Shown one piece after another: positions 1 through 64,000 of a stretch of 64,000 nt of DNA. This DNA is from Phage NC-G. Within the stretch, counting starts at the first letter, position 1, and each line of letters opens with the position of its first letter. The stretch lies in the sequence record MK310184, one strand, 5' to 3'. The translations under genes were made by a program, and so were the position numbers. Under the pieces are notes generated by a model, which was given only the letters and a program-made list of their open reading frames with translations, was not told the DNA's origin and searched no databases.

Positions 1-147
1 CTCTGTTTCATTTTCTTTCAAGATATACGCTTCTTCAATCAGAGCATCAAACATCAATCCAAGACGGACTTCTGCATCTTTAATAGCGTTCACTTTACCG
101 ATTTTATCGTCGGTATGTGGCTTGTAGCCTTTGATGTCTTCAATCAT
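1..147 (-). CDS. Hypothetical protein, N-terminal part only; gene runs off the window start
   Basis: ATG at 147..145 preceded by a GGAAGTGA Shine-Dalgarno; reading frame stays open to position 1; ATGA overlap with the upstream gene stop. Confidence 0.45.
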   Translation of the reverse strand, partial: MIEDIKGYKPHTDDKIGKVNAIKDAEVRLGLMFDALIEEAYILKENETE

Positions 148-362
148 TTCACTTCCTCACCTGTTGCAATATCATATTCAACTAAACGAAGCCCATCCGT
201 CCAACCTTGCACGGAGATATAAGTTGTTGGATAAACCATTTCTTTACCGTTCCATTGGCCACCGTCCCAAACTTCCAGAAAGCTTTGTTCGCCTGGTCCA
301 TTAAACCATTCAACGAATCTTTTCAAGGCTGCATCAGAGCCTTCAATCGTCAGTTTAGACAT
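144..362 (-). CDS. Hypothetical small protein, 72 aa
   Basis: ORF in the track, same strand as and tightly packed with neighbouring genes. Confidence 0.45.
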   Translation of the reverse strand: MSKLTIEGSDAALKRFVEWFNGPGEQSFLEVWDGGQWNGKEMVYPTTYISVQGWTDGLRLVEYDIATGEEVK

Positions 363-651
363 ATTTTTTCCAGTCAGAAATCATACGAATCTCTTGGTCA
401 TACGTCAAGAGACTACGAGTAATAATACCCTTACAAGGCCCTGAGATGAACTCGAGGGTGAAATAAGGAACCTGTTTCATTAATCGGATACTAGGAGCGT
501 GACATCTAAAACGAGAGCCCTTAAAGGGCCCTGACATGAATACATATTCTAATGGATAGAAATAAGCATATTCGAAATTTGTAGTAAGGTCCTCTCTTCG
601 AACCTTACGTGAGAAATAACAGAACTCAAAAAGTTCTTCATCAGTCATCAT
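355..651 (-). CDS. Hypothetical protein, 98 aa, with an internal duplicated GPxKG motif
   Basis: ORF in the track; two similar segments (SGPFKGSRF and SGPCKGIIT) in the protein; overlaps neighbours by a few nt. Confidence 0.4.
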   Translation of the reverse strand: MMTDEELFEFCYFSRKVRREDLTTNFEYAYFYPLEYVFMSGPFKGSRFRCHAPSIRLMKQVPYFTLEFISGPCKGIITRSLLTYDQEIRMISDWKKYV

Positions 652-1175
652 TGCATTCCTATCACAAAGAACAGCGGCAGAGGTTTAGAACCCTGGCACA
701 TAAATTTATTAATCATTACCTGGTAAGCTTCATAGAACTTATCCATCGCTGGAAGGCGCATTGGCTCTTCGATAATAATCAATAATCGAGTAACTGATAG
801 ACCACGATACTTATGGAAATTATCTTCGTCTAAAAATGAACGCACGGTATCATATACAACAAACCCGGGACCTTCTACTTGAAGATGCGGTTGGGCCTTA
901 GAAACCTGTTTTATTACATTACAGATTTCTCGTGAGCGATGTGAAGAACTTGACATAACAATCACATCATTACCCTTGGAAACCCAATCAGCGGCGAACT
1001 GAGCAATGGCACTTGTTTTACCTGTTTGGCGCCCGCCGTCAAGCCGAAGAGTACCAAACTCTTGCATTCTTGAAGTGGGTTCGTACCAGGTATATTGGTC
1101 TGAGTCTAATCGTTCAATGGCGCGTTCAGCGAAGGCGTGCATTAAGGTTAGATAAATGGGAGTTAAAAATTTCAT
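648..1175 (-). CDS. Small P-loop NTPase-like protein, 175 aa
   Basis: Walker A-like GGRQTGKTS and Walker B-like LLIIIEE in the translation; ATG at 1175..1173. Confidence 0.5.
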   Translation of the reverse strand: MKFLTPIYLTLMHAFAERAIERLDSDQYTWYEPTSRMQEFGTLRLDGGRQTGKTSAIAQFAADWVSKGNDVIVMSSSSHRSREICNVIKQVSKAQPHLQVEGPGFVVYDTVRSFLDEDNFHKYRGLSVTRLLIIIEEPMRLPAMDKFYEAYQVMINKFMCQGSKPLPLFFVIGMQ

Positions 1176-1335
1176 AGTCGTCTCTTAGTTGTGGGGCCAT
1201 TCCTTGGCACATAATTCATCCATGTATCCGTATGTAAACCCTTTACCGCACTTGGGCTCGACCTTATTACAGGTAGGGAAAGGTCCATCACTCAGAGGAC
1301 TCGATGTTCATGAGGAGAGGGCCGGCTTGCCTTTA

Positions 1336-1635
1336 TTAGAAAGAACCAGAGCCTTTAATTGTGTTCTGGCGACCTTTATTTTCTAATTCAGAGTGGTCGA
1401 TTTCGTATGCTTGGGCTACACCAAAGGCCTTTTTAACTTTAGCTAAAGAGCCTTTAGACGTAACAATATTAAAAGTATTACCTTTGGTAAAATCAACCAA
1501 ATCCACTTGTACACCCTGTTTGCCGAGGCTTGCTACAATAGCATCAACATATTGTTGGTCTAAGGTGCCTTGGACCCCAATTTGGAATGCTTTAGGAGCT
1601 TTGGCTTCTGTGATAAATTCTTGATAAGTTTTCAT
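1336..1635 (-). CDS. Internal-protein-like capsid-targeted protein, 99 aa
   Basis: N-terminus MKTYQEFITEA matches the T4 IP capsid-targeting sequence; paralogue of the ORF at 15267..15578 (shared FGVA and RQNTI segments). Confidence 0.6.
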   Translation of the reverse strand: MKTYQEFITEAKAPKAFQIGVQGTLDQQYVDAIVASLGKQGVQVDLVDFTKGNTFNIVTSKGSLAKVKKAFGVAQAYEIDHSELENKGRQNTIKGSGSF

Positions 1636-1677
1636 ATTATTCCTTAAGTTGATAGAAGTATTCTATCACGGATTTAA

Positions 1678-2094
1678 TTAAGCGTAAATAGCCTTGCCAT
1701 AATGTTTGTACCAGGTAGGACGCTGTGCAATTTTTTCGTCCAAACGAGCTTGTGAAATGGCGATGGAAGCTTCGTGTGGAGTATAATCACCACGGAATTC
1801 CTGAGGAATATCACTAATGTCCTGGACCGTAGTATCCTTGATATTAAAACCACGTTTTAAACATTCGGCTATAAGCTCGATTTGACGTTTACGTAAAAAT
1901 TCAAGCTTATCATAAAAGAAAGTAACATGGCCTGTACCAAGGATAAAAGTAGAGCTAATTTTAAAATCACGAACACGTTTACCATTAGCAACATGCTTAC
2001 GAACTGCGCCGAAAACACGTGGTAATTCGCGATATTCAGCCATTAAGTGTTGGTCGGCCAATTCAGATACTAAGGTAAGGTTGATACGAGTCAT
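1678..2094 (-). CDS. denV: Endonuclease V (pyrimidine-dimer DNA glycosylase)
   Basis: Translation from [44 protein letters not shown] is near-identical to T4 endonuclease V as I recall it; start set at the internal Met to give the catalytic Thr2 N-terminus. Confidence 0.9.
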
Positions 2095-2109
2095 TTTAGT
2101 GTTCTCCAT

Positions 2110-2150
2110 GTTTGTATGAGAACACTATATCACAGCTAGTGTAAAAGTAA
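2110..2150 (-). promoter_or_regulatory. Early promoter-like element with embedded inverted repeat, upstream of denV
   Basis: Minus strand reads GTTTACT, about 16 nt, TGATATAGT; CACTA/TAGTG inverted repeat spans the -10. Confidence 0.4.
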
Positions 2151-2154
2151 ACTG

Positions 2155-2457
2155 TTATTTAGCTTTAATTGCTTTAGCTGCTTCGGTAGCCGCTTGCTGA
2201 AGGTCATCCATAGACATACCGAACTTAGAAGCAAAGTTATCAATTTTCTTTTCGACAGAATTCAAAGGCTTGGCCTGTTTACCTTCATTAGCGCCCGGGA
2301 GAGCGAGAATACGCTCTTTGTCAATATAAAGGCTTACAAGTTTCTTACGGTCTTTATCCGACAAATCATGAAATGAATGGGCCTTTTTATTTACAGCGGC
2401 TTCTAATTTACCTGCGGTTACGCGGGCTTCAGTGATAAATTCTTGATAGGTTTTCAT
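2155..2457 (-). CDS. ipII: Internal protein II-like, 100 aa
   Basis: MKTYQEFITEA leader; size and position (between denV and the ipIII-like gene) match T4 ipII. Confidence 0.65.
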   Translation of the reverse strand: MKTYQEFITEARVTAGKLEAAVNKKAHSFHDLSDKDRKKLVSLYIDKERILALPGANEGKQAKPLNSVEKKIDNFASKFGMSMDDLQQAATEAAKAIKAK

Positions 2458-2485
2458 ATGTTTCCTTTAAAGGTAAATCGCTTTA

Positions 2486-3082
2486 TTAATTACCACGGGC
2501 TGCATTAGCAACGGCGTAAGCGTACTGAATATTAGCATCTTTAAACATACCTTTAGAGGTATCTATTTCCGCCTTAAAGCCACCTTTAGTCATAACATCG
2601 GCAAATTCTTTACGGAAAGCCATTGCATCAAGACCTTTCCATGCGGATTTGTGCTTGGCAAATTCAAGTCCGGCGAAGTTAACTGCTTTAGCTAATTTAT
2701 TATCAATAGTCCATTTACCTGCTTTAGGTACAAATACCGGACCTTTCTGTTTAGAGAACAGTTTTAAATTCCAGCGACGAAGGTCACCGTCAGCTTTAAC
2801 AAAAGCTGCGTCCAAGTTACTAGCAACAACATCTTGGATATGGGCAAATTTAAGCCCATCAGCTTCAATATTTAGGTCGTTACGCCAGCGAAGTCCTTCC
2901 CAAGCGAAAGCTTTAAAGTCGGAAGCTTTTGTAGCCAAGTACCGTTCAATAGGAGCTGTTTTAGCGTCAAAACCATTTCCTGGGCGGTCAACGCCGTTTC
3001 CTCGGTAAGTCCACTCATCTTTATTAATACCGCTGACCTTTCCTACAGAAGCTTCGGCGATAAATTCTTTATACGTTTTCAT
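2486..3082 (-). CDS. ipIII: Internal protein III-like, 198 aa
   Basis: MKTYKEFIAEA leader; size and position next to e match T4 ipIII. Confidence 0.6.
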   Translation of the reverse strand: MKTYKEFIAEASVGKVSGINKDEWTYRGNGVDRPGNGFDAKTAPIERYLATKASDFKAFAWEGLRWRNDLNIEADGLKFAHIQDVVASNLDAAFVKADGDLRRWNLKLFSKQKGPVFVPKAGKWTIDNKLAKAVNFAGLEFAKHKSAWKGLDAMAFRKEFADVMTKGGFKAEIDTSKGMFKDANIQYAYAVANAARGN

Positions 3083-3124
3083 ACGGGTTCCTTAAAGGTA
3101 AATATTTTAATTAGCCTGTTCAAG

Positions 3125-3165
3125 TAACTGTAGATATACTATCACAATTCTAGGAGATGTAAACT
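3125..3165 (-). promoter_or_regulatory. Early promoter-like element upstream of the ipIII-like gene
   Basis: Minus strand reads GTTTACA, 16 nt, TGATAGTAT. Confidence 0.4.
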
Positions 3166-3563
3166 TATTTGTAGGTTTTCATCCAATTCTTGAACAAAGC
3201 CGCGACGTCTTTCTCTTTAACGTTCAGTTTAACGTCCAACATTTTACCACCCGCTGCTCTCGTTTGGCGAATCTTAGCAGTACCGGTTTCGCCATTCCAC
3301 TCAACATAATACTGTCCAGTGTTCATTGCAATACCATCGCCATAGTCTTCATTTTTAGAAGTGGTGAATGCCAGCTTCATAGTCTTAGATACACGAGCCT
3401 GCATGCCTGACTGAAGGGCATTACGAACGCGAATAACCTGAGGAGTGGCCTGGGTTAGGTTCTCATTCAGTTCTTCAGTGAACTCTTCAGATTCAAACAT
3501 CGCCAAAAGTTCTTTAGATGCAGGAATTACATTCTCTGCGATAAATTCATTATAAGTTTTCAT
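3165..3563 (-). CDS. Additional internal-protein-like capsid-targeted protein, 132 aa
   Basis: [11 protein letters not shown] leader; sits between e and the ipIII-like gene, where T4 has no gene. Confidence 0.55.
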
Positions 3564-4044
3564 ATGCTTTCCAAGTACCTGTTTTAAATGTTGAAATCAC
3601 GCGCTTAGCACGATTAGGAGTTTGTTTATACCAACGGGATTGAGCCAGGTTAACTGCCGCATCGTTCCAACGTTTCTGTTGGAGCATACGTAAGGAGTTA
3701 GTGAACCCTGCTACACCTGCTTCACCCATTTGGAAGACCATATTAATTAGTGCACAACGACGAACTTCATCCAGTACATCATAAACAGGTTTCAATTTAG
3801 GATTACGCAGAATAGCTCTACGAGCATTTTCAACCGACCGGTTAAAGAGTTGTTCGGCTTCAGTCATTGTAATACGACCATTACAAACTCGACCCATAAG
3901 TTTATCAAGTTCGGCACGAGCAACATCTTTAGAAGGATTCTTGGTTATCAATTGGCCGATGCCAATAGTCCAATAACCCTCGGTATCTTTATACAAATCA
4001 AGTTTAAGGCCTTCGTCAATACGAAGCATTTCAAAAATATCCAT
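3550..4044 (-). CDS. e: Endolysin (T4 lysozyme, muramidase)
   Basis: 164 aa; [30 protein letters not shown] and [30 protein letters not shown] are near-identical to T4 lysozyme including the catalytic E11/D20/T26 context. Confidence 0.95.
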
Positions 4045-4048
4045 AATA

Positions 4049-4065
4049 CCTCCTGAGTATAGGAG
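4049..4065 (-). promoter_or_regulatory. Hairpin sequestering the gene e Shine-Dalgarno
   Basis: Minus strand CTCCTatactcAGGAGG immediately 5' of the e ATG; a GATAAATA late-promoter-like motif lies just upstream (plus 4068..4075). Confidence 0.5.
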
Positions 4066-4078
4066 ATATTTATCATTC

Positions 4079-4528
4079 TTAGAACAACGAACTCAGGACC
4101 TTATACATCGACTGACCCATGACATATTCCCATTGCGGACGTTTAATCAAGGCGAAAGCATCGAACTCAGGAATACTACGACCGTCAGGGAACGTATGAT
4201 AAGCCGTACATTTGCAATCCTTGAACTGCTCGTGTTCCACAGGCACTGTATATAAGAACAGATGTAGATTCTTATTGCTTGAATATTTGAACTCACCTAG
4301 GTCTTTCAGGAATGCAGGATCGTATGCTGTGAATCCAATCTCTTCTTCAGTTTCACGCATAGCCGCTTGAATTGGTTCTTCACCCGGTTCAACATGACCT
4401 TTAGGAATGTCCCATTTATGATGCATATTCTCTGGATTACGAGAGCCTGTTACACGACCCATAACTAATTCTTTATCAACGGTCATGAACAAAATACCGG
4501 CTGATAGTTCTTTAACTTTCTTACTCAT
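4079..4528 (-). CDS. nudE: Nudix hydrolase
   Basis: Nudix box [22 protein letters not shown]; position directly next to e as T4 e.1; start set at MSKKVKEL, whose ATG overlaps the upstream stop. Confidence 0.85.
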
Positions 4529-4760
4529 CGTCTCGTTTCCATGATTGGTTAAAAATATCTTGCATAATAATAATTTCAAGGCGTGTTTCTGTTGATGGAC
4601 TTTCACTATTAGATACTTGAACCATATAGTCGGAAATAGGTTGGAACATATCCAAGTCGCTTTCCAAATCTTCTTTTATTTTCTCTTCTGATGTTCCTGT
4701 GTCATAGGAATACAGATATGAATCACACGACTCGGATTTAATATAAATCGCAATACTCAT
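4521..4760 (-). CDS. Hypothetical small acidic protein, 79 aa
   Basis: ORF in the track; its TGA overlaps the nudE ATG. Confidence 0.45.
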   Translation of the reverse strand: MSIAIYIKSESCDSYLYSYDTGTSEEKIKEDLESDLDMFQPISDYMVQVSNSESPSTETRLEIIIMQDIFNQSWKRDDE

Positions 4761-5344
4761 TTACGGCATTCCTCAATAAAAGAATTCAATGTATTTTTCT
4801 TAGTGATATCGTCGTATAGCTTTTTAACTTTAGAAATACGAAAAGGCACTTCAATAACTGCAGTCCATAAAAATGATGCGATAAGACCTAAGATAGCCGC
4901 AGACATAGCTGAAGCGAATACAGAAATAGGCAGGTCGTTATCTGTTGTCAGGAAAAACCCTAGGAGTGGGAAAAATAATATACCCATCCAAACATAGAAT
5001 CTAGAACTCACCAATTTGTCATATTCATCACTCCACGTACGAAAACCATATTTTTCACTATAACAAATCAATGGGTCCGGTGTTTGTTCTTTATGTGGTT
5101 TCGCTTGCCACCCATTTACGATATAACCCATTCTGAACTCCTCAATTAAAAGTCGTTTCATTTCAGCAGTACAGCCTGACCAATCTACTGTACTGGCTGA
5201 AATTCCTTCATCACCATCATCAAGATTCAGCCAGGACTTTTTAATAATCATATTCTCACCACTTGGGATAATAATTCCGGCATTTTCTGACCTACGGATG
5301 AAGTTTGTATCAATACCCATACACCCAGGTTCATAAAGGGCCAT
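4757..5344 (-). CDS. Hypothetical membrane protein, 195 aa, ending in FIEECRK
   Basis: Two hydrophobic segments (FYVWMGILFFPLLGFFL and AAILGLIASFLWTAVI); C-terminal motif shared with two other ORFs. Confidence 0.5.
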   Translation of the reverse strand: MALYEPGCMGIDTNFIRRSENAGIIIPSGENMIIKKSWLNLDDGDEGISASTVDWSGCTAEMKRLLIEEFRMGYIVNGWQAKPHKEQTPDPLICYSEKYGFRTWSDEYDKLVSSRFYVWMGILFFPLLGFFLTTDNDLPISVFASAMSAAILGLIASFLWTAVIEVPFRISKVKKLYDDITKKNTLNSFIEECRK

Positions 5345-6030
5345 TACCAGCCCTCCATAGGGAATTCCAGATAAACTTGGGCATTAACGCGGATTTCATT
5401 GGTAATATTTTTAACACGGTCAGTGTTACGAGATACACGTCCAAACCAGCGCCAGCCGTTACTTACCGTACGAGAACCAGTATGCCAGGTTTGCCAATCA
5501 AACTGCAAGAGTGTACGGTCCGGAGCTTCCCACTGTTCTAATTCACCTGATTCAATTTTGGCCAAGACTTCTTTATGCCATTGGCGATAAATCAATTCAC
5601 CTTCTGGGATTTCACTAAAGGTGGCTTCACCGGTAGCAAAATGGGTAGGACACACATCAGCGTTAACAAGACCAAGAATGTGTTCAGACAAATAGTGAGG
5701 ATTGTCATAATCGGGTTGACCTGCAGTAATAAAATGTTGGCCCGTTGGAATAGGTGGACGTGGAACATCGTCGTGGTGATAACCTGGGATAGCCGGATAC
5801 CAGCCAGGCATCAACATATGCACACGTGAATCAAACACTACTTGATCATTATTCCAATCATCAGGCAAGTTCATAATAAAAGAGCGAGTAATAGGACCAC
5901 CATTATTATAAGCAAATTCTAAACTACAGTTGAAGAACATAGGCTCGTTCTTGATTTTATCATTAGAAATACCGCCAGCAAAACCACCTACTGCACGAGC
6001 TTTAGAATTAAAAGTTTTCGGACCGTTCAT
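5344..6030 (-). CDS. Hypothetical protein, 228 aa
   Basis: Long ORF, same strand, abuts neighbours. Confidence 0.5.
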   Translation of the reverse strand: MNGPKTFNSKARAVGGFAGGISNDKIKNEPMFFNCSLEFAYNNGGPITRSFIMNLPDDWNNDQVVFDSRVHMLMPGWYPAIPGYHHDDVPRPPIPTGQHFITAGQPDYDNPHYLSEHILGLVNADVCPTHFATGEATFSEIPEGELIYRQWHKEVLAKIESGELEQWEAPDRTLLQFDWQTWHTGSRTVSNGWRWFGRVSRNTDRVKNITNEIRVNAQVYLEFPMEGW

Positions 6031-6044
6031 AATATTTTCCTCGC

Positions 6045-6257
6045 TTACTTTTTGTTGAAAAAGTACATTTTACCTTTAGGAGATAAGGATACACGAAGTG
6101 CGTTACCAATACCAACTGAACATTTAACCAGGTCAGCAGATTTCAATTCACCAAATGCTTGACGAAGGTCACCGTCACGAGTGTTAACCATCAGACATTT
6201 AGCACCAGCTGCACGAACTTCGTTTAACATGTTGATTGCTTGGTTAGAAAGTTTCAT
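6045..6257 (-). CDS. Hypothetical small protein, 70 aa
   Basis: Start at MKLSNQ preceded by GGAGAAT; promoter cassette directly upstream. Confidence 0.45.
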   Translation of the reverse strand: MKLSNQAINMLNEVRAAGAKCLMVNTRDGDLRQAFGELKSADLVKCSVGIGNALRVSLSPKGKMYFFNKK

Positions 6258-6284
6258 TTTATTCTCCATTTCACTCTGTTGTTT

Positions 6285-6325
6285 TGATAGGTCTATAGTA
6301 TCACACCTATAGACCTTGTACACTG
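6285..6325 (-). promoter_or_regulatory. Early promoter plus stem-loop cassette (PeSL-like)
   Basis: Minus strand GTGTACA, then GGTCTATAGgtgTGATACTATAGACC (9-bp stem enclosing an extended -10), then conserved leader CTATCAAAACAACAG. Confidence 0.5.
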
Positions 6326-6335
6326 TTTTATGCAA

Positions 6336-7295
6336 TTATTTTTCGAAAGGGCGAATTAAATGTTGGTTACGCTTAAACCGGTTGATGTAGTCACTTTCAC
6401 CTAGGGTCTTATACATATTCACTACAGCTTGGTAGTTTTCCCAGGCGTACTCACGGAACCACCCGGAAGTAATTGAGGTACACACTTTCTCAAGAGCCAT
6501 ATAAAAACTTAACGATGGTGAAATATTAAAGTCATTAGGAACCTGCGAACGTTCTAGTGCCAACACACAGGTTTCTTCATATACACCAGCCAGTTTAATA
6601 GCTTCAGGCAAAGCTTCAAACTTCTCACGCGAGGTCATGACTTCAGAACCATCTTTCATATAAAAGGTATATGCCGGACGTCCAGCCAATGCCACGGCTT
6701 CATGAATAGAGTCATGGTCTAATGTATAAATGGTATCATTAAAGAACGATGATTTGTTAACGTCTAATTTAGGGTGGGAATAGCTCAACGTTTCTTTCTG
6801 ACGTTGCAGCATGATTTCTTGGAGCTCTTCATTCAAGGTTACACCTTTATTACGAAGGTATTTGATGTGAGACATCGTCTTCAGAAAGAACGGGTTGTTC
6901 TTCAAATATCGATGGCTCATTTTGATAGCCAGACAGATATCAGGCGTGGCCCAATAGAAACCAGTAAGACGGTCCTTTTTAATATGATTTTCAGCATATT
7001 TCAAAAGACGATAGCTTGAAGTGAAATCTTCGTCTTGGAGCTCACCGGTGATTTCTCGTACGTTAGTCAGAGCACGGACAATATAAGCTTCAAAATAGGT
7101 TTCTTTACCATTGTACATACATTTAAAGGCTTGGACATCAGGGTTATCCACAGGAACATGGGCACCAAACATCCGAGCTTTAAAGTGATTCCACGAGCCT
7201 TGGTCGGCAATGAAATCCCAATCAGAATTTTCGATATACTTACTTTCAATCAAACCAGCGTGGTGCAGTGCACGAGAACCAATAACTAGCATCAT
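6336..7295 (-). CDS. Hypothetical protein, 319 aa
   Basis: Long ORF with ATGATG start and GAGGAAAATATT Shine-Dalgarno; no family recognised by eye. Confidence 0.55.
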   Translation of the reverse strand: MMLVIGSRALHHAGLIESKYIENSDWDFIADQGSWNHFKARMFGAHVPVDNPDVQAFKCMYNGKETYFEAYIVRALTNVREITGELQDEDFTSSYRLLKYAENHIKKDRLTGFYWATPDICLAIKMSHRYLKNNPFFLKTMSHIKYLRNKGVTLNEELQEIMLQRQKETLSYSHPKLDVNKSSFFNDTIYTLDHDSIHEAVALAGRPAYTFYMKDGSEVMTSREKFEALPEAIKLAGVYEETCVLALERSQVPNDFNISPSLSFYMALEKVCTSITSGWFREYAWENYQAVVNMYKTLGESDYINRFKRNQHLIRPFEK

Positions 7296-7308
7296 AATAT
7301 TTTCCTCA

Positions 7309-7476
7309 TTAATAAAGACGAGTTACTTCATATTTACCCAATTCAGATTTTTTTGCTTCAATTCGAGTAACAGCAAGATTAGCAGCCTCTAGTGAAGAAA
7401 ATTGGACCACTTGGGAAGTATTCTGCCTTACGCCACCTTGTGGGTGAGTAACAAAAACAATAAGAACATTATACAT
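7309..7476 (-). CDS. Hypothetical small protein, 55 aa (below the ORF-track cutoff)
   Basis: ATG preceded by the same GAGGAAAATATT module used by the adjacent gene; translates MYNVLIVFVTHPQGG... Confidence 0.35.
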   Translation of the reverse strand: MYNVLIVFVTHPQGGVRQNTSQVVQFSSLEAANLAVTRIEAKKSELGKYEVTRLY

Positions 7477-7497
7477 AATATTTTCCTCAGAGTAAAC

Positions 7498-7737
7498 TTA
7501 AATTTCAGCAACATAATCGTTATGCAACTCCCACATATCATCAGAATTATTCTTAATGATAGGAATTATCTCATTAGAGATTTCTTCTGCATAAGGGTCA
7601 TTGATACAGTGGGCATCTTCAAAACGAACACCGTAATCGGACTTCTTATAGGCAAAGCCATAAATCTTTTTAAACTTGGCACGACTAATTCGTACCGGCT
7701 CACCAGACTTATCAGACAGTGGAGAGTAATACCACAT
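7498..7737 (-). CDS. Hypothetical small protein, 79 aa
   Basis: ORF with GAGGAGAACATT Shine-Dalgarno. Confidence 0.4.
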   Translation of the reverse strand: MWYYSPLSDKSGEPVRISRAKFKKIYGFAYKKSDYGVRFEDAHCINDPYAEEISNEIIPIIKNNSDDMWELHNDYVAEI

Positions 7738-7781
7738 AATGTTCTCCTCATGTTTGTGTAGGGTAATAGTAACACAAGTTT

Positions 7782-8111
7782 TTAGAGTTGTACATCACTT
7801 CTGCAATATTCTAAAAATAATTTATCGTTGTCTACGGTATCCCAACGTCGCCAAGATGGATTCCAGACCAAAGCATTGTCACCGCAATCATTGAGCTTAA
7901 AATGGTCATAGTACATAGCTATGCGTTTAGTCTCGTCACCGGAGAACCCTAGTATAGGCTCGCCGTGGGTATGATACATATGATGGTGCATTGAGAGGTC
8001 GCATTTATAAAACATCTCACGTTTACCACGAACGAACAAGAAAGCTTGCCCGTTCATATAGAATTCTTTATCGGTTTTCAAAAGATATTTGAATACTGAA
8101 TCTTTGTGCAT
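7782..8111 (-). CDS. Hypothetical His-rich protein, 109 aa
   Basis: Start at MHKDSV with GGAGGACTT Shine-Dalgarno; contains HHHMYHTHGEP. Confidence 0.45.
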   Translation of the reverse strand: MHKDSVFKYLLKTDKEFYMNGQAFLFVRGKREMFYKCDLSMHHHMYHTHGEPILGFSGDETKRIAMYYDHFKLNDCGDNALVWNPSWRRWDTVDNDKLFLEYCRSDVQL

Positions 8112-8141
8112 AAGTCCTCCTACCACATCCTTGTGGCTATA

Positions 8142-8369
8142 TTATTTTCCTAACGAAATACGAGTAGGTTTTTTGCCAAAGTATTCTTCATAAGAACCAT
8201 CTAAACGTCCTGCTTTAGACCGGCAATATGAATCATACTTTTTGTAATAAGTCATCTCAGTATTATAACGTGGGTGTCTATCAGCCATAATAATACTTAG
8301 TGGCCAACCTTTGGCATAATCGCGAAGACCATTTATTTTACGAATGTATCTTTTCTTTAATTTTAGCAT
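8142..8369 (-). CDS. Hypothetical basic small protein, 75 aa
   Basis: ORF in the track; ATG overlaps the upstream stop. Confidence 0.4.
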   Translation of the reverse strand: MLKLKKRYIRKINGLRDYAKGWPLSIIMADRHPRYNTEMTYYKKYDSYCRSKAGRLDGSYEEYFGKKPTRISLGK

Positions 8370-8587
8370 GAGCTCGGATACCAGATTTTACCATCGGAAC
8401 GAGCAACGAAGGTGCGACCAGCTTCTTCACCATAACAAGAGCTATTCAGCCAATCTTCAAGACGAACTTCACCATCGTAATCGTCTAACTCAACACCAAA
8501 ACTTTGAGCAGAAGCCATATCTTTTACTTTCTTATACAATGCAGCCAGTTCAAGAGCAGCTTTTTCTAATTCATTAATATCAGACAT
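8363..8587 (-). CDS. Small acidic protein, tandem family member 5, 74 aa
   Basis: C-terminus IWYPSSC; N-terminal amphipathic helix; stop plus GGTGATAAA plus ATG coupling with the upstream gene. Confidence 0.5.
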   Translation of the reverse strand: MSDINELEKAALELAALYKKVKDMASAQSFGVELDDYDGEVRLEDWLNSSCYGEEAGRTFVARSDGKIWYPSSC

Positions 8588-8596
8588 TTTATCACC

Positions 8597-8806
8597 TTAG
8601 CAAGACATAGAGGATGTAAACCAGAAACCTTCACCATCTGGGATACCGTAATCATCACGGACCCATTCGTAATCATCATATTCCGGACTAGAAGCCGGAA
8701 TATATTCTTCGCCACCGGCGTGGAAGTGCTGACCTGTTTCGTCAGCCACGGACTGGCCTTTACGTACTAATTCACGGATTTGTTTTTCAATTTCATCAAT
8801 AGTCAT
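8597..8806 (-). CDS. Small acidic protein, tandem family member 4, 69 aa
   Basis: C-terminus FWFTSSMSC; same architecture as neighbours. Confidence 0.5.
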   Translation of the reverse strand: MTIDEIEKQIRELVRKGQSVADETGQHFHAGGEEYIPASSPEYDDYEWVRDDYGIPDGEGFWFTSSMSC

Positions 8807-8815
8807 TTTATTACC

Positions 8816-9013
8816 TTAGCATTCGTAAGAGGACGATACCCAAGAGGTACCGCTAATAGTAATACAACCGTTATAAAGCGTGATATGTCGTTCTAGGTCA
8901 CGAACACCATCGATATAGATATCGGCTTCTTCACGTTCTTCTTTACAAATCTGGATAACGTTTTCAATAGCTGCGGCGGCAGTACGGATTGCACAATCTA
9001 ATTCACGAGACAT
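8816..9013 (-). CDS. Small acidic protein, tandem family member 3, 65 aa
   Basis: C-terminus SWVSSSYEC. Confidence 0.5.
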   Translation of the reverse strand: MSRELDCAIRTAAAAIENVIQICKEEREEADIYIDGVRDLERHITLYNGCITISGTSWVSSSYEC

Positions 9014-9022
9014 AATATTTCC

Positions 9023-9304
9023 TTAACATTCAGAAGAGGAGGACACCCAGCCGCCATTTTCCAGGTCGGTTGTGTAGTCATGGGTATTAACAATAGCCCA
9101 TTCAGGATGACCATCTTCTTCCCAATGAGCAAGGTCAGCTTTCAAGGCGCCAGGAGAATAATAGTCACCGCCCATACCGCGAGCAGGGTATATATTAAAA
9201 TGAGTCTCATATTTGTCTGCAATTTCCTCAGCGCGGCGAATAGCTTCATGGATTTCTTTTACTGCGGCCAGAAGCTCTGGATGGTTGTGGTTATCATTCA
9301 TCAT
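9023..9304 (-). CDS. Small acidic protein, tandem family member 2, 93 aa
   Basis: C-terminus GWVSSSSEC. Confidence 0.5.
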   Translation of the reverse strand: MMNDNHNHPELLAAVKEIHEAIRRAEEIADKYETHFNIYPARGMGGDYYSPGALKADLAHWEEDGHPEWAIVNTHDYTTDLENGGWVSSSSEC

Positions 9305-9313
9305 AATAGTTCC

Positions 9314-9604
9314 TTAGCACAGCGCTGAAGAGGAGACCCAAGCACCAACTGTAACGACGCCATTTTCAACTTCACCGCCGTTGTTTTCGATTTCATCTTT
9401 AAACCACTGGGAGCATTCATAACCGACCGGATAGTATGTACGACCTGAGCCATAATCACCGGTCCCGAATTGAATACCGTACTTATCGGCAATAGCTTCA
9501 CATTTATGTTCGATGATATCTACTTTACCGAGTAGAGCATAGATAGCCTTTTCTGCAGATTTCTCGTCATTGTATTCGGGGATTTCAATTTCAATTTTAT
9601 TCAT
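9314..9604 (-). CDS. Small acidic protein, tandem family member 1, 96 aa
   Basis: C-terminus AWVSSSALC. Confidence 0.5.
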   Translation of the reverse strand: MNKIEIEIPEYNDEKSAEKAIYALLGKVDIIEHKCEAIADKYGIQFGTGDYGSGRTYYPVGYECSQWFKDEIENNGGEVENGVVTVGAWVSSSALC

Positions 9605-9954
9605 GATTTACATTCCTTAATAAAGGTTTCAAGGTCATTACATTTGGTTTGTTTTACATACTCATTATAATTAGCCATCTCTAAAGCATATCTCTTACGG
9701 ATGGGAGCATTCAAAGCATTTGTGTGGCAAATATCATACACAACAGGGATAAAATAAGCTACAACTGCCGGGGCGATTATCATATAGAACCCCATCTCAA
9801 TTGGCATGACTCCTTCTATTGCAGCCATAACCGTGGTCATTACCAGGCCAACCAGGCCGCCGAGCATACCGGTGGCAATTCCTAATAATAAATTTGAGCC
9901 AATATCATATTCAGCCAATTGATAAACATGTGATGAAAGACTAGGCCGCTCCAT
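9601..9954 (-). CDS. Hypothetical membrane protein, about 117 aa, ending in FIKECKS
   Basis: Track ORF begins at a GTG; the internal ATG at MERPSL has an AAGAGG Shine-Dalgarno; two hydrophobic helices. Confidence 0.45.
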   Translation of the reverse strand: MERPSLSSHVYQLAEYDIGSNLLLGIATGMLGGLVGLVMTTVMAAIEGVMPIEMGFYMIIAPAVVAYFIPVVYDICHTNALNAPIRKRYALEMANYNEYVKQTKCNDLETFIKECKS

Positions 9955-10483
9955 TTTGAACCTCTTTAGCGTATTCACGACATTCTTTAATAAAATTATT
10001 AAGCTTACGTTGCTGTTTACGACTTTCTAATGTATACTCGTCAGCCAAGGCAAGAAGCTCATCTTTATCGTAATTTTTAATATCCGAATAACTCGGGCGG
10101 CGGTCGACCATTCCAAATACATCACCGTTTTCTAGTGCCACATAACATACTAAATGATAATCATCATCTGCAACATTAATATGTACACAGTCAGTACTCT
10201 CGTTTAAAGAATATACTGAATATCTCACTCCGGCGAATTTAGCGCTCTGTACACCCAGATTTATGTCAATAATTTCTAAAGCTTCTGCAAAAGAAAGGTC
10301 TTCAGCTAAAGCAAAGATAAAGGGTAATTTGGTAGTATCGCCACGGCTAGATGTTCTGCTTAAGAAATCGTTTGAATAGCCTAGGTCTTGGCGAATTCTA
10401 TAAAGAACTGAATTGGTTTCATGGGAAAGACCACTATTTTTAAACCAATCAATATTTGATATAAGGTTATCATATAAACTCAT
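9941..10483 (-). CDS. Hypothetical protein, 180 aa, with FIKECR near the C-terminus
   Basis: ORF in the track. Confidence 0.45.
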   Translation of the reverse strand: MSLYDNLISNIDWFKNSGLSHETNSVLYRIRQDLGYSNDFLSRTSSRGDTTKLPFIFALAEDLSFAEALEIIDINLGVQSAKFAGVRYSVYSLNESTDCVHINVADDDYHLVCYVALENGDVFGMVDRRPSYSDIKNYDKDELLALADEYTLESRKQQRKLNNFIKECREYAKEVQNGAA

Positions 10484-10531
10484 AATATTCTCCTCTCCTC
10501 CAAATAGGGAGACCGAAGTCTCCCGGTAACA

Positions 10532-11125
10532 TTACTTAAGTGAATTAATGTAGTCTTCGATATCAGCTGAAGTCGTATCCATTCCAACTTGAGGGCCTTT
10601 AAACGTTTCTACACGCATCAGGGTGTCTTCAATATCAATCTTAGTCAGTGCAGCGATTTCAACAACGTCATCGGCAGTAGCAATACCCAATGCAGCCATA
10701 TTACGAGTTTCACGGATATATTCCAACTTAACTGCTAGTTCCTGTCGAGAGTCATCAAGTTCCTTGACCTTCAGTTTAATTTCATTACGCATTTCGATAT
10801 AATCGTCAGCTTTCTTACGAAGCTGTGTAGCCGTACGACGATAAAGGAGGCCAAGTTTAGCATGCACCTGGACATCGGCGCCTTCTTTAATCAGTTTACG
10901 AATTTCGCGTTCTTTAGAAGCAGCGAGCTGGTCTTTTTCATTTGCCAATGCACGAATGCGTTTTTCTTCATTCACCGACTTAACATGAGCGGTCTGGAGT
11001 TCAGTAATTTTATCAATCAGGGTAGAAGCAGCTTTAGTGTACTGGTCTTCGATTGACAGGTTCTGAGTCATTGCAGTACCCAGTTTAGAACGGATGAATT
11101 CAACAATTTTCTTTAAAGTATTCAT
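10532..11125 (-). CDS. Coiled-coil protein, possibly PspA/IM30-like, 197 aa
   Basis: Start at MNTLKK with GAAGGAAAT Shine-Dalgarno; long charged heptad-like helices; promoter cassette upstream. Confidence 0.45.
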
Positions 11126-11149
11126 AGTATTTCCTTCAGTCGGTTGGTA

Positions 11150-11190
11150 TTTTGTAATCCATGAGGACATTATACCCTGTCCTCTGAGGG
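11150..11190 (-). promoter_or_regulatory. Early promoter plus stem-loop cassette (PeSL-like)
   Basis: Minus strand GTTTACAaccctcaGAGGACAggGTATAATGTCCTC: -35, -10 and a GAGGAC/GTCCTC stem around the -10. Confidence 0.5.
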
Positions 11191-11200
11191 TTGTAAACAT

Positions 11201-11473
11201 TTATTTCATTTTTGCGAGGCAGATTTCGTTGGCTTCCCATTGAGCTTGCTTAATAATAGCTTTGGATACAGGAACCCTTTGGCCGTAAGTTTTTGACGTT
11301 GAGAGAACAATATATTTGTTTGCCTCATTATGCCAACCTAGTGATTTTTCACCATGAGTACCTTTAACCACAGCTGACACCTCAACAGAGCAACCGCCAT
11401 CAGAAATCTTGGTTTCTACAATCCATTCATTTCTCTCGACAGCTTCAATTTCCGATCTCCTTTTTTTCTTCAT
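11201..11473 (-). CDS. Hypothetical protein, 90 aa
   Basis: ORF in the track. Confidence 0.4.
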   Translation of the reverse strand: MKKKRRSEIEAVERNEWIVETKISDGGCSVEVSAVVKGTHGEKSLGWHNEANKYIVLSTSKTYGQRVPVSKAIIKQAQWEANEICLAKMK

Positions 11474-11600
11474 ACATGGCGGCCCAATCGGTTTTTGCTA
11501 AGTTGAAAGCAAGAGCTTTCTCTAATTCTTTGGCAACTTTTTGTTGTTCGGGTGTTAATGAATTATACAACTCTTGCATTTCTTTATCTTCGATATTCAT
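11445..11600 (-). CDS. Hypothetical small protein, 51 aa (below the ORF-track cutoff)
   Basis: ATG with GAGGAGAACATA Shine-Dalgarno directly downstream of a promoter cassette; translates MNIEDKEMQELYNSLTPEQQK... Confidence 0.35.
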   Translation of the reverse strand: MNIEDKEMQELYNSLTPEQQKVAKELEKALAFNLAKTDWAAMYEEKKEIGN

Positions 11601-11617
11601 TATGTTCTCCTCAAATT

Positions 11618-11656
11618 ATGGGCTCATAATATCTCAATCATGAGCCCATGTAAACA
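11618..11656 (-). promoter_or_regulatory. Early promoter plus stem-loop cassette (PeSL-like)
   Basis: Minus strand GTTTACAtGGGCTCATgattgagaTATTATGAGCCC: 8-bp stem enclosing the -10. Confidence 0.5.
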
Positions 11657-11657
11657 A

Positions 11658-11921
11658 TTATTTCATATTATTGAAATAATCTTCCGCATCAAAATCGTTA
11701 TCGTGGTAAACTTTGGTAGACAATTTAACATAACCTTCGGCAGCGAACATATTAACCACAACCTTTACAGTATACCATTGTCCATCATCATTACCCATTA
11801 CGGCGTAAGTTTCAAATATAGGATGGTCATCACCTATAACCTTAATATCGTTAACAGTAGCACCAAATTCTTCAGGAACGCATTTCATAAAGAAATTAAA
11901 CAATTCACCATAATTATCCAT
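11658..11921 (-). CDS. Hypothetical acidic protein, 87 aa
   Basis: Track ORF begins at a GTG; the ATG at MDNYGELF has a GAAGGAGAG Shine-Dalgarno. Confidence 0.45.
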   Translation of the reverse strand: MDNYGELFNFFMKCVPEEFGATVNDIKVIGDDHPIFETYAVMGNDDGQWYTVKVVVNMFAAEGYVKLSTKVYHDNDFDAEDYFNNMK

Positions 11922-11944
11922 TTTACTCTCCTTCACACTGTTGT

Positions 11945-11990
11945 TTTGATAGGTCTATAGTATCATGTTTAAAGGAGGTGTAAACAACTT
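11945..11990 (-). promoter_or_regulatory. Early promoter cassette (PeSL-like)
   Basis: Minus strand GTTTACAcctcctttaaacaTGATACTATAGACCTATCAAAACAACAG, same leader as the other cassettes. Confidence 0.5.
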
Positions 11991-12018
11991 TGTGAAATTA
12001 TTTTTAGTTTAAACCCCC

Positions 12019-12040
12019 TAAAAGGAGACCGAAGTCTCCT
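12019..12040 (-). terminator. Rho-independent terminator hairpin
   Basis: GGAGACcgaaGTCTCC stem flanked by A/T runs just downstream of the 12045 gene stop. Confidence 0.5.
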
Positions 12041-12044
12041 TTCA

Positions 12045-12662
12045 CTATTTACGGGTCTTTTCGAACTGTGCTGCGTCACCTGCAAGGCGGCCCGCTTGGC
12101 GAAGTTTGTTATTGATTTCTTCGCGCATAGGCTGGGTATACTTAAGGCCTTCAACCGTCAGATAGAGGCGATAAAGGTCCGGGGTATCCAGGTTGTTAAT
12201 GTGTTGACCATTACGAAGAGCGTTGAATTCACGAACAAGGTGTTTAGTTTCAGATTCGATTTCCGAAACCAAAGAAGCCAGCTGGTTATATTTTTTAACT
12301 ATAGTGCTGGTGTCAAACTTGATTTTAGGTTTAGGAGCTTCTTTTACAGGCTCTGCTTTAGGTGTCGGTTTCGGTGCTGCAACTTTGGTCTGAGCCGCGG
12401 GTTTAGAAACAGGAGCTTTGGCTGGTTTAGCAGGCTTAGTAGCGCCACCGGCTACGATATCTTTAAAAGCTTTGGAAGCTTTGTAATATTCTTTCTGGTT
12501 ACTAGTATCAAAACCATACATATCATAGACGTTTTTAAAGAATTCGGTAGTGGTTTTAGTCCCAGAAATTTTATCATAAGCCGCTTGCCACATATCTTTA
12601 GTCATGCGAACGCCGGCTTCACTCAGAACGCTTTCGTTCAAAAATTCATTGTAAGTTTTCAT
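12045..12662 (-). CDS. Internal-protein-like capsid-targeted protein with a Pro/Ala/Lys-rich linker, 205 aa
   Basis: MKTYNEFLNES leader; KPAKPAKAPVSKPAAQTKVAAPKPTPKAEPVKEAPKPK low-complexity segment; late-promoter motif upstream. Confidence 0.6.
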   Translation of the reverse strand: MKTYNEFLNESVLSEAGVRMTKDMWQAAYDKISGTKTTTEFFKNVYDMYGFDTSNQKEYYKASKAFKDIVAGGATKPAKPAKAPVSKPAAQTKVAAPKPTPKAEPVKEAPKPKIKFDTSTIVKKYNQLASLVSEIESETKHLVREFNALRNGQHINNLDTPDLYRLYLTVEGLKYTQPMREEINNKLRQAGRLAGDAAQFEKTRK

Positions 12663-12690
12663 TGGTATTCCCTAAGTTAATTAACTTATC

Positions 12691-12698
12691 TATTTATA
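12691..12698 (-). promoter_or_regulatory. T4 late-promoter motif TATAAATA
   Basis: Exact TATAAATA on the minus strand about 30 nt upstream of the 12662 start codon. Confidence 0.5.
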
Positions 12699-12700
12699 CA

Positions 12701-12727
12701 AAAAGCCCGACCTTTCGGAAGGGCGGT
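12701..12727 (-). terminator. Terminator hairpin
   Basis: GCCCgacctttcggaaGGGC stem followed by a T-run on the minus strand. Confidence 0.45.
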
Positions 12728-12730
12728 GAA

Positions 12731-13285
12731 TCAGTTCTTATAGAATCGGAACGGGTTTACATGGAAGGCTAACATAGCTTTAGGGATTTTACGAGACAAA
12801 AGACTCTTAAGCTTCCAGCCACAGTACACTCGAAGGTAAAATGTGATTCCACCAACCTTAAGATAAGGAACTGAAGCAAAGACTCCCCATGCTTCGTCAT
12901 TCCACATCCACAACCAACCATGGTGAGCTTTATCAGGAGAACCGGATTCAACATCAGGATTACCACGATAATGGAATTCTGAGCTACAATCGCGACCTAG
13001 TTTATGGTAAGCAAAGTTATAAGCTTTATTTCGCCATAGCCAAGCTACTCTCTGGAGATAAACGCCGAAAGGTAGTTTTCTGATTTTAGCCCAACGTTTA
13101 ATATGGCCCTTGTCACCGTCAATTGGATTATCATATGTCATCATCCAATCAAAACCGTATGGCAATTTACCGGTCTTTTTATTGTAGAAAGGAACTACAA
13201 AAGGCGCAAGGATAACAGCCAGAACCATAGAGATAAAATCTAGTGGGACCAACAGAATCCAACTCAAATATTTTAAAAGTTTCAT
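12731..13285 (-). CDS. Hypothetical N-terminally membrane-anchored protein, 184 aa
   Basis: N-terminal hydrophobic segment LSWILLVPLDFISMVLAVILAPFVV; late-promoter motif upstream. Confidence 0.5.
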   Translation of the reverse strand: MKLLKYLSWILLVPLDFISMVLAVILAPFVVPFYNKKTGKLPYGFDWMMTYDNPIDGDKGHIKRWAKIRKLPFGVYLQRVAWLWRNKAYNFAYHKLGRDCSSEFHYRGNPDVESGSPDKAHHGWLWMWNDEAWGVFASVPYLKVGGITFYLRVYCGWKLKSLLSRKIPKAMLAFHVNPFRFYKN

Positions 13286-13311
13286 ATTATTTCCTAAGTT
13301 AGTTTACTACA

Positions 13312-13319
13312 TATTTATA
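13312..13319 (-). promoter_or_regulatory. T4 late-promoter motif TATAAATA
   Basis: Exact TATAAATA on the minus strand, directly after a terminator hairpin and upstream of the 13285 start. Confidence 0.5.
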
Positions 13320-13320
13320 C

Positions 13321-13348
13321 AAAAAAGGCCCAACCTTTCGGAAGGGCC
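13321..13348 (-). terminator. Terminator hairpin closing the tRNA cluster
   Basis: GGCCCaacctttcggaaGGGCC followed by TTTTTT on the minus strand. Confidence 0.5.
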
Positions 13349-13399
13349 TTTAACCTAGGGTAACCTTGTCGGGGTTCCACCTGCTAGGGCAAGTGTTTG

Positions 13400-13491
13400 T
13401 ACGAAACGCCGGGATTCGAACCCGGTTATTAAGCAGTTGACGCTACTCAATATTTTTAAAAGGCCATATCTCGACCATATCCGAACGTTCC
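13400..13491 (-). ncRNA. tRNA-like RNA with acceptor stem and T-arm but no canonical anticodon arm
   Basis: Perfect T-arm CCGGG-TTCGAAT-CCCGG; 7/7 acceptor pairing between CGGAACG (13491..13485) and CGTTTCG (13407..13401); no D or anticodon stem could be built by hand. Confidence 0.35.
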
Positions 13492-13559
13492 GTCAAAACG
13501 CTACTCGGCTTACGGCAAAGATATTTCCTCGAATCGATAATTCGATGCGCCGTTTCAGC

Positions 13560-13660
13560 TGTGATGTAAGGGAACATTAACAGATCGTAAAGATTTGTTA
13601 ATGCCAGTCCTTACCCAGGGAACATCAGTCCGACGACTTACCGGTAGCGACCCGGTTTCT
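13560..13660 (-). ncRNA. Structured small RNA candidate between the tRNA-like element and tRNA-Arg
   Basis: Nested inverted repeats (CATTAAC/GTTAATG, GTAAGG/CCTTAC, TGATGT/ACATCA, CCGG/CCGG), no ORF; T4 carries two stable small RNAs in its tRNA cluster. Confidence 0.3.
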
Positions 13661-13663
13661 TGT

Positions 13664-13739
13664 TTGGTCGAGACAGTAGGGATCGAACCTACGACCCAGG
13701 ACTTAGAAGGTCCTTGCTCTTCCTTCTGAGCTATGCCTC
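13664..13739 (-). tRNA. tRNA-Arg (anticodon TCT)
   Basis: Hand-folded cloverleaf: acceptor CGAGGCA/TGTCTCG, D-stem GCTC/GAGC, anticodon stem AGGAC/GTCCT with loop CTTCTAA, T-arm GTAGG-TTCGATC-CCTAC, encoded CCA. Confidence 0.8.
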
Positions 13740-13743
13740 GTAT

Positions 13744-13818
13744 TTGGCGGACGTGCATGGATTCGAACCATGGACCAATTGATTAACAGTCAACTGCTCT
13801 ACCACTGAGCTACACATC
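13744..13818 (-). tRNA. tRNA-Asn (anticodon GTT)
   Basis: Hand-folded cloverleaf: acceptor GGATGTG/CACGTCC, D-arm GCTC-AGTGGTA-GAGC, anticodon loop CTGTTAA, T-arm CATGG-TTCGAAT-CCATG, encoded CCA. Confidence 0.8.
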
Positions 13819-13822
13819 CAAA

Positions 13823-13896
13823 TTGGTGACCCTGGGTGGAATCGAACCACCATCCAGCGATTATGAGTCGCTCGCTTGACCGTCCAGCTACAGGGC
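13823..13896 (-). tRNA. tRNA with CAT anticodon (Met, or Ile if lysidine-modified)
   Basis: Hand-folded cloverleaf: acceptor GGCCCTG/CAGGGTC, anticodon stem AGCGA/TCGCT with loop CTCATAA, T-arm GGTGG-TTCGATT-CCACC, encoded CCA; D-stem slightly imperfect. Confidence 0.7.
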
Positions 13897-13973
13897 CAAT
13901 TCTATTATGAAAGGTTCTTTGAGGGAAGAACCTTTGGTAATAGAGGGTACTTATTAATAATAACACATAACTC

Positions 13974-14264
13974 TTAAAGCATATTAATGTATGTGCTTTT
14001 AATACAATTAAGATTCAAAGGATTTTTAAAAATATCATAATCCTCTGGACCTGTTTCAGTTTCAATAAAGAAATCAAAATTCACCGTATTGAATTTACGG
14101 TCTTCAAAAACCAATTTAACATTGGAATGGCTACGACCTATTTCAACACTTTCAACTTCAAAACACGTTAAGATGCCATAATCGTCAATCAATTGCTTTG
14201 CGGCATCTTGGTCTGATTTATACCCGTTATTAGCCTTGTCACCTATAGATGCGTAAAGAATCAT
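13974..14264 (-). CDS. Hypothetical protein, 96 aa
   Basis: ORF in the track. Confidence 0.4.
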   Translation of the reverse strand: MILYASIGDKANNGYKSDQDAAKQLIDDYGILTCFEVESVEIGRSHSNVKLVFEDRKFNTVNFDFFIETETGPEDYDIFKNPLNLNCIKSTYINML

Positions 14265-14668
14265 GCTTGACCCTCGTCTACAATAGTATGGGTGATGGCA
14301 TTAACAATCTGCCACCAGTCAAAACGATCAGAACCGTAACGAGGCTTTTTCTCATTTTCGTTAATAATATCACGTAGTTCGTCTTCAGAAAATGCTTTAG
14401 CGATTAAATCGGTATAGCCGCCACGTGGATAATAATTATCACCTGCAAACAAAAGGAAATTTACCTTTCCGGAAGGAATATACGCTTCCTTAGGATATTT
14501 GTTTCCTGCATGGTCTACCACTTCAATATAACGGTAAGGAATATCAGTACTTTCAACCCATTGCCAAGCCGCGGCAGGGGATTCAAAAGCATCAACACCT
14601 AAACGGTTATCTTCATCTTTAGACGGGTTATTTTCATAATCCGCATATACATAATATTCAACGTTCAT
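14261..14668 (-). CDS. Hypothetical protein, 135 aa
   Basis: ORF in the track with 4-nt overlaps to both neighbours. Confidence 0.45.
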   Translation of the reverse strand: MNVEYYVYADYENNPSKDEDNRLGVDAFESPAAAWQWVESTDIPYRYIEVVDHAGNKYPKEAYIPSGKVNFLLFAGDNYYPRGGYTDLIAKAFSEDELRDIINENEKKPRYGSDRFDWWQIVNAITHTIVDEGQA

Positions 14669-14853
14669 TATTCACCTTTAGAGATTTTATCCATAACAAA
14701 AGAGATTGAACCAATTAAAAATGCCACTACTAAAGAGATTATATTCTCGGAAGTTGAAAGCATATCGAGCATGAATCCTGCAAACATACTAAAGCCAAAA
14801 GCGGTAACAGCGGCCAGTGCAGTAACATTTCTAATTAATTCGCAACGTTTCAT
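14668..14853 (-). CDS. Hypothetical small membrane protein, 61 aa
   Basis: Start at MKRCEL with GAGGAGAAT Shine-Dalgarno; single hydrophobic helix; promoter cassette upstream. Confidence 0.4.
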   Translation of the reverse strand: MKRCELIRNVTALAAVTAFGFSMFAGFMLDMLSTSENIISLVVAFLIGSISFVMDKISKGE

Positions 14854-14874
14854 TTTATTCTCCTCAGTAGTTGA

Positions 14875-14915
14875 TAGGGCTATAGTATCACCACTAGAGC
14901 CCGTTGTACACAATT
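14875..14915 (-). promoter_or_regulatory. Early promoter plus stem-loop cassette (PeSL-like)
   Basis: Minus strand GTGTACAacGGGCTCTAGtggTGATACTATAGCCCTATCAAC. Confidence 0.5.
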
Positions 14916-15187
14916 TATTTCAAATAAATTGCATATTTTTTATAGCCAGCTGTCTCGTGGCGCAACCCTTTGTCATTAGCAAAGCGTTCAATATTATTAA
15001 TTTGATTTTGGTCGAGTTCTGAAATATCAAATACAAAAAAGTTTCGCTTATTGCCTAAAGTTACATGATTAGTCAAATCGATGTTATAGAGATGATTTAT
15101 ATTATCAATCATGGCCTTAACAGATTTGTTGATTTTTACTTCTTCATTAAGAATGGATTCAGCGATAAATTCTTGATAAGTTTTCAT
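14915..15187 (-). CDS. Internal-protein-like capsid-targeted protein, 90 aa
   Basis: Start at MKTYQEFIAESI; the track ORF extends upstream into the promoter leader. Confidence 0.55.
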   Translation of the reverse strand: MKTYQEFIAESILNEEVKINKSVKAMIDNINHLYNIDLTNHVTLGNKRNFFVFDISELDQNQINNIERFANDKGLRHETAGYKKYAIYLK

Positions 15188-15214
15188 TTTGATTTCCATT
15201 TGGATGTTTTGTTT

Positions 15215-15255
15215 TGATAGGGTAATAATATCACTACCCCATCTAAAAGTAAACA
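15215..15255 (-). promoter_or_regulatory. Early promoter plus stem-loop cassette (PeSL-like)
   Basis: Minus strand GTTTACTtttagatGGGGTAgTGATATTATTACCCTATCAAAACAAAAC; this leader plus the first codons are duplicated at 15547..15607. Confidence 0.5.
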
Positions 15256-15266
15256 CGGTTTATAAA

Positions 15267-15578
15267 CTATTTTATTCCACGTGATGCAATTGTGTTCTGT
15301 CGTTTAACACCGGTTTGTTTAAAGTCGTGATTGTCGATTTGATCGGTGCGAGCAACTCCGAATGATGATTTGATCTTAGCTTTAGATCCTTTAGTTATAG
15401 AAATAAACATCTCGGAAGCCCCTTTCTTAAAGTCTGAAGCGATTACTTCAACGCCGTTCTTAGCAAGTGACTTCAGAATTGCATCCGCATACTCATCGTC
15501 AAGACCAGCCAGAGTATTAATAATGAATGTCTTTGGTGCAACAGAAGCTTCGGAGATAAATTCTTGATAAGTTTTCAT
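15267..15578 (-). CDS. Internal-protein-like capsid-targeted protein, 103 aa (position of T4 ipI)
   Basis: MKTYQEFISEA leader; paralogue of the 1336..1635 ORF; sits immediately upstream of 57B as ipI does in T4. Confidence 0.6.
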   Translation of the reverse strand: MKTYQEFISEASVAPKTFIINTLAGLDDEYADAILKSLAKNGVEVIASDFKKGASEMFISITKGSKAKIKSSFGVARTDQIDNHDFKQTGVKRQNTIASRGIK

Positions 15579-15604
15579 TTTGATTTCCATTTGGATGTTT
15601 TGTT

Positions 15605-15648
15605 TTGATAAGACTACTATAACATAGCCCTATAACATTGTAAACTGG
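15605..15648 (-). promoter_or_regulatory. Early promoter cassette (PeSL-like)
   Basis: Minus strand GTTTACAatgttatagggctaTGTTATAGTAGTCTTATCAAAACAAAAC. Confidence 0.45.
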
Positions 15649-15657
15649 TTTGTGAAA

Positions 15658-16350
<693 letters not shown>

Positions 16351-16358
<8 letters not shown>

Positions 16359-17112
16359 TTTTATTTCCTAATAATTTATCAATAGTGGTGTATAGTTCAG
16401 AAAGAGTGCCGTTATTTTCGACAACAACGTCACCAGGTAAAATTGGTAGACCCGCTTCAGTGATGTGCGAGTCTTGTACTTGACCGGTTTCAGCGCGAAC
16501 TACATGAATAATCGTAGCACCCATCGCTCTGAGCGAATCAATTTCGTGTGTTTGACGAACATCAGGTACGACATAGTATTTCGCATCAGAATATATTCTA
16601 TCAAAATAGTCTAAAGCGAACAACTTAACCCAATACATCTTATCAAATTGGTTAACAATAATATCGGTCCCAAGGGTCTGCATGAGGCGACGTACTGACC
16701 AATTGTTATTTTTATTTATTACTTCAAATAGCTGGTCTTTTGTTTCTTCAGACAAATACTGGACTGGGGTAAGACCATAATGATACGCGGTACGAACATC
16801 AATTCCTGGAATAGGAAGGATATTATTCAGCTTAACAATAGCATGTTCAAAGATATCAATAACATCATACGATTTTAAAGGAAGGGCTTCTTCACGGTCA
16901 TAACCGATGCCTTCAAAACAATTAAAATCCAATTTAGGCATATAGCTACGATCTAATACAGGGTCATCAGATATGTATTCATAAGCTTCTGCCAGATACT
17001 TTTTAATAGGACCAGCGAGTTGAAATTTTACGGAATCCATATTTTCAATTACATAGTTAGCAACGGTGTCCTTACCGCTACGTTTGATTCCTACAATTGA
17101 TATTAGTTTCAT
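16351..17112 (-). CDS. 1: Deoxynucleoside monophosphate kinase gp1
   Basis: P-loop GIKRSGKDT near the N-terminus; size and position match T4 gp1. Confidence 0.9.
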
Positions 17113-17702
17113 TATTTTCTCATAGATGGATGCATAGACATACGAGCCACACGTTGTTCGGCATACGAATCAATTTGTGGACGACCTGTAACTATTGTAC
17201 CATCTATTTCTACAGCAAACGATTTGAAGTTGAATGTTGCTGTAGCGATTATCGCTGGGTCGGAATCTTCTTTATAAGAGTACTGAATCTCGGAAAGGTC
17301 GGACGGCCAACCACCATAGTAATGAATGCTCATTACGATTTTCTGTTTGTTGTTATCAAGAATGTGGAGGGTGATAGCCTCCGGCTGACCTTTAGGGTGC
17401 CAGGCTTCGGATTCATGTGTTACATAGTTGTTTAATGATAACATCCATTTATAAATGTCCAACCATGATTTCAGCTCACGGTCTACAAGAAAGTTCACAA
17501 TCAAAGGGTCGAATTCTACAGTAGAACCTGGCAGTTTAGCACGGTTTATACCCTGGGTCGATCCTGGGACGTCTGAGACCGGAATATGGATACCCGGTAG
17601 TGTTACATCTTGTACGTTCAATTTGAATGCCTGCGTCATTCCTGAGTCACTAACCTCTAAGATAAAGTTAGTAGTGTTAGTTTGGTTAAATAAACCGTTC
17701 AT
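17112..17702 (-). CDS. 3: Tail completion / tube terminator protein gp3
   Basis: Gene order 1-3-2-4 as in T4; 196 aa. Confidence 0.8.
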   Translation of the reverse strand: MNGLFNQTNTTNFILEVSDSGMTQAFKLNVQDVTLPGIHIPVSDVPGSTQGINRAKLPGSTVEFDPLIVNFLVDRELKSWLDIYKWMLSLNNYVTHESEAWHPKGQPEAITLHILDNNKQKIVMSIHYYGGWPSDLSEIQYSYKEDSDPAIIATATFNFKSFAVEIDGTIVTGRPQIDSYAEQRVARMSMHPSMRK

Positions 17703-17790
17703 AGGATTCCTATATTGCTTAAGTCCTAGCCAGTGTATAATGGTCCTAGGTCTGTTCCATTCAATAACTGGCTGGGATAATAGATTAATA

Positions 17791-18627
17791 TTATGCGTTC
17801 TTCCATACTTTCTGAGCTGAGTAACGCTTGCCTTTAGACATGAACTGCTGGAGAGGCATCATTACGACATTAGCCCAATCAGAAGGTTTTATCTCTACTA
17901 AAGGTCCCTTGATATTTCCAGGGATATAAGCCTTAATCATCGCGTCAGCACCAGCGAACCCTTTTACCTTACTCCAATCAATTTTTAATTTGGTCGAGTT
18001 CGTAATGGTAGGCGTACTCGCGTATTGCTTCAGCAATTCTTCTAGAAATTGCTGGCGTGCTTTAGGCGGAATATAGTGTAAGTTCAACCCGTACATCAGA
18101 TTATGCTTACCAAGCCCAAGATAAATGATTAAAGGATATTTGTCCCAGTAGGGTAATGTGTCCTTGTGTTTAGCATCATATATATAAGCATAAAGCTTAC
18201 CAGGGGATGGTTTAGATACCTGGTGTCCTCTAATTCCTTTCTTTAATGTTTCTGTAAACCATTTAGCTGATTTATTGTTTACAGCAGCGCCTTCGTTAGC
18301 AATCTTATCACGAATACTCTTTCTAAAACTATTCACCAAAATCAATTGACGTTCGGCTTTGGTCAATTTATTGCCAGGTTTCTTCTGGAGTTTTTCGACC
18401 TGTACAGCAGTTTTAATTCGACTCGAGTATCGAGACATCGCAGATGTAAAGCTGGAATATTTAATGCCTTTATCTTCAGCGAATTTCTTAGCCGAGACAC
18501 CTTTGGCCTTAGCTTTGGCATATTCAACACCTAAAGCTATCCATTGCTGTTCTGAACGGGTAGGCTTGGAACCTTTTGTGGTTTCAGTAGCCTCATTGAT
18601 GTAGGAAAATATACTCATCCTTTCCAT
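17791..18627 (-). CDS. 2: DNA end protector protein gp2
   Basis: 278 aa basic protein at the T4 gene 2 position. Confidence 0.8.
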
Positions 18628-19064
18628 CCTAATTTTTTCAGTGAGTTTTCAGTTATCAATCTAAAATTGATTCCCATTTTATCTGCTGTAGCTTTAGCAG
18701 CTTTCCATTTATCTTTATTTACACTCCATGTATAATGTTCGTTGATATATCTCTTTTTAGCAGCTGTAGTCATTTTAGCAGGCACAGCCGGAGGATGGGT
18801 TTCTTTAAAAGGTTTGACTTCAAAAAAGAATTGTTGGCCATTATCAAACTTAACCCAGAAGTCCATAAAATATCGACGTTTCTTTCCATCGGCATTACTA
18901 AAATACGGAATAACTACCTCTTCAGAGTTCCATTGGACTACGTTAGGATGATTGTCAAGCCAACGCATGAGCCATGCTTCCCATGAGGAACGATATTGGA
19001 TTTTCTTCCAGTCACCTTTATATTTTTGTAAGTTGGTAGGTTTAAATTTCCCTGAGTAAGCCAT
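18615..19064 (-). CDS. 4: Head completion protein gp4
   Basis: 149 aa at the T4 gene 4 position, overlapping gene 2. Confidence 0.8.
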
Positions 19065-19075
19065 AGTTGCCTCCT

Positions 19076-19083
19076 TATAAATA
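19076..19083 (+). promoter_or_regulatory. T4 late-promoter motif TATAAATA upstream of gene 53
   Basis: Exact TATAAATA 28 nt before the gene 53 ATG, at the divergent junction with gene 4. Confidence 0.55.
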
Positions 19084-19110
19084 TTAATATTATTTATACT
19101 CGGAGGCCCT

Positions 19111-19713
19111 ATGCTCTTCTCATTTTTCGATCCTATCGATTACGAATCAAAAACAGTCAAGCCAGATTCCGGCTCATTAACAAATGCCGATGTATTGAGC
19201 GTGCCGATGACTGATATATTTAGAAATTATAAAGAATATTTTGATAGAGTGGCTAAAAATTATACACTAAAAACTTATTATATCAATGGAGCCCCGCGCC
19301 CAGAAGAATTAGCCCATCTTCTTTATGGCAATGTCCAATTATATTGGGTTCTACTGATGTGTAATAATATATACGACCCGTATTATGGATGGATTACCGG
19401 CCAAGAAGCCGCCTACCAAGCAGCCATCCAAAGATATTCTACCGCTGGTGGAAACCAGGTCCTTTACCATGTAAACGAAAAAGGCGAGAAATTCTGGAAT
19501 CTTGTCAACACACCTGAAAATCCATATACTTGGTATGATAAAGGCGATACAGAAAAACGATATCCTCAATACGAAGGTCCATTGGCCGCAGTAGATATTT
19601 ACGAGGATGCTATTCGCAAAAATGAATATAAGCGCGAAATAAAAATTATAGACCCTAATGATATTGAGTCTTTTATTTCTGCTCTTATTCGTGAAATGGA
19701 GAAAGCCCTCTAA
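19111..19713 (+). CDS. 53: Baseplate wedge protein gp53
   Basis: 200 aa at the T4 gene 53 position; stop overlaps the gene 5 start. Confidence 0.85.
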   Translation: MLFSFFDPIDYESKTVKPDSGSLTNADVLSVPMTDIFRNYKEYFDRVAKNYTLKTYYINGAPRPEELAHLLYGNVQLYWVLLMCNNIYDPYYGWITGQEAAYQAAIQRYSTAGGNQVLYHVNEKGEKFWNLVNTPENPYTWYDKGDTEKRYPQYEGPLAAVDIYEDAIRKNEYKREIKIIDPNDIESFISALIREMEKAL

Positions 19714-21455
19714 TGATTAACATGTCTGATAACGTAAGTTGGTTCGTCGGTGTAGTTGAAGACAGAATGGACCCACTCCAACAAGGCCGAGTACGCGTAC
19801 GCGTCTGGGGTATGCATCCATATGAAAAAGTACAAGGTCCTGTAAAAGGCCTTCGTACAGAAGATTTACCATGGATGTCTGTATTAATGCCTACATCTTC
19901 TGCCTCTGTTTCAGGTATCCAAACCGCTATGACCGGTATGGTCCCGGGTACACAAGTTTACGGACACTTTCTTGATAAGTGGAAATTAAACGGGCTTGTC
20001 CTCGGTACATACGGTTCGGCTTCAAAACAAAAGGCAAATCCAAACGAAGGTTTTAGTGACCCTACAGGACAGTATCCACTTTATTTAGGTAATGATGCCG
20101 CTGCACTAAACCGAGGTGGTGAAGTTGGATATGATGCCACTTCTAACGTAATACAAGATGCAAACACCGATGTAGGTATTAATCCGGATGGATTAGATTT
20201 AAGCCAAGTTAAGCCTGATGATAATCCTAATTTCACAATAGAAAACATGCTTCATCGTGATGAGGGTCTTCGTCTGAAGGTATATTGGGACACCGAAGGA
20301 TATCCTACCATAGGTATAGGTCACCTTATTACTCCACAACCTATTAGAGATATGACTCAGATAAACAAAATATTATCTAATCAAATAGGTCGAGAAGTTA
20401 AAGGTAATCCAGGTGCAATATCAATGGACGAGGCTTCTAAGTTATTCCAAGAAGACCTTAAAAAAGTCCAAAACGATATAGGTCGACATAGTGTTGTAGG
20501 TCCGGTTTACAATAAAGAAAACCGTTCAAGGCAAATGGCCCTTGAAAACATGGCGTTCCAAATGGGATTAGGCGGACTTGCTAAATTCCGTGGTATGCTC
20601 AGTGCTATGTTAATAGGCGATTATAAAAAGGCATTTGAGGAAGCTCGTAATTCAGTATGGTTCAACCAAACTAAAGGCCGAGCATCAAGGGTGTCAATGA
20701 TTATCCTTACAGGTAATATGGAATCATACGGTATTATGGCCCCTAAAGAAAGAGAATTTAATGGCCGTTCTTATAGGATGATTCAAACTTTTGCAGCCCC
20801 TACAAATTCCGACCCAGCCGACCCATGGACTCCGGAAGATACAAGGATTCTTTTTAAAGAACCTGATTCTAGTTATAAAGGCGAATACCCGTATGTCCAA
20901 ACCATGCAAACTGAAGGCGGGCATATCCAAGAATTCGATAACACCCCAGGGCAAGAACGTTACCGATTAATCCACCCTACAGGTAGTTACGAAGAAGTCG
21001 CTCCTGACGGACGTAAAACTTCTAAGACGGTAGCCGACGGGTATTATATGACCCAAGGCGATTCTAATACTTATGTTGGTGGTAATAATAAAGTCAATAT
21101 AGGTGGCGATGAAACCTATTATAATATGGCAAACGTTCGACGTCAAACCGACGGTTCTGAAAGCATCCATATTCGTGGTAATGAAACCAAAACAGTAGAA
21201 GGCGACGGGACCCTTATTGTTAAAGGAAATGTTACGGTTATTGTTGAAGGCAATGCTGATATAACTGTTAAAGGTGATGCAAAAACCTTAGTCGAAGGCA
21301 ACCATGATTATACAGTAAACGGGAATGTTAAGTGGTCAGTAAATGGAAACGTCGATATGACTGTTGCCGGTAATTGGTCTGAAACTATGTCGACCATGAG
21401 TTCTATTGCATCCGGTCAATATACTATTGATGGTTCGAGGATTGACATTGGCTAA
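19713..21455 (+). CDS. 5: Baseplate hub / cell-puncturing protein gp5 with lysozyme domain
   Basis: 580 aa; internal lysozyme domain (GLRLKVYWDTEGYPTIGIGHLIT) resembling gene e; C-terminal beta-helix VxGxxxxx repeats. Confidence 0.95.
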   Translation: MINMSDNVSWFVGVVEDRMDPLQQGRVRVRVWGMHPYEKVQGPVKGLRTEDLPWMSVLMPTSSASVSGIQTAMTGMVPGTQVYGHFLDKWKLNGLVLGTYGSASKQKANPNEGFSDPTGQYPLYLGNDAAALNRGGEVGYDATSNVIQDANTDVGINPDGLDLSQVKPDDNPNFTIENMLHRDEGLRLKVYWDTEGYPTIGIGHLITPQPIRDMTQINKILSNQIGREVKGNPGAISMDEASKLFQEDLKKVQNDIGRHSVVGPVYNKENRSRQMALENMAFQMGLGGLAKFRGMLSAMLIGDYKKAFEEARNSVWFNQTKGRASRVSMIILTGNMESYGIMAPKEREFNGRSYRMIQTFAAPTNSDPADPWTPEDTRILFKEPDSSYKGEYPYVQTMQTEGGHIQEFDNTPGQERYRLIHPTGSYEEVAPDGRKTSKTVADGYYMTQGDSNTYVGGNNKVNIGGDETYYNMANVRRQTDGSESIHIRGNETKTVEGDGTLIVKGNVTVIVEGNADITVKGDAKTLVEGNHDYTVNGNVKWSVNGNVDMTVAGNWSETMSTMSSIASGQYTIDGSRIDIG

Positions 21456-21465
21456 TATTTTACCT

Positions 21466-21987
21466 ATGAGCACTGATTTAGGAGACTCCATGGAAGGAGC
21501 CTCAATCGATGTTACGTTTACCGCTCAATTAGAAACAAACGAAACATTAGTTGAAATAAATATAACAGAATATGAGCCGACAGAAGGCATTATTGTCGAT
21601 GGGGCTCGTTTATACGGAACCTATGAATCGGTATTTGGATTCTCTGAAGATGCGTTAAAATATCGATTAGGTGATGAATTTAAAACTGCCGGTTCATGGA
21701 AAGATTTACCAGAGGACAAGAGCACTCAATTATACCTCTGGAAAGCCCCTGGTAATCTTCAGAAGACTTTTTCCTATACTGTCACATTAATCTATGACTT
21801 TCAGGAAGAGTCATCAGGAGGTGATACAGGGAGCTCAGGAGGAAGTAATTCTAGAGCCGGTAACGAAACCGACCCTCCTCCAGCACCAGTAAGAAAAACC
21901 CTTACTAAGGTTTATACCAAGGTTATAGTGGGTAATTGGAGCAAATGGGCTAATCAACTCAGAGAATATGTATATGCGAGGCCATAA
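21466..21987 (+). CDS. 5.1: gp5.1-like protein
   Basis: Position between genes 5 and 5.4; start moved to the first ATG after the gene 5 stop. Confidence 0.6.
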
Positions 21988-22280
21988 TGTCAGGCTTAAG
22001 TTATAATCAATGCGTAACGGCGGGTCATGAAGCATGGCCTCCTACAGTAATAAATGCCACCCAGAGTAAAGTATTTACAGGCGGCATTCCTGTATTAGTC
22101 GATGGGGACTCAATAACTCCTCATACAGAAATTAAAAAACCATATGAAACCCACGGTGGGGTAACCCAACCTAGAACATCAAAGGTATATGTTACAGGCA
22201 AAAAGGCTGTCCAAATGGCAGACCCTATTTCGTGCGGTGATACAGTCGCACAAGCCTCATCTAAAGTATTCATAAAATAG
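21987..22280 (+). CDS. 5.4: PAAR-repeat spike-tip protein gp5.4
   Basis: 97 aa, same size and position as T4 gp5.4. Confidence 0.8.
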
Positions 22281-22288
22281 GAATTAAA

Positions 22289-24247
22289 ATGGCTACTCCT
22301 ACGAATTACCAATTAACAAGAACCGTTAACGCTATCCCAAAAGTATTTGTGGGAGCTACGTTTGAAGAAATTAAAAAGAATATTATCGATTGGCTTTCCA
22401 GCCAGGACGAATTTAAGGATTACGATTTCGTTGGTTCTCGAATGAATATCCTTATTGATATGCTTGCTTATAATACTCTTTATATACAGCAATTTGCTAA
22501 CACAGCTTTATACGAGTCTTTTATAGGAACGGCAAACCTTCGTTCTTCGGTTGTCCAGGCTGCACAAGATAACGGATATCTTCCTAGTTCTAAATCGGCG
22601 GCAAAAACAAGTATTATGTTGACCTGTACTCAGGCCCTGAATGAAAAGAATATTCGTATCCCACGTGGTACTAAATTCTTGGCCTATGCTCGTGATACTT
22701 CGGCAGACCCGTATGCTTTTGTTACCACGGAAAACGTTATTGCCGTACGTGATGTTAATAACCAATATCTCCCTATTGTATCTTTAGCACAAGGTCGTAT
22801 TATTCGTACCGAACTTAAGTATGACCCTAAAACCCCTATTCTTATTCGTGACCCGGATATTGATAGACAAGAAGTTAAACTTTATGTCGATGGTGCAGAA
22901 TGGACTAACTGGACTAATAAATCCATGGTTCATGCCGGTAGTACATCAACCATTTACTATATGCGTGAAACCGTAGATGGTAATACCGAATTCTTCTTTG
23001 GTGAAGGCGTTGCCGAAAAATCAGTTGCAGGCGGTGTATTAGAAGCTAACTATATTGGTGGTTTAAAACCTGTTAAAGATGCTACCATTGTTATAGAATA
23101 TCTTCGTACCGATGGTGAAGTTGCTAACGGAGCAGTGGACTTTAGTTATGCGGATTCTTTGGCATATATTACGGTTGAAAAAATTACAGAAAACTATGAT
23201 GGAAATCCGGATTATGTAGGTGCTGATGGTGGTGGTGACCCTGAAGATATCGAACGTATTCGTGAACTAGCTGTAGTTAAACGCGAAGCCCAGATGCGTG
23301 CCGTAACTGGTACAGATTATGATACATTCGTTTCAGAGCGATTTGGTTCTATTGTACAAGCAGTACAAACCTTTACGGACCCAAATAAACCAGGTTACGC
23401 CTTTGTTACTATTAAACCTAAATCAGGATTGTATTTGACCGCAGTTCAACGCGAAGATATCCAAAATTATCTTTCAGAATTTAACTTGGCGCCTATTACT
23501 CCTTCGGTTATTTCTCCGGACTACTTGTTCTTAAAGCATAAAATTAAGGTTTCATATGCACTGAACAAATTACAGGAATCCGAACAATGGCTAACGGCTC
23601 AAATCCTTTCCCAAATAGACCGTTATTATATTAACGAAGTTGAAATATTCAACCACGGATTTGCCAAGTCTAAAATGCTGACTTATATTGATAATGCAGA
23701 CCACAGTATCCTTGGCTCTTCGGCTACGGTAACAATGGTTCGCGAGGTATTAAACTTCTTCAAAACACCTGAAGCGGGTATTAAATACTATAATCAATAC
23801 ACCAACCGTTCTGTAACTTCTAGTGAATTTGAGTTCGTCCCAACAAACGTATCAGATGATATTAAATCTTATAACGTACGTATTGTTGCTACAGATAAAG
23901 ACGAACGAGGCGATGGTAAAATGGTTATAGGTCCTTTCCGTCCAGGTGATGTAATTGAAAACCAATACATCCAACCTTATACCGGAGATGACTTTGATAA
24001 AATGGCAGCTCCTGCAGACCAATCGGTCTACTATGTTATTGGCGAAATTGATTATTACTCAGACTTTATTTTCTGGGATATCGCCGCGATAGGCCTTACT
24101 TCCGACCGTTTTGAAGTCCAGTCTATTGAACTTTATGCAGGACCAGACCAAGACAACATCTTTACCAAAGACGGTTCTTTAATCGTATTTGAAGATGACC
24201 TTCGTCCTCAGTACACAACTATAGAGTTGGAACCAATTACAATATAA
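22289..24247 (+). CDS. 6: Baseplate wedge protein gp6
   Basis: 652 aa at the T4 gene 6 position. Confidence 0.9.
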   Translation: MATPTNYQLTRTVNAIPKVFVGATFEEIKKNIIDWLSSQDEFKDYDFVGSRMNILIDMLAYNTLYIQQFANTALYESFIGTANLRSSVVQAAQDNGYLPSSKSAAKTSIMLTCTQALNEKNIRIPRGTKFLAYARDTSADPYAFVTTENVIAVRDVNNQYLPIVSLAQGRIIRTELKYDPKTPILIRDPDIDRQEVKLYVDGAEWTNWTNKSMVHAGSTSTIYYMRETVDGNTEFFFGEGVAEKSVAGGVLEANYIGGLKPVKDATIVIEYLRTDGEVANGAVDFSYADSLAYITVEKITENYDGNPDYVGADGGGDPEDIERIRELAVVKREAQMRAVTGTDYDTFVSERFGSIVQAVQTFTDPNKPGYAFVTIKPKSGLYLTAVQREDIQNYLSEFNLAPITPSVISPDYLFLKHKIKVSYALNKLQESEQWLTAQILSQIDRYYINEVEIFNHGFAKSKMLTYIDNADHSILGSSATVTMVREVLNFFKTPEAGIKYYNQYTNRSVTSSEFEFVPTNVSDDIKSYNVRIVATDKDERGDGKMVIGPFRPGDVIENQYIQPYTGDDFDKMAAPADQSVYYVIGEIDYYSDFIFWDIAAIGLTSDRFEVQSIELYAGPDQDNIFTKDGSLIVFEDDLRPQYTTIELEPITI

Positions 24248-24274
24248 GCCTCTTCGGAGGTTTAAGGAGATTTA

Positions 24275-27200
24275 ATGTCTGTACAAGCGCCTTATGTTAC
24301 TAGTCTGAGAATTGATAAGCTCTCGGCTAACCATGTGAGCATTCTTTGGGATGACGTAGGCGCCAACTTCTATTATTTCGTAGAACTGGCCCAAACGAAG
24401 GATGCGGGTGTAGAAATTCCCGACGATAGATTATTTTGGAGAAATTTAGGTTACACCCCTAATAACGAATGGTTTGAAGAGGCATTCATTTCTCCTAATT
24501 CATTTTATAAAATGCGAGTTGCGGTCGCTGCTCAGGGGTTTGAGCAGTCTGAGTGGGTTTACACTGAAGAATTTGAAACTTTCTCTACCAACGCATATAC
24601 ATTTGAGCATATGCGTGAATTCACATTGTCTAATAAATTTATTGAAGAAAAATTCACAAAAAATAATCAGAATTATGTGAACTTTAATACTGACGCCATT
24701 ATGGCTTCCTTAATGACGGAAGATTTTAACTTTACGCCGGCGTATTCCCATTTGTCATCTATATCAAATTATGTTTTAAAAGCCGACCGATTCCATGAAA
24801 TCCAAGGAAGCATTCAAGCAGTTTGTAAAGACCCTAAACGTTCTATTTTAATGGAACTTGGTGGAGTTCTGTATCTTTTAGAAAGATTCCAAAGCACAGC
24901 TAAAGTTTCTAATGATAAAGGACAAAACTGGCACTATATTAGATTGTTTAACGATAGAGTGGGTAATCCGGTATCTAGAACGGCCCATTACCAAACAGAA
25001 ACTACTACATACGTACTAGGTTATGACCAAATATTTTACGGGCGTAAATCAAGTGATATTAGATGGTCCGCTGATGACGTTCGCTTTAGTTCTCAGGACG
25101 TAACATTTGCTAAAATCGGTAGTGATATAGACCTTCCGTTTGAAATAGAAATATTTGGGTCATACGCAAAACTCCCATTGCCTATTTCCACTATCGCCGA
25201 AGCTATGTGTGCTTCTGACGATTTCATTTATGTTGCAGGTAGAGACAGAGTTTATAAAGCAAAAACATCCGAGGCCCCTATAGACACTGACCCTAGCTCA
25301 CCAACTTACGGCGAGAAGATATTTGAAAGCGGATATTCAACTATCACAGGGAACCCTAAAGCTGTTTGCTATAAATTAGATTCTATTCAAGGGCATACGT
25401 TTGCTTTAATTACAGGTGAAGTTAAAGAAGAAAAAATGGACCCTACAGTAGAGGCTAACGTAATTGATTCTGAATCTAAAGGTGTCTATTGGTTGGATGT
25501 AGAAACAGATACTTGGACTCGTGTATTCGGAAATACTGAAGAAGAACGTCGTCGTATAGAGCATGGATATACTAGCATGTCTACAGATGGTGAAGAATTA
25601 TTTTTCAGTTCAAGCAACTTTAGATATGAAGTAGAGGTTGATTCTGAACTTCCTTGGAAATATCCTGAAATTGTTACTTCGGCCGTTAAATACGTTAAAG
25701 ACGAACAGTGGATTCATAATAAGCATTATTTGATGATGAGCTTTAGGTCTAACTCTAAATCAGATTTTAAAGAATTTAAACCGGGTCGTATGGCTTATTA
25801 TGCTGAACCGTTCTTCAGTTGGTCACGTCGTGATGGAACCCGTTCTTGGATTACTACGGGTGACCATGCTATGGTCGTTTATAATGATGCTTTGTATCAG
25901 AAAATAATCGACCTTAATAGTGGTTCATCGCCGGAACGTATTGTTCACGAGATTTGGAATAAAGGATTTTGCAAAGTTACATCCCCTAATATCGAATTTA
26001 ATGGCTTTAAAAAATATTCTTCTGGTATGATGATTCACAAATCTACAGGTGAATTAGTTGGTTATTTTGAATTCGACTATCGTGTGCGTGATGAAGTCCG
26101 TGTTATTTGGAAGCCTAAAGAAATTATGTTTACGGCAGAGCTCCAAAACCAAGAGCATGAAATTCCATGGGCCCCTAAAGAAGAGACTGGCGAACAAGAC
26201 CCTGATTTGAAACCGTTATTGGTCAAAATGGTTCCGGATAGTTATTTACTCCAAGATTCCAATTTTGAAAAATTCTGCGAATATTATCTACAGTTTATTA
26301 GTGATGGTTCTGGCACTCATTATAATAATTTGTTAAACCTTATTCGTAATCAGTATCCTCGTGAAGAAGACTCATGGGAATACCTATGGTCTGAAATTTA
26401 TAAACGTAATATCTATTTGTCAAAAGAAAAACGCGACGAAGTTGTTAGATTTTTCCAAGCTCGTCAGTCTGATTTTTGGTCAACTAAAGGTACTGAAGCT
26501 TCATATAAATTCCTGTTTAAATTGCTTTATAATGAAGATGTCGAAATTGATATCGAGTCCAAGAACTCTATCGAATATGATATCATCGTAGAATCCGACA
26601 ATATCAGTGAAGATATCGTAGGCCAAACGATTTATACTCCTACAGGAAGAAGTAATGTTACTTATATAGAACGAAATTACAAAGACGGTAAATTGCAATG
26701 GCGTTTAACCATTCATAATCTTTTAGGTCGTTTTATAGTCGGTCAGGAAATCAAATCTGAACGTACTTCATTTAAGGGTATGATTGTTCAAGGTGTTCGC
26801 GGCAAAGAGCTTTTGAGTAACAACATCGATTATATCAACCGTAACCGTTCTTACTATGTGATGACTATTAAGTCTAATCTCCCAACCTCTCGTTATCGCA
26901 ACGACGTTTTGAGATTTGTTCACCCTGTAGGTTTCGGCTTTATAGGTATAACTTTGCTTTCTATGTTTGTTAACGTTGGTTTAACACTAAAACATACAGA
27001 AACCATTATTAATATCCTTAAGAACTATAAATGGGACTCAGGTTTGCCATCTGAATGGTATGATAGAGTTGCTGTAATAGGTTTTGATGGTAATATAGAA
27101 CGAGACCCTCGTACAGGTGCTCCGATGTACAACGTTGGACCTAAAGCAGGTGAACCGTTTGATATTCCTGCCGATTATGATGCAGAAAATGATTTCTCTG

Positions 27201-27370
27201 TATTCCAAGGTCAATTACCACACGAACGTATTAAAAAGCATAGTCCATTGTTTGACCAAAGTGCTGTGACTTTTGCCAATTGGCGTGCACTGGTTGATAA
27301 GCGTCTTAAAGACGATATTGGAAATCCTAGAGACCCTAAAGTTCCAACTCAGGTAAAAATTAATGATTAA
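24275..27370 (+). CDS. 7: Baseplate wedge initiator gp7
   Basis: 1031 aa (T4 gp7 is about the same size). Confidence 0.9.
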   Translation: MSVQAPYVTSLRIDKLSANHVSILWDDVGANFYYFVELAQTKDAGVEIPDDRLFWRNLGYTPNNEWFEEAFISPNSFYKMRVAVAAQGFEQSEWVYTEEFETFSTNAYTFEHMREFTLSNKFIEEKFTKNNQNYVNFNTDAIMASLMTEDFNFTPAYSHLSSISNYVLKADRFHEIQGSIQAVCKDPKRSILMELGGVLYLLERFQSTAKVSNDKGQNWHYIRLFNDRVGNPVSRTAHYQTETTTYVLGYDQIFYGRKSSDIRWSADDVRFSSQDVTFAKIGSDIDLPFEIEIFGSYAKLPLPISTIAEAMCASDDFIYVAGRDRVYKAKTSEAPIDTDPSSPTYGEKIFESGYSTITGNPKAVCYKLDSIQGHTFALITGEVKEEKMDPTVEANVIDSESKGVYWLDVETDTWTRVFGNTEEERRRIEHGYTSMSTDGEELFFSSSNFRYEVEVDSELPWKYPEIVTSAVKYVKDEQWIHNKHYLMMSFRSNSKSDFKEFKPGRMAYYAEPFFSWSRRDGTRSWITTGDHAMVVYNDALYQKIIDLNSGSSPERIVHEIWNKGFCKVTSPNIEFNGFKKYSSGMMIHKSTGELVGYFEFDYRVRDEVRVIWKPKEIMFTAELQNQEHEIPWAPKEETGEQDPDLKPLLVKMVPDSYLLQDSNFEKFCEYYLQFISDGSGTHYNNLLNLIRNQYPREEDSWEYLWSEIYKRNIYLSKEKRDEVVRFFQARQSDFWSTKGTEASYKFLFKLLYNEDVEIDIESKNSIEYDIIVESDNISEDIVGQTIYTPTGRSNVTYIERNYKDGKLQWRLTIHNLLGRFIVGQEIKSERTSFKGMIVQGVRGKELLSNNIDYINRNRSYYVMTIKSNLPTSRYRNDVLRFVHPVGFGFIGITLLSMFVNVGLTLKHTETIINILKNYKWDSGLPSEWYDRVAVIGFDGNIERDPRTGAPMYNVGPKAGEPFDIPADYDAENDFSVFQGQLPHERIKKHSPLFDQSAVTFANWRALVDKRLKDDIGNPRDPKVPTQVKIND

Positions 27371-28367
27371 TTCTACAGTAGTTTATCGTTCTATTGTTAC
27401 TTCAAAATTTAGAACGGAAAAAATGTACAACTTTTACAGAACAATAGGTGACGGTGAAGACCAGAACACTATGTATGTATCTTTCGGAAGGGCCCGACCG
27501 TGGGCCGATAACGAAAATGACCCTGGTTTTGCACCACCCTATCCTGTAGATGATTCTGAAGGCGTAGAAGACGTCTGGACCAACATGATGGGTTGTGTTA
27601 AGGTTTATAAGAGTATGCTGGATTGTGTTGTCCCACGCAAAGACTGGGGTGACACAACTTATCCTAACCCATTTACTTTCCAGATTGGTGAAATTGTAGT
27701 AGCGAATAGCCAGCCACAAAACCGTACTGATGTAGGTGCCGGGTGGATGGTTTATCGTTGTGTAGATATTCCTGAAACGGGTACATGTTCCATTTTGTCC
27801 CTTGATAATAAAACCGAATGTATTAAACTTGGTGGCAAATGGACTTCAAATGTGCAATCAGTTAAAGCCCCGGCAGGACAGGGTGATACGGAAGGTATGG
27901 TGGATACTGGTGACGGATATCTCTGGGAATATTTGTATGAGATTCCACCTGATGTAAGTATTAACCGATGCACCAATGAATATATTGTAGTTCCATGGCC
28001 GGAAGAAATTGCTGAGGACCCAGAACGTTGGGGATACGAGAATAACCTCACTTGGCAACAAGACGATTATGGGTTAATTTACCGTATTAAAGCCAATACT
28101 ATTCGCTTTAAAGCATTCTTGGATTCGGTTTATTTCCCTGAATTTAGTTTGCCCGGCAACAAAGGTTTTAGACAGCTTTCGATAATTTCTAACCCGTTAG
28201 AAGCTAAAGCTCACCCATCAGATCCGATCATTAAAGCCGAAAAAGAGTATTATGATGTTATAGACCTCTCCCGCCACTCCGGTGAAATGATTTATATGGA
28301 AAACCGTCCTCCGGTTATTCGTTCCATGGACCAAACAGAAGAAATTAACATTGTCTTCGAATTCTAA
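27363..28367 (+). CDS. 8: Baseplate wedge protein gp8
   Basis: 334 aa, as T4 gp8. Confidence 0.9.
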   Translation: MINSTVVYRSIVTSKFRTEKMYNFYRTIGDGEDQNTMYVSFGRARPWADNENDPGFAPPYPVDDSEGVEDVWTNMMGCVKVYKSMLDCVVPRKDWGDTTYPNPFTFQIGEIVVANSQPQNRTDVGAGWMVYRCVDIPETGTCSILSLDNKTECIKLGGKWTSNVQSVKAPAGQGDTEGMVDTGDGYLWEYLYEIPPDVSINRCTNEYIVVPWPEEIAEDPERWGYENNLTWQQDDYGLIYRIKANTIRFKAFLDSVYFPEFSLPGNKGFRQLSIISNPLEAKAHPSDPIIKAEKEYYDVIDLSRHSGEMIYMENRPPVIRSMDQTEEINIVFEF

Positions 28368-28428
28368 TAAGGGCCGCAAGGCCCTTTCGGGTTTAATAAA
28401 TACAGTATATCAATAATGAGGCATACCT

Positions 28429-29289
28429 ATGATTAAGCAAACTGGTAAAGAACTAATTGACGTCGGTGAAATTGGTAATGCCAGCACCGGCGACATTCTT
28501 TATGACGGCGGTGTTAAACTGAACACTGACTTAAACAACATCTATAATACTTTCGGCGACCAACGTAAAACCGCTTTAACCGGCGAATTGACCGGCCAGA
28601 AATTACACGCTACAGGCTATTATCAAAAATTTGGTGATATGGACCAAGCAAGCTCGGTTGATTTAGGCTCTTTGGTGGATATCGATGCTTCTAGCGGTTC
28701 TATCGTATTAACCACTGTAAAGGGTGCAGTTGGTGAAGGAATTGAGATTATCAACTCTAACGGAAGTATTTCATCTACCAACTATCTTGAAATCCGTATA
28801 TTAGATACTTTTGCAAGTCATCCTACTTCAACCCTGCGTATTGTAACACCCTATACACGAGTTCTTTTATGGTGTGTATCAGATACAAACGGTGTTGCGG
28901 TATGGGATTATTCAATTGAAAGCATGTTTGGTGATAAACGAGTTCCATTAAATAAGACATATAATATATCTTCTGTCGCTCGTGATATCCCACTGGTTTA
29001 TTCAGGCCAGTATTCATTGGTCAAACTTTTAGTTACGGCAGTGAATGCCAACGAAACCATTTACAAAGCTTCAGAATATCTTGTGTTTATCGACAACCAA
29101 GCTAAAAAGATTTATTCCACAGAATATGCAGTTATTAAACGTGGACAAACTTCAGATGATGACGAAATTTATTCTCTAGATTTTAAATTCGATACATCAA
29201 ACTATATTATCGCGACCGCTTCTTCTGTCAATCCTATGAGGCTTGCAATTAAGGTCGTAGAAACCCAAACTATTGGAGTTCCAGTATAA
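28429..29289 (+). CDS. 9: Baseplate wedge / long tail fibre socket protein gp9
   Basis: 286 aa at the T4 gene 9 position. Confidence 0.9.
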   Translation: MIKQTGKELIDVGEIGNASTGDILYDGGVKLNTDLNNIYNTFGDQRKTALTGELTGQKLHATGYYQKFGDMDQASSVDLGSLVDIDASSGSIVLTTVKGAVGEGIEIINSNGSISSTNYLEIRILDTFASHPTSTLRIVTPYTRVLLWCVSDTNGVAVWDYSIESMFGDKRVPLNKTYNISSVARDIPLVYSGQYSLVKLLVTAVNANETIYKASEYLVFIDNQAKKIYSTEYAVIKRGQTSDDDEIYSLDFKFDTSNYIIATASSVNPMRLAIKVVETQTIGVPV

Positions 29290-31100
29290 TGAAACAAGAC
29301 TTAAAAGTAGGTTCCGCTGTTGATGACGGGTCCGGTGATTACCTGCGCGCAGGTGGTCTTAAAATTAATAATAACTTCAATGAGCTTTATTATCAATTAG
29401 GCGACGGCAATAACCCACATGCCGCGGGCGCTTGGAAACAACATTCTACTGAAGACGGTGCTTTGTTGAATGCCGTAATGGGTCATAGCTATACCCTTAA
29501 TACCCAGGGTGGGCGTATTAACGTCCAGCTTCCTAAAGGCTCTCCTGAAGAATATAACTTTGTTATCCGTGTACGTGACGTGTATTCTTCATGGCAAGCT
29601 AACCCAGTAACATTAATCCCTGCCACAGGCGATACCATTAAAGGTTCAGCTACTCCAGTTGAAATTGCTCGCAACTTCTCTGACCTTGAATTAGTTTATT
29701 GTGCGCCTGGTCGTTGGGAATACGTTGAAAATAAGCAAGTAAACCGTATTCCAAATAACGACCTTGCTACCGTAGCAACTAAGCAGTTTATTGCTACTGA
29801 AGGTCAAACAGATTTTCTAGATGTTTTCCCTGGCCTTTCTTATAACGTAGCAAGTTTAAGCGTTTCACAACGTGGTAACAATTTGTTCTATGGTGTTGAT
29901 GATATTTTTGATGCAGCTACCGCAGAGTTTGGTTCTCCGGGTGCTCAACCAGGTGAATTGGTTGCCTTGAATGGTAAGGACATCCGTTTAAAATATCCAT
30001 GCGAAGCAGGTGATACTGTTATTATCAAATCGTATAATGACGGACTTGCCCAATGGCGCAGTTCTTATAACCGCCGTGATATAACAATCAAAAGTTCAGA
30101 ATTGACTAAAGACGTTTCTGTTCCTGGTTCTTCTTTCGTGGGCGATTTGAGTACTTCACATGTTATATCAGCAGCTGATTTGAATATTTCCGTTAACAGT
30201 CCTATCAACCCAAATGCTTGCCAAGTCATGCTTAATAGCACATTACTTCATCAAGCCGGTACTGCAGGCCTTCCTTCGTTTTATTGTGAAGGTGCCGATG
30301 GACGTACTGCTACCGAGTGTTTTAATGCAGGCGGGCAATGGACCCAATCTAAATCAGACTATATTTTTAATTTGACTCCTGAAGACAAGATTGAATCCAT
30401 TGAATTTGGACGTAACTTTGAACACGGCGATATTCTTACAGTAATTTGGTACAATAACGATATCGGTACCACCATGGAAATTGATGAGATTTTGGATTAT
30501 ACCAACAACATCTATATTTCTAAAGGCCCTTCTATTGATATATCAGGCCAGGTTCGTATCACTGATGTAGATAATCCTTTTGCACCTAACGTTGAACCTG
30601 TCGCCCCATCTAATATTACAATAGATACGGCATCAACATTTTTTGATTTAATTTACCCTATAGGAACCATCTATGAGAACACAGTGAACCCTAACAACCC
30701 TAAAACTTATATGGGCTTTGGTTCATGGAAGCGTTTATCTGATGTGTTCTTGGTAGGTTGGTCTCCTGACGCTAGTTCTTTGTTTAATGCAAACAATAAC
30801 GACCTGGATTCAGCGGGTGTTCCACAATCAACTGCAGGCGGGACTGGTGGTGCTCATGTGGCTAATTTGAAATATGAGAATATCCCGGAACTTAATACAG
30901 ATGATAAAGTCCTTATTGCAGATAATGATGGCCCTATTTTTGTAGGTGGATGTTTAGTTGACCCTGATTCACAAGGACCGGCTTATACAAAATATCGTGA
31001 AGATAAAGCCAGTATTAATAAGGCTCAAGGGACCACTCCTATCCCGGTTAATACTCTACCACCATACTTAACTGTTCATCGCTGGATGAGGATTGCATAA
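29289..31100 (+). CDS. 10: Baseplate wedge protein gp10
   Basis: 603 aa at the T4 gene 10 position. Confidence 0.9.
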   Translation: MKQDLKVGSAVDDGSGDYLRAGGLKINNNFNELYYQLGDGNNPHAAGAWKQHSTEDGALLNAVMGHSYTLNTQGGRINVQLPKGSPEEYNFVIRVRDVYSSWQANPVTLIPATGDTIKGSATPVEIARNFSDLELVYCAPGRWEYVENKQVNRIPNNDLATVATKQFIATEGQTDFLDVFPGLSYNVASLSVSQRGNNLFYGVDDIFDAATAEFGSPGAQPGELVALNGKDIRLKYPCEAGDTVIIKSYNDGLAQWRSSYNRRDITIKSSELTKDVSVPGSSFVGDLSTSHVISAADLNISVNSPINPNACQVMLNSTLLHQAGTAGLPSFYCEGADGRTATECFNAGGQWTQSKSDYIFNLTPEDKIESIEFGRNFEHGDILTVIWYNNDIGTTMEIDEILDYTNNIYISKGPSIDISGQVRITDVDNPFAPNVEPVAPSNITIDTASTFFDLIYPIGTIYENTVNPNNPKTYMGFGSWKRLSDVFLVGWSPDASSLFNANNNDLDSAGVPQSTAGGTGGAHVANLKYENIPELNTDDKVLIADNDGPIFVGGCLVDPDSQGPAYTKYREDKASINKAQGTTPIPVNTLPPYLTVHRWMRIA

Positions 31101-31765
31101 TGACTTTAACTGAAATGAAAAGCGGGTTAAAATCCCGCTTAGCTGACTATTTGGAATTATCTTACACCAGTGACAAGCCTACTGCTGTCGCTGACCAACG
31201 ACCTATCGGTGGCCCTTCTGCAAACCAAACCCAGAAGGGTGTTTATTTTCCTACAGTCCAAAGTGCAATAGATGATATTGCATTTAGAACAGAGCTTCCT
31301 GTGAACTCTGTTATTATTACCACAGAAAACAGAGCACCCGGATTTATCCAACAATCTGATAAAATTACATTTACCGGTTCTATTTCTTCAGGCGGCGAAC
31401 TTGGTGACCCGGTTATTATTAAAGTGTTTGGACTTCCTGTAGAGGTCTTAGTTGGTGATTCATCTGTATTGGTAGCATCTAAAGTAAATGAGGTATTTTT
31501 AGACGCCATTGCTAATAGCTATATTTTAGCCGAAACAGCTATTGACGCCTTAGACCAATCTACCTTGAATATTAAATACAATGACTATCAGAATCATATT
31601 TTTTCACCATATAAACAATCGGGTTGTACAATTTCCCATACTATAGTCCAACAGCCAAGGGCCGGATATGGTAAGTGGGAATACTTAGGTAACTCTACCC
31701 AATCGTTAGCAGGTGGTACAGTTAACGGCACGATTCCTTTATATTACTATAAGAGATTATATTAA
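31100..31765 (+). CDS. 11: Baseplate wedge protein gp11
   Basis: 221 aa at the T4 gene 11 position. Confidence 0.9.
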   Translation: MTLTEMKSGLKSRLADYLELSYTSDKPTAVADQRPIGGPSANQTQKGVYFPTVQSAIDDIAFRTELPVNSVIITTENRAPGFIQQSDKITFTGSISSGGELGDPVIIKVFGLPVEVLVGDSSVLVASKVNEVFLDAIANSYILAETAIDALDQSTLNIKYNDYQNHIFSPYKQSGCTISHTIVQQPRAGYGKWEYLGNSTQSLAGGTVNGTIPLYYYKRLY

Positions 31766-33291
31766 TGTCAACAAACACACTAAAACACATTAGTGATAAA
31801 TCGGAATTCAAATCATTCGACCCTACTGGGTCGAATTTCCCGCCTGATATTACTAATGTTCAAGAAGCATTGGCGGCTATTTCATTAATCGGTGTCACAG
31901 GTAATGTTCCTTCAGCCACAGAAACATCCCAAGGTATTATTCGTCTTGCCACAACACAAGAAGTAATGGATGGGTTGGATGCTTATAGTGCAGTGACTCC
32001 GGCAACTTTAAAAGCACGTTTAGATATTCCTACTCAGGCAACAGAAACTTATGTAGGTATTACCCGTTATGCTACTAACGCTGAAGCTATAGCAGGCACA
32101 GAGCCCCAGGCTGCAATCGTAGCAACCTCTTTGAAAGCGGTAATGGATTATACATTTGAGAACCGTTTATCAACAGAGAACGCCACAGGCGTTATCAAGA
32201 TTTCAACTACACCTGCTGCATTAGCTGGTACCGATGATACCACAGCAATGACCCCACTTAAAGTATCTCAAGCAATTGGTGCGGCCACAGCAGCGTTACC
32301 GGTTTATTCTACGGCAACGACAACAAATGAAGGTTTAGTTCGTTTAGCGACTAATGCTGAAGTTGGTAATGGAAATCTTTCTGTAGGTATCGCTATTTCT
32401 CCTGCAGGGCTGGCAACTTTAACTTCCACCGAATCAAGAAGTGGTATTATTAAACTCGCAGGTTGGGATATGGTATCTAATGGTACTGACCACACTGCCG
32501 CTGTTACTCCGGCCTCTTTGCTAGCTCGTACAGGTAATACAGGACGAATTGGCTTAGTGCGTTTAACTACTACAGTAGGTCAAGGCGATGGTAATACGGC
32601 GCTGGCTTATAATGCTAACGTTATTTCTACTTCAGGCGGTGAAATATGGGGTACTTTAAACGTTAATGGTGCATTACGTCGTAATGGTGTTGATGTTGTT
32701 ACCCACGACCAATTATCAGATAGCGTTCCGGTAGGTACTATTTGTATGTGGGGCGGCCATGAAGGTAATATCCCTGGCAAATGGCGGGCTTGTGTAGGCG
32801 GAACTTATACTGGTGGTGCATATTTAAATGCTGTTGGTGGACGTTGGGGATGGTGGGGTGCTATTCCAGATTTCCGTGGATTATATCCTCGCGGTGCTAA
32901 CATGGTTGGTGGATATTCTGAAGGTGAAGTTAACCCACATATTGCCGGTAACCGAGGAGAAGACGGTAAAGGTAAAGCCCGTTTAGGTAACGGTGTAGGT
33001 TCGTTCCCACAATCTTCTGTTCAAGCCCAAGCATTACGTTATCATAAACATGCCGGTGGTTTTGGTGAACATGATAACTATGGCGCTTTTGGTAACACCG
33101 CTAACTCTGGATATGTCGGTACTCGTAAAGGACTTGACTGGGATAACCGTAGTTATTATACTAACGAAGGTTTTGAGACCACTGAACCTTGGAACCGTGA
33201 CGGCCATACCACACTGAATAGTGAAGGACTTATTGCAAATGAAACACGTCCTTGGACAATGTCCGTTCTTTTTATTATTAAAGTAGAATAA
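31765..33291 (+). CDS. 12: Short tail fibre protein gp12
   Basis: 508 aa at the T4 gene 12 position; Ala/Thr-rich repetitive N-terminal region. Confidence 0.9.
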   Translation: MSTNTLKHISDKSEFKSFDPTGSNFPPDITNVQEALAAISLIGVTGNVPSATETSQGIIRLATTQEVMDGLDAYSAVTPATLKARLDIPTQATETYVGITRYATNAEAIAGTEPQAAIVATSLKAVMDYTFENRLSTENATGVIKISTTPAALAGTDDTTAMTPLKVSQAIGAATAALPVYSTATTTNEGLVRLATNAEVGNGNLSVGIAISPAGLATLTSTESRSGIIKLAGWDMVSNGTDHTAAVTPASLLARTGNTGRIGLVRLTTTVGQGDGNTALAYNANVISTSGGEIWGTLNVNGALRRNGVDVVTHDQLSDSVPVGTICMWGGHEGNIPGKWRACVGGTYTGGAYLNAVGGRWGWWGAIPDFRGLYPRGANMVGGYSEGEVNPHIAGNRGEDGKGKARLGNGVGSFPQSSVQAQALRYHKHAGGFGEHDNYGAFGNTANSGYVGTRKGLDWDNRSYYTNEGFETTEPWNRDGHTTLNSEGLIANETRPWTMSVLFIIKVE

Positions 33292-33300
33292 GGGTAAAAA

Positions 33301-35556
33301 ATGATTAACAAATTGGAACTTAGTGAGTTACCATTTGTTGACGGCGTACCTGATGCTCCTCAAAAGCGTATCCAATGGATACGCGAGGGTGATTGTATGT
33401 CTGCAGCAAAAACAAAATACGGCAATGAAGGTAATTTGAACGCTGCTGCTTTAGGAGTTCAGAAAAACGTAGAAGCTCTTGATGCCAACGATTTAAAAAC
33501 TGCTGATAAAGTTAATGAGCTTATAGAAAACGTTAATAATATCAATGACGCTTTAGAAATGTCAACAGATATTTCTATCATTCAACAAATAGAGAAAAAC
33601 CGTGTTGATATTGTAGACCTTAAAAAAGTCACCGAAGATACAACAGAAAAATTGGACACCTTAACAACCAATTTTGATTTCTTGCGTGAAGATGTTGGAT
33701 ATCATGACCCTTTACAAGACGGCCCATATTTAACTGTACGTGAAAATATTGTTCTTCTTAAAAATGAAATTGGTCACTATGAGAACCAGGATATAAACGG
33801 TAATCCTTTACCTCCGGGTGAAACTAGTGAAGCCACTGGTATAAAACGCCGCATCATGGATAATACCACTGAATTGGTGGACCATCGTCTTCGTATTGAT
33901 ACCCTTGAAAGAAACTATGAAGATTCTGATGTTGGGCAATTAGGTATTAAACTAAATGAAATTCGTGCCGAATTAGGACCACATTCTGATACGGTAGGTA
34001 AACAACCTGCATATACCCGAATTTCAGTATTAGAAACGGCTGCAGTTAATTTTAATACGGCTATTGACGAAATTAAGGATAATATTGATTTCTCTGGTAT
34101 GCCTATAAAGGACCGAGTAACTACTTTAGAAAGCAAAACCCTTACCTTAGAAAATTCAGTTAACGTTGATTTAAAACCTAGAGTAACTTCTATAGAAACT
34201 CAAATCGGTTCTGAGTCTGCACCAGCATCTATTAATGGTCGTTTAAGCGGGCTTCGTACTGATGTAAATGATTTAAAAACCGTTGTTGGTAATAGTTCTA
34301 GTGAAGGGCTTCGTTTCCAGGTTTCCGATATTAATCGACGCCTTGGTAGTGAAGTGTCTCCTGCTGCCGGCACGATTAATAAGCGTTTGAATGATGTTAT
34401 TATTCAAGCAAACCAATCCACCTCGTCCATCCAGGATATTCAGGTAGAAATTGGTAACAACCAATCCGGTATAAAAGGTACTTTGCTTAAGCTCACAAAT
34501 AAGGTTGACGGGACGAACCCTAACGGAGCTACTGTAGAAGAACGTGGTCTTATTAATGCGGTTACTTCTTTAGAAACCCAGATGCAAGGTAAATTAGGTG
34601 ACGCACCTTCTGATGGTAAACTCTATGCACGTCGAAATGCGGCATGGGCTGAAGTTGTTAATAATTCCACAGAAATAGAAACTGTTAAAGCCGATTTGGT
34701 TGTTACCAATGGTAAAGTGACCGCTTTAACTTCCAGAGTAGATGATAATGATACTTCTATTTCATCTCTTAATACTCACACCACTGCTCTAAATACTTCG
34801 GTTGGTGAGATTAAAGCCGATATAGTTACTATAAAGGCTAAAGATGTTGAACAGGACGGTCGTTTAACTTCTTTGGAAGAGGCTGATGTTGCTATTAACG
34901 GTAAAATTGCTGCTCTCGAAACTAAGACAGATACCACTGATGATGATGTCACAGCACTGGCTTTAGACGTTTCTTCTTTAGAGAACCAATTGACTCCTAT
35001 AAAAGCCGATATTACCAAAAACAAAGGTGATATTGTTGCCTTAACTGGTCGGGTGGCTTCTACTGAAGGTGAAATTACCGCAATTAAAGTTGATACAGCC
35101 AAAATTGCTCCTTTAACAACTAGAGTTACTACAGCAGAAGGTAAAATCACTACTTTAGAAACAGGGCTTGCCGCTGTTAAAGTCGAATCTGATAAGGTAG
35201 CAGGTATTAATACCCGCCTTGGCACTGCAGAAGATGACATCGGAACACTTGAAACGGGTTTAGCTGCTGTTAAAGTCGAATCCGATAAGGTAGCAGGTAT
35301 TAATACCCGTTTAGGTACGGTCGAAGGTAAAGTTGGTACTCTTGAAACAGGTTTGGCTGCTGTTAAAGTTGAATCTGATAAAGTTGCTGACTTAGGAACC
35401 CGTTTAACCGCCGCCGAAGGTAAAATTACAGCCTTAGAAACAGAATTATCTAAACGTCCACCGGTGGCTCCTGCCGCAGACGGACTTCCGTATGTTCTGG
35501 TTGATAATGCATGGGTATTATTATCTGATTTTGTGACTTTAAACTCAGCACCATAA
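33301..35556 (+). CDS. wac: Fibritin (whisker/collar protein), expanded to 751 aa
   Basis: Long coiled-coil protein with foldon-like C-terminus DGLPYVLVDNAWVLLSDF; T4 fibritin is under 500 aa. Confidence 0.85.
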   Translation: MINKLELSELPFVDGVPDAPQKRIQWIREGDCMSAAKTKYGNEGNLNAAALGVQKNVEALDANDLKTADKVNELIENVNNINDALEMSTDISIIQQIEKNRVDIVDLKKVTEDTTEKLDTLTTNFDFLREDVGYHDPLQDGPYLTVRENIVLLKNEIGHYENQDINGNPLPPGETSEATGIKRRIMDNTTELVDHRLRIDTLERNYEDSDVGQLGIKLNEIRAELGPHSDTVGKQPAYTRISVLETAAVNFNTAIDEIKDNIDFSGMPIKDRVTTLESKTLTLENSVNVDLKPRVTSIETQIGSESAPASINGRLSGLRTDVNDLKTVVGNSSSEGLRFQVSDINRRLGSEVSPAAGTINKRLNDVIIQANQSTSSIQDIQVEIGNNQSGIKGTLLKLTNKVDGTNPNGATVEERGLINAVTSLETQMQGKLGDAPSDGKLYARRNAAWAEVVNNSTEIETVKADLVVTNGKVTALTSRVDDNDTSISSLNTHTTALNTSVGEIKADIVTIKAKDVEQDGRLTSLEEADVAINGKIAALETKTDTTDDDVTALALDVSSLENQLTPIKADITKNKGDIVALTGRVASTEGEITAIKVDTAKIAPLTTRVTTAEGKITTLETGLAAVKVESDKVAGINTRLGTAEDDIGTLETGLAAVKVESDKVAGINTRLGTVEGKVGTLETGLAAVKVESDKVADLGTRLTAAEGKITALETELSKRPPVAPAADGLPYVLVDNAWVLLSDFVTLNSAP
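35152..35430 (+). repeat. Three tandem 93-bp in-frame repeats inside wac
   Basis: Protein repeat TLETGLAAVKVESDKVAGINTRLGT... occurs three times in a row with near-identical DNA. Confidence 0.8.
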
Positions 35557-35581
35557 TAAAAGGGCTTCGGCCCTTTTTTGC

Positions 35582-35589
35582 TATAAATA
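35582..35589 (+). promoter_or_regulatory. T4 late-promoter motif TATAAATA upstream of gene 13
   Basis: Exact TATAAATA after the wac terminator hairpin GGGCttcgGCCC. Confidence 0.55.
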
Positions 35590-35610
35590 CGGTTATTAGA
35601 GGAATAAAAC

Positions 35611-36546
35611 ATGGCAAGTGAATCATATAACCCTAAGCAACTCAAGGACGCTATTCTGCGCCGCCTGGGTGCACCGATTACAAATATTGAAGTAACTACT
35701 GACCAAGTGTATGATTGTATCCAGAGGGCCTTAGAGCTCTACGGTGAATACCATTATAACGGGTATAACAAAGGTTATCAGGCTTTTTATATTGGCCATG
35801 ACGATGAAGAAAAATTCCGTAATGGTGTATTCGACCTTAAAGGACGTAATATATTTGCAGTAACACAAATTTTGAGAACTAACGTTGGTTCTTTAACATC
35901 TATGGACGGGCAAGCAACTTATCCGTGGTTTACAGATTTTGTACTAGGTTTGGCAGGTATTAATGGCGGTCTTGGGTCTTCATGTAACAGTTTTGGACCT
36001 AATGCCTTCGGCGCCGACCTTGGTTATTTTACACAATTAATGCAATATCGTTCTATGATGCAGGACCTTTTGGTTCCGCTGCCTGATTATTGGTATAATG
36101 ATGCCACTGAACAATTAAAGGTAATGGGCAACTTTGTTAAAGGCGACTTTATTGTAATTGAAGTTTATACCCGTTCATTTAATGGCGTTGATTCCATGGT
36201 TGGGAATACAGCAGGATATGGATACGCTTCTGGCGGCTGTGACGAAAATGAATGGAGCCCTGGGGCTATTTGGGACAATCCTGCACGTCGAATTTCCGGA
36301 ATGAGAGCTGGCGAAGACCTTGGACTACAAGATGGTGCTTATAATAACCGTTGGGTCAAAGATTACGCTACGGCATTAGTTAAAGAGGTCAATGGTAATA
36401 TTTTAGCCAAACACCAAGGTATGCAATTAGCAGGCGGGACCACTGTAGACGGCATTCGATTGATTGAAGAAGCTCGTTTAGAAAAAGAACGTCTTCGCGA
36501 AGAATTAGATTTGCTCGACCCACCAACACCTATTTTAATTGGATAA
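35611..36546 (+). CDS. 13: Neck protein gp13
   Basis: 311 aa at the T4 gene 13 position. Confidence 0.9.
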
Positions 36547-36548
36547 TT

Positions 36549-37319
36549 ATGGCCACTTTCGATTCGAGTTTATTCGCTAAGCTGGAAAATAACACCGGCT
36601 ATGCTAACACGAACGAAACTGAAATAATGAACCCTTTCGTCAACTTTTATCGCCATGAGAACACTCAAACATTGGCTGATGCTTTAGTTGCTGAGTCTAT
36701 TCAAATGCGTGGTATCGAGCTTTATTATATACCACGCGAATACGTTAATCCTGACCAGCTATTTGGCGAAGACCTTCAGAACAAATTTACTAAAGCCTGG
36801 AAGTTTGCGGGTTATTTGGATTCCTTTGAAGGTTATTCCGGTGACAATACTTATTTCAGTAAGTTCGGTATGATGGTTAATGATGAAGTAACAATCACAA
36901 TTAACCCTAACCTTTTTAAACATCAATGCAACGGTACTGAACCTGTTTCAGGTGACTTGATTTATTTCCCAATGGACAATAGTCTATTCGAAATTAACTG
37001 GGTTCAACCTTACGACCCTTTCTATCAAGTCGGTACAAACGTCCAGCGTCGCATTACTGCTACCAAGTTCATTTATAATGGTGAGGAACTTCGTCCTGAA
37101 TTACAGAGAAATGAAGGCATTAATATTCCTGAATTCAGTGAGCTTGATTTAATGCCTGTTAAGAATATTGATGGGTTGGCTGATATCTCTGACATTCAAT
37201 ACGAAGAGGTTAATGAGATTAATGCTGAAGCGGCGGAATTCGTACATCCTTATGTGGTGATTAATGGTAGAGGAGAAGATGCTCCTACAGCATTTGATGA
37301 TGCTTTTTTAGATGATTAA
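36549..37319 (+). CDS. 14: Neck protein gp14
   Basis: 256 aa, as T4 gp14. Confidence 0.9.
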
Positions 37320-37355
37320 ATAATACATGGCGCATCCCGCGCCATTTTAGGAGGT

Positions 37356-38221
37356 TTGATGTTTGGACATTGGTATAATAGTTCGCTACGTCGCTATATT
37401 GTTTTGATGGGTGATTTATTTTCCCATGTTCAAGTAGCACGTCAAAGAGAAGATACAGGGCTTAAATTTATTAAGGTTCCTATTACGTATGCTTCTAAAG
37501 AAAGATTTATGGCTAACTTAGGTAAATGGACGGCAGTACAGAATATCCCAAATCCTAATATGACGCCAAAAGAACGGGCTGAACAAAAAGCTAAAGTGGA
37601 AACTGTTCTTCCACGTATGAACCTTCAAATGGTTGACATGCTTTATAACTCACAATACAAAACAGCTCTTCAAAACAGAACACAAATTCAATTTGAGAAT
37701 GGGGACCCTCGGAAACGAGTCAGCCAATATTCTCCTACTCCAGTAAAAATGATTTTTGAACTGGGTATTTACACCAGAACTCAAGATGATATGTTCCAGA
37801 TTGTGGAACAAATTATGCCGTATTTCCAACCTCACTTTAATACAACAATTACCGAACTCTATACAAACGAAATTAAATTTGACCGTGATATTCGTATTGT
37901 GTTCCAATCTATAGCAATGGACGAACAATTAGAGGGTGATACCACTTCACGTCGTCGCTTGGAATGGTCTATGATGTTTGAGGTTAACGGATGGCTATAT
38001 CCTCCTGTTAAAGAAATGGAAGGCGAAATCAAAACCATTTATCTTGATTTCTTTGCCAACTCTAAAGAACTCGCTCCTGAAGGTAATTTTGAATCGGTTG
38101 ATAGCGAAGTAGTTCCTAGAGGTGTAGAAGAAAAAGAATGGGATGGTAAGTCCATTCAAACGTATTCACAAGATATTCCGGTGCCTGTTGAACCAGAACC
38201 TCCAGCACCAAGGAGAAACCC

Positions 38222-38225
<4 letters not shown>
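37356..38225 (+). CDS. 15: Tail sheath stabiliser / tail terminator gp15
   Basis: 289 aa at the T4 gene 15 position. Confidence 0.9.
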
Positions 38226-40535
<2,310 letters not shown>

Positions 40536-40564
40536 ACAATAAAGCATAACCAAGAGGATTCAAA

Positions 40565-42547
40565 ATGGCTTTATTATCACCGGGCATTGAGCTCAAAGAA
40601 ACGTCCGTACAGAGTACTGTCGTTCGTAACGCAACGGGTCGTGCAGCGCTGGTTGGTAAATTCCAGTGGGGCCCTGCTTTCCAGGTAACTCAGATTACCA
40701 ATGAAGTTGAACTGGTTGATTTGTTTGGAGGTCCTAATAACGAAGTAGCAGATTACTTTATGTCTGGTATGAACTTCCTCCAGTATGGTAATGACCTTCG
40801 TACAGTTCGTGTCGTTAGTCGCGAATTTGCTAAAAACGCATCTCCTATCGCTGGTAATATCGAAACCACTATTACTACGGCTGGTTCCAACTATGCTGTA
40901 GGCGATAAAATTAATATTAAATATAACCAAACTGTAGTCGAATCTGAAGGTCGTGTGACTTCTGTAGATACAGACGGTAAAATTCTTTCTGTGTTTATTC
41001 CGTCAGCAAAAATTATTGCTTACGCACGTTCTTTAAACCAGTATCCTACCCTAGGCCCGGCTTGGACTGCTGAAGTTACTTCCGCCTCTTCGGGTGTTTC
41101 CGGTACTATTACCGTAGGTAAAATTGTTACGGATTCCGGTATTCTTTTGACCGAAGCCGAGAATAGTGAAGAAGCTATTACTTCTCTTGAATTCCAAGCG
41201 GCCCTTAAGAAATTTGCTATGCCAGGCGTAGTGGCTCTTTATCCTGGTGAAATTGGTTCTACTCTGGAAGTAGAAATCGTTTCTAAAGCAGCTTATGAAG
41301 CTGGTTCTTCTAAAATGTTGGATGTTTATCCTGGTGGCGGTACCCGTGCTTCTATTGCCAAGGCAGTATTTAATTACGGACCTCAAACAGATGACCAATA
41401 TGCTATTATCGTTCGTCGCGATGGCGCTATCGTAGAATCAGTCGTACTTTCCACCAAAGAAGGTGAAAAAGACGTTTACGGTAATAACATTTATCTTGAC
41501 GATTATTTCGCTAAAGGTACTTCTAATTACATCTATGCTACCTCGTTAAACTGGCCGAAAGGATTTAGTGGTATCATTAATCTGTCTGGTGGTATTTCCG
41601 CCAACGATAAAGTTACTGCAGGCGATTTGATGCAGGGTTGGGATTTGTTTGCCGACCGTGAAGCACTCCATATTAACCTGCTTATTGCTGGTGCTGTTGC
41701 TGGTGAAGGCGATGAAGTGGCTTCTACTGTTCAGAAACACGTTGTGAGTATTGCTGATGAACGTCAGGATTGCTTAGCATTTATTTCTCCTCCTAAAGGT
41801 CTGTTGGTTAACGTTCCACTGACTCGTGCAGTAGATAACCTTATCGACTGGCGTACCGGTGCAGGTACTTTCGATGCCAACAACATGAACATCAGTACCA
41901 CTTATGCCGCTATTGATGGTAACTATAAATATCAATACGACAAATATAACGACGTAAACCGTTGGGTACCACTGGCTGCCGATTTGGCTGGTTTGTGTGC
42001 ACGTACTGATGATGTGTCCCAGCCTTGGATGTCTCCTGCCGGTTATAACCGTGGTCAGATTCTTAACGTTCTGAAATTGGCAATTGAACCGCGTCAAGCA
42101 CAACGCGACCGCATGTACCAGGAAGCTATTAACCCGGTTGTTGGTTTTGCTGGTGGTGATGGTTTTGTATTGTTTGGTGATAAGACTGCAACTAAAGTTC
42201 CATCTCCGATGGACCATATTAACGTTCGCCGTCTGTTCAACATGCTTAAGAAAAATATCGGTGATGCCTCTAAATATAAACTGTTTGAATTGAACGATAA
42301 CTTCACTCGTTCAAGCTTCCGTATGGAAGTTTCTCAGTACTTAGATGGTATTAAGGCACTTGGTGGGATTTATGAAGGACGTGTGGTTTGTGATACTACA
42401 GTGAACACCCCTGCGGTTATCGACCGTAACGAGTTTATTGCTAATATCTATGTTAAACCTGCTCGTTCTATTAACTACATCACGTTGAACTTCGTTGCAA
42501 CGAGCACTGGTGCTGATTTTGATGAATTGATTGGACCTTTAGTATAA
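40565..42547 (+). CDS. 18: Tail sheath protein gp18
   Basis: 660 aa at the T4 gene 18 position. Confidence 0.95.
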   Translation: MALLSPGIELKETSVQSTVVRNATGRAALVGKFQWGPAFQVTQITNEVELVDLFGGPNNEVADYFMSGMNFLQYGNDLRTVRVVSREFAKNASPIAGNIETTITTAGSNYAVGDKINIKYNQTVVESEGRVTSVDTDGKILSVFIPSAKIIAYARSLNQYPTLGPAWTAEVTSASSGVSGTITVGKIVTDSGILLTEAENSEEAITSLEFQAALKKFAMPGVVALYPGEIGSTLEVEIVSKAAYEAGSSKMLDVYPGGGTRASIAKAVFNYGPQTDDQYAIIVRRDGAIVESVVLSTKEGEKDVYGNNIYLDDYFAKGTSNYIYATSLNWPKGFSGIINLSGGISANDKVTAGDLMQGWDLFADREALHINLLIAGAVAGEGDEVASTVQKHVVSIADERQDCLAFISPPKGLLVNVPLTRAVDNLIDWRTGAGTFDANNMNISTTYAAIDGNYKYQYDKYNDVNRWVPLAADLAGLCARTDDVSQPWMSPAGYNRGQILNVLKLAIEPRQAQRDRMYQEAINPVVGFAGGDGFVLFGDKTATKVPSPMDHINVRRLFNMLKKNIGDASKYKLFELNDNFTRSSFRMEVSQYLDGIKALGGIYEGRVVCDTTVNTPAVIDRNEFIANIYVKPARSINYITLNFVATSTGADFDELIGPLV

Positions 42548-42553
42548 TCTATT

Positions 42554-42716
42554 ATCCCAGGCTGTAATATAAAGAACCTAAAACCATTATACCATGTGTT
42601 TGGTTACAGCGTACATCACGTAGAATTGCGCCTGGGATTGATTAACTATCAGGAATATGATTTATCAACTGTTATAAATAAATTAATCAGAACGTTCCTG
42701 GTGTGGCCAGGAACTG
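42554..42716 (+). promoter_or_regulatory. Structured gene 18 / gene 19 intergenic region
   Basis: Nested inverted repeats ATCCCAGGCTGTAA ... TTACAGC ... GCCTGGGAT and a second hairpin GTTCCTGG/CCAGGAAC; no ORF. Confidence 0.35.
42673..42680 (+). promoter_or_regulatory. T4 late-promoter motif TATAAATA upstream of gene 19
   Basis: Exact TATAAATA inside the 18/19 intergenic region. Confidence 0.55.
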
Positions 42717-42732
42717 ACTTATGAGGCATCCC

Positions 42733-43224
42733 ATGGAGTTGACAGATATCACTCGTGCGTTTGAGTCAGGTGACTTTGCACGCCCTAACCTTTTCGAAGT
42801 GGAAATTCCATTTCTTGGTAAAAACTTTAGCTTTAAATGTAAAGCAGCACCTATGCCTGCAGGCATTGTAGAAAAAGTACCGGTTGGCTACATGAACCGT
42901 AAAATTAACGTAGCTGGTGACCGTACATTTGATGATTGGACTATTACCATTTATAACGATGATGCTCATGACACCCGTCAGGCAATTGTTGATTGGCAAA
43001 ACCTCTGCCATGGTATGACCAATGAAATTACCGGTGCAGCACCTGCAGAATATAAGAAACAAGCAATTGTTCGACAGTTCCACCGTGACGGTAAGACTGT
43101 GACTAAAGAAGTTACAATTTATGGCTTATGGCCTACTAACGTTGGTGAAGTCCAGATGGACTGGGATTCTAACAACGAAGTTGAAACGTTTGAAAGTACG
43201 TTCGCTATCGATTGGTGGGAATGA
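42733..43224 (+). CDS. 19: Tail tube protein gp19
   Basis: TRAFESGDFARPNLFEVEIPFLGKNFSFKCKA closely matches T4 gp19; start set at MELTDI by alignment to the T4 N-terminus. Confidence 0.9.
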   Translation: MELTDITRAFESGDFARPNLFEVEIPFLGKNFSFKCKAAPMPAGIVEKVPVGYMNRKINVAGDRTFDDWTITIYNDDAHDTRQAIVDWQNLCHGMTNEITGAAPAEYKKQAIVRQFHRDGKTVTKEVTIYGLWPTNVGEVQMDWDSNNEVETFESTFAIDWWE

Positions 43225-43225
43225 G

Positions 43226-43233
43226 TATAAATA
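43226..43233 (+). promoter_or_regulatory. T4 late-promoter motif TATAAATA upstream of gene 20
   Basis: Exact TATAAATA overlapping the gene 19 stop, followed by a GGAGCttcgGCTCC hairpin. Confidence 0.5.
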
Positions 43234-43281
43234 GAATTATAAAGGAGCTTCGGCTCCTTATCCCATTCATCGGAGACTCTA

Positions 43282-44856
43282 ATGGCAAACTTTAATACAA
43301 TATTAAGTTTTCTTAAGCCATGGGCTAATGAAGACGAAAAAGAATATAAACAACAATTAAATAACAATTTAGAGTCTGTCACTGCACCTAAGCTTGATGA
43401 TGGCGCTCGCGAAATTGAAACCCAAGAGCAAAATATCCCTTATAACGCTCTTATGCAACAAATGTTTGGTAGTAATGAGCCTGAAGTTAAAAACACCAGG
43501 GAACTCATTGATACCTACCGTAATTTGATGAACAACTATGAAGTCGATAACGCAGTTCAAGAAATTGTGTCTGACGCTATTGTCTACGAGGATGATAAAG
43601 AAGTAGTTGCATTAAATTTAGACGGGACTGATTTCAGCCAAGCAATTAAAGATAAAATTTTGGCCGAATTTAGTGAAGTTTTAAACCTTTTAAATTTCCA
43701 ACGTAAAGGCACTGACCATTTCCAACGTTGGTATGTAGACTCAAGAATATTCTTTCATAAAATTATAAACCCTAAAAAAATGAAAGATGGTATACAAGAG
43801 CTCCGTCGTTTAGACCCTCGCCAACTCCAATATATCCGTGAAATTGTTACACGTATGGAAGACGGTGTTAAAATTGTAGATGGATACCGCGAGTTTTTCG
43901 TTTACGATACTGGTCATGAAAGTTATTGTGCTGATGGACGCATTTATTCAGCTGGGACTAAAGTTAAAATTCCTCGTGCTGCTGTAGTTTATGCACATTC
44001 TGGGTTATTGGATTGTTGTGGTAAAAACATCATTGGCTATTTGCAACGTGCTATTAAGCCTGCAAACCAGCTTAAATTGATGGAAGATGCAATGGTCATC
44101 TATCGTATTACCCGTGCTCCCGACCGTCGTGTATTTTATATCGATACAGGAAATATGCCTTCTCGTAAGGCTGCGGCACAAATGCAACATATCATGAACA
44201 CGATGAAAAACCGTGTGGTATATGATGCTTCGACCGGTAAAATTAAAAACCAGCAACATAATATGTCGATGACTGAAGACTATTGGTTGCAACGTCGAGA
44301 CGGTAAAGCGGTAACAGAAGTTGATACCATGCCTGGTGCCACAGGTATGAGTGATATGGATGACGTTCTTTATTTCCGCACAGCACTTTACCGTGCATTG
44401 CGTATTCCAGAGTCACGTATCCCTAGTGAATCTAATTCCGGTGTTATGTTTGATGCTGGTACGGCTATAACTCGTGATGAGTTGAAATTTGCCAAATGGA
44501 TTCGCCAGCTCCAAAATAAATTCGAAGAAATTTTCTTAGACCCATTAAAAACAAACCTCATTCTTAAAAAGATTATTACAGAAGATGAGTGGGAAAGAGA
44601 AATAAATAATATTAAAGTTACGTTCAACCGTGATAGCTACTTCAGTGAAATGAAAGATGCGGAAATCATGGAACGCAGAATCAATATGCTAACGATGGCT
44701 GAACCATTTATTGGTAAGTATATTTCACATCAAACGGCTATGAAAGATTTCCTTCAGATGACTGACGAAGAAATTAATCAAGAAGCTAAGCAAATTGAAG
44801 AAGAGTCTAAAGAGGCTCGTTTCCAAAACCCAGATGAAGAAGAAGAGGATTTCTAA
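43282..44856 (+). CDS. 20: Portal vertex protein gp20
   Basis: 524 aa, as T4 gp20. Confidence 0.95.
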
Positions 44857-45128
44857 TGGAAGATTTAATCGAAGCTATTAAATCAAACGACCTCGTAGCA
44901 GTTCGTAAAGCAGCAGCCCCGCTTATCGAATCTCGAGTAGCCGCTTTGATTGAAGCCCGTAAAGCAGAAATTGCTCGCTCCGTTATGATTGAAGGCGAAG
45001 AAGCCGACGAAGATGACGAAGACGAAGATAAAGACGAAAAATCCGATAAAGCAGATAAGAAAGACAAAAAAGAATCTGACGATGCGGATGAAGGTGATGA
45101 TGGTGATGACGACGAGGACGATGAATAA
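44856..45128 (+). CDS. 67: Prohead core protein gp67
   Basis: 90 aa with poly-acidic tail, at the T4 gene 67 position. Confidence 0.8.
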
Positions 45129-45556
45129 TGTTCCTTATCCCTGATGATTACGAATTAACTCTAGAAAGCGTAGAGGCCAAAATTCCAGAAGCACAGGGAC
45201 GTTTTGCTACTCTTTCTGAAGCCCTCGAGAAAAGCGATATAAATAATCTTGTAGAGAACATGATTGCTGATGGCGATATTGATACAGCTATTGCCATCGC
45301 CTCTTTGAATGAAAATATGGCTCTTAACGAATTTATCGTTAAGCACGTTTCTTCTAAAGGTGAGCTTACTCGTACTAAAGATATTAAAACCCGTCAACGC
45401 AACGCTTATCAAACGACCGGGTTGTCTAAAGCAAAACGCCGTCAGATTGCTCGCAAAGCATCTAAAACCAAACGTGCTAACCCGTCTATTCAAGTACGCG
45501 CCGAACGTAAGCGTAAGAAAGCTCGTTCTAAACGTAAAGCCTTTGGACTTAACTAA
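45128..45556 (+). CDS. 68: Prohead core protein gp68
   Basis: 142 aa, as T4 gp68. Confidence 0.8.
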
Positions 45557-46191
45557 TGAAACCTGAATTGCTCATCGAACATTGGGGACAACCAGGTGAA
45601 ATTATCGATGGGGTTCCAATGTTGGAATCTCATGATGGAAAAGATTCTGGACTTGCCCCAGGCCTTTATATAGAAGGCATATTCATGCAAGCCGAAGTGG
45701 TTAACCGTAATAAACGTCTTTATCCAAAACCTATTTTGGAAAAAGCTGTTGCTGATTATATGGCAGAACAGGTTGCTACTAAACAAGCTTTAGGAGAATT
45801 AAATCATCCGCCTCGTGCTAACGTCGACCCTATGCAAGCCGCTATTATTATTGAAGATATGTGGTGGAAAGGTAATGACGTTTATGGACGTGCTCGTATT
45901 ATTGAAGGCGACCATGGTCCTGGTGATAAACTAGCTGCTAATATTAGAGCCGGTTGGGTACCTGGTGTTAGTTCTCGTGGTCTAGGTTCTTTAACTGAAA
46001 CCAATAAAGGATATAAGCGCGTAAACGAAGGTTATAAATTAACCGTCGGTGTTGATGCAGTATGGGGTCCATCTGCTCCTGATGCTTATGTAACTCCTAA
46101 ACAAATTACAGAATCACAAACGGTAGATACCGATACCAGTGCCGATGACGCCTTTATGGCTCTCGCAGAGGCCATGAAAAAAGCGTTATAA
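45556..46191 (+). CDS. 21: Prohead core protease gp21
   Basis: 211 aa at the T4 gene 21 position. Confidence 0.9.
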   Translation: MKPELLIEHWGQPGEIIDGVPMLESHDGKDSGLAPGLYIEGIFMQAEVVNRNKRLYPKPILEKAVADYMAEQVATKQALGELNHPPRANVDPMQAAIIIEDMWWKGNDVYGRARIIEGDHGPGDKLAANIRAGWVPGVSSRGLGSLTETNKGYKRVNEGYKLTVGVDAVWGPSAPDAYVTPKQITESQTVDTDTSADDAFMALAEAMKKAL

Positions 46192-46194
46192 ATA
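46187..46194 (+). promoter_or_regulatory. T4 late-promoter motif TATAAATA upstream of gene 22
   Basis: Exact TATAAATA overlapping the gene 21 stop. Confidence 0.55.
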
Positions 46195-46221
46195 TTATTA
46201 TCTAAACAACAGGACTACAAA

Positions 46222-47037
46222 ATGCTTAAAGAACAACTGATCGCTGAAGCACAGAATATTGATGCTTCCGTTGCTCTTGACAGTATTTTCGAATCAGTTA
46301 ATATTTCTCCGGAAGCAAAAGAAACTTTCGGCACTGTATTCGAAGCTACCGTCAAGCAACACGCCGTTAAACTGGCTGAATCTCATATCGCTAAAATCGC
46401 TGAAAAAGCGGAAGAAGAAGTTGAGAAAAATAAAGAAGAAGCTGAAGAAAAAGCTGATAAGAAAATCCAAGAAGCTGCTGGTCGTTTCCTTGACCACGTT
46501 GCTAAAGAATGGATGGCTGAAAACCAGCTGGCTGTTGATAAAGGTATTAAAGCCGAACTGTTCGAATCCATGTTGATGGGTATGAAAGAACTGTTTGTTG
46601 AACACAATGTGGTTGTTCCAGAAGAAGCAGTAGACGTTGTTGCTGAAATGGAAGAAGAACTCCAAGAGCAGAAAGATGAAACCGCTCGTCTGTTCGAAGA
46701 AGTTGGTAAGCGCGATGCGTATATTAATTACGTACAGCGTGAAGTTGCGTTGACTGAAGCAACTAAAGACCTGACCGAATCTCAAAAAGAAAAAGTTAGT
46801 TCTCTGGTAGAAGGCATGGATTATTCCGATGCATTTGGTAAAAAAATTGGCGCTATCGTTGAAATGGTTAAAGGCCAGACTGACGTTGAAAAACCAATCA
46901 CCGAAGCCGCTATAAATAAAACTGAAGACGATGCTGCAGCACTGAATTATATTTCGGAAGCAGTTGAAGAAAAAGGCACTAAGCCTACCCTGTCCTTCGC
47001 GGACCTGTCTGCAATCGCAGCATCTCGAATTTCTTAA
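46222..47037 (+). CDS. 22: Prohead core scaffold protein gp22
   Basis: 271 aa, highly acidic coiled coil, at the T4 gene 22 position. Confidence 0.9.
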   Translation: MLKEQLIAEAQNIDASVALDSIFESVNISPEAKETFGTVFEATVKQHAVKLAESHIAKIAEKAEEEVEKNKEEAEEKADKKIQEAAGRFLDHVAKEWMAENQLAVDKGIKAELFESMLMGMKELFVEHNVVVPEEAVDVVAEMEEELQEQKDETARLFEEVGKRDAYINYVQREVALTEATKDLTESQKEKVSSLVEGMDYSDAFGKKIGAIVEMVKGQTDVEKPITEAAINKTEDDAAALNYISEAVEEKGTKPTLSFADLSAIAASRIS

Positions 47038-47058
47038 TTTAATAAGGTTATACAACAC

Positions 47059-48618
47059 ATGAAAAAGAATGCATTAGTTCAAAAATGGTCCGCTCTGCTG
47101 GAAAACGAAGCTCTTCCTGAAATCGTTGGTGCTTCTAAACAAGCTATCATCGCTAAAATTTTCGAAAACCAGGAACAAGACATCCTGACTGCTCCGGAAT
47201 ACCGTGACGAAAAAATCTCTGAAGCATTTGGTTCTTTCCTGACCGAAGCTGAAATCGGTGGTGACCACGGTTATGATGCTACCAATATCGCTGCTGGCCA
47301 GACCTCTGGTGCAGTAACTCAGATTGGGCCGGCAGTAATGGGTATGGTTCGTCGTGCTATTCCTCATCTGATTGCTTTTGATATTTGTGGTGTCCAGCCT
47401 CTGAATAACCCTACCGGTCAGGTATTTGCACTGCGTGCAGTATATGGTAAAGACCCTATCGCTGCAGGCGCTAAAGAAGCTTTCCATCCGATGTATGCTC
47501 CGAACGCTATGTTCTCTGGTCAGGGTGCTGCTGAAACTTTCGAAGCACTGGCTGCAAGCAAAGTTCTGGAAGTTGGTAAAATTTATTCTCACTTCTTCGA
47601 AGCTACCGGTTCTGCACACTTCCAGGCTGTTGAAGCTGTAACCGTTGATGCAGGCGCTACTGATGCCGCTAAACTGGATGCTGCTGTTACCGCTCTGGTT
47701 GAAGCTGGTCAGCTGGCTGAAATCGCTGAAGGTATGGCTACTTCTATCGCCGAACTTCAGGAAGGTTTCAACGGTTCTACCGATAACCCGTGGAACGAAA
47801 TGGGCTTCCGCATCGACAAACAAGTTATCGAAGCTAAATCTCGTCAGCTGAAAGCAAGCTACTCTATCGAACTGGCACAGGACCTTCGTGCAGTACACGG
47901 TATGGATGCAGATGCTGAACTGTCCGGTATCCTTGCTACCGAAATTATGCTCGAAATCAACCGTGAAGTTATCGATTGGATTAACTACTCTGCACAGGTT
48001 GGTAAATCTGGTATGACCAACACCGTTGGCGCTAAAGCTGGTGTGTTTGACTTCCAGGACCCGATTGATATCCGTGGTGCTCGTTGGGCCGGTGAGAGCT
48101 TTAAAGCCCTTCTGTTCCAGATTGATAAAGAAGCAGCCGAAATCGCTCGTCAGACCGGTCGTGGTGCTGGTAACTTCATCATCGCTTCCCGTAACGTAGT
48201 TAACGTACTGGCTGCAGTTGATACTTCTGTAAGTTATGCAGCTCAAGGTCTGGGTCAGGGTTTCAACGTTGACACAACCAAAGCAGTATTTGCCGGTGTT
48301 CTTGGTGGTAAATATCGTGTTTACATCGACCAGTATGCTCGTTCCGATTACTTCACCATCGGTTATAAAGGTTCCAACGAAATGGACGCAGGTATCTACT
48401 ATGCTCCGTACGTTGCACTGACTCCGCTGCGTGGTTCCGATCCGAAGAACTTCCAACCGGTAATGGGCTTCAAAACTCGTTACGGTATCGGTATTAACCC
48501 GTTCGCTGACCCAGCTGCTCAGGCGCCTACCAAACGTATTCAGAATGGTATGCCTGACATCGTTAACAGCCTCGGTCTGAATGGTTACTTCCGTCGCGTA
48601 TATGTTAAAGGTATCTAA
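47059..48618 (+). CDS. 23: Major capsid protein gp23
   Basis: 519 aa; N-terminal propeptide ending LTEAEIGGDHGY at a gp21-type LxE cleavage context. Confidence 0.95.
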   Translation: MKKNALVQKWSALLENEALPEIVGASKQAIIAKIFENQEQDILTAPEYRDEKISEAFGSFLTEAEIGGDHGYDATNIAAGQTSGAVTQIGPAVMGMVRRAIPHLIAFDICGVQPLNNPTGQVFALRAVYGKDPIAAGAKEAFHPMYAPNAMFSGQGAAETFEALAASKVLEVGKIYSHFFEATGSAHFQAVEAVTVDAGATDAAKLDAAVTALVEAGQLAEIAEGMATSIAELQEGFNGSTDNPWNEMGFRIDKQVIEAKSRQLKASYSIELAQDLRAVHGMDADAELSGILATEIMLEINREVIDWINYSAQVGKSGMTNTVGAKAGVFDFQDPIDIRGARWAGESFKALLFQIDKEAAEIARQTGRGAGNFIIASRNVVNVLAAVDTSVSYAAQGLGQGFNVDTTKAVFAGVLGGKYRVYIDQYARSDYFTIGYKGSNEMDAGIYYAPYVALTPLRGSDPKNFQPVMGFKTRYGIGINPFADPAAQAPTKRIQNGMPDIVNSLGLNGYFRRVYVKGI

Positions 48619-48633
48619 TATAAACCTTATTAT

Positions 48634-48655
48634 GGGAGACTTCGGTCTCCCATTC
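48634..48655. terminator. Bidirectional terminator hairpin after gene 23
   Basis: GGGAGACttcgGTCTCCC with flanking A/T runs, between convergent genes. Confidence 0.55.
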
Positions 48656-48666
48656 TTGTTTCTATA

Positions 48667-48933
48667 CTATGCAATCTTAACACGACGGTTGATGATATCA
48701 CGGAAGTCAATACGATTTTCTTGGATTTTCAGCCAGTTACCAGATTTGTCTTTGGTATGGGTAGAGTATTCACCGTTCCACCAGAAGTCGGTAGCATAAG
48801 CCATGGCTTCGTATTTCTTAACTAGTGCATTCACTGCATTACCGTTAGGATTGGAACCATATTTTTCTACCAGGGCTTTGATGTCTTTATCAAGAGCGGA
48901 AAGAGTAGTACGAATAAAGTTTAACTTGTTCAT
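48667..48933 (-). CDS. Hypothetical small protein, 88 aa, in the position occupied by segD in T4
   Basis: Start at MNKLNF with GAGGAGATT Shine-Dalgarno; driven by its own promoter cassette; no GIY-YIG motif. Confidence 0.5.
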   Translation of the reverse strand: MNKLNFIRTTLSALDKDIKALVEKYGSNPNGNAVNALVKKYEAMAYATDFWWNGEYSTHTKDKSGNWLKIQENRIDFRDIINRRVKIA

Positions 48934-48944
48934 TTTTAATCTCC

Positions 48945-48995
48945 TCATGTTTTGATAGGTCTATAGTAACATGTGATAACCTTGCTGTAAACAAC
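48945..48995 (-). promoter_or_regulatory. Early promoter cassette (PeSL-like) between genes 23 and 24
   Basis: Minus strand GTTTACAgcaaggttatcacaTGTTACTATAGACCTATCAAAACATG, same leader as the cassettes near the tRNA cluster. Confidence 0.5.
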
Positions 48996-48998
48996 TTT

Positions 48999-49006
48999 TA
49001 TAAATA
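48999..49006 (+). promoter_or_regulatory. T4 late-promoter motif TATAAATA upstream of gene 24
   Basis: Exact TATAAATA about 28 nt before the gene 24 ATG. Confidence 0.55.
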
Positions 49007-49034
49007 AACATATACCCTCAATAAGGAAAGCGCA

Positions 49035-50318
49035 ATGGCAAAGATTAACGAATTACTGCGCGAGTCAACAACTACTTCTAGCAACTCATTGGGTCGCCCT
49101 AATCTTGTTGCTTTGACCCGTGCTACAACCAAATTGATTTACCGTGATATTATTGCTGAACAACGTACTAGCCAGCCTATTGCTGCATTGTATGGTGTCA
49201 AATATCTTACTCCTGATAATGAATTTAGCTTCCAAACTGGTGCCGTTTATGGTGGTGAAGTTGGTTCTAAAGACCGTGAAACTATCCCGGAACTCACAGA
49301 TAAGGCCCAGGCTATTGCCAAGGGTGAATATTTCAAGTATCAGAACATAGTTTATAAGGCTCTTCAAGCAAGCCCACTCGCATCCACTAGCGCTACAGAA
49401 TTGACTGATGCCCTTCAAGAAGGTTTGGTGTCATTAACATGTCGTCTGGTTCCTGATGCGGCTCACACAGAGAAATTCGAAGCAGGTGATGTTGAAATTA
49501 GTAATGCAGTATTCCAGGTTAATAAATGGAACGCACCTGTTAAGTCTCGTAAACTTAAAACCGCTTTGACTGTAGAACTAGCCCAAGACATGGAATCCAA
49601 TGGCTTCGACGCCCCTGCGTTCTTAGAAGACCTTTTAGCCACTGTAATGGCTGATGAAATCAATAAAGACGTACTACAATCCTTGATTACCGTATCCAAA
49701 CGCTATAAAGTTACTGGTGTATCTGATAATGGTATTATTGATTTGACTTATGATAGTGCTCCGGAATCTGCACGTAAACTTTATGAAATTGTTTGTGAGA
49801 TGAATTCTGAAATCCAGAAAACTACTTCTTATTCTGGTACGTTTGTTGTGGCTTCAAGTCGTGTAGCTGCAATGCTTGCGGGTTCAGGCTGGTTAAAACA
49901 TAAACCTGAAGATAATAATTGGCTCCCAGAAACTGCCTATGGTTATTTGTTGAATGGATTACCTCTGTTCTGTGACGTTAACAGCCCGTTGGATTATGTT
50001 ATCGTCGGTGTTAAAGAGAACTATGGTGGTAATGAAGTTGTCGGTTCTATTTTCTATGCCCCGTACACAGAAGGCCTGGATTTAGACGACCAAGAACACG
50101 TTGGTGCTTATAAGGTTATTGTCGACCCGGATTCATTACAGCCTTCTATTTCTCTGATGGTTCGTTATGCACTGTCCGCTAACCCGTACACCGTAGCTAA
50201 AGACGATAAAGAAGCTCGTGTTATAGATGCAACCAATATGGATTTAATGGCTGGACAGAGTAATATGTCTTATCTGCTTGGTGTTAAACTTCCAGCAATT
50301 ATTTACGAGGCTGATTAA
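49035..50318 (+). CDS. 24: Capsid vertex protein gp24
   Basis: 427 aa; MAKINELLRESTTT... is near-identical to the T4 gp24 N-terminus. Confidence 0.95.
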   Translation: MAKINELLRESTTTSSNSLGRPNLVALTRATTKLIYRDIIAEQRTSQPIAALYGVKYLTPDNEFSFQTGAVYGGEVGSKDRETIPELTDKAQAIAKGEYFKYQNIVYKALQASPLASTSATELTDALQEGLVSLTCRLVPDAAHTEKFEAGDVEISNAVFQVNKWNAPVKSRKLKTALTVELAQDMESNGFDAPAFLEDLLATVMADEINKDVLQSLITVSKRYKVTGVSDNGIIDLTYDSAPESARKLYEIVCEMNSEIQKTTSYSGTFVVASSRVAAMLAGSGWLKHKPEDNNWLPETAYGYLLNGLPLFCDVNSPLDYVIVGVKENYGGNEVVGSIFYAPYTEGLDLDDQEHVGAYKVIVDPDSLQPSISLMVRYALSANPYTVAKDDKEARVIDATNMDLMAGQSNMSYLLGVKLPAIIYEAD

Positions 50319-51598
50319 TGTCTAAGATTATAGACCTAATTAAAGAATCCACATTGACGGCTGCCAACTCGGTTGGCCGTCCTGCTCTTCTTTCATACAC
50401 CCAAGCAACTAATAAACGAATCTTTAAAGCCCTAGTTGCTGAACAAAAAACAAGCCAACCTGTTGCCGCTCTGTACGGGGTTCGTGTACTTAATCCCGAC
50501 GACAAAATGACTTATCTTGGTGGTGCTACATTTGCAGGCCAGATTGGTATGTCGGAACGTGAAAATATTCCTGAATTTACCGATTCGTCTACAGCTTATG
50601 CAGCCGGAGATATGTTCCAGTTTGAAAGTGTAGTGTTTAAAGTTCTAGAAGCATCCCCTTTCGCCGGAACCACAGAAACCGACCTCGGTGAAGTTATTTC
50701 TGAAGCAGTGGCCGCTGGACATATTCGTATGGTATCAGATGCTGCTATTACTTCTAAATTTGAACAAGGCCATCCTGAAATTGCTGAAGCAGGCTTCCGT
50801 ATTGACAAATGGCAATCTGAAGTTAAATCACGTAAACTGAAAACTTCATTGACAGTCGAATTGGCCCAAGACCTAGAATCAAACGGGTTTAATGCTCCTA
50901 ATTTCGTTGAAAATCTGCTAGGTATTCAAATGGCGGAAGAAATTAATAAGGACGTATTACAGTCATTAATTACGGTGAGTTCTCGTTTTAAAGTCCAGGG
51001 TGTTTCTGAAAAGGGTGTATTAGACCTTACTAACCCGCGTTACGATAATGCCCAGGACCGTGCTCGTACATTATATTATTACATGTGTGAGATGAACTCT
51101 GCCGTCCAACGTCAAACTTCTTTCGCCGGGACTTATGCAGTAGCTAGTTCTCGTTGTGCTGCTATTCTCGCCGCTTCCGGTTGGGTTGAGAAAAAGGAAG
51201 ACCAAGACGAACTGGCTTATGGTGTATTAAAGAATGGTCTGCCTCTTTATGCCGATATGAATAGTCCATGTGATTATGTTATTGTTGGTGTAAATGCTCA
51301 GATGGGTGAAGGACAGACGGTCGCATCTTTATATTATGCGCCTTATACGGAAGGTTTGGATGTGGTTGATGAAGAAGGTGATACTTCAGTAGGTGAATTT
51401 AAGGTTATTGTTGACCCGGAAAGCTTACAACCTACAGTAGCATTGCTTGCTCGTTATGCATTGACTGCAAACCCTTATACCGTCGCTAAGGACGATAAAG
51501 AAGCCCGCATTATTGATGGCTCTGATATGGACAAAATGGCTAACCAAAGCCAGTTGAGTTCTTATCTTGGTGTTAAACTTCCACCACTAGAAAAATAA
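50318..51598 (+). CDS. Second, diverged gp24-family vertex protein paralogue
   Basis: 426 aa, colinear with gp24 at roughly half identity by eye (shared KSRKLKT, TVELAQD, INKDVLQSLITVS, PYTVAKDDKEAR); TAATG overlap with gene 24. Confidence 0.85.
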   Translation: MSKIIDLIKESTLTAANSVGRPALLSYTQATNKRIFKALVAEQKTSQPVAALYGVRVLNPDDKMTYLGGATFAGQIGMSERENIPEFTDSSTAYAAGDMFQFESVVFKVLEASPFAGTTETDLGEVISEAVAAGHIRMVSDAAITSKFEQGHPEIAEAGFRIDKWQSEVKSRKLKTSLTVELAQDLESNGFNAPNFVENLLGIQMAEEINKDVLQSLITVSSRFKVQGVSEKGVLDLTNPRYDNAQDRARTLYYYMCEMNSAVQRQTSFAGTYAVASSRCAAILAASGWVEKKEDQDELAYGVLKNGLPLYADMNSPCDYVIVGVNAQMGEGQTVASLYYAPYTEGLDVVDEEGDTSVGEFKVIVDPESLQPTVALLARYALTANPYTVAKDDKEARIIDGSDMDKMANQSQLSSYLGVKLPPLEK

Positions 51599-51600
51599 AA

Positions 51601-51622
51601 GGGACCGTAAGGTCCCTTTATT
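51601..51622. terminator. Bidirectional terminator hairpin
   Basis: GGGACCgtaaGGTCCC between the convergent gp24 paralogue and rnlB. Confidence 0.5.
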
Positions 51623-51624
51623 GT

Positions 51625-52632
51625 TTATTTGGATACTAATTCAATCCATACGGCTCTTAAGGTATCTTTTACACACTCAACGAGCTGCTTTTTAACTTCA
51701 ACAGGGTTTTCTGCATCGGTTAATTCTAATTCTTCACGGGCTGCCTCTTCCAAAATATCTTGGACCGTTAGTCCCATTACCTTTCCGAAATCTTTAGGTG
51801 ATACTTCACCAATCTTACTGATAACGTTGTTAATACGGTTAACAGTCACATAATCAGTGAATTGCCACATCAAGTCCATATCGTCTTGGGACAATACCAC
51901 TGGAACCTTAATAGGCTTGTCAGACTTTTTCTTCTCGCTGAATTTAGAGTTCTTACATTTAATAGCTACACGATTTCCGTTTGGAAGCCAGAGTGGGTAG
52001 CAAGGTTTTAATACATACCCTTCAGCCGTAAATACTTCGCCTTTTGCTTCAGACTTCCATACACGGGCATTAGCTTCAATTAACCCGACATTATCTACCA
52101 TAAAATTATAATCTTGGACAACAGAATCTAAATCATTTGGCAATTTAATAAGGTCTTCAAATTTACCACGGCCTAAAAGTGGGGCAACTTTAAATCGAAA
52201 TGTCTTACAGAATGATTCCAACATATAATCATCGACATAAGTCACATCGCCACTTTCTGTGGTAACAATAATGTCAAATACATAAAAATCTTTATCACCA
52301 TAATCAACATTCTTCTGAATGCCAGGCCCGGCTAGTTCACCAAAAACTTGATAAGATACAGCAGCTGAAGTTTCCATGATATCTTGTACTGCTTTAATGG
52401 AATCAGCATAATTCTTTAAAACAATTTCATAACCAAAGAAATCTTCGGCTGGGAGAATTGGGCCAGTTCGCTTGGCACATGTGACTGCGCCACGTTCTAT
52501 GATTAAACTAAAGTTGGTTCCATGAATCTTCTCACGTGCTACCCATTCACCACCAGTCAAACCATGGATACGGAGTTTTTCGATAAACTTACTGTTGTAG
52601 TGGTTTTCGAGACTGCTATATTTCTTAAACAT
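51625..52632 (-). CDS. rnlB: RNA ligase 2
   Basis: [20 protein letters not shown]...[19 protein letters not shown] is near-identical to T4 Rnl2, including the adenylylation lysine motif KIHG. Confidence 0.95.
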
Positions 52633-52633
52633 A

Positions 52634-53002
52634 TTATTTGCTTCCATAATCAATTTTAACTAATTTACCTTTAAGGTAACCATAATTTGAAGGTTTACAA
52701 TCAGACATATACATGCTTTCTACTAAGGTTTGGTGCCTTGCATGATGTATTTCTGTTTTCCATAATCCGATATTCGTAACTTCTTGGGCCCTAGGCATAA
52801 CTATAACAAACCCTAACCAAGATTTCCATATAACAGGACACAAATACGGGTCCTTCAATGATGAGAATTCGTGTTCCGTTATATTGCAATAGAGCCCGGT
52901 TAAAAACAGTTTCCAACTATAGAAGCTTGGTATCTTAATGGCGTATCGTTTCGTCAGGAAGACCTGCCGGGTTGCACCATTTCTTTTTCTGATAAATGGC
53001 AT
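52634..53002 (-). CDS. Mini protein-kinase-like protein, 122 aa
   Basis: AIK (beta3-lysine-like), DCKPSN (catalytic-loop-like) and IDYG (DFG-like) motifs in kinase order. Confidence 0.4.
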
Positions 53003-53116
53003 AAATCACCATAATAAATATAATTAAATAGAAGAGCTAGTAATCTTCTGTCACCAAGCCAAATGGTTTAACGGAAGGACCTAGACCCATTATAACACAC
53101 CTAAATTTAAAGCATA

Positions 53117-53326
53117 TTACTTTGAACTAGAACGCGCTTTGCGCCGAACCTTATTGATTAGACGTTTACGATATACCACTTTCTCTTTTGTTTTAAATTT
53201 CTCTTTGGCTTGTTCCACATCAACCCATGCTTTGGCCATATCCTTAGCGGTCCCGCCCATTTTTTTAGCAATTTCTATAAAATTCAAACCAGATTCGTGT
53301 AAAAAATGTACTTTAACCTTATCCAT
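53117..53326 (-). CDS. Small helix-turn-helix-like DNA-binding protein with basic tail
   Basis: SGLNFIEIAKKMGGTAKDMAKAW resembles an HTH; start at MDKVKV because a promoter-like element overlaps the upstream ATG. Confidence 0.4.
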   Translation of the reverse strand: MDKVKVHFLHESGLNFIEIAKKMGGTAKDMAKAWVDVEQAKEKFKTKEKVVYRKRLINKVRRKARSSSK

Positions 53327-53429
53327 AACAATTCTCTCGTTGAGTTGGTAAACCCATCTTAACATAGGATTTTTAACTTGTAAACAGGAATTTTGTACTT
53401 TAATGCAAAATGGGCCTTGCGGCCCATAA

Positions 53430-54278
53430 TTAGTAAACGTAATCGTATATAATACCAGCTTCTAAAGCGGTGCGATGAATAATTCGACCATTACGAGATT
53501 CCTGTACATCAACCTCTGGGTAGTCGGTAATCATTTTTTGAAGTGTGTATCGGTGCAAATAATACGGGCTATCCGGGTCATCTGTTTTCCAGTCTTGTCC
53601 GGCAAGAGCCATTTTCTGGATTTCATCCATAACCCACCAACCACACCAGATATAAGCTGAATTACGAACTGGCAGCGGGTGGACGTAAGGTAGTTCGCCT
53701 TCCGGTTCAGGAGCAACTTTAGGCGTAATTGTTACATTACCAGATTTTTTGACAGTCACAGGATTATAGTCGGTAGCCGAAACCACAACAGAAACTTCAA
53801 TAACCTGTGAACCTTCGGCACTAGTATCAACCACTAAAGTATCTGTGGTGCCAACTACAGGAGAACCGTCTTTCTTCCAAGAATAGGCAAAAGTAGCTCC
53901 ACTCGGTGCGCCGGCTACAGTAGCTTTAAAAGAAGCCGGAGTTCCTTCAGGAACATTAATTGATTCTGGGGTTAATGTCACAGAAACACCAGACATAGTT
54001 TTATTCTGGATAGTTAAAGTTGTCTCGGCCTCAGCAGTTTCCGGTTCGCCTTCCGCTGGTGTAGTTGTTGCAACAACTTTAATAGTCTTGCTGCCTGCTG
54101 GACCAACAGCAACATAATCCATTGCAGCAGTCACAGAAGATTGAGGAACGCCATCAACGGTCCAGACAAATGATTCGGTACCTTCAGCTGCAGCACCGGA
54201 ACCGGTCGCAGTGAAATTGGTTGTTGCTCCAATAACGGCCGTAGCCGCCAAAGGAGCAATAGATACGGTATAAGCCAT
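53430..54278 (-). CDS. hoc: Head outer capsid protein Hoc (Ig-like domains), 282 aa
   Basis: Thr/Val/Ser-rich Ig-like repeats followed by a C-terminal capsid-binding region; position next to inh. Confidence 0.75.
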   Translation of the reverse strand: MAYTVSIAPLAATAVIGATTNFTATGSGAAAEGTESFVWTVDGVPQSSVTAAMDYVAVGPAGSKTIKVVATTTPAEGEPETAEAETTLTIQNKTMSGVSVTLTPESINVPEGTPASFKATVAGAPSGATFAYSWKKDGSPVVGTTDTLVVDTSAEGSQVIEVSVVVSATDYNPVTVKKSGNVTITPKVAPEPEGELPYVHPLPVRNSAYIWCGWWVMDEIQKMALAGQDWKTDDPDSPYYLHRYTLQKMITDYPEVDVQESRNGRIIHRTALEAGIIYDYVY

Positions 54279-54287
54279 AATAAACCC

Positions 54288-54959
54288 TTATTTTAAAGTG
54301 ACAAAAGATGAGTTACGAGTTTCTCGTATTAGAACAGACCCATTACGATTGATGTAATAAATCAAGCTGAATAGTGTTTGGTGTGCAGTAGGATGTGGGA
54401 AAGCAGTTGGACGTTCTTTCCAATCCAGAGTCTCAGAAATCCACTGATAAATCCACCATGGAACAGTACAGAATCCAGGGTTCTTACCGATAAGCAAAAG
54501 ATTAGGACTGAAGTTTTCGGGTAAAGAGAACACAGGTTTTTCCGATTCAATAACCTTGGCTACAGCCTCTTTGAATTTCTCTTCGACAAATGGGGCATCC
54601 TCTTCAATAATCTCTACCTTAGGAAGTTCGGCTACCTCTATTACTTCAACAACCGCCTCAGGAGCATCGAACAACAGGGTTGCTTCTTCTTTAGCTGGTT
54701 CTGCACCTTCGATAAAATCGTTATCACCGGTGAGTTCGTCAGCAGCATCAATCAAATCAGAAATAGACAAACCTTCGGTTTCTGGGAGTGGTTCGTCAGC
54801 CAAGGCTTTAAGGCCTTCAGAGATATCGATAATCAAATTATCAAACGAACGGGTTTTCTTAAGTTTTAAACCGAACTGTTCGCCGTATTCGATTAACTTA
54901 GCTTTAGCTTCTTTTTTATCTTCGAGTGCACGAAGCTCTTCAATATATTGAGTATCCAT
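54288..54959 (-). CDS. inh: Inhibitor of prohead protease
   Basis: 223 aa at the T4 inh position. Confidence 0.7.
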   Translation of the reverse strand: MDTQYIEELRALEDKKEAKAKLIEYGEQFGLKLKKTRSFDNLIIDISEGLKALADEPLPETEGLSISDLIDAADELTGDNDFIEGAEPAKEEATLLFDAPEAVVEVIEVAELPKVEIIEEDAPFVEEKFKEAVAKVIESEKPVFSLPENFSPNLLLIGKNPGFCTVPWWIYQWISETLDWKERPTAFPHPTAHQTLFSLIYYINRNGSVLIRETRNSSFVTLK

Positions 54960-55014
54960 AATTAGTCTCTTGTTGGTGTATAAATATAGTTATATTTATA
55001 ACTGAGAATTAGAC

Positions 55015-56511
55015 ATGCAAATTCAAGTACATTTTGATAATTTTAGTCATGTTCGTGTTGAGTGTGATGAATCCACCTTCTACGAACTCAGAGACTATTT
55101 CAGCTTTGAAGCTGATGGATATAAATTTAACCCTAAATACCGTTACGGGCAATGGGATGGGAGAATTCGTCTTCTAGATTATAACCGTAAACTTCCGTAT
55201 GGTCTAGTCCCACAAATTAAAAAATTCGCTGACCAGTTTGAATACTCTCTTTGGATAGACCCACGTATTCTTGAACAGGAAGATATTTCTCGCGAAGATT
55301 TTGACTCATGGGTAGCTTCACAAGAGATTTATTCAGGTTCTACCAAGATTGAGCCACATTGGTATCAGAATGAAGCCGTATACAACGGTCTGACAAAACG
55401 TCGTGCAATTCTGAATTTACCTACATCCGCAGGTAAATCATTGATTCAGGCGCTCCTGAGTCGATATTACGTTGAGAACTATGAAGGTAAAATTCTTATC
55501 TTAGTTCCTACTACTGCACTTGTCGACCAGATGATTAATGACTTCGTTGATTATCGTTTGTTCCCTAAAGCTGCTATGCTTGGTATTCGTTCAGGTACTG
55601 CTCGTGATTCCGATGCAATGATTTATGTTTCAACTTATCAAACGGCTATTAAACAACCTAAAGAATGGTTTGCTCAGTTTGGTATGTTTATGAACGACGA
55701 ATGCCATTTGGCGACAGGTAAATCAATTTCTACCATCATCGAAGGCCTAACCAATTGTATGTTTAAATTCGGTTTGTCTGGTTCTTTAAAAGACGGTAAA
55801 GCTAATTTAATGCAATATATGGGTTTGTTTGGTGATGTGTTTAAGCCGGTATCCACTTCACAGTTAATGGAAGAAGGACAGGTTACAGACCTTAAAATCA
55901 ACAGTATTTTCCTTCGGTACCCAGACGAATTCACTGTTAAGATGAAAGGTAAAGATTACCAATCAGAAATAAAGGTCATTACTAAGGCTACTCGTCGTAA
56001 TAAATGGGTTGCTAATTTAGCTGTTAAACTCGCTAAGAAAGAAGAGAACGTATTCTTGATGTTTAAAAACATCGAACACGGTAAAACTCTTTTTGAAATG
56101 GTTAAAGAGCAACATAAAGAAGTTTATTACGTATCAGGTGAAGTTAATACCGAAACGCGTAATGCTCTGAAAGTAATGGCGGAAAATGGTAAGGGTATTA
56201 TTGTTGTGGCAAGTTATGGTGTGTTCTCTACTGGTATTTCCGTTAAGAACCTTCATCATGTTGTATTTGCTCATCCGGTAAAATCTAAAATCATTGTACT
56301 CCAGACAATTGGTCGTGTACTCCGTAAACATGCTTCTAAATCAACAGCACAAGTTTGGGACATTATAGACGACATGGGCGTTAAGCCTAAATCAGCAAAT
56401 GCTAAAAAGAAATATGTTCATTTGAATTATGCATTAAAACATGCCTTAGAACGTATTCAACGTTATGCTGACGAGAAATTTAATTACGTAATGAAACAGG
56501 TGGATTTATGA
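55015..56511 (+). CDS. uvsW: UvsW helicase (SF2)
   Basis: 498 aa; Walker A TSAGKS, DEAD-like DECH; position before uvsY. Confidence 0.9.
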   Translation: MQIQVHFDNFSHVRVECDESTFYELRDYFSFEADGYKFNPKYRYGQWDGRIRLLDYNRKLPYGLVPQIKKFADQFEYSLWIDPRILEQEDISREDFDSWVASQEIYSGSTKIEPHWYQNEAVYNGLTKRRAILNLPTSAGKSLIQALLSRYYVENYEGKILILVPTTALVDQMINDFVDYRLFPKAAMLGIRSGTARDSDAMIYVSTYQTAIKQPKEWFAQFGMFMNDECHLATGKSISTIIEGLTNCMFKFGLSGSLKDGKANLMQYMGLFGDVFKPVSTSQLMEEGQVTDLKINSIFLRYPDEFTVKMKGKDYQSEIKVITKATRRNKWVANLAVKLAKKEENVFLMFKNIEHGKTLFEMVKEQHKEVYYVSGEVNTETRNALKVMAENGKGIIVVASYGVFSTGISVKNLHHVVFAHPVKSKIIVLQTIGRVLRKHASKSTAQVWDIIDDMGVKPKSANAKKKYVHLNYALKHALERIQRYADEKFNYVMKQVDL

Positions 56512-56735
56512 AGTCCTTTAAAGAAGTTATCTATGAAGCCTCTATTGAGAGCTTCATGTCTAAAATTAGTTCTTGTCAAACCATGGACGGTTTGGAGGAA
56601 TTGGAGAAGTATTACAAAACTCGTAGTAAAGAAGCTGAGCTTCGAGATTCGGATGATATCAGTGTTCGTGATGCCTTAGCAGGTAAACGAGCTGAATTAG
56701 AATCTATGGACGACGAGGAAGAGGAAGATTTCTAA
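56508..56735 (+). CDS. uvsW.1: UvsW.1 small acidic protein
   Basis: 75 aa overlapping the uvsW stop, as in T4. Confidence 0.75.
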   Translation: MKSFKEVIYEASIESFMSKISSCQTMDGLEELEKYYKTRSKEAELRDSDDISVRDALAGKRAELESMDDEEEEDF

Positions 56736-56741
56736 ACAAAA

Positions 56742-56768
56742 AAGGCCCAACCTTTCGGAAGGGCCAAT
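56742..56768. terminator. Terminator hairpin, same family as 13321..13348
   Basis: GGCCCaacctttcggaaGGGCC between convergent genes. Confidence 0.5.
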
Positions 56769-56795
56769 AACCATAAAATGGCTATACACACTAGA

Positions 56796-56963
56796 CTAAA
56801 GTAGTAATTGGGTTTCGTTCAGCTGTTCTTCAGTGTTTTCCGTAACAGGCATGCTTTGAACGTAATTATAACATGAACCCGGATGAACCGGACCTTTTTC
56901 TGTTTCAACAACCAATGCAGCATCGATTGGAGTTTTACAGACAACGCAAATCTTATCTGACAT
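56796..56963 (-). CDS. Small Cys-containing protein, 55 aa, at the uvsY.-2 position
   Basis: ATG with AAGGAGACAATC Shine-Dalgarno; translates MSDKICVVCKTPIDAALVVETEKGPVHPGSCYNY... with CxxC and C spacing. Confidence 0.55.
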   Translation of the reverse strand: MSDKICVVCKTPIDAALVVETEKGPVHPGSCYNYVQSMPVTENTEEQLNETQLLL

Positions 56964-56991
56964 GATTGTCTCCTTAGTTTAACTTACATAT

Positions 56992-57090
56992 CTATTTATT
57001 ACTTGCTAAAGCGGCATTAATGAATTCTTGGAGAAGTTTCATCTTATCGGCACCTACTTTAATGGGTTTGATATTTTTAGTACGTCTCAT
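56992..57090 (-). CDS. Very small basic protein, 32 aa, at the uvsY.-1 position
   Basis: ATG overlaps the uvsY stop (TAATG); translates MRRTKNIKPIKVGADKMKLLQEFINAALASNK. Confidence 0.4.
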   Translation of the reverse strand: MRRTKNIKPIKVGADKMKLLQEFINAALASNK

Positions 57091-57524
57091 TATTTGCCAG
57101 CCTCAAATTGTCTCATTTCATGCATGGTCTTAAGGTTAAAACCTCGCGCCTTAATAGCATCCAGTGCTGAACTACAAAAGTCCTGTAATAAGGCCCAATA
57201 CTGGATTGATGTATCTATTTTAATCACGCTAGAATCTGCGGCCATTACAGTCTTTAATTCTGACTTCTCATATTGGTCCATACAAACCTCATCACCAGGC
57301 TCTCCACGTCCCGTGTAGAAATCTAAACGCTTCTTAAGAGAGGTCTTTTTCTGGATTTCTAATCGCATTATCTCTTTCTTACAATTCGTATACAGCCTTA
57401 GCCATTTGCTGTGCAGCAAAACGTTGTTCTGAACTTCATACTGTAAACGAGTCCCATCAATCTTTAAATCTTCATCCAAAGCATCCTGAAACGACTCTAA
57501 TTTATATTCAATCTCTTTACTCAT
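57090..57524 (-). CDS. uvsY: Recombination mediator UvsY
   Basis: LQYEVQNNVLLHSKWL ... YEKSELKTVMAADSSVIKIDTSIQYWALLQDFCSSALDAIKARGF closely matches T4 UvsY; start set at MSKEIEY. Confidence 0.9.
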   Translation of the reverse strand: MSKEIEYKLESFQDALDEDLKIDGTRLQYEVQNNVLLHSKWLRLYTNCKKEIMRLEIQKKTSLKKRLDFYTGRGEPGDEVCMDQYEKSELKTVMAADSSVIKIDTSIQYWALLQDFCSSALDAIKARGFNLKTMHEMRQFEAGK

Positions 57525-57582
57525 CGCATGTTTCCTGTGTAATAACCATAGGACCATTATACACTATTCATTTGAACAGCAA

Positions 57583-57972
57583 TTAACCACTCTGTGAGAG
57601 CTGGATTCTAATTTGCTCTAATGTATCCGGGTCGTCAACAATACTAAACTGGACGGTTACTATAATAGAGTTGTCATCATAAACAGGGGTAACGCCTACG
57701 GCAAGAGCAGAAATTCTAGGTTCGAAGTTCCGAACGGCAGAAACTATATTACGCTTAATGGTATCCGTGATTAATGGGGTAATATTCTCAAATAGTTGAT
57801 TACTGATATCACAACCAAATTCAGGCATAAAAGGGCGAGAACCCTTACGAGTAGTAATAATGCCTAACAAGCTATTTTTTACTGCGCGAGCCCCTGTAGC
57901 TTTAGCGACGTCTCTATTCCAAGACGTCCTCATTTCAGGGTCTAAATCTGAATACATTTTATCGATATTCAT
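57583..57972 (-). CDS. 25: Baseplate wedge protein gp25 (lysozyme-like fold)
   Basis: 129 aa at the T4 gene 25 position. Confidence 0.85.
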   Translation of the reverse strand: MNIDKMYSDLDPEMRTSWNRDVAKATGARAVKNSLLGIITTRKGSRPFMPEFGCDISNQLFENITPLITDTIKRNIVSAVRNFEPRISALAVGVTPVYDDNSIIVTVQFSIVDDPDTLEQIRIQLSQSG

Positions 57973-58595
57973 TACATCACCTTAAAGAACTCTTTAAGTC
58001 CCTCAATAACGTGGACGGTATGCTCACCACATTCACAAGAAATAGGTATGGCCAAAATAGGCTTAGGGGCGACTAGAGCATCATAAATTTCTTTTACATC
58101 TTTTTCTGTTATCACAGAATAAAGGTCGTCTAGTTCCGCATCACTTAAATCAGAAAGAAGAAGCTTTTCGCCTGCAGAAGTTAAAATATAATCGATACAT
58201 CCTGCAACCATCATAGCCCTATTTTTGTCTTCAAAGAGCTTAGGATATCTGAACACTATTTTAAAGTTGCCGAAGTCCTTAATAATATCAGGCTCTTTAC
58301 CTAATGTAGCGCGAGTTAACGTCATAGGGACAACCTGGGAGCGGCCACAACTGCAAACCCACTCACGTTCTATATTCACTTCAGCTAGTGAATGGGCCCA
58401 CAGGTTTATCACCAGGAGCTCAGATTCTTGCTTGTTTAAACCACGAGCATCTGTGCAATTCAAAATGAGTTCATTGATAAAGGGCTCTATTCTGTCTTCT
58501 AATTTAGCTTGGAGCAAGTCCTTATACTCTCTGAGGGTAAATGCTCTGCATTTTATGGTCTTGTTTTTAATTTTTACGTCAAAAGTATAATTCAT
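57972..58595 (-). CDS. 26: Baseplate hub protein gp26
   Basis: 207 aa at the T4 gene 26 position. Confidence 0.8.
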   Translation of the reverse strand: MNYTFDVKIKNKTIKCRAFTLREYKDLLQAKLEDRIEPFINELILNCTDARGLNKQESELLVINLWAHSLAEVNIEREWVCSCGRSQVVPMTLTRATLGKEPDIIKDFGNFKIVFRYPKLFEDKNRAMMVAGCIDYILTSAGEKLLLSDLSDAELDDLYSVITEKDVKEIYDALVAPKPILAIPISCECGEHTVHVIEGLKEFFKVM

Positions 58596-58613
58596 TGTCT
58601 TCTCCTTTAAGCT

Positions 58614-58625
58614 TATTTATAAATA
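58614..58625. promoter_or_regulatory. Overlapping divergent late promoters for genes 26 and 51
   Basis: TATTTATAAATA reads TATAAATA on both strands (plus 58618..58625, minus 58614..58621). Confidence 0.55.
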
Positions 58626-58645
58626 CATCAATAAGAGGATACCCT

Positions 58646-59398
58646 ATGGCTAATATAGTACGTTGCGAAATGCCTGATGGAGTCCACCGATTTAAACCTT
58701 TTACAGTAGCTGATTATCGTGATTTTATTTTGATTCGAAATGATATGAATAATAAATCACCTGAAGAGCAAAAACAAATTTTAGATGAGTTACTGGAAGA
58801 ATACTTTGGTGAGTACCCTGTGTCATGGCGCCCATACATGTTTATTGAATTGTATACGTCATCTCTCGGCAAGACCAAAATTCCTATCCGATACACTTGC
58901 AGTAAGTGTGAAAAGGATAGACAAGTTTTATTCAATTTGAAGCAGACCGGGTTAGTTAACCCTACAATTGAAGTGGCTGGCTTGAAATTGACATTCAAAT
59001 TCCCTGAAATAGAATATCATGATAAATCCGAATTGATTTTGAATACCCTCCAGTCAGTAGAAGATGAAAATGGGGTTTATAACTGGACAGACCTTTCTGA
59101 AGAAGACCAGTTAGCCGTAATAGATGCTATAGACTTATCTACTTTAGAGGATATAGTCAAACAAACAAGCCCTATTCATTTCGAGCTCAAATATGGGTGC
59201 TGTAATCGTAGAACAATTACATACACTGACATTTTAGAAGTGTTTAAACTTATAGTCAATCCGGATGAGATATTTTTATTTTACCAAATAAACCATTTAC
59301 TGGTAAAGAACAACTATTCATTAGAAAGCATTATGCAGATGATTCCAATCGAACGCGGTATTGCTTTGTCTTTGGTTGAAAAGGACCTTAAGAAATGA
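58646..59398 (+). CDS. 51: Baseplate hub assembly protein gp51
   Basis: Start at MANIVRCE after the late promoter, AAGAGGATACCCT Shine-Dalgarno; 250 aa. Confidence 0.8.
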
Positions 59399-60564
59399 GT
59401 TCAAAAACTATGCAGCGTGAAGGCTTTCCTAATATTAGTATACGCCTTTACGAAGATTATGACGCCTGGTTAGAGCATCGTTTTGTTGAACTAGGCGCGA
59501 CATTTACTACCCTAACAATGCGAGATGGTCTTTATGGTAATAATGAAGGATTGCTCCAGTTTTATGATGCAAAAAACCTTCATACTAAAATGGATGGTGA
59601 ACAAATTATCCAAGTTTCTGTTAAGAATGCCAACTCGGAACGTACCCAATCAAGAATTTACGGAAGTAAACACTTTGCAGTAGGGGTGGATTCTAAGGGC
59701 GACAATATCATAACAATACAACTCGCCCCTATCCACTTTTTAGAAAATCTTAAATTCGGACGTATGTTCTTCCCTAGTGTCCAAGAAACATTAACAGAAA
59801 TGATTGGCGTTATTTACCAGGACCGACCGCTCCTTGCACCCCCATTGAACGGGATAAACGTTTATGTTCCTAATGTTCCGTGGTGTGATTCTATGGACAG
59901 ATATATGGAATTTGTACGAGAAGTTGGTATGGCCGTTGAATCCGATAAATTTGTATTTGTCTGGGAAGATATAGATGGTATTTCTATAATGGACTACGAA
60001 TTTATGGTTAATCAAGAGCCTATCAATTTTGTGGTTGGTGAGCCTCGTTTAATAGGCCAATACGTCCAAGATATGGATACTCCTATTGCATTTGATTTTG
60101 AGTGGTTAACTAAAGCTAACCAACATACCCGAAAACCTTACGAAAATGCTACAGTATACGCCCATTCGTTCTTAGATAAAAACGCCACACGAATTACTTT
60201 TGGTGATGGACAAAACAGTATATTGGTTTCTCGTTCAGGTGGATATTCTGATTATACCTACCGAAACGGATTTGAAGAAGCCGATAGATTGGTTACTATG
60301 GCCCAGTATGATGGGTACGCTCATTGCAAGGTATATGGGAACTTTGAATTAACTCCAGGTGATAAGATTAACTTCTATGACCCTAAAAACCAATTCCAAT
60401 ACGATTTTTATGTAGACGAAGTTATTCATGAAGTGAGTAACAATACATCAATTACAAACCTTTATATGTTTACTAATGGTAAGCCTATTAAGATTGAAGA
60501 GCCACCGAAGGTTAAAAATGAACTTAAAACTGATACTCCCGATCAAGAAAATAACGCTGGGTGA
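59395..60564 (+). CDS. 27: Baseplate hub protein gp27
   Basis: 389 aa, as T4 gp27. Confidence 0.9.
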
Positions 60565-61039
60565 TAAAGAGATTTCCATTCCTAAATTAGGTCTTAAACA
60601 CCAAAAATTGGTTAAAGATGAAAAGGACCCATATAAAGCTCTTCATATATTAATGAATTCCATTTATAAGGGTTTAACTGCGGCAGAGACTGATTTCGCT
60701 GCTCTTCATCTTTTAGAATTCAACGGACGGTTAAAAGAAAAGGTGACTAAGGATGGATTTACATATAACCTAAATGACCTTTATATCTGCCAACGTCTTG
60801 AATTCCAATTCCAAGGTAAAACATTTAAATTTAAATCACACGAACCGTTCCAAACATTTGGTCCTGTTGATAGTGTACTACAATCTCTTTACCTTGGCGA
60901 TGATGTACCAGATTTTCTGGATATGCCTGCCTTTGTTGCTACATGGGCCGACGATATAACTTCTACTGTAGCTATCCCTGGTCCTAATGGTCCTATTAAA
61001 GGATTGCTTAAAATCATGGATATCTTAAATGAAGAATGA
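60518..61039 (+). CDS. 28: Baseplate hub distal protein gp28
   Basis: Start at the first ATG (MNLKLIL), overlapping the gene 27 end; 173 aa. Confidence 0.75.
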
Positions 61040-62765
61040 ATCTAATCAGAATAGTTTTCGTCGCAATAAACTGATTGAAGAAATGGCTCCTCAGCGTCGT
61101 GCTGAGGCGCTAGCTCAAACCCAGAACGACGAATTAGGAAATATAACAGAAGCTTTATCAGAAACCCAGGCGGCTTCTGAATTGCTCTCTGAAGTTGTTG
61201 AAACAAAGTCTAATCAGATTATTAATTCTATAGACCGAGTAGATAAAAGTGTTCAAGATGTTGTCGCCGGAACAGAATTAACAGCCGAAGCTATATCAGA
61301 ACAAACCCAACAATCTAAAGCTCTTTCGGATGCATTAAACGAAAAGATTAATAAGCTTTCTAATATGTTGGAGGCTAAATTTTCTGGTATTTCTATACCA
61401 CCAGAAGGGAGCTCGTTAAAGGTTATTGAAGACTCTATTCCAGAAGAACCTAAGGCCGAAACTCCTAAAGTCCCGGCAGTTGTTGAAGATATTCTTCCAC
61501 CTGAAGATAATAAACCTGATGCTGAATTTGTACCGGAACCTCCTAAAAATTCGGATGAAGGTAAAGAAGGTGATAAGTCTTCTCTTTCTGATAAAATCGA
61601 AGCCCTTACAAAAATAACCGAAAAAGGATTTAAAGCTTCTATAGGCGTCGCAGATAGAATTTCAGGTATGCTTTTTAAGTATACTATTACTGCTGCTGCA
61701 GAAGCCGCTAAACTGGCTGCAGGCCTGGCCCTTTTAATATTTGGTATAGATGCTATTCGTGTATACTTCCAATATTTCATGGACCAATTTAATGAAGGAT
61801 GGAAAAAATTTAACGATAAGTTTAAAGAGTGGGGTCCTGTACTTGAAGGATTAATGACCTGGGCCAAGAATGCTGAAGCTATGTTTAGCGAAAGAAATTG
61901 GCTAGGTCTGGCTGAAGCTATTATTCGCGGTATGGTTAATCTTACCAAAAATATGGCACAACTGTTAATGCTTGGTATTTCTAAATTGATTTCTGCTATT
62001 TTAAGTAAAATACCGGGTATGGGTAATTTGGCTGAAAACGTAGAGGCATCCGCTTTAATGTCGTATCAACAAAATACCGGAGCCACTTTAGATGACGAAG
62101 ACCAAACTAAAGTAGCCAAGTACCATGATAGACGTTCAGCTGAGGCTTTAGAAACAGCCGAGAAAATGAATAAGAAGTATAAGGGTAAACCTGAGCTTAT
62201 AAACCAGGCAGAGAAATACGGTAACCTTACTAAAGAACAAGCCGACCAATTACGCGCTGGTGGAATTGACACAAGCTTCCGTGACCTCCCTGAAGAAGAA
62301 CGTTTAGAGTATTTTAAGAAACGTGATAAAGCCCAGGCTGATATTATTCGTTTAACCCAAACCGCCGATAATATAATGAAGCCTGATTCTAAAGATATCG
62401 AAAATGCCAAGGCATTTAAAGCGGATATCGAGAAACAATTGACTGACCCTATTATGGCTAAAGGTGGAGCACCTAAAGACCTTAATATTCAGCAATTACT
62501 TGATAAGATGAATAAATCTTTAGAGAAATTTAATGAAGCTGAAAAGCCTAAACCTGCTTCTGTAGCGGAATCTCCTGAAAATACCCAGGTTAAAAAGGTT
62601 GACGAGCAAATGAGAGCAAAGGAAAATGCTAAATATAGTCAGCAAGCTCCAACTCAAATAAATCAGCAAACGAATATCAAGAAAACGAGTAAGACTAGTT
62701 ATAATTTACCACCACAGTCTTCCACTCCTGCTCCTGGTATGCGTCAAGCTACTAAAGTTAATTAG
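61029..62765 (+). CDS. 29: Tail length tape-measure / baseplate hub protein gp29
   Basis: 578 aa, low-complexity and coiled-coil, at the T4 gene 29 position. Confidence 0.85.
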   Translation: MKNESNQNSFRRNKLIEEMAPQRRAEALAQTQNDELGNITEALSETQAASELLSEVVETKSNQIINSIDRVDKSVQDVVAGTELTAEAISEQTQQSKALSDALNEKINKLSNMLEAKFSGISIPPEGSSLKVIEDSIPEEPKAETPKVPAVVEDILPPEDNKPDAEFVPEPPKNSDEGKEGDKSSLSDKIEALTKITEKGFKASIGVADRISGMLFKYTITAAAEAAKLAAGLALLIFGIDAIRVYFQYFMDQFNEGWKKFNDKFKEWGPVLEGLMTWAKNAEAMFSERNWLGLAEAIIRGMVNLTKNMAQLLMLGISKLISAILSKIPGMGNLAENVEASALMSYQQNTGATLDDEDQTKVAKYHDRRSAEALETAEKMNKKYKGKPELINQAEKYGNLTKEQADQLRAGGIDTSFRDLPEEERLEYFKKRDKAQADIIRLTQTADNIMKPDSKDIENAKAFKADIEKQLTDPIMAKGGAPKDLNIQQLLDKMNKSLEKFNEAEKPKPASVAESPENTQVKKVDEQMRAKENAKYSQQAPTQINQQTNIKKTSKTSYNLPPQSSTPAPGMRQATKVN

Positions 62766-62773
62766 GATTGATA

Positions 62774-63862
62774 ATGAAAGTAAAAGAAATTGACATTGAC
62801 GTAGCCTCCTTATTTAAAGGAGGTTCAAAAACCTCCGCGGGCCAATCTAAAGCTAAACCGGCCCAAACTACGGTAACTGCCCAGTATCCAGCCGAAAGGG
62901 CCTCGGGCAATGATACCTCTACAGATATGGTGTTAAACGATTTATATAAAAATGGATTACTTTTTACGGCATATAATTTTAGCTCTCGCGTATCACCTGA
63001 TTTACGTAACGACCGCTCGAGCCAAATGACCAAAAAGTTTTCAAAAGCTGCAGGTAAACTTACCGGTAATACTGGAGGGTTCAGTGCTGTTAAAAACTTG
63101 TTTAGTAACAACTCTAAAGGAGTTAAATTTGATAGCCAGGCTTTAGCCAATATTTTGCTCCCTCGTTCCAAATCTGATGTTGATTCGGTTACGCATAAAT
63201 TTAATGATGTAGGCGAATCATTAATTACTAAAGGTGGTGGTACTGCTACAGGTATTTTGAGTAACGTTGCCAGTACTGCTGTATTTGGCGCATTGGAATC
63301 TGTAACTAACGGTGTAATGGCCGATTCCGGTGAGCAAATATACACAACCGCTCGTAGTATGTATGCAGGCCCGGATAACCGTACTAAGGTATTCACTTGG
63401 GAAATGACCCCTAGAAACGCCCAAGACCTTATTCAGATTATTAAAATATATGAAATCTTTAATTACTATTCTTATGGTGAAACAGGCAACTCTGCCTTCG
63501 CCGGCGAATTAAAAGAGAAGATTGATACATGGTACCGTTCCACGTTTAAAAAAGAAGCTATTGATAACTTTGACGGCAAGCTATTAGGAGAAGGTATCAC
63601 AAGTTTCCTTTCTAATGTTATTGTGGTAAGTAACCCAACTATTTGGTATATTCGAAACTTTGGTAATACAAGTTCATATGACGGACGCGAAGATATTTTC
63701 GGACCGTGCCAAATCCAAAGTATACGATTTGATAAAACTCCTGACGGACATTTTAATGGTTTGGCTATTGCTCCTAACTTACCATCCACGTTTAGTTTAG
63801 AAGTTACTTTCCGTGAAATCATTACTTTGAACCGTGGCTCACTTTATACGGAAGGATTCTAA
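62774..63862 (+). CDS. 48: Baseplate tail tube cap gp48
   Basis: Track ORF begins at a TTG; first ATG gives MKVKEIDIDV; about 362 aa. Confidence 0.85.
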   Translation: MKVKEIDIDVASLFKGGSKTSAGQSKAKPAQTTVTAQYPAERASGNDTSTDMVLNDLYKNGLLFTAYNFSSRVSPDLRNDRSSQMTKKFSKAAGKLTGNTGGFSAVKNLFSNNSKGVKFDSQALANILLPRSKSDVDSVTHKFNDVGESLITKGGGTATGILSNVASTAVFGALESVTNGVMADSGEQIYTTARSMYAGPDNRTKVFTWEMTPRNAQDLIQIIKIYEIFNYYSYGETGNSAFAGELKEKIDTWYRSTFKKEAIDNFDGKLLGEGITSFLSNVIVVSNPTIWYIRNFGNTSSYDGREDIFGPCQIQSIRFDKTPDGHFNGLAIAPNLPSTFSLEVTFREIITLNRGSLYTEGF

Positions 63863-64000
63863 TGTATACTTTACAAGAATTTCAAAACCAGGCAATTAAC
63901 ATTGACCTACAAAGGAATAACCTGTTTAGTGTAGTATTTGCTACAGTTCCTTCTTCTAAATCCCAAGCGCTCCTCGACCAGTTCGGTGGAGCTTTATTTA
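63862..64000 (+). CDS. 54: Baseplate tail tube initiator gp54, N-terminal part; gene runs off the window end
   Basis: ATG overlapping the gene 48 stop; MYTLQEFQNQAINIDLQRNNLFSVVFATVPSSK at the T4 gene 54 position. Confidence 0.8.
   Translation, partial: MYTLQEFQNQAINIDLQRNNLFSVVFATVPSSKSQALLDQFGGALF

What the first reader, a model, noticed from the sequence alone, without database searches (positions are those of the whole stretch)
12691..13319. Late-promoter-driven membrane-anchored protein next to the tRNA cluster
The 184-aa ORF at 12731..13285 has one N-terminal transmembrane segment and an aromatic-rich body. It is preceded by an exact TATAAATA that immediately follows the tRNA-cluster terminator, so it is probably made late, unlike its PeSL-driven neighbours. 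Candidate roles include a lysis or superinfection-exclusion component.
Basis: partly seen in the sequence, partly recalled or inferred. Interest (0 to 1): 0.4.

Follow-up and report, generated by a model that had tools for sequence, protein, structure and literature searches.

The report
Late-made phage membrane protein, likely lysis accessory
This is a real, conserved gene of a JS98-like (T4-type) phage encoding a membrane-anchored protein of the uncharacterised DUF7338 family; it sits on a portable terminator-plus-late-promoter cassette, and its distant relatives are repeatedly embedded in phage lysis gene clusters.

Summary
There is a 184-aa ORF (12731..13285) with one strongly hydrophobic N-terminal helix and the most aromatic-rich body in the window. 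An exact TATAAATA lies 26 nt upstream, just after a stem-loop terminator.

The motif fits this genome's late-promoter geometry: 14 of 18 copies are intergenic and 18-48 nt before an ATG.

The protein is a full-length member of Pfam DUF7338 and the orthologue of JS98 orf136. It shows no sequence or fold similarity to holins, spanins, Imm or Sp. Its high-confidence model (pLDDT 95.6) has no PDB relative.

Two things are new:
- **Mobile module.** The gene is flanked by direct repeats of the stem-loop (+TATAAATA) element. IME08 has the empty site, QL01 has the gene order swapped, and a Mosigvirus carries the same cassette next to rI.
- **Lysis context.** In at least 11 unrelated temperate-phage contexts, DUF7338 lies inside or beside complete holin-endolysin-spanin cassettes.

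The best reading is a late-expressed accessory lysis protein whose mechanism is unknown. Superinfection exclusion is a weaker rival. Nothing here is tested experimentally.

The parts
12731..13285 (-). CDS, 184 aa, 21.7 kDa, pI 9.8. DUF7338 family protein: N-terminal hydrophobic helix (about residues 7-33) plus a basic, Trp-rich alpha/beta domain.
   Evidence: The ORF is listed. Pfam PF24027 matches at 2.7e-64 over residues 1-183 and phrog_2143 at 3.7e-80. The AF2 model has pLDDT 95.6. Composition is and purifying selection.
13292..13295 (-). Shine-Dalgarno AGGA, 6 nt before the ATG.
   Evidence: Read directly from the sequence.
13312..13319 (-). T4-type late promoter motif TATAAATA, 26 nt before the ATG.
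   Evidence: The motif is found. Its geometry matches the other 13 intergenic copies. It is conserved with the gene in other Dhakaviruses and in Mosigvirus ESh27.
13321..13348 (-). Upstream stem-loop GGCCCTTCCGAAAGGTTGGGCC plus a T6 run. It is an intrinsic-terminator-like element closing the tRNA/stable-RNA transcription unit, and is the left copy of the direct repeat.
   Evidence: It folds at -17.9 kcal/mol. Repeat copies are listed.
12700..12724 (-). Downstream stem-loop GCCCTTCCGAAAGGTCGGGC plus a T5 run. It is the terminator of the DUF7338 gene and the right copy of the direct repeat.
   Evidence: It folds at -11 kcal/mol and is picked up by the terminator scan. The IME08 empty-site junction falls within the repeat.
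12691..12698 (-). Second TATAAATA, 28 nt before the ATG of the next gene.
12045..12662 (-). Neighbouring late gene, 205 aa. Its N-terminus MKTYNEFLNE resembles the capsid-targeting sequence of T4 internal proteins. It is an independently exchangeable module.
   Evidence: The ORF is listed and matches phrog_2280. Variants of 154 and 157 aa, or absence of the gene, occur in relatives. The internal-protein reading is my inference from knowledge of the T4 IPI-III N-termini.

Best explanation
The ORF encodes a bitopic inner-membrane protein of the DUF7338 family. It is transcribed late from its own gp55-type promoter (TATAAATA). A stem-loop terminator insulates it from the upstream tRNA/stable-RNA unit, and a second copy of the same stem-loop terminates it.

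Gene plus one repeat copy form a portable module. The module is gained, lost and reshuffled by recombination between the repeated stem-loop elements. This is the behaviour described for PeSL cassettes, but with a late promoter.

The product most likely acts as an accessory component of host lysis, made together with the holin and spanins. Its TM helix anchors a conserved, strongly basic, Trp-rich alpha/beta domain at the membrane surface. There it would either modulate the timing of holin triggering (antiholin-like) or help destabilise the envelope.

Status of each step:
- Shown: the ORF, the motif geometry, the repeat structure, the presence/absence polymorphism, family membership, the absence of known homologues and the lysis-cassette neighbourhood of relatives.
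- Inferred: late transcription, membrane insertion and orientation, and the lysis role.
- Speculative: the specific mechanism.
For: (1) Promoter.
- The exact TATAAATA lies 26 nt before the ATG, and 14 of 18 copies in the window are intergenic and 18-48 nt upstream of an ATG.
- A terminator lies immediately 5'.

(2) Mobility.
- IME08 has a single hybrid cassette exactly where the window and JS98 have cassette-gene-cassette.
- QL01 and vB_EcoM_005 have the order tRNA, Ip-like gene, stem-loop, DUF7338.
- JS10 keeps the DUF7338 gene, but its match to this 2-kb region starts only at query position 701, so the 205-aa gene's sequence is not matched there.
- Mosigvirus ESh27 carries the gene after rI, flanked on both sides by the same stem-loop, with TATAAATA on the upstream copy.
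- The same stem-loop is also combined with early promoters or with no promoter.

(3) Family.
- The protein is a full-length DUF7338.
- There are 858 50%-identity clusters, nearly all 165-200 aa.
- W82, R85 and N86 are invariant; T50, D52, G57, G156, W157 and K158 are at least 93% conserved in 166 sequences.
- The C-terminal domain is basic in 92% of members (median net +7) and contains 6.5% Trp.

(4) Lysis linkage in relatives of 25-40% identity. All of these cassettes also contain a holin, an endolysin and spanins.
- L121: holin_3_3, lysozyme, DUF7338, Rz/Rz1, with 3-nt and overlapping junctions.
- L123: holin_4_1, lysozyme, DUF7338, Rz-like.
- L118/L119: DUF7338, holin_4_1, M15 peptidase, Rz-like.
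- L125: Mu-like prophage with tail fibre, DUF7338, holin_8, holin_3_7, M23, i-spanin, o-spanin; the DUF7338 stop overlaps the holin start.
- L122: DUF7338, 84 aa, SAR-like lysozyme ... Rz/Rz1.
- L124: DUF7338, two small TM proteins, GH19, Rz/Rz1.
- L077 group: DUF7338, holin, endolysin, Rz/Rz1.
- L017/L074: DUF7338, GH24 lysozyme, Rz/Rz1.
- L097: endolysin, DUF7338.
- L072: Rz/Rz1, DUF7338.
- Six of the last seven look-ups were lysis-adjacent.
- The holins belong to at least five families and the endolysins to at least five types.

(5) In ESh27 the insertion site is next to the antiholin gene rI.
Against: - No transcript data exist. In Slopekvirus/RB43-type phages the gene follows a terminator with no TATAAATA. 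In Felixounavirus it lies 19 nt after a tRNA inside the tRNA cluster, so late timing is not universal for the family.
- In this window the gene is 8.7 kb from the endolysin gene e. It is not next to any lysis gene.
- About 14 other contexts show no recognisable lysis neighbour. These include sites after tail-fibre or Gly-rich proteins, or among unannotated genes.
- Edges of lysis cassettes are also classic moron insertion sites, for example lambda bor. This weakens guilt by association for the cases at cassette ends.
- Several lysis-adjacent contexts share related Rz genes, so they are not fully independent.
- Conservation of the same polar motif next to unrelated holins argues against a specific holin-binding (RI-like) mechanism.
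- Topology is unresolved. The flank-charge difference favours N-in/C-out in 106 family members against 32. The very basic C-domain would be more typical of a cytoplasmic location.
- The gene is dispensable in nature, since IME08 and others lack it at this locus.
Confidence: 0.5

Rival explanations
1. Superinfection-exclusion or cell-surface protection moron. The membrane-anchored domain would block DNA entry or mask or alter an envelope component used by incoming phages. The gene travels as a self-contained expression module because it benefits whichever phage carries it.
For: - The gene is accessory and variably present among near-identical Dhakaviruses.
- It is carried on its own promoter/terminator module.
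- In several prophages it sits directly after tail-fibre and tail-fibre-chaperone genes, or at the prophage end. This is the slot where cor, llp and gtr-type genes are typically found. Examples are L006, L015 and L016, and L009/L078/L086 after Gly-rich proteins.
- In L077-type loci it is bracketed by terminators.
- A single-TM anchor with an external domain resembles lactococcal Sie2009-type proteins (my knowledge).
Against: - Expression in the T4-type phages is late only, whereas T4 Imm and Sp act early (established knowledge).
- There is no similarity to Imm, Sp, Cor, Llp or any PADLOC model.
- In L121, L123, L124 and L125 the gene is translationally coupled inside late lysis operons rather than being an autonomous moron.
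- A polar motif that is invariant across phages with very different tails and receptors is unexpected for a phage-specific exclusion factor.
Confidence: 0.17
2. It is itself a holin of the T4 T (class III) architecture, with one TM and a large C-terminal domain, as some GenBank records label it.
For: - Automated 'holin' labels appear in UPEC07, UPEC01, vB_YenM_P8, EcoM2, HMD-P10 and vB_CbrM_HP1.
- It has a single N-terminal TM plus a domain of about 150 aa, like T (my knowledge of T topology).
- It has a late promoter.
- It lies in lysis cassettes.
- In L097 and L072 no other holin was recognised next to it.
Against: - There is no sequence similarity to Phage_holin_T or any holin family. There is no structural match in the PDB.
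- It co-occurs with one or two bona fide holins in L118, L121, L123, L125 and L077. T4-type phages already encode T.
- It is dispensable in IME08-type phages.
- It lacks the cytoplasmic N-terminal domain of T: only about 5 residues precede the TM.
Confidence: 0.08
3. A membrane-associated accessory protein with a role unrelated to lysis or exclusion. Examples would be countering a membrane-acting host defence, as RIIA/B counters RexAB, or an enzyme acting on a lipid-linked or envelope substrate. Its linkage to tRNA clusters and lysis cassettes would simply reflect recombination hot spots.
For: - Invariant polar residues (T50, D52, D58, R85, N86, K158) look like a catalytic or ligand-binding site.
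- The gene lies within or next to tRNA clusters in Dhakavirus, Karamvirus, Gaprivervirus, Slopekvirus and Felixounavirus. These regions contain homing endonucleases.
- About half of the contexts show no lysis genes.
Against: - There is no hit to any enzyme or defence-related family or fold.
- Lysis adjacency occurs in about 11 of about 25 contexts. It persists across rearrangements and swaps of holin and endolysin type, which is more than hot-spot coincidence would predict.
Confidence: 0.2

Closest known systems
Pfam DUF7338 (PF24027) / PHROG 2143; JS98 orf136, 'similar to RB43 ORF080w'
   Same: Full-length match (216.6 bits against a cut-off of 27). The protein is 97.8% identical to JS98 orf136. 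It has the same length, N-terminal helix and conserved motifs TxDNPxxGD, WLWRN and GWK.
   Different: Nothing differs; it is a typical member. The family has no assigned function, and no paper in the searchable library contains the family name.
PeSL mobile regulatory cassettes of T4-type phages (Arbiol et al. 2010, PMC2839356; Comeau et al. 2014, PMC4122927)
   Same: It is an intergenic composite of stem-loop terminator, promoter and Shine-Dalgarno sequence. The element is repeated on both sides of a non-essential ORF, and a single copy marks the 'empty site' in a close relative. This is the pattern those papers illustrate for RB49 ORF192 against phi1. The same stem-loop is also found fused to early promoters in these genomes.
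   Different: The promoter here is the 8-bp late TATAAATA, not a sigma70-like early promoter. Neither paper mentions late-promoter versions. Mini-circle formation could not be tested.
Accessory lysis regulators: T4 RI antiholin, P2 LysA, Mu gp25 releasin
   Same: These are small membrane-anchored proteins encoded in or near lysis cassettes in addition to holin, endolysin and spanin. They are non-essential and late-expressed. In L121 and L123 the position between endolysin and spanin matches that of P2 lysA (the P2 gene order is from my knowledge).
   Different: There is no sequence or fold similarity. The anchor is strongly hydrophobic, not SAR-like. The domain is larger (about 150 aa) and conserved beside unrelated holins, so a holin-specific binding mode is doubtful.
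T4 holin T (class III)
   Same: Both have one TM near the N-terminus followed by a large C-terminal domain, and both have a late promoter.
   Different: It is not homologous. It lacks the cytoplasmic N-domain of about 34 aa. It co-occurs with other holins and is dispensable.
i-spanins (Rz family)
   Same: Both have an N-terminal TM anchor, lie in lysis cassettes and are expressed late.
   Different: The domain is an alpha/beta sheet domain, not a coiled coil. There is no partner o-spanin. Genuine Rz/Rz1 pairs sit beside it in L017, L072, L077, L121, L122, L124 and L125.

Membership tests
Pfam DUF7338 (PF24027) | Full-length HMM match above the gathering score | tested here: met
   216.6 bits against a cut-off of 27, residues 1-183 on profile positions 1-179 of 180.
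Pfam DUF7338 (PF24027) | Conserved motifs and N-terminal hydrophobic helix shared by family members | tested here: met
   T50, D52, G57, W82, R85, N86, G156, W157 and K158 are present. They are at least 93% conserved in 166 sequences, and the hydrophobic segment averages 31 aa.
T4-type (gp55) late promoter | TATAAATA at -10, intergenic, a few tens of nt upstream of the start codon | tested here: met
   The motif is exact and 26 nt before the ATG. The other 13 intergenic copies in the window are 18-48 nt from their ATG.
T4-type (gp55) late promoter | A late transcript 5' end just downstream, dependent on gp55/gp33/gp45 | not testable with these tools
   This needs RNA-seq or 5' RACE. No transcriptome of a Dhakavirus was found.
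PeSL mobile regulatory cassette | Stem-loop terminator within a conserved intergenic element that flanks variable ORFs | tested here: met
   The stem-loops fold at -17.9 and -11 kcal/mol. Direct repeats flank the gene, and IME08 has a single copy.
PeSL mobile regulatory cassette | Strong sigma70-like early promoter in the element | tested here: not met
   No -35/-10 pair was found in 13286..13360. A late TATAAATA is present instead. The element works like a PeSL but is not one by definition.
PeSL mobile regulatory cassette | Excision as mini-circles | not testable with these tools
   This needs inverse PCR on phage DNA.
Holin (T4 T / any Pfam or PHROG holin family) | Sequence or structural homology to a holin family | tested here: not met
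Holin (T4 T / any Pfam or PHROG holin family) | Is the hole-forming membrane protein of its cassette | tested here: not met
   It co-occurs with recognised holins in L118, L121, L123, L125 and L077. Lethality was not testable.
i-spanin (Rz) | N-terminal TM, periplasmic coiled coil and a cognate o-spanin lipoprotein gene | tested here: not met
   The model has an alpha/beta domain with five strands. Separate Rz/Rz1 pairs with lipoboxes lie next to DUF7338 in relatives.
T4 Imm / Sp superinfection exclusion | Homology to Imm or Sp; early expression | tested here: not met
   There are no Pfam, PHROG or PADLOC hits. The only promoter motif is the late type.
Antiholin / lysis regulator (functional class) | Delays or tunes holin triggering; interacts with the holin | not testable with these tools
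   Only the genomic position inside lysis cassettes supports this.
Bitopic membrane protein, N-in/C-out | One TM helix; orientation by flanking charges | tested here: inconclusive
   The TM segment is clear: the Kyte-Doolittle maximum is 2.45 and the model has a helix at 2-33. Net flank charge favours N-in in 106 of 166 members against 32. The C-domain, however, is strongly basic, with a median net charge of +7.

The most novel reading that the evidence does not exclude
DUF7338 may define a previously unrecognised, widespread class of phage lysis-cassette protein with a fold not represented in the PDB. It would be a fourth kind of component beside holin, endolysin and spanin.

The family is found in temperate phages of Proteobacteria, T4-type phages, Felix O1-type phages and jumbo phages. 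It would control lysis timing or envelope breakdown through a conserved, cationic, Trp-rich membrane-surface domain. In T-even relatives it spreads as a late-promoter version of the PeSL recombination cassette.
Probability: 0.35. Interest if true: 0.7.

Novelty: new variant of a known kind. Interest (0 to 1): 0.45.

Why it matters
Phage lysis of Gram-negative hosts is usually described as a three-step pathway of holin, endolysin and spanin, with a few lineage-specific regulators.

This family forms 858 clusters at 50% identity. It keeps turning up inside lysis cassettes built from unrelated holins and endolysins, and it has a confident novel fold. That makes it a concrete candidate for an additional conserved player, and one that is easy to test genetically. 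Natural isogenic-like pairs already exist (JS98 or this phage against IME08).

Separately, the locus shows that the modular shuffling described for early-promoter PeSL elements also operates with late promoters. It also shows that one stem-loop 'linker' can be combined with either promoter class. This helps explain how T4-type hyperplastic regions exchange genes without disturbing temporal regulation.

Tried and rejected
- **Homology to known lysis or exclusion proteins.** Pfam (E<=1), PHROGs (E<=0.1), NCBIfam and PADLOC gave only DUF7338 and phrog_2143. A PDB sequence profile search gave nothing below E = 0.9.
- **Rfam on 12000..14500.** It found only the three tRNAs.
- **PhageMaP essentiality data for the Felixounavirus Bas63 homologue.** The main text does not mention the gene, and no supplement is held.
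- **Literature on JS98 late promoters.** Nothing specific was found.
- **Genome-contig scan.** It returned only 8 loci. Two of them are likely phage contigs mis-binned to Flagellimonas and Gemella.
- **GenBank labels.** 'Holin' and 'amidase-6 domain' on orthologues were not accepted, because nothing supports them.
- **Compositional foreignness.** This was rejected: the ORF has GC 0.402 against 0.398 for the window.
- **Cleavable signal peptide.** I consider this unlikely on inspection. The only A-x-A-like site is followed by Pro, and the hydrophobic stretch is about 27 residues long.
Full report
**Where we are.** The window is from a JS98-like T4-type phage (genus Dhakavirus). The 2-kb region around the finding is 94.6% identical to phage MN04 and about 93% identical to JS98. 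All genes in this part of the window run on the minus strand.

**The observation.**
- The ORF listing gives an ATG-initiated 184-aa ORF at 12731..13285 (-).
- On the minus strand the upstream sequence reads AAAGGCCCTTCCGAAAGGTTGGGCCTTTTTTG-TATAAATA-TGTAGTAAACTAACTTAGGAAATAAT-ATG.
- The stem-loop folds at -17.9 kcal/mol and is followed by six U.
- It lies about 315 nt beyond the last of three tRNA genes, Met, Asn and Arg, at 13665..13897.
- TATAAATA occurs 18 times in the window against 8.0 +/- 3.0 expected.
- 14 of the 18 copies are in the about 5% of the window that is non-coding. Each of those is 18-48 nt upstream of an ATG on the same strand. The copy in question is 26 nt upstream.
- The protein has one strongly hydrophobic N-terminal segment, with a maximum Kyte-Doolittle 19-residue window of 2.45.
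- It is the most aromatic protein in the window, at 18.5% W+Y+F and 5.4% Trp.
- Synonymous changes dominate in comparisons with orthologues, at 69 against 15 codons versus the VR20 orthologue (L026). It is therefore a functional gene.

**A correction.** The next gene downstream is 12045..12662, 205 aa. Its N-terminus MKTYNEFLNE resembles the capsid-targeting sequence of T4 internal proteins (my inference). It is preceded by a near-identical stem-loop plus TATAAATA at 12691..12698. The first gene with a stem-loop plus early-type promoter is the one after that.

**A mobile module.**
- The two stem-loop (+TATAAATA) elements are direct repeats flanking the gene.
- IME08 has, at the same place, one hybrid element. 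Its left part matches the upstream copy and its right part matches the downstream copy, and the gene is absent. JS98 has the same arrangement as the window.
- In QL01 and vB_EcoM_005 the order is tRNAs, Ip-like gene, a different stem-loop, then DUF7338 without its own TATAAATA.
- JS10 keeps the DUF7338 gene, but its match to this 2-kb region does not extend over the 205-aa gene.
- In the Mosigvirus ESh27 a 74%-identical copy lies at another locus, immediately after rI. It is flanked on both sides by GCCCCTTCCGAAAGGTTGGGGC. The upstream copy is followed by TATAAATA and the downstream copy by an early-type promoter.
- A scan of viral contigs shows this stem-loop in front of DUF7338 genes and Ip-like genes with TATAAATA, in front of e.8-like genes with an early promoter, and between convergent genes with no promoter.
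- This is the behaviour described for PeSL cassettes (PMC2839356). Here it occurs with a late promoter, which neither PeSL paper mentions.

**What the protein is.**
- It is a full-length member of Pfam DUF7338 (2.7e-64) and of PHROG 2143. Both are without function.
- tblastn finds it in 592 phage records: Dhakavirus, Mosigvirus, Karamvirus, Gaprivervirus, Slopekvirus/RB43-like, Felixounavirus, some jumbo phages and Pseudomonas phages. It is not found in the bulk of Tequatroviruses (compare).
- An exhaustive profile search finds 858 clusters at 50% identity, nearly all 165-200 aa and matched end to end.
- W82, R85 and N86 are invariant. T50, D52, G57, G156, W157 and K158 are at least 93% conserved in 166 sequences.
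- The C-terminal domain is basic in 92% of members, with a median net charge of +7, and is Trp-rich.
- AlphaFold2 gives a confident model, with pLDDT 95.6 and pTM 0.84. It has a helix at 2-33, several short helices and a five-stranded antiparallel sheet.
- NCBIfam and PADLOC give no hits.
- No paper in the searchable library contains 'DUF7338'.
- Orientation in the membrane is unresolved. The charge difference across the hydrophobic segment favours N-in/C-out (106 against 32 family members). The very basic C-domain points the other way.

**Context in distant relatives.** This was the most informative evidence. Using Pfam marks on called neighbours, PHROG scans and my own check for Rz/Rz1 pairs, DUF7338 turned out to be part of lysis cassettes again and again:

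| Locus | Gene order |
|---|---|
| L121 | holin_3_3, lysozyme, DUF7338, Rz with embedded Rz1 |
| L123 | holin_4_1, lysozyme, DUF7338, Rz-like |
| L118/L119 | DUF7338, holin_4_1, M15 peptidase, small TM protein, Rz-like |
| L125 (Jeongeupia Mu-like prophage) | tail fibre, DUF4376, DUF7338, holin_8, holin_3_7, M23 peptidase, i-spanin, o-spanin |
| L122 | DUF7338, 84-aa TM protein, SAR-like lysozyme ... Rz/Rz1 |
| L124 | DUF7338, two small TM proteins, GH19, Rz/Rz1 |
| L077 group | DUF7338, holin, endolysin, Rz/Rz1 |
| L017/L074 | DUF7338, GH24 lysozyme, Rz/Rz1 |
| L097 | endolysin, DUF7338 |
| L072 | Rz/Rz1, DUF7338 |
| L021 | endolysin three genes upstream |

- Junctions are often 3-4 nt or overlapping, as in operon members rather than autonomous morons.
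- The accompanying holins and endolysins belong to at least five different families each.
- In every resolved case a holin, an endolysin and spanins are also present. DUF7338 is therefore an extra component, not a substitute.
- Other contexts place it right after tail-fibre and chaperone genes or Gly-rich proteins, or among unannotated genes.
- Roughly 11 of about 25 distinguishable contexts are lysis-adjacent. That is several-fold above what a 3-5-gene cassette in a 50-100-gene phage would give by chance. The contexts are not fully independent, because their Rz genes are related, and cassette edges are also moron hot spots.

**Interpretation.** I commit to a late-expressed accessory lysis protein, at about 0.5.
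- Late timing in this phage is inferred from the promoter motif and the insulating terminator.
- The lysis role is inferred from conserved neighbourhood in distant relatives and from the insertion next to rI in a Mosigvirus.
- The mechanism is open. One option is an antiholin-like timing regulator. The other is a cationic, Trp-rich membrane-surface domain that assists envelope breakdown.
- The conservation of one polar motif beside unrelated holins argues for a host-side or membrane target rather than a specific holin partner.

Caveats:
- In this window the gene is 8.7 kb from e.
- In Slopekvirus and Felixounavirus it lacks a late promoter.
- It is naturally dispensable.

Rivals and my estimates:
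- Superinfection exclusion or surface protection: 0.17.
- A holin proper: 0.08.
- An unrelated membrane function: 0.2.

**Novelty and score.** The gene itself is catalogued as a hypothetical protein of a named DUF. Two things are new:
- the late-promoter variant of the PeSL-type shuffling cassette;
- the contextual assignment of DUF7338 to lysis cassettes.

Both are computational and testable. Interest is 0.45.

Noticed in passing
window 13375..13560 (-): A segment of about 150-186 bp between tRNA-Arg and the terminator is absent from JS98 and IME08. It is 98% identical to about 675 Tequatrovirus (T4-type) records. It folds into a tRNA-like cloverleaf with a GGTTCGAATCC T-arm, yet neither ARAGORN nor Rfam calls it. 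It is probably the counterpart of a T4 stable RNA (rnaC/rnaD type). It is evidence of recent exchange between genera in the tRNA region.
   Followed up: partly
window 12045..12662 (-); also 14915..15256 (-) and 15267..15590 (-): Three ORFs begin with MKTY(N/Q)EF(L/I), like the capsid-targeting sequence of T4 internal proteins. The 205-aa ORF has a KPAKPAKAP-type low-complexity middle. In QL01 and vB_EcoM_005 it is replaced by 154- or 157-aa variants. This looks like a set of exchangeable internal-protein genes.
   Followed up: partly
window about 56740..56770 (-): A third exact copy of the stem-loop GGCCCTTCCGAAAGGTTGGGCC plus a T-run, with no promoter after it. The same arrangement is conserved in other Dhakaviruses.
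   Followed up: partly
window 19076..19098, 54979..55000, 58614..58625: Three places have back-to-back or overlapping TATAAATA motifs on opposite strands. Each is 18-33 nt from a divergent ATG. These are apparent bidirectional late-promoter pairs.
   Followed up: no
L003 (Felixounavirus warpig) 3001..3558; L028 (Karamvirus) 5001..5546: In Felix O1-type and Karamvirus phages the DUF7338 gene sits inside the tRNA gene cluster, 19 nt after a tRNA-Leu in warpig. In Gaprivervirus and Slopekvirus it is within about 1 kb of a tRNA. Linkage to tRNA clusters therefore recurs across two phage families, possibly through homing-endonuclease-driven co-conversion. An HNH gene lies in the warpig cluster, and a homing endonuclease lies under the AnYang match.
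   Followed up: partly
L124 1517..4559: In one metagenomic phage the DUF7338 and lysis genes lie directly after a diversity-generating retroelement: an mtd-like target, bAvd and reverse transcriptase.
   Followed up: no
window 3553..4044 (-) and 20238..20729 (+): There are two T4-lysozyme-like coding regions. One is the e endolysin homologue (75% identity). The other is a 41%-identical domain that is probably the gp5 baseplate lysozyme.
   Followed up: no

Follow-up and report, generated by a model that had tools for sequence, protein, structure and literature searches.

A probable orthologue of T4 rnaC in a Dhakavirus tRNA cluster: fold, relatives and tRNA-like features

Species 1 RNA has been known in bacteriophage T4 since the 1970s. 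Its gene, rnaC, occupies positions 70908-71046 of the T4 genome record (NC_000866), where the product is annotated as a 'small, stable RNA'. The T4 RNA (RNAC) accumulates late and has been confirmed by Northern blot (PMC9697503), and according to reviews and recent papers (PMC3014915, PMC9697503, PMC12685909) its function is not known.

Several other described RNAs share parts of its anatomy. These are canonical tRNA (RF00005), including the class II form with a long variable arm, the tRNA-like domain of tmRNA (RF00023), and two non-decoding RNAs, mascRNA (RF01684) and the bacterial Y RNA-like YrlA (RF02553), which carry a tRNA-like module used for RNase P-type processing or mimicry.

Here, we describe an RNA element in a 64,000-nucleotide stretch of DNA from Phage NC-G (record MK310184), called the window below; all positions are those of the window. 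A previous sequence-only reading had singled out positions 13400-13491 as a tRNA-like RNA lacking an anticodon arm, located at the downstream end of a tRNA cluster.

Identity and genomic setting of the element

Judging by sequence comparison, the element is very likely the 3′ two-thirds of an orthologue of T4 rnaC, predicted to be a stable, non-decoding RNA of about 138 nt. T4 rnaC (139 nt) aligns end to end with positions 13537-13400 on the minus strand, with 136 identical bases and a single 1-nt gap, and the three differences consist of two substitutions and a U run that is one U shorter in the window. An nhmmer comparison gave E = 6e-40, and our covariance model of the RNA (R1) scored 155 bits at this position, the single copy in the window. 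With the ends taken from the GenBank annotation of T4, the orthologue spans 13400..13537 on the minus strand.

The interval reported previously was correct at one end. Position 13400 is exactly the annotated 3′ end of rnaC, but at the other end the interval starts one base inside the heptamer CGGAACG and the RNA runs 46 nt further 5′, to 13537. Among the identities put forward at the time, a processed stable small RNA with an RNase P-type tRNA-like end is the one that agrees with an orthologue of T4 rnaC, given the annotation of the T4 gene and the Northern blot in T4 (PMC9697503). While rnaC is an already known RNA, the comparative model described below (terminal stem, kissing loops, two body types and distribution over genera) may be new.

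The source genome belongs to a T4-type phage of the JS98 group of Dhakavirus. Its nearest sequenced relatives differ from T4 at this locus: Escherichia phage MN04 (Dhakavirus, species JS98), the nearest record with 96.8% identity over 13330-13670, leaves the stretch and with it rnaC unannotated, and JS98 lacks rnaC. The same stretch is around 90% identical in Tequatrovirus Aplg8 and T4, where the annotation names rnaD (species 2 RNA) and then rnaC (species 1 RNA).

On the minus strand of the window, three tRNA genes found by both ARAGORN and Rfam, tRNA-Met(CAU) (13824-13897), tRNA-Asn(GUU) (13745-13819) and tRNA-Arg(UCU) (13665-13740), are followed by an orthologue of T4 rnaD (about 13544..13663, placed by alignment to T4 rnaD) and by rnaC. 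A weak YrlA match in the window lies over tRNA-Met and tRNA-Asn and not over rnaC. Just 3′ of rnaC, folding locates a trailer hairpin, CACUUGCCCUAGCAGGUG (13378..13395), which is kept in T4, Aplg8 and JS98. Further downstream, at 13318..13351, AAAGGCCC..GGGCCUUU forms a hairpin that resembles an intrinsic terminator and leads into a U run. A simple terminator scan with a hairpin loop limit of 8 nt passes over this second hairpin, whose loop is longer; in phage Aplg8, a terminator is annotated at the corresponding site. The transcript that carries the tRNAs, rnaD and rnaC probably ends there.

This order is the same as in T4 and Aplg8 (tRNA-Arg, rnaD, rnaC, terminator). The window RNA therefore resembles T4 rnaC over its full-length sequence, in its neighbours on both sides (tRNA-Arg and rnaD upstream, trailer hairpin and terminator downstream) and in its predicted fold. 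The two differ in their genomes, the window being from a Dhakavirus whose tRNAs (Met, Asn, Arg) are not the T4 set.

The JS98 genome provides a natural counterpart. A clean deletion of about 146 nt removes rnaC only, with rnaD, the trailer hairpin and the terminator kept, and model R1 finds no rnaC copy in the JS98 locus examined. Because JS98 lacks exactly rnaC, the RNA is dispensable for growth. In these comparisons between genomes, rnaC behaves as a cassette.

Fold of the RNA and its acceptor-like stem

Homologues were gathered from GenBank phages, IMG/VR and metagenomes. The resulting alignment (A3) contains 26 distinct sequences, and three more sequences with a different body, referred to as type B, bring the set to 29.

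The whole RNA is a four-way junction made of an acceptor-like stem (P1), a long arm (P2-P3), a hairpin (P4) and a T arm. The minimum free energy (MFE) structure of the window RNA (-49.8 kcal/mol, z = -3.98) is not matched in stability by any of 200 shuffles, and it is identical to the RNAalifold consensus of the 26 homologues. With the full model 90% of cells are paired, compared to 36-50% when the partners are slid. Double-sided changes are seen in 26 pairs compared to 13.5 in shuffles, and none of 500 shuffles reaches the observed value, bearing in mind that kinship between the sequences inflates such shuffle statistics.

The sequence between the presumed acceptor strands had been described as impossible to fold by hand. 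We found instead that it forms defined, covarying helices, namely P2, P3 and P4. P2 follows P1 without a linker: its 5′ strand AGGAAAUAUCUUUGCCGU (13512..13529, minus strand) pairs with its 3′ strand AUGGUCGAGAUAUGGCCU (13461..13478, minus strand), as seen by RNAalifold and pair counts, and 7 of its 14 pairs have double-sided changes, with 89% of cells paired. At the tip of the long arm, the single-sequence MFE places hairpin P3 (13481..13508, minus strand), with a 3-nt bulge and the loop UUGACGG; its stem covaries, and this includes the type B body.

P2 is separated from P4 by J2/4, a single-stranded junction UUUAAAAA (13453..13460, minus strand; conserved CCUU..AAAAU) that is unpaired in all predictions and whose columns are nearly invariant. 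P4 (13427..13452, minus strand; RNAalifold and pair counts) is a 10-bp hairpin with the 6-nt loop CGUCAA (13442-13437). Double-sided changes affect 8 of its 10 pairs, and 95% of cells are paired. It lies one base ahead of the T arm, a position that in a tRNA belongs to the anticodon or variable arm. Starting from the internal heptamer, the minus strand reads ...CGGAACG UU CGGAUAUGGUCGAGAUAUGGCC UUUUAAAAA UAUUGAGUAG CGUCAA CUGCUUAAUA A CCGGG UUCGAAU CCCGG CGUUUCG UA.

The T arm reported previously, CCGGG-UUCGAAU-CCCGG, is indeed present at 13425-13409 on the minus strand (motif scan and pair counts). A perfect 5-bp stem enclosing a UUCRANN loop occurs exactly four times in the 64-kb window when both strands are scanned, in the three tRNAs and in rnaC. 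Because these are the only carriers of the motif in the window, the T arm is not a chance occurrence. All of its cells (100%) are paired across the homologues, and two pairs show compensatory changes.

Immediately after the T arm comes the strand CGUUUCG (13408-13402, minus strand), also as reported, followed by U13401 and A13400. This 3′ strand of P1 had been paired with the internal heptamer CGGAACG. Our analysis points to another partner: the acceptor-like stem is probably formed by the 5′ and 3′ termini of the ~138-nt RNA, with the 5′-terminal heptamer CGAUUCG (13530..13536, minus strand; RNAalifold pairing with 13402-13408) as the other strand. The internal heptamer CGGAACG (13492-13486) probably belongs to P3.

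The main evidence for the terminal stem is comparative. Across 26-29 homologues, drawn from about nine genera of Tevenvirinae, there is covariation between the 3′ strand and the 5′-terminal heptamer of the same RNA (CGAUUCG in the window; CGGUUCG or CGGUCCG elsewhere); the covariation of this stem, like that of the kissing loops described below, comes from few independent events, in two clades each. Pair 3:70 of the terminal stem, for example, is A-U in 11 T4-type sequences and G-C in the other 15, and it is broken in none of the 26. The stem combines five Watson-Crick pairs with two central U.U mismatches, which are found in 24 of the 26 sequences. In the Tegunavirus (TG1) clade both U.U become U-A and C-G, leading to a stem with 7 out of 7 pairs (CGGUCCG/CGGACUG). 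The terminal stem is part of the individual MFE structure of 27 of the 29 homologues, and the annotated ends of T4 rnaC fall 1 nt before and 2 nt after it.

Pairing with the internal heptamer would instead define an RNA of about 92 nt, with an acceptor stem CGGAACG/CGUUUCG, an RNase P cut at 13492 and a long irregular insert replacing the D and anticodon arms. We consider this improbable. The 7/7 pairing, with one G-U, is possible in the window and in all T4-type sequences, and it is perfectly Watson-Crick in PG7; in terms of paired cells the internal stem even exceeds the terminal stem (86% vs 73%), the lower figure being due to the two conserved U.U mismatches. ARAGORN uses the internal stem for its tRNA calls in PG7, COW86c and G4500. 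In addition, the only Rfam match in the window that spans the element on the minus strand at E <= 10, to tRNA-Sec, covers 13401-13493, but its score (16.6 bits, E = 2.9) is far below the gathering score of 47.

The internal pairing is, however, not conserved. It shows no double-sided change at all, and its pair 3:70 is broken in 13 of the 26 homologues, being A.C in Karam-, Moon- and Winklervirus. Only 4 of 7 pairs are left in the TG1 clade, type B sequences lack the heptamer, and overall about half of the homologues have a mismatched heptamer or none. Forcing the internal stem on the window RNA gives -35.5 kcal/mol compared to the MFE of -49.8, a cost of ~14 kcal/mol, and the stem has an ensemble probability of zero. 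A heptamer of this kind is also expected at chance level: when the 136 nt upstream are shuffled, a 7/7 partner appears in 24% of cases with G-U allowed and in 4% if no more than one G-U is accepted, and a second one, UGAAACG, is found upstream in rnaD. Finally, the annotation gives the T4 RNA a length of 139 nt and a start 46 nt upstream of that of the shorter form. The case of rnaC illustrates that a 7/7 acceptor pairing found by hand can have the wrong partner. An alanine-identity reading of the G.U in this internal stem was also discarded, since other genera have A.C or G-C at this pair and the stem is itself unsupported.

Returning to the terminal-stem fold, we found that the P3 loop UUGACG (13496-13491) is perfectly complementary to the whole P4 loop CGUCAA (13442-13437). 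The 12 loop positions are invariant in the 26 aligned and three type B sequences save for two changes, and both are compensatory: the Tegunavirus clade has the loops UUGAUG/CAUCAA, the Marfavirus clade UUGGCG/CGCCAA. Pairing between the loops is possible in 100% of cells, and none of 500 shuffles reaches its covariation score, a comparison inflated by the relatedness of the sequences. This result suggests a 6-bp kissing interaction of the P3 and P4 loops, either intramolecular or possibly between two molecules. In such a model, kissing would sequester the only hairpin loop found in an anticodon-like position, so that no anticodon would be presented. We know of no previous description of the P3/P4 kissing interaction or of the two body types.

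Distribution and body types

The region is carried by around 800 phage records. We found rnaC in about nine genera or groups, namely Tequatro-, Dhaka-, Karam-, Moon-, Winkler-, Teguna-, Kanagawa-, Gelderland- and Marfavirus. In Kanagawavirus, Gelderlandvirus, Marfavirus and some Moon- and Karamvirus phages, the RNA has the type B body, in which the P2-P3 sequence is entirely different while the topology is the same, and the internal heptamer is missing.

The genomic setting also varies. In Karam-, Moon-, Winkler- and Gelderlandvirus, rnaC lies between two tRNA genes, a few nt from each, and the spacers between rnaC and its flanking tRNAs in other genera measure 4-7 nt. Tegunavirus phages carry it just upstream of tRNA-Trp. 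Kanagawavirus phages have it on its own, any tRNA being more than 400 nt away.

A scan of metagenomes added more T4-type homologues, including one new variant. The scans covered GenBank phages, IMG/VR, metagenomes and genomes, with T4-like phages of Vibrio, Aeromonas and Acinetobacter outside the scope of model R1, and gave no rnaC homologue beyond the Tevenvirinae of enterobacteria. A number of other candidates were rejected. Two metagenome matches (L030 and L036) were attributed to chance, as were the genome-scan matches in metagenome-assembled genomes of Nitrospiraceae and Gemmatales, both of which model R1 rejects. Seven extra IMG/VR loci obtained with a looser pattern give weak R1 matches of 75-96 nt and are most likely ordinary tRNAs.

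This distribution bears on the possibility that the element is a functionless tRNA pseudogene in decay, with the T arm as a relic in otherwise drifting sequence. The location in or beside tRNA clusters, the lack of an anticodon loop and the dispensability in JS98 would all be expected of such a relic. Nonetheless, about nine genera retain the RNA and every helix shows compensatory changes, its junction and loop sequences are invariant, it is kept in Kanagawavirus away from any tRNA gene, and a stable RNA accumulates in T4. We therefore regard a pseudogene as very improbable.

Relation to tRNA and tmRNA, processing and possible role

The orthologue of T4 rnaC can be compared with known tRNA-like molecules. 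With canonical tRNA it shares the UUCGAAU T arm, a probable 7-bp terminal stem that abuts the T stem, a four-helix junction, a location in tRNA operons with tRNA-like spacing and a predicted dependence on tRNA-processing enzymes. Unlike tRNA, it has neither a D arm nor a 7-nt anticodon loop, and the arm in the D position measures ~70 nt. It also has no linker between the acceptor stem and the next helix, contains two U.U mismatches, and lacks an encoded CCA in most clades: the 3′ tail is UACA in the window, with no CCA encoded, UUCA in the TG1 clade, and UCCA only in the P545/Marfavirus clade. rnaC works like a tRNA only for its top half, and belongs to neither tRNA nor tmRNA.

As the sequence-only reading had anticipated, no tRNA is called at the element: ARAGORN finds only the three upstream tRNAs in the window and no tRNA, tmRNA or tag peptide at rnaC, and Rfam at its gathering score returns the same three tRNAs and nothing at rnaC. 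The Rfam tRNA model has no match at E <= 10 over 13385-13550. When rnaC is searched alone in Rfam, the minus-strand matches are confined to the T hairpin (mascRNA, 14 bits; tmRNA, 10 bits). mascRNA and YrlA are comparable in carrying a tRNA-like module; rnaC has no sequence or model match to them beyond the T hairpin. Rfam holds no family for rnaC itself.

On orthologues, ARAGORN does call tRNAs: tRNA-Met (CAT) in PG7, tRNA-Phe (GAA) in COW86c and tRNA-Lys (TTT) in G4500. GenBank records repeat such calls (KKP_3262, for example, has a tRNA-Phe), which could be taken as evidence of a decoding tRNA of unusual shape, with a very long variable arm or an intron. However, the three anticodons fall on different, non-homologous bases of orthologous sequences, and the window, T4, myPSH1140 and all type B sequences yield no ARAGORN call. 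Because the anticodons differ and are not homologous, we consider the calls to be artefacts of combining the internal heptamer with a real T arm. The Rfam tRNA model gives no match, and the only conserved hairpin loop has 6 nt and is complementary to another loop. A decoding function is thus extremely unlikely, and the ARAGORN results give no support to the earlier suggestions of a degenerate tRNA or of an atypical tRNA with a long variable arm.

Equally slight is the chance of a miniature tmRNA-like molecule, in which the termini would make a tRNA-like domain around an internal functional module. The topology is indeed similar to that of tmRNA: the ends form an acceptor stem, a T arm is kept on the 3′ side, and a long helix leaves the junction in place of an anticodon arm; there is also the weak Rfam match to the T hairpin of tmRNA. 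Against this, the match reaches 10 bits compared to a gathering score of 47, and ARAGORN predicts no tmRNA and no tag peptide. rnaC has no tag ORF and no series of pseudoknots, and with 138 nt, much shorter than tmRNA, it leaves no room for pseudoknots together with an ORF. The G3.U70 pair is not conserved, being A-U or G-C, no CCA is encoded in the window, and single-base indels between homologues argue against a reading frame.

The idea that the element is part of a small protein-coding gene, to which overlapping ORFs of 44-47 aa (13443-13577 on the minus strand and 13437-13580 on the plus strand) and 'hypothetical protein' CDS over rnaC in many records might point, is extremely unlikely, since homologues differ by single-base indels at four alignment columns, the substitutions are compensatory base-pair changes and not synonymous ones, and the T4 product is an RNA.

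As for the biogenesis of the orthologue of T4 rnaC, the layout of the genes suggests a common transcript with rnaD and the three tRNAs (Met, Asn, Arg), ending at the terminator (13351-13318). P1 joins the T stem directly at 13408/13409, providing 7 + 5 bp with no linker, the arrangement of RNase P substrates of the acceptor/T minihelix type, which also have a single-stranded 5′ leader and 3′ tail. In tRNA, the acceptor and T helices stack coaxially. The paired termini and the adjoining T arm of rnaC may likewise offer an acceptor/T minihelix recognised by RNase P and by the tRNA 3′-end enzymes. This anatomy, the ends annotated for T4 rnaC and the way the RNA sits flush between tRNAs in other genera lead us to propose that the host tRNA-maturation machinery cuts rnaC from a polycistronic precursor.

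RNase P would generate the 5′ end by a cut at the 5′ end of the terminal stem; in the classical T4 literature of the 1970s-80s, the 5′ end of species 1 RNA reportedly depends on RNase P. The 3′ end would be produced by trimming, as for T4 tRNAs without an encoded CCA, which are described as a class (PMC11143913). In the mature RNA, the kissing of the P3 and P4 loops would then keep any anticodon from being presented.

What the body of rnaC does can be addressed only tentatively. One possibility, to which we would not give more than limited credence, is that the body is a protein-binding tRNA mimic, acting as decoy or sponge for a host factor that binds or targets tRNA, with the tRNA-like half serving excision and stability only. 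Somewhat more doubtful still is a broader reading in which rnaC represents a distinct structured RNA class of enterobacterial T-even phages, defined by an invariant junction core, an intramolecular 6-bp P3/P4 kissing and interchangeable A and B bodies; here the tRNA-like half would hijack host tRNA maturation and the body would be a decoy or modulator. Putative targets of such a class may include an anticodon-nuclease-type defence or a tRNA-modification or processing enzyme.

The comparative model provides experimental handles on the terminal stem, the four-way junction, the covarying loops and the body types, with JS98 as a natural, precise deletion. A covariance model would also correct the annotation of rnaC, which is at present unannotated, called 'hypothetical protein' or labelled tRNA-Met, tRNA-Lys or tRNA-Phe in around 800 phage genomes.

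Clean loss of rnaC in phage JS98

Comparison of phage JS98 (locus L001, NC_010105, positions 2288-2523) with window positions 13286-13664 reveals a clean deletion of around 146 nt that corresponds exactly to rnaC, the orthologue of the T4 species 1 RNA. Despite this deletion, JS98 retains the neighbouring rnaD, the terminator and, between the 3′ end of rnaC and the terminator, a trailer hairpin (CACUUGCCCUAGCAGGUG, 13378-13395, minus strand). JS98 is a natural rnaC knockout, and the deletion shows a cassette-like behaviour of rnaC. The trailer hairpin is also conserved in T4 and Aplg8 and may be a 3′-processing or protective element.

A second version of the rnaC body

Among the homologous loci collected, we found a second version of rnaC, which we describe as type B (L007, L012, L020, L023-L025 and L040-L044). 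Type B keeps the 5′ end, the junction, the P3 and P4 loops, the T arm and the 3′ strand; the sequence of its P2/P3 stem is unrelated and the predicted topology is the same. It is carried by Kanagawavirus, Gelderlandvirus and Marfavirus phages together with some Moonvirus and Karamvirus phages.

The 3′ tails differ as well. In the Marfavirus clade (L020 and L023-L025), U-CCA is encoded right after the terminal stem. At the same place, UACA is found in T4 and in the window, and UUCA in the TG1 clade (Tegunavirus).

The rnaD neighbour and a sub-threshold match

The orthologue of the T4 species 2 RNA, rnaD, lies between tRNA-Arg and rnaC (13544-13663, minus strand). Compared to T4, both ends are conserved and the middle has diverged. 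Folded by itself, the rnaD sequence reaches -36.8 kcal/mol (z = -2.7). Because the BLAST matches in Karamvirus, Moonvirus, Winklervirus and Tegunavirus span rnaC only and do not reach rnaD, the range of rnaD appears to be limited to T4-type and Dhakavirus phages.

Near its 3′ end, rnaD contains the heptamer UGAAACG (13551-13557, minus strand), a second heptamer able to pair 7/7 with CGUUUCG, the 3′ strand of the rnaC terminal stem, which the sequence-only reading had paired with an internal CGGAACG. This heptamer exemplifies the ambiguity of assigning an acceptor partner by hand. Further upstream, across the tRNA-Met/tRNA-Asn junction (13789-13859, minus strand), Rfam returns a sub-threshold match to YrlA, a family of Y RNA-like RNAs. 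At 28 bits for a gathering score of 69, this match most likely reflects no more than the tRNA-like content of the YrlA model.

Annotation of the rnaC locus

The rnaC locus is labelled inconsistently across GenBank (PG7, SonariX, G4500, G4507, G2133, phage 55, KKP_3262 and many others). Some records call it tRNA-Met, tRNA-Lys or tRNA-Phe, many give it as "hypothetical protein", most leave it unannotated, and only a few name rnaC. Rfam 15 contains no rnaC family. The locus also overlaps two small ORFs, one of 44 aa on the minus strand (13443-13577) and one of 47 aa on the plus strand (13437-13580). These ORFs are probably spurious, since the homologues display single-base indels and compensatory pair changes.

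For Citrobacter phage Moon (L017, NC_027331), the RefSeq tRNA features are found on the strand opposite to the ARAGORN calls, probably a strand error in that record.

Follow-up and report, generated by a model that had tools for sequence, protein, structure and literature searches.

The window analysed here is a 64,000-nt stretch of Phage NC-G (record MK310184), and the segment under study (13560-13660) lies within its tRNA gene cluster. The phage is T4-like, the 711 nt around the segment matching 769 phage records, nearly all of them Escherichia, Shigella or Yersinia T-even relatives, with the best matches to MN04, PhAPEC2, the JS98/JS10/IME08 group and PSD2002. All features around the segment are on the minus strand. 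The unit starts with tRNA-Met (CAT; 13824-13897), followed by tRNA-Asn (GTT; 13745-13819), both identified by ARAGORN and Rfam, and by tRNA-Arg (TCT; 13665-13740; ARAGORN, and the Rfam tRNA model at 63.8 bits). A possible T4 middle-type promoter (13957-13981, minus; TGCTTTA, a 12-nt gap and TATTAT) precedes tRNA-Met, as read from the sequence with what we take to be the MotA-dependent consensus; the block matching it is also kept upstream of the T4 tRNA cluster. On the 3′ side of tRNA-Arg, ~340 nt of the minus strand contain no credible gene. The tRNA-rnaD-rnaC unit is closed by a terminator-like hairpin (AAAGGCCC...GGGCCTTT and a T run; 13318-13351, minus) made of a perfect 8-nt inverted repeat (13324-13331 with 13344-13351) followed by TTTTTT, which a simple terminator scan omitted because its loop is above the limit of the scan. 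A phage ORF (13285-12731, minus) lies downstream of this hairpin.

Identity of the segment as T4 rnaD

In the T4 reference genome (NC_000866), rnaD (71053-71171; species 2 RNA, 119 nt) is located directly 3′ of tRNA-Arg and is followed by rnaC (species 1 RNA, 139 nt). The same order of tRNA-Arg, rnaD, rnaC and terminator, on the same strand, is found in the window. Here the entire rnaD unit, as placed by the T4 alignment and supported by covariance model R1 (see below), occupies 13544-13663 (minus) and begins one base past tRNA-Arg as in T4; a 6-nt spacer, GAATTA (13538-13543, minus; coordinates mapped from the T4 annotation), separates it from rnaC (13400-13537, minus). Alignment of 13663-13544 with T4 rnaD showed 102 identical positions out of 121 aligned columns, with 3 gap columns. 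The initial annotation had placed the segment between tRNA-Arg and a tRNA-like element, and this arrangement was borne out, the element (13537-13400) being rnaC with 136/139 positions identical to its T4 counterpart. It had further proposed that the segment was either an equivalent of the stable small RNAs of T4 or a novel small RNA. The first proposal was right, the segment being the T4 rnaD ortholog by both sequence and position, and the second found no support.

The 120-nt rnaD stretch matched 734 phage records, 96 of them at ≥99% identity, and at least 80% of its length was covered in 629 records. The rnaD label is given in some records (e.g. RB9, RB55, T4T and T2L); in most, the stretch is unlabelled or labelled “hypothetical protein”. 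The rnaD gene was mapped in T4 as early as the 1970s-80s; RNAs C and D are among the oldest orphan RNAs. Its sighting here is therefore a rediscovery of a gene with near-identical copies in hundreds of public phage genomes, mostly unannotated. The ortholog itself was already known; the family-level fold, the distribution and the hypervariable arm described below are new. Annotators could drop the spurious “hypothetical proteins” across the rnaD locus.

The segment had been described as free of ORFs. This holds in that it contains no credible gene, but mechanical ORFs of 44-67 aa do overlap it. These extend into tRNA-Arg or rnaC and are disrupted by 1-2-nt indels among close relatives. The indels among rnaD relatives are not multiples of three and the compensatory changes are of the RNA type, as expected of a non-coding gene. 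No known RNA family was recovered for rnaD either, in line with the Rfam search suggested at the outset. Rfam 15, whose families include self-cleaving ribozymes, Y RNA/YrlA, SRP, 6S and tmRNA, was run at gathering and permissive thresholds on the window and four relatives, and gave no hit overlapping rnaD in the window at E ≤ 10 and none overlapping the rnaD elements of W70, PG7, KM16 and CR9 at E ≤ 1. The weak hits obtained (Plastid-ycf2, YrlA, tRNA-Sec and tmRNA_permuted) fell on tRNAs or on rnaC. ARAGORN reported only the Met, Asn and Arg tRNAs, and no Rfam tRNA-clan hit was found in 13544-13663 at E ≤ 10.

On every feature examined, namely homology, position, covarying fold and non-coding character, the window belongs to the T4 rnaD family. 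The best explanation as a whole, including the fold, is that 13560-13660 is the core of an rnaD gene (13663-13544, minus), to which we assign a probability of about 0.85; the identity as rnaD and its processing, taken jointly, are held with greater confidence still.

Fold and distribution of the rnaD family

The nested inverted repeats reported for 13560-13660 were confirmed. The outer pair (TGATGT/ACATCA, 13562-13567 with 13622-13627) encloses a middle pair (GTAAGG/CCTTAC, 13566-13571 with 13609-13614) and an innermost 12-nt pair that is 92% complementary (13575-13586 with 13592-13603), and a separate palindromic hairpin is present at 13639-13646. Folding of the 101-nt segment was likewise positive, giving -32.1 kcal/mol on the minus strand (z = -2.84, with 0/200 shuffles as stable), and the full-length element (13544-13664, minus) gave -36.8 kcal/mol (z = -2.67, with 1/200 shuffles as stable). 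The plus strand of the 101-nt segment folds nearly as well (-30.1 kcal/mol, z = -2.40), so that folding energy alone cannot assign the strand. The minus strand was assigned from the three minus-strand tRNAs and from conserved U.G wobbles, which on the opposite strand would turn into A.C mismatches.

The interval 13560-13660 lies inside the real unit but does not delimit it. It omits most of the 3′ strand of one helix, P3 (13557-13560), and the whole 3′ strand of another, P2 (13547-13552), and its single-sequence fold is therefore partly wrong. A mini-hairpin, AGUC/GACU, seen in the 101-nt fold was rejected as an artefact of losing 13547-13552, since the strand with which GUCGUCG really pairs falls beyond the interval and the GACU arm is absent from short-form relatives.

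Covariation supports a fold made of a 5′ hairpin, P1, followed by a rod of P2, P3, a CCC bulge and P4. A single-stranded, A-rich leader, AACAAGAA (13657-13664, minus), runs from the CCA end of tRNA-Arg to P1, and purine-rich leaders of 7-11 nt are likewise found in W70, KM16, PG7 and Kp122. P1 (13640-13656, minus) consists of an ACCGG/CCGGT stem and a 7-nt loop, GTCGCTA, with pair probabilities of 0.92-0.99; its sequence covaries among relatives (ACCGG/CCGGT, GCCGG/CCGGC, TCGGG/CCCGA, TCAGAA/TTCTGA and GCGG/CCGC) and its shape is kept. P2 is a long-range helix formed by G(T)CGTCG (13631-13637, minus; T13636 bulged) and CGGCGC (13547-13552, minus). Its sequence and its U.G wobble are almost invariant across both phage lineages in which the family occurs, its cells are 100% paired in 38 distinct sequences, and compensatory change was observed at two positions (G-C to A-U and G-C to C-G). 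P3 pairs TGTT (13621-13624, minus) with AGCT (13557-13560, minus) and varies between 3 and 6 bp across the family, with 5-6 covarying bp in the short-form phages. Its outer pair in 17 T4-type sequences is U-A in 13, A-U in two and U.U in two, the window having the U.U mismatch. The CCC bulge at the P3/P4 junction (13618-13620, minus) is almost invariant across the family: its columns are invariant in the short-form alignment, and in the T4-type alignment CCC is present in 16/17 sequences, with CTC in that of VR5.

P4 (13562-13617, minus), supported by the inverted repeats, the folds and RNAalifold, is the long variable arm. It is built on a TG/CA base (13617 and 13616 with 13562 and 13563), followed by GTAAGG/CCTTAC and by an apical stem (13605-13596 with 13582-13573). 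Among relatives, P4 comes in at least five types of unrelated sequence, including that of the window and T4, that of T2, that of JS98/SP18, a short one with the conserved loop CCCTCAACGAT and a long Klebsiella-phage one, and every one folds as a hairpin. The motif TTCCCTCAA is shared by the short-form P4 loop and a hairpin upstream of tRNA-Met (13919-13927); this was treated as a coincidence, because it occurs once in the window against 0.7 occurrences expected and the equivalent hairpin of T4 lacks it.

The short-form copies share with the window only two sequence blocks, AAGTCGTCGG...YCCCTG and ACGGCGC, and are for this reason informative for covariation. In 12 short-form sequences, 90.5% of cells were paired as compared with 33-43% with slid partners, and 12 pairs had changed on both sides as compared with 3-6 in the slid controls. 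Across 39 distinct sequences, aligned by fitting to the covariance model and thus leaning towards the structure, 86% of cells were paired (35-48% when slid) and 15 pairs showed double changes. RNAalifold on the 17 T4-type sequences by themselves recovered P1 to P4, and most homologs adopt the P1-P4 architecture when folded singly. Related phages clearly share a conserved structure. In the window, the consensus fold (-34.8 kcal/mol) lies 2 kcal/mol above the minimum free energy fold (-36.8 kcal/mol), and the P2 pairs have a probability of only ~0.03 in the single-sequence ensemble.

The family was widened by Blast seeded with the rnaD-like elements of more distant phages, and model R1 was built from 12 short-form, non-T4-type sequences only (Karam-, Jiaoda-, Moon- and Certrevirus and Vequintavirinae). 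R1 gave a single hit in the window, the rnaD element (13541-13661, minus; 48.7 bits, E 6.7e-9, full model length), and recovered every T4-type copy. As a model without T4-type sequences finds the window, the family spans two phage lineages infecting Enterobacterales, and the rnaD architecture is common to Straboviridae (Tevenvirinae) and Vequintavirinae phages of this order. Beyond the T4-type phages, members occur in Karamvirus, Jiaodavirus, Moonvirus, Certrevirus and other Vequintavirinae (W70 and A5-4). The element lies inside a tRNA gene array in every case: T4-type phages carry it after tRNA-Arg, Karam-, Jiaoda- and Moonvirus after tRNA-Asn, W70 after tRNA-Met, and CR9 between tRNA-Lys and tRNA-Asn. 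It stands 7-11 nt past a tRNA in most relatives and directly after the trna.2 ORF in T2-type phages. The evidence indicates that rnaD has been transferred between phage lineages as a unit and is a self-contained module. It is also inherited independently of rnaC: VR5 retains rnaD and has a precise deletion of rnaC, rnaD persists in VR20 and ECML-359 with an ORF replacing rnaC, and Karamvirus and Gelderlandvirus have an rnaC-like copy between tRNA-Trp and tRNA-Gly, apart from any rnaD.

Scans of IMG/VR returned few loci (5 to 17 per scan). A host origin was rejected, rnaD plus rnaC having no match in 5,426 complete E. coli genomes. Bacterial copies were rejected as well: when 185,579 bacterial and archaeal genomes were scanned with a strict pattern, the 23 hits all scored ≤17 bits and are attributable to chance; many came from taxa whose G+C is known to be high.

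Processing, proposed function and alternative explanations

In T4, a single precursor of ~1.75 kb contains the tRNA cluster together with segB and the two small RNAs (PMC2330249). RNAs C and D build up late in infection as discrete, stable species without a known function (PMC3014915, PMC9697503); Northern blot validation has been reported for the stable late RNAs, with the RNAC probe alone described (PMC9697503). No function was assigned to rnaD in the literature searched. As known from T4, the long transcript of the tRNA operon would include rnaD. Host tRNA-processing nucleases would then cut the A/U-rich single strands on its two sides, AACAAGAA in the leader (13664-13657) and GAATTA in the spacer (13543-13538), and the closed helices at both ends may shield the excised RNA.

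We tentatively suggest that the mature rnaD acts in trans as a factor-binding RNA, a reading that we regard as possible and hold with low confidence. A factor of the host or the phage would dock on it through the P2 box and the CCC bulge, with P4 as a fast-evolving, host-specific surface. The core sequence is frozen though pairing alone would permit change, which suggests specific recognition, and the transfer of rnaD as a unit and its persistence without rnaC likewise point to a trans-acting, factor-binding role. A published evolution experiment bears on P4. Three lines of the T4-like phage BW1 adapted to E. coli ECOR34 had only one mutation in common, a T-to-C change in rnaD, and this SNP raised virulence from 0.17 to 0.98 (PMC12685909). 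As read from the approximate coordinates in that paper, the SNP lies ~41-45 nt from the rnaD 3′ end, in P4 (PMC12685909). It is consistent with a host-specific role of rnaD, as a suggestive observation and not as proof; it could also be standing variation in the stock, and the hypervariability of P4 could be mere lack of constraint.

The strongest alternative, somewhat unlikely in our estimation, is that rnaD is a cis-acting spacer or processing module and the stable RNA a by-product without its own function, its helices insulating the neighbouring RNAs from misfolding, giving entry to nucleases and guarding upstream 3′ ends. The constant location of rnaD within tRNA arrays, directly past a tRNA or (in T2-type phages) the trna.2 ORF, fits such a module, as do its A/U-rich single-stranded flanks and the tolerance of P4 for full sequence replacement. 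T4 mutants with the tRNA region deleted are viable, growing on laboratory strains, which also agrees with a spacer and means that any role of rnaD is conditional. For such a module, however, hairpins alone would suffice, yet the P2 sequence, the U.G wobble and the CCC are kept in Tevenvirinae and Vequintavirinae, rnaD moved as a unit between phage lineages, and adaptation to a new host selected a point mutation in it on three occasions (PMC12685909).

It is improbable that rnaD is a base-pairing regulatory small RNA whose C-rich motifs (the CCC bulge and UUCCCU-type P4 loops) pair with the G-rich Shine-Dalgarno regions of mRNAs. A GTTCCCT-type motif does occur twice in several forms, at the P3/P4 junction and in P4 (in the short form, in the loop CCCTCAACGAT), but the second copy is missing from several P4 types and the CCC bulge is only 3 nt long and enclosed by helices. 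Moreover, in an antisense target search covering the 64 kb of phage sequence, the only match to GACTGATGTTCCCTG, a conserved sequence queried as its reverse complement, was the element itself, with 1.16 chance matches expected; the host was searched by similarity.

HDV-like (“theta”) and other self-cleaving ribozymes have been reported beside phage tRNA genes, and a ribozyme freeing the upstream tRNA 3′ end would agree with the start of rnaD one base past the CCA of tRNA-Arg in T4, with its 7-11-nt distance from a tRNA in most relatives and with an invariant core carrying a peripheral variable arm. This is nevertheless very unlikely. Neither the long nor the short form is overlapped by any Rfam family (limits of E ≤ 10 for the window and E ≤ 1 for the relatives), the fold is an unknotted rod plus hairpin without the nested double pseudoknot, the leader is A-rich and variable, and rnaD is not tRNA-adjacent in T2-type phages and CR9.

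A decayed tRNA gene or a small protein-coding gene has hardly any probability: the tRNA-array site, the 5-bp stem and 7-nt loop of P1 and the overlapping ORFs of 44-67 aa would suit one or the other, but nothing was detected by ARAGORN or the Rfam tRNA model even at E ≤ 10, the covarying fold differs from a cloverleaf, and the ORFs extend into tRNA-Arg or rnaC, with 1-2-nt indels disrupting them in close relatives. Equally far-fetched is a DNA-level or antisense feature, either a terminator on the plus strand, with the P1 complement as its hairpin and a T-rich run after it (the terminator scan lists ACCGGTAGCGACCCGGT then TTCTTGTTTG at 13640-13656, plus) or a homing-endonuclease target in what is a known homing and recombination hotspot (PMC2330249), as all surrounding genes are on the minus strand, the two terminator-like sites in the scan compare with 1.0 expected by chance, the conserved G.U pairs and compensatory changes indicate selection on the minus-strand RNA, and the RNA is made in T4 (PMC9697503).

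A broader form of the factor-binding reading, which we consider doubtful, would make rnaD the founder of a phage-only RNA family, with P2 and the CCC bulge as the dock for a host factor and P4 as an arms-race surface. Such a family would be represented in several hundred to ~1000 sequenced Tevenvirinae and Vequintavirinae genomes (the estimate for matching genomes is ~900-1,000), with exchange between lineages, and P4 would act either as an RNA decoy that counters a host factor of defence or of RNA metabolism, or as the part seen by a host immune sensor. If this were true, one base change in P4 could turn a semi-permissive host into a permissive one. Apart from these proposals, an RNA without an Rfam family now has a covariation-supported fold and a link to a published convergent adaptive SNP. 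The by-products are a module found in two phage lineages, always in tRNA arrays, and a hypervariable arm beside a frozen core. The fold, the distribution and the variable arm together make the old question of rnaD function open to experiment.

Comparison with known systems

Phage decoy or mimic RNAs such as pseudo-ToxI and the RNA anti-CRISPRs, and bacterial Y RNA/YrlA (the latter also tied to tRNA-like modules), are small, structured and non-coding, belong to mobile elements and bind a host protein. They offer a functional analogy only: rnaD differs in having no sequence or model match to them, the YrlA hits falling on true tRNAs only. Mimicry of a CRISPR repeat was considered and rejected. 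Against shuffled repeats, the similarity of rnaD to what we take to be the E. coli type I-E repeat was at chance level in the window (p 0.49) and T4 (p 0.24), with W70 also within chance (in the range p 0.24-0.49) and PG7 marginal (p 0.027, uncorrected), and the GC hairpin of the repeat is absent from rnaD. HDV-like and other self-cleaving ribozymes beside phage tRNA genes resemble rnaD in being compact and structured, in lying directly 3′ of a tRNA and in having a peripheral arm that varies, but rnaD has no overlap with an Rfam family, shows no evident pseudoknot and is not always adjacent to a tRNA.

The stable RNAs of phage T5 (RNAI, RNAIII, RNAIV, RNA1, RNA2, RNA2H, RNA3 and RNAX; NC_005859) are closer in setting. 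Like rnaD, they belong to an E. coli phage, are stable and are interleaved with tRNA genes; they are ~70-700 nt long and all eight are annotated “with unknown functions”. They were rejected as relatives of rnaD, as R1 run over the T5 tRNA region with filters off gave a best score of 8.2 bits (E 2.1).

T4 rnaC is like rnaD in being co-transcribed with it, stable, of unknown function and kept in many of the same phages. It differs in having a large tRNA-like fold with an acceptor-like helix and a canonical T-arm. The rnaC consensus fold has this helix formed by the 5′ and 3′ ends, a T-arm of CCGGG-TTCGAAT-CCCGG and two long arms; a weak tRNA-Sec hit falls on it at 13401-13493. An acceptor stem pairing CGGAACG with CGUUUCG was rejected, because RNAalifold pairs the 5′ and 3′ ends instead, with one covarying pair.

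The closest system is T4 rnaD itself, which has the same length of ~120 nt, the same place between tRNA-Arg(UCU), one base away, and rnaC, 6 nt away, and the same P1-P2-P3-CCC-P4 fold. The differences are the U.U mismatch in the outer P3 pair of the window, a P4 that differs at ~30% of positions with compensating changes, and the 3′ tail, which is A-UC in the window, A-CC in most relatives and A-CCA in T4. Mimicry of a tRNA acceptor by P2 and this tail (GGCGC-A-CCA in T4) was rejected, since the tail is not conserved: Karamvirus has C-GAAAG with a hairpin after it, and Jiaodavirus has U-GAAAG. In contrast to rnaD and rnaC, the tRNA-Arg genes of T4 and the window are identical at only 40/76 positions, which places a mosaic boundary at the tRNA/rnaD junction.

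Fold of rnaC and its separability from rnaD

By predicted fold, the ortholog of T4 species 1 RNA (rnaC; window 13400-13537, minus strand) is an oversized tRNA-like RNA, with an acceptor-like helix built from its 5' and 3' ends and including one covarying pair, a canonical T-arm (CCGGG-TTCGAAT-CCCGG) and two more arms, one of 10 bp and the other a long extra arm. The rnaC-like copy of Karamvirus UFV01 was called by ARAGORN as a 95-nt tRNA-Met(CAT). Comparison of related sequences indicates that rnaC and rnaD, the T4 species 2 RNA, are modules separable from each other. A precise deletion has removed rnaC from VR5 (L007), an ORF replaces it in VR20 (L008) and ECML-359 (L009), and a lone rnaC-like copy lies between tRNA-Trp and tRNA-Gly in Karamvirus (L010/L012) and Gelderlandvirus (Melville, L011).

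Variation within and around rnaD

A sharp mosaic boundary was evident in the window between tRNA-Arg (13665-13740) and rnaD (13544-13663), with tRNA-Arg matching T4 at only 40/76 positions whereas the adjoining rnaD and rnaC share 84% and 98% identity, respectively, with their T4 counterparts. In T2-type phages (L026, 1343-1693), tRNA-Arg and rnaD are separated by an inserted ORF, trna.2, whose stop codon overlaps the rnaD start. Within rnaD, phages that are otherwise close differ in the variable P4 arm (window 13562-13617, minus strand, and relatives), of which no fewer than five versions unrelated in sequence exist. This arm also appears to contain the convergent adaptive SNP that was reported for the rnaD gene of phage BW1 (PMC12685909).

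On the 3' side of the rnaD-like element, Karamvirus and Jiaodavirus genomes (PG7, L033 776-920; Kp122, L034 776-906; and relatives) carry a tight hairpin, CCGAAAGTTTACTTTCGG, followed by ~130 nt more of non-coding sequence up to tRNA-Asp, and the stretch between the rnaD-like element and tRNA-Asp may be another structured RNA. Some records annotate a small ORF in this stretch.

Other signals near the tRNA unit

A perfect 10-bp hairpin, AAAGGTTCTT-CCCTCA-AAGAACCTTT (window 13910-13935, minus strand), lies downstream of a block resembling a MotA-type promoter (13981-13957) and upstream of tRNA-Met, with no T run 3' of the stem; the T4 equivalent has a different loop. The motif TTCCCTCAA is common to the loop of this hairpin and that of the short-form rnaD, a sharing compatible with chance. 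On the plus strand, the complement of the 5' hairpin P1 (13640-13656) and the TTCTTGTTTG after it score together as a terminator-like site, which the P1 hairpin and the A-rich leader probably generate as a by-product. TATAAATA (13312-13319, minus strand), the T4 late-promoter consensus, directly follows the T run of the terminator and precedes ORF 13285-12731 by 26 nt.

Related elements in other phage groups

Outside Straboviridae, rnaD-like elements were found in the Vequintavirinae member Escherichia phage W70 (L025, 1493-1595, directly 3' of tRNA-Met), in Cronobacter phage CR9 (L032, 678-779) and in a third locus (L040). They share the P2 box and CCC bulge of Straboviridae copies, whereas P1 is different yet fully compensated and P4 is short. 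Their occurrence implies that the rnaD module has been transferred between phage lineages with Enterobacterales hosts in common.

Phage T5 (L078, NC_005859, 28-42 kb) has eight annotated stable RNAs "with unknown functions", none related to rnaD and some tRNA-like. They lie interspersed among the T5 tRNA genes. The presence of orphan stable RNAs within tRNA arrays is thus general among large virulent coliphages.

Follow-up and report, generated by a model that had tools for sequence, protein, structure and literature searches.

T4-like phages carry internal proteins (IPs), cargo that is injected ahead of the phage's own gene expression. In T4, IPI, IPII and IPIII are small, basic and non-essential proteins encoded at two loci, and each begins with a 10-residue targeting peptide (CTS) that carries an L/I-x-E site for gp21. 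In IPIII the first 10 residues suffice for head incorporation; residues 4 and 7 serve targeting, residues 8 and 10 serve processing, and gp21 cleaves after L/I-x-E (PMC9026906). About 1000 IP molecules are embedded in the packaged T4 DNA, where their lysines contact DNA phosphates (PMC3012670, Rao and Black). Ip1, Ip2 and Ip3 of T4 each block a distinct GmrSD type IV nuclease and confer no cross-protection (PMC12373910). For all three T4 proteins, then, the function has proved to be specific inhibition of a type IV restriction nuclease of the host.

The GenBank record of phage RB15 contains the note that its ipI locus is bounded by 57B and tRNA.4. It was in this phage that Ip7 and Ip9 were reportedly named in 1994 (Repoila). 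Between the two boundary genes RB15 has four cassettes, Ip5-Ip9-Ip7-Ip8; the DNA described here has Ip7 and Ip9 families with the same CTS in the same interval, but only these two cassettes, in the order Ip7-Ip9. The Ip7 genes of the two phages are 92.6% identical in DNA, their Ip9 proteins are 79% identical, and the spacer that follows Ip7 is 96% identical, although it runs into Ip8 in RB15 and into Ip9 here. Dhakavirus MX01 (NC_031934) has a similar genome backbone and likewise combines Ip9 with both Ip7 subtypes, the one gene lying downstream of denV and the other at ipI; it differs in the order at ipI (Ip9-Ip7), in its leaders and in its ipI Ip7 (90% amino acid identity). A further described arrangement is the PeSL (Arbiol et al. 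2010, PMC2839356; Comeau et al. 2014, PMC4122927), in which a stem-loop, an early promoter, a Shine-Dalgarno element and a start codon lie between genes, beside swapped small genes of hyperplastic regions. PeSL promoters in T4-group phages have the consensus TTTACW-N17-TAYWAT, and the PeSL authors themselves tied these elements to the IP-locus observations of 1994 (PMC4122927).

The DNA analysed here is a stretch of 64,000 nucleotides from Phage NC-G (record MK310184), hereafter the window. Judged by its closest matches, it represents a Dhakavirus-like genome of a T4-type myovirus: its first 20 kb are closest to Dhakavirus JS10 (93% identity over 87% of the query), and the best matches of the 1.6 kb round the two ORFs of interest are MX01, WG01 and QL01 (89-94%). 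We consider it highly probable that these ORFs form a polymorphic ipI locus with two independent, exchangeable IP cassettes, for which packaging through the CTS, injection and a role against host defence would follow by extension from T4.

The ipI locus and its two internal-protein genes

The genes of the ipI region lie on the minus strand and are given in the direction of transcription, followed by other genes of the window to which the text refers.

16351..17112, minus strand: gp1 (dNMP kinase)
16113..16358, minus strand: 57A
15658..16113, minus strand: 57B, as annotated in MX01 and WG01, upstream boundary of the ipI locus; Pfam PF23474 Acb1, E 7e-59
15267..15578, minus strand: Ip7-type gene, ORF of 103 aa; phrog_2667
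14915..15187, minus strand: Ip9-type gene, ORF of 90 aa; phrog_7673
14668..14853, minus strand: trna.4, 61-aa small membrane protein, downstream boundary of ipI; phrog_1692
14261..14668, minus strand: trna.3
13974..14264, minus strand: trna.2
13665..13897, minus strand: tRNA-Met, tRNA-Asn and tRNA-Arg
45556..46191, plus strand: gp21 prohead protease; Pfam Peptidase_S77, E 1e-103
46222..47037: gp22 scaffold (T4_CASP); PF25623
3550..4044: e, which lies between the two IP loci, as do the tRNA genes at 13665..13897

An earlier note on this DNA had placed two capsid-targeted genes at the ipI position. Both ORFs are present on the minus strand, both start with MKTYQEFI, and their sequences agree with capsid-targeted IP genes. 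The pair is enclosed by 57B and trna.4 and lies immediately upstream of the tRNA cluster, that is, in the ipI hyperplastic locus and within the same boundaries as in the RB15 record. A Pfam search with the trna.4 protein returned no family.

The 103 residues encoded by 15267..15578 comprise the CTS MKTYQEFISE and a basic mature part of 93 residues (pI 9.6). This protein matches the whole profile of phrog_2667 ('internal head protein'; E 4e-41), is homologous over its full length to the named Ip7 proteins of RB15, T2 and CC31, and shares 91% of its residues with RB15 Ip7 and 95% with a Mosigvirus protein. In a large collection of assemblies, no contig was found to encode this exact Ip7 protein. 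The 90 residues encoded by 14915..15187 comprise the CTS MKTYQEFIAE and a mature part of 80 residues (pI 8.0); they match phrog_7673 (E 1e-56), are homologous over the full length to the named Ip9 proteins of RB15, VR5 and IME08, and are 98.9% identical to VR5 'ip9'. By tblastn, 283 phage records contain an Ip7-family gene and 173 an Ip9 gene; many of these genes are annotated as ip7, ip9 or 'internal head protein', and in MX01 and WG01 both are annotated at the ipI position. By this homology, Ip7 and Ip9 of the window are orthologues of already described, named genes and nothing new in kind.

The targeting peptides conform to the T4 pattern. Aromatic residues stand at positions 4 and 7 of both (Y4 and F7), as in IPIII, and the gp21 motif occupies residues 8-10 as I-S-E in Ip7 and I-A-E in Ip9, with gp21 and gp22 encoded in the same genome. 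Each of the window's seven CTS proteins has Y4, F7, E10 and I or L at position 8, with [LI]xE ending at residue 10 and a basic mature part (pI 8.0 to 9.7). At the DNA level, the motif ATGAAAACNTATMAAGAATTTATC occurs six times in the window and not once in 100 shuffles.

Similarity between the Ip9 and Ip7 proteins is limited to the targeting peptide (first 11 residues), and no alignment was left once it had been removed. Pfam searches with Ip7, Ip9 and the related protein encoded at 1336..1635 gave no family, and a PDB sequence search with Ip7 and Ip9 gave only chance-level matches. In these profile and PDB searches the mature parts thus differ from T4 IPs in matching their own PHROG families only, with no solved structure. 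Structure models of Ip7 and Ip9 gave small alpha/beta domains of a generic kind that matched no particular structural relative, and they are therefore uninformative on the target of either protein.

Four codons ahead of the assigned start, each leader has a further ATG in frame (15579..15590 and 15188..15199, minus strand), which would give MEIK-MKTYQEF, and ORF callers may extend Ip7 and Ip9 to it. We rejected this ATG (15590 for Ip7; MEIKMKTYQ...) as the start because the CTS must be N-terminal and because orthologues with other leaders lack it. In other phages, trna.4 and cassettes from further families also have a MEIKMK-like prefix.

The Ip7 paralogue at the second internal-protein locus

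1336..1635, minus strand: second Ip7-family gene, 99 aa, subtype of the e/ipIII/denV locus, downstream of denV; phrog_2667, E 2e-42

The same note had called the gene at 15267..15578 a paralogue of this one, on the strength of shared FGVA and RQNTI segments, and had reserved the possibility that the similarity would prove confined to the targeting leader. The two proteins align over their full length with 50% identity (E 2e-28), the FGVA and RQNTI segments included, and with the first 10 residues removed the alignment persists at 47% identity (E 4e-22). Since it survives removal of the CTS, the paralogy stands. The two IP loci also flank e and the tRNA genes as had been described.

How old the duplication is can be judged from the DNA. 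The two genes are 57% identical overall and 53% identical once the first 33 nt are left out; conservation is confined to the CTS-coding part (30 of 32 nt), and their upstream regions have the promoter layout and the CTS in common and nothing else. In a neighbour-joining tree of 17 Ip7-family members, from which the second LYE-01 copy was left out, the family divides into two deep clades, each confined to one locus. The clade of the ipI locus, between 57B and trna.4, includes RB15, MX01, WG01, CC31, PG7, ESCO47, LYE-01 and the window among others, and that of the e/ipIII/ipII/denV locus includes the window, MX01 and the Klebsiella phages JD18 and phi1_146055. The protein encoded at 1336 is 96-100% identical to Dhakavirus and Gaprivervirus proteins at the same place. 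The second Ip7-family gene of LYE-01 likewise lies at the e/ipIII/denV locus, directly after ipIII, and its product is 67% identical to the 1336 protein.

These data bear on whether one copy was recently derived from the other inside this genome by way of the shared leader, 15267 from 1336 or the reverse. Full-length protein homology agrees with such an event, as does the rarity of two family members in one phage: among the 283 records only MX01 and LYE-01 have both Ip7 subtypes, which makes the window the third such genome. A recent copy would nevertheless have to be reconciled with 53% DNA identity outside the first 33 nt, with two deep clades that are each tied to their own locus, with orthologues of each copy at the same locus elsewhere (95-100% amino acid identity) and with upstream regions alike in promoter layout and CTS only. 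We rejected recent duplication between the loci on the DNA divergence and the locus-specific clades, and regard it as extremely improbable. The same divergence, the locus-tied clades and the same-locus orthologues indicate that duplication or transfer between the loci was ancient, and the homologue at 1336 is, on this comparison, an old sister lineage belonging to the other IP locus and not a recent copy. Of the duplication and shuffling of IP genes between loci that the earlier note had read from these genes, the shuffling holds; recent or ongoing exchange between the loci does not, and the interpretation is better put as an ancient split together with continuing cassette exchange inside ipI, as the sequences suggest.

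Leader repeats, promoters and exchange of cassettes

15555..15610, minus strand: Ip7 leader, with a 32-nt 5' UTR, a GGAAAT Shine-Dalgarno-like element and 8 codons
15164..15219, minus strand: Ip9 leader, exact copy of 15555..15610
15616..15644, minus strand: early-type promoter-like site of Ip7, TTTACA-17-TATAGT, TG extension
15225..15253, minus strand: early-type promoter-like site of Ip9, TTTACT-17-TATTAT, TG extension
1649..1688: promoter/stem-loop element of the 1336 gene
14877..14902: similar promoter/stem-loop near trna.4

Near-identical leaders and first codons had been reported for the two genes. The likeness is real, but one of the intervals given for it (15547..15607) was displaced by 9 nt: the true partner of 15165..15225 is 15556..15616. 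Over 56 nt the identity is exact (15164..15219 and 15555..15610), covering 32 nt of 5' UTR and the first 8 codons, and this run is part of a 117-nt direct repeat with 79% identity and an offset of 391 nt. The Ip7 cassette is thereby bracketed by two 56-nt direct repeats, 391 nt apart. In its last ~20 nt the Ip7 leader of the window is unlike the orthologous Ip7 leader of ESCO47 and identical to the window's own Ip9 leader. The 56-nt repeats could plausibly serve as a substrate for homologous recombination by which Ip7 would be deleted, inserted or replaced. In ESCO47 the Ip9 and Ip8 leaders (2819..2892 and 3166..3235 of the ESCO47 locus) are mutually identical over ~55 nt, so exact leader repeats within a genome recur in other phages.

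Each promoter-like site is associated with a stem-loop. At Ip9, a 12-bp stem-loop (15216..15243) overlaps the -10 element and has a predicted fold of -16.1 kcal/mol (z -3.4); at Ip7, an imperfect stem-loop at ~15608..15633 overlaps the -10 element with a weak fold of -10.2 kcal/mol (z -1.9). All three IP genes examined for this layout (Ip7, Ip9 and 1336) have TTTAC, then TATAGT, TATTAT or TAGAAT with a TG extension, a stem-loop over the -10 and then YTATCAA. The window has four copies of the pattern TTTAC-N28-40-YTATCAA where 0.8 would be expected, three of them at these three genes; a general promoter scan of the window showed no enrichment over shuffles. The fourth copy (48952..48991, minus strand) lies between gp23 (47059..48618, plus strand) and gp24 (49035..50318, plus strand) and is followed by an oppositely oriented ORF of 93 aa (48667..48948, minus strand), which looks like a small early gene inserted in the late structural block.

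Between the genes, the combination of stem-loop (weak at Ip7), sigma-70-like early promoter, Shine-Dalgarno element and start codon is that of a PeSL; the layout at the IP genes fits the PeSL concept, and the promoters agree with the TTTACW-N17-TAYWAT consensus. It differs in two ways. The stem-loop, which the published figure legend places just upstream of the promoter, overlaps the -10 here, and the repeat extends into the CTS, so that protein-coding DNA forms part of the homology.

Variation at the locus was surveyed by classifying every ORF between 57B and trna.4 in 36 57B-anchored loci from IMG/VR and in MX01, WG01, RB15 and ESCO47. Across 41 loci the number of cassettes in the interval ranges from 0 to 5; seven CTS-bearing families that recur account for most of them, and several other families are confined to a single locus. 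The order Ip9-Ip7 occurs in five loci (MX01, WG01, RB15 and two others) and the order Ip7-Ip9 in three (the window, ESCO47 and phiE142). QL01, VR5 and vB_EcoM_005, which are the nearest Dhakavirus/Gaprivervirus genomes, have Ip8-Ip9 at ipI, and the window has Ip7 in the place of Ip8. Along the locus, the nearest relative changes from segment to segment:

57B segment: nearest WG01 / QL01, 97% DNA identity
57B-Ip7 spacer: nearest ESCO47, 89% DNA identity
Ip7 coding sequence: nearest ESCO47 / RB15, 96.5% / 92.6% DNA identity
Ip7-Ip9 spacer: nearest ESCO47 / RB15, 97% / 96% DNA identity
Ip9 coding sequence: nearest VR5, 97.8% DNA identity
trna.4: nearest vB_EcoM_005, 98% DNA identity

In alignment, RB15 and ESCO47 track the window between the end of Ip7 and the next start codon, across the whole spacer. 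Past the CTS codons RB15 continues into Ip8 and the window into a VR5-type Ip9 body. This switch of homology at the CTS indicates that the cassette joins lie in leader/CTS DNA. The visible shuffling consists in the exchange and permutation of cassettes within ipI from phage to phage, the joins falling in leader/CTS DNA that the cassettes share, and the window illustrates such permutation cleanly. In an ungapped comparison of few, related genomes, 5' UTRs of different families in one genome had a mean identity of 58%, against 52% for the same family across genomes. A further mosaic boundary is seen at trna.2 (13974..14264, minus strand), which is 92.7% identical to VR5, whereas its identity to the nearest relatives of trna.3, trna.4 and 57B is only ~78%.

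Identical leaders might also reflect nothing more than purifying selection on promoter, ribosome-binding site and targeting peptide, with no part in recombination, while the locus varied by illegitimate insertions and deletions. The CTS residues are indeed functionally constrained (PMC9026906), their codons are the common A/T-ending ones, and T4-type early promoters have a consensus in common. Constraint of this kind leaves unaccounted for an identity of 56 out of 56 nt that takes in UTR positions differing in the orthologous ESCO47 Ip7 leader, the switch at the CTS between homologies to different donor phages, and the occurrence of the same body behind different leaders and of the same leader before different bodies. 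We therefore judge selection as the sole cause to be improbable, and favour a leader that also acts as the joining place for cassettes.

As to expression, the canonical late promoter TATAAATA was found upstream of neither Ip7 nor Ip9, so the sequence does not explain how the proteins would be supplied at prohead assembly. This absence would agree with one or both ORFs being relics in decay, with expression or packaging already lost, as would a fused Ip7::Ip9 remnant in phage OLB35. Decay is, however, hard to square with two intact frames and complete CTS motifs, with 95-99% amino acid identity to orthologues across genera, and with a promoter-like site and a Shine-Dalgarno-like element for each gene, and we give it almost no credence. 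The OLB35 'ip7 protein' (77 aa) joins Ip7 residues ~29-73 to Ip9 residues ~59-90 and has no CTS; it looks like the product of a deletion that fused neighbouring Ip7 and Ip9 genes, which implies the order Ip7-Ip9 in OLB35.

Possible roles of Ip7 and Ip9, and further CTS-bearing genes

Taken as a functional unit, a cassette consists of an early-type promoter with its -10 in a stem-loop, a conserved 5' UTR, the DNA for a 10-residue CTS (MKTYQEFIxE) and an otherwise unrelated small basic protein body, the leader/CTS DNA being the part at which, by comparison between phages, cassettes are joined. On the T4 model, the CTS would take the protein into the prohead scaffolding core, where gp21 would cut after Glu10 at I-x-E; the mature proteins of 93 and 80 residues would stay with the packaged DNA and be injected with it. 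By analogy with T4 Ip1, Ip2 and Ip3, the likeliest task of the injected Ip7 and Ip9 would be to inactivate a particular host nuclease or another defence. In T4 the three proteins enter the host by injection and inhibit different GmrSD type IV nucleases (PMC12373910). A literature search found no virion proteomics or functional results on Ip7 or Ip9, the names themselves returning only unrelated uses of the strings.

The neighbourhood points the same way. 57B is labelled 'RNA ligase' in RefSeq relatives, yet its Pfam match is Acb1 (anti-CBASS; E 7e-59), and with 57B assigned to that family the ipI cassette array directly follows a known anti-defence gene. Given the inhibition of GmrSD by T4 Ip1-3 and the Acb1 gene next door, anti-defence is our best guess for the role of Ip7 and Ip9.

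Alternatively, Ip7 and Ip9 may be mainly basic DNA-associated head proteins that neutralise charge or aid packaging and ejection, and not specific inhibitors of defence. Mature pI values of 9.6 and 8.0 are in keeping with this, and T4 IPs are embedded in the packaged DNA with lysine-phosphate contacts (PMC3012670). Such a role would leave unexplained the rapid turnover, the presence and absence of cassettes and the many unrelated families at one slot; moreover, three of three T4 IPs now have specific GmrSD targets (PMC12373910), and the locus adjoins Acb1. As a main function we hold it to be unlikely, and a generic DNA-associated role and an anti-defence role are not mutually exclusive.

Two further ideas are offered tentatively. 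The C-terminal tail of the Ip7 paralogues (G..RQNTI..G) is conserved and predicted to be disordered, and the core is predicted to be ferredoxin-like. It is conceivable, though doubtful, that the two paralogues inhibit two variants of one host defence, for example distinct GmrSD-type nucleases, with the tail as the shared contact and the ferredoxin-like core conferring specificity; separately, and with the same reserve, the 56-nt repeats could allow Ip7 to be actively excised and inserted as a cassette in populations of today.

Ip7 (283 phages) and Ip9 (173) are widespread, and loci of this kind amount to a ready-made list of anti-defence candidates. The ipI-type loci also bear on host-range prediction for therapeutic phages.

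Two further ORFs of the window carry a CTS or a CTS-like start. That at 3165..3563 (minus strand, 132 aa) lies between e and ipIII, with its start overlapping the 3' end of e by 14 nt, and opens with a complete CTS whose residues 8-10 are I-A-E. Its family is phrog_15461 ('unknown function') and its MX01 orthologue is annotated as hypothetical; it looks like an unrecognised IP. The ORF at 12045..12662 (minus strand, 205 aa; phrog_2280, 'unknown function') starts with the CTS-like MKTYNEFLNE, in which L-N-E ends at residue 10, and its mature part has a pI of 9.7. A perfect T4 late-promoter motif, TATAAATA, stands at 12691..12698 (minus strand), 29 nt upstream of this ORF, which would be a seventh capsid-targeted candidate, located outside both classical IP loci.
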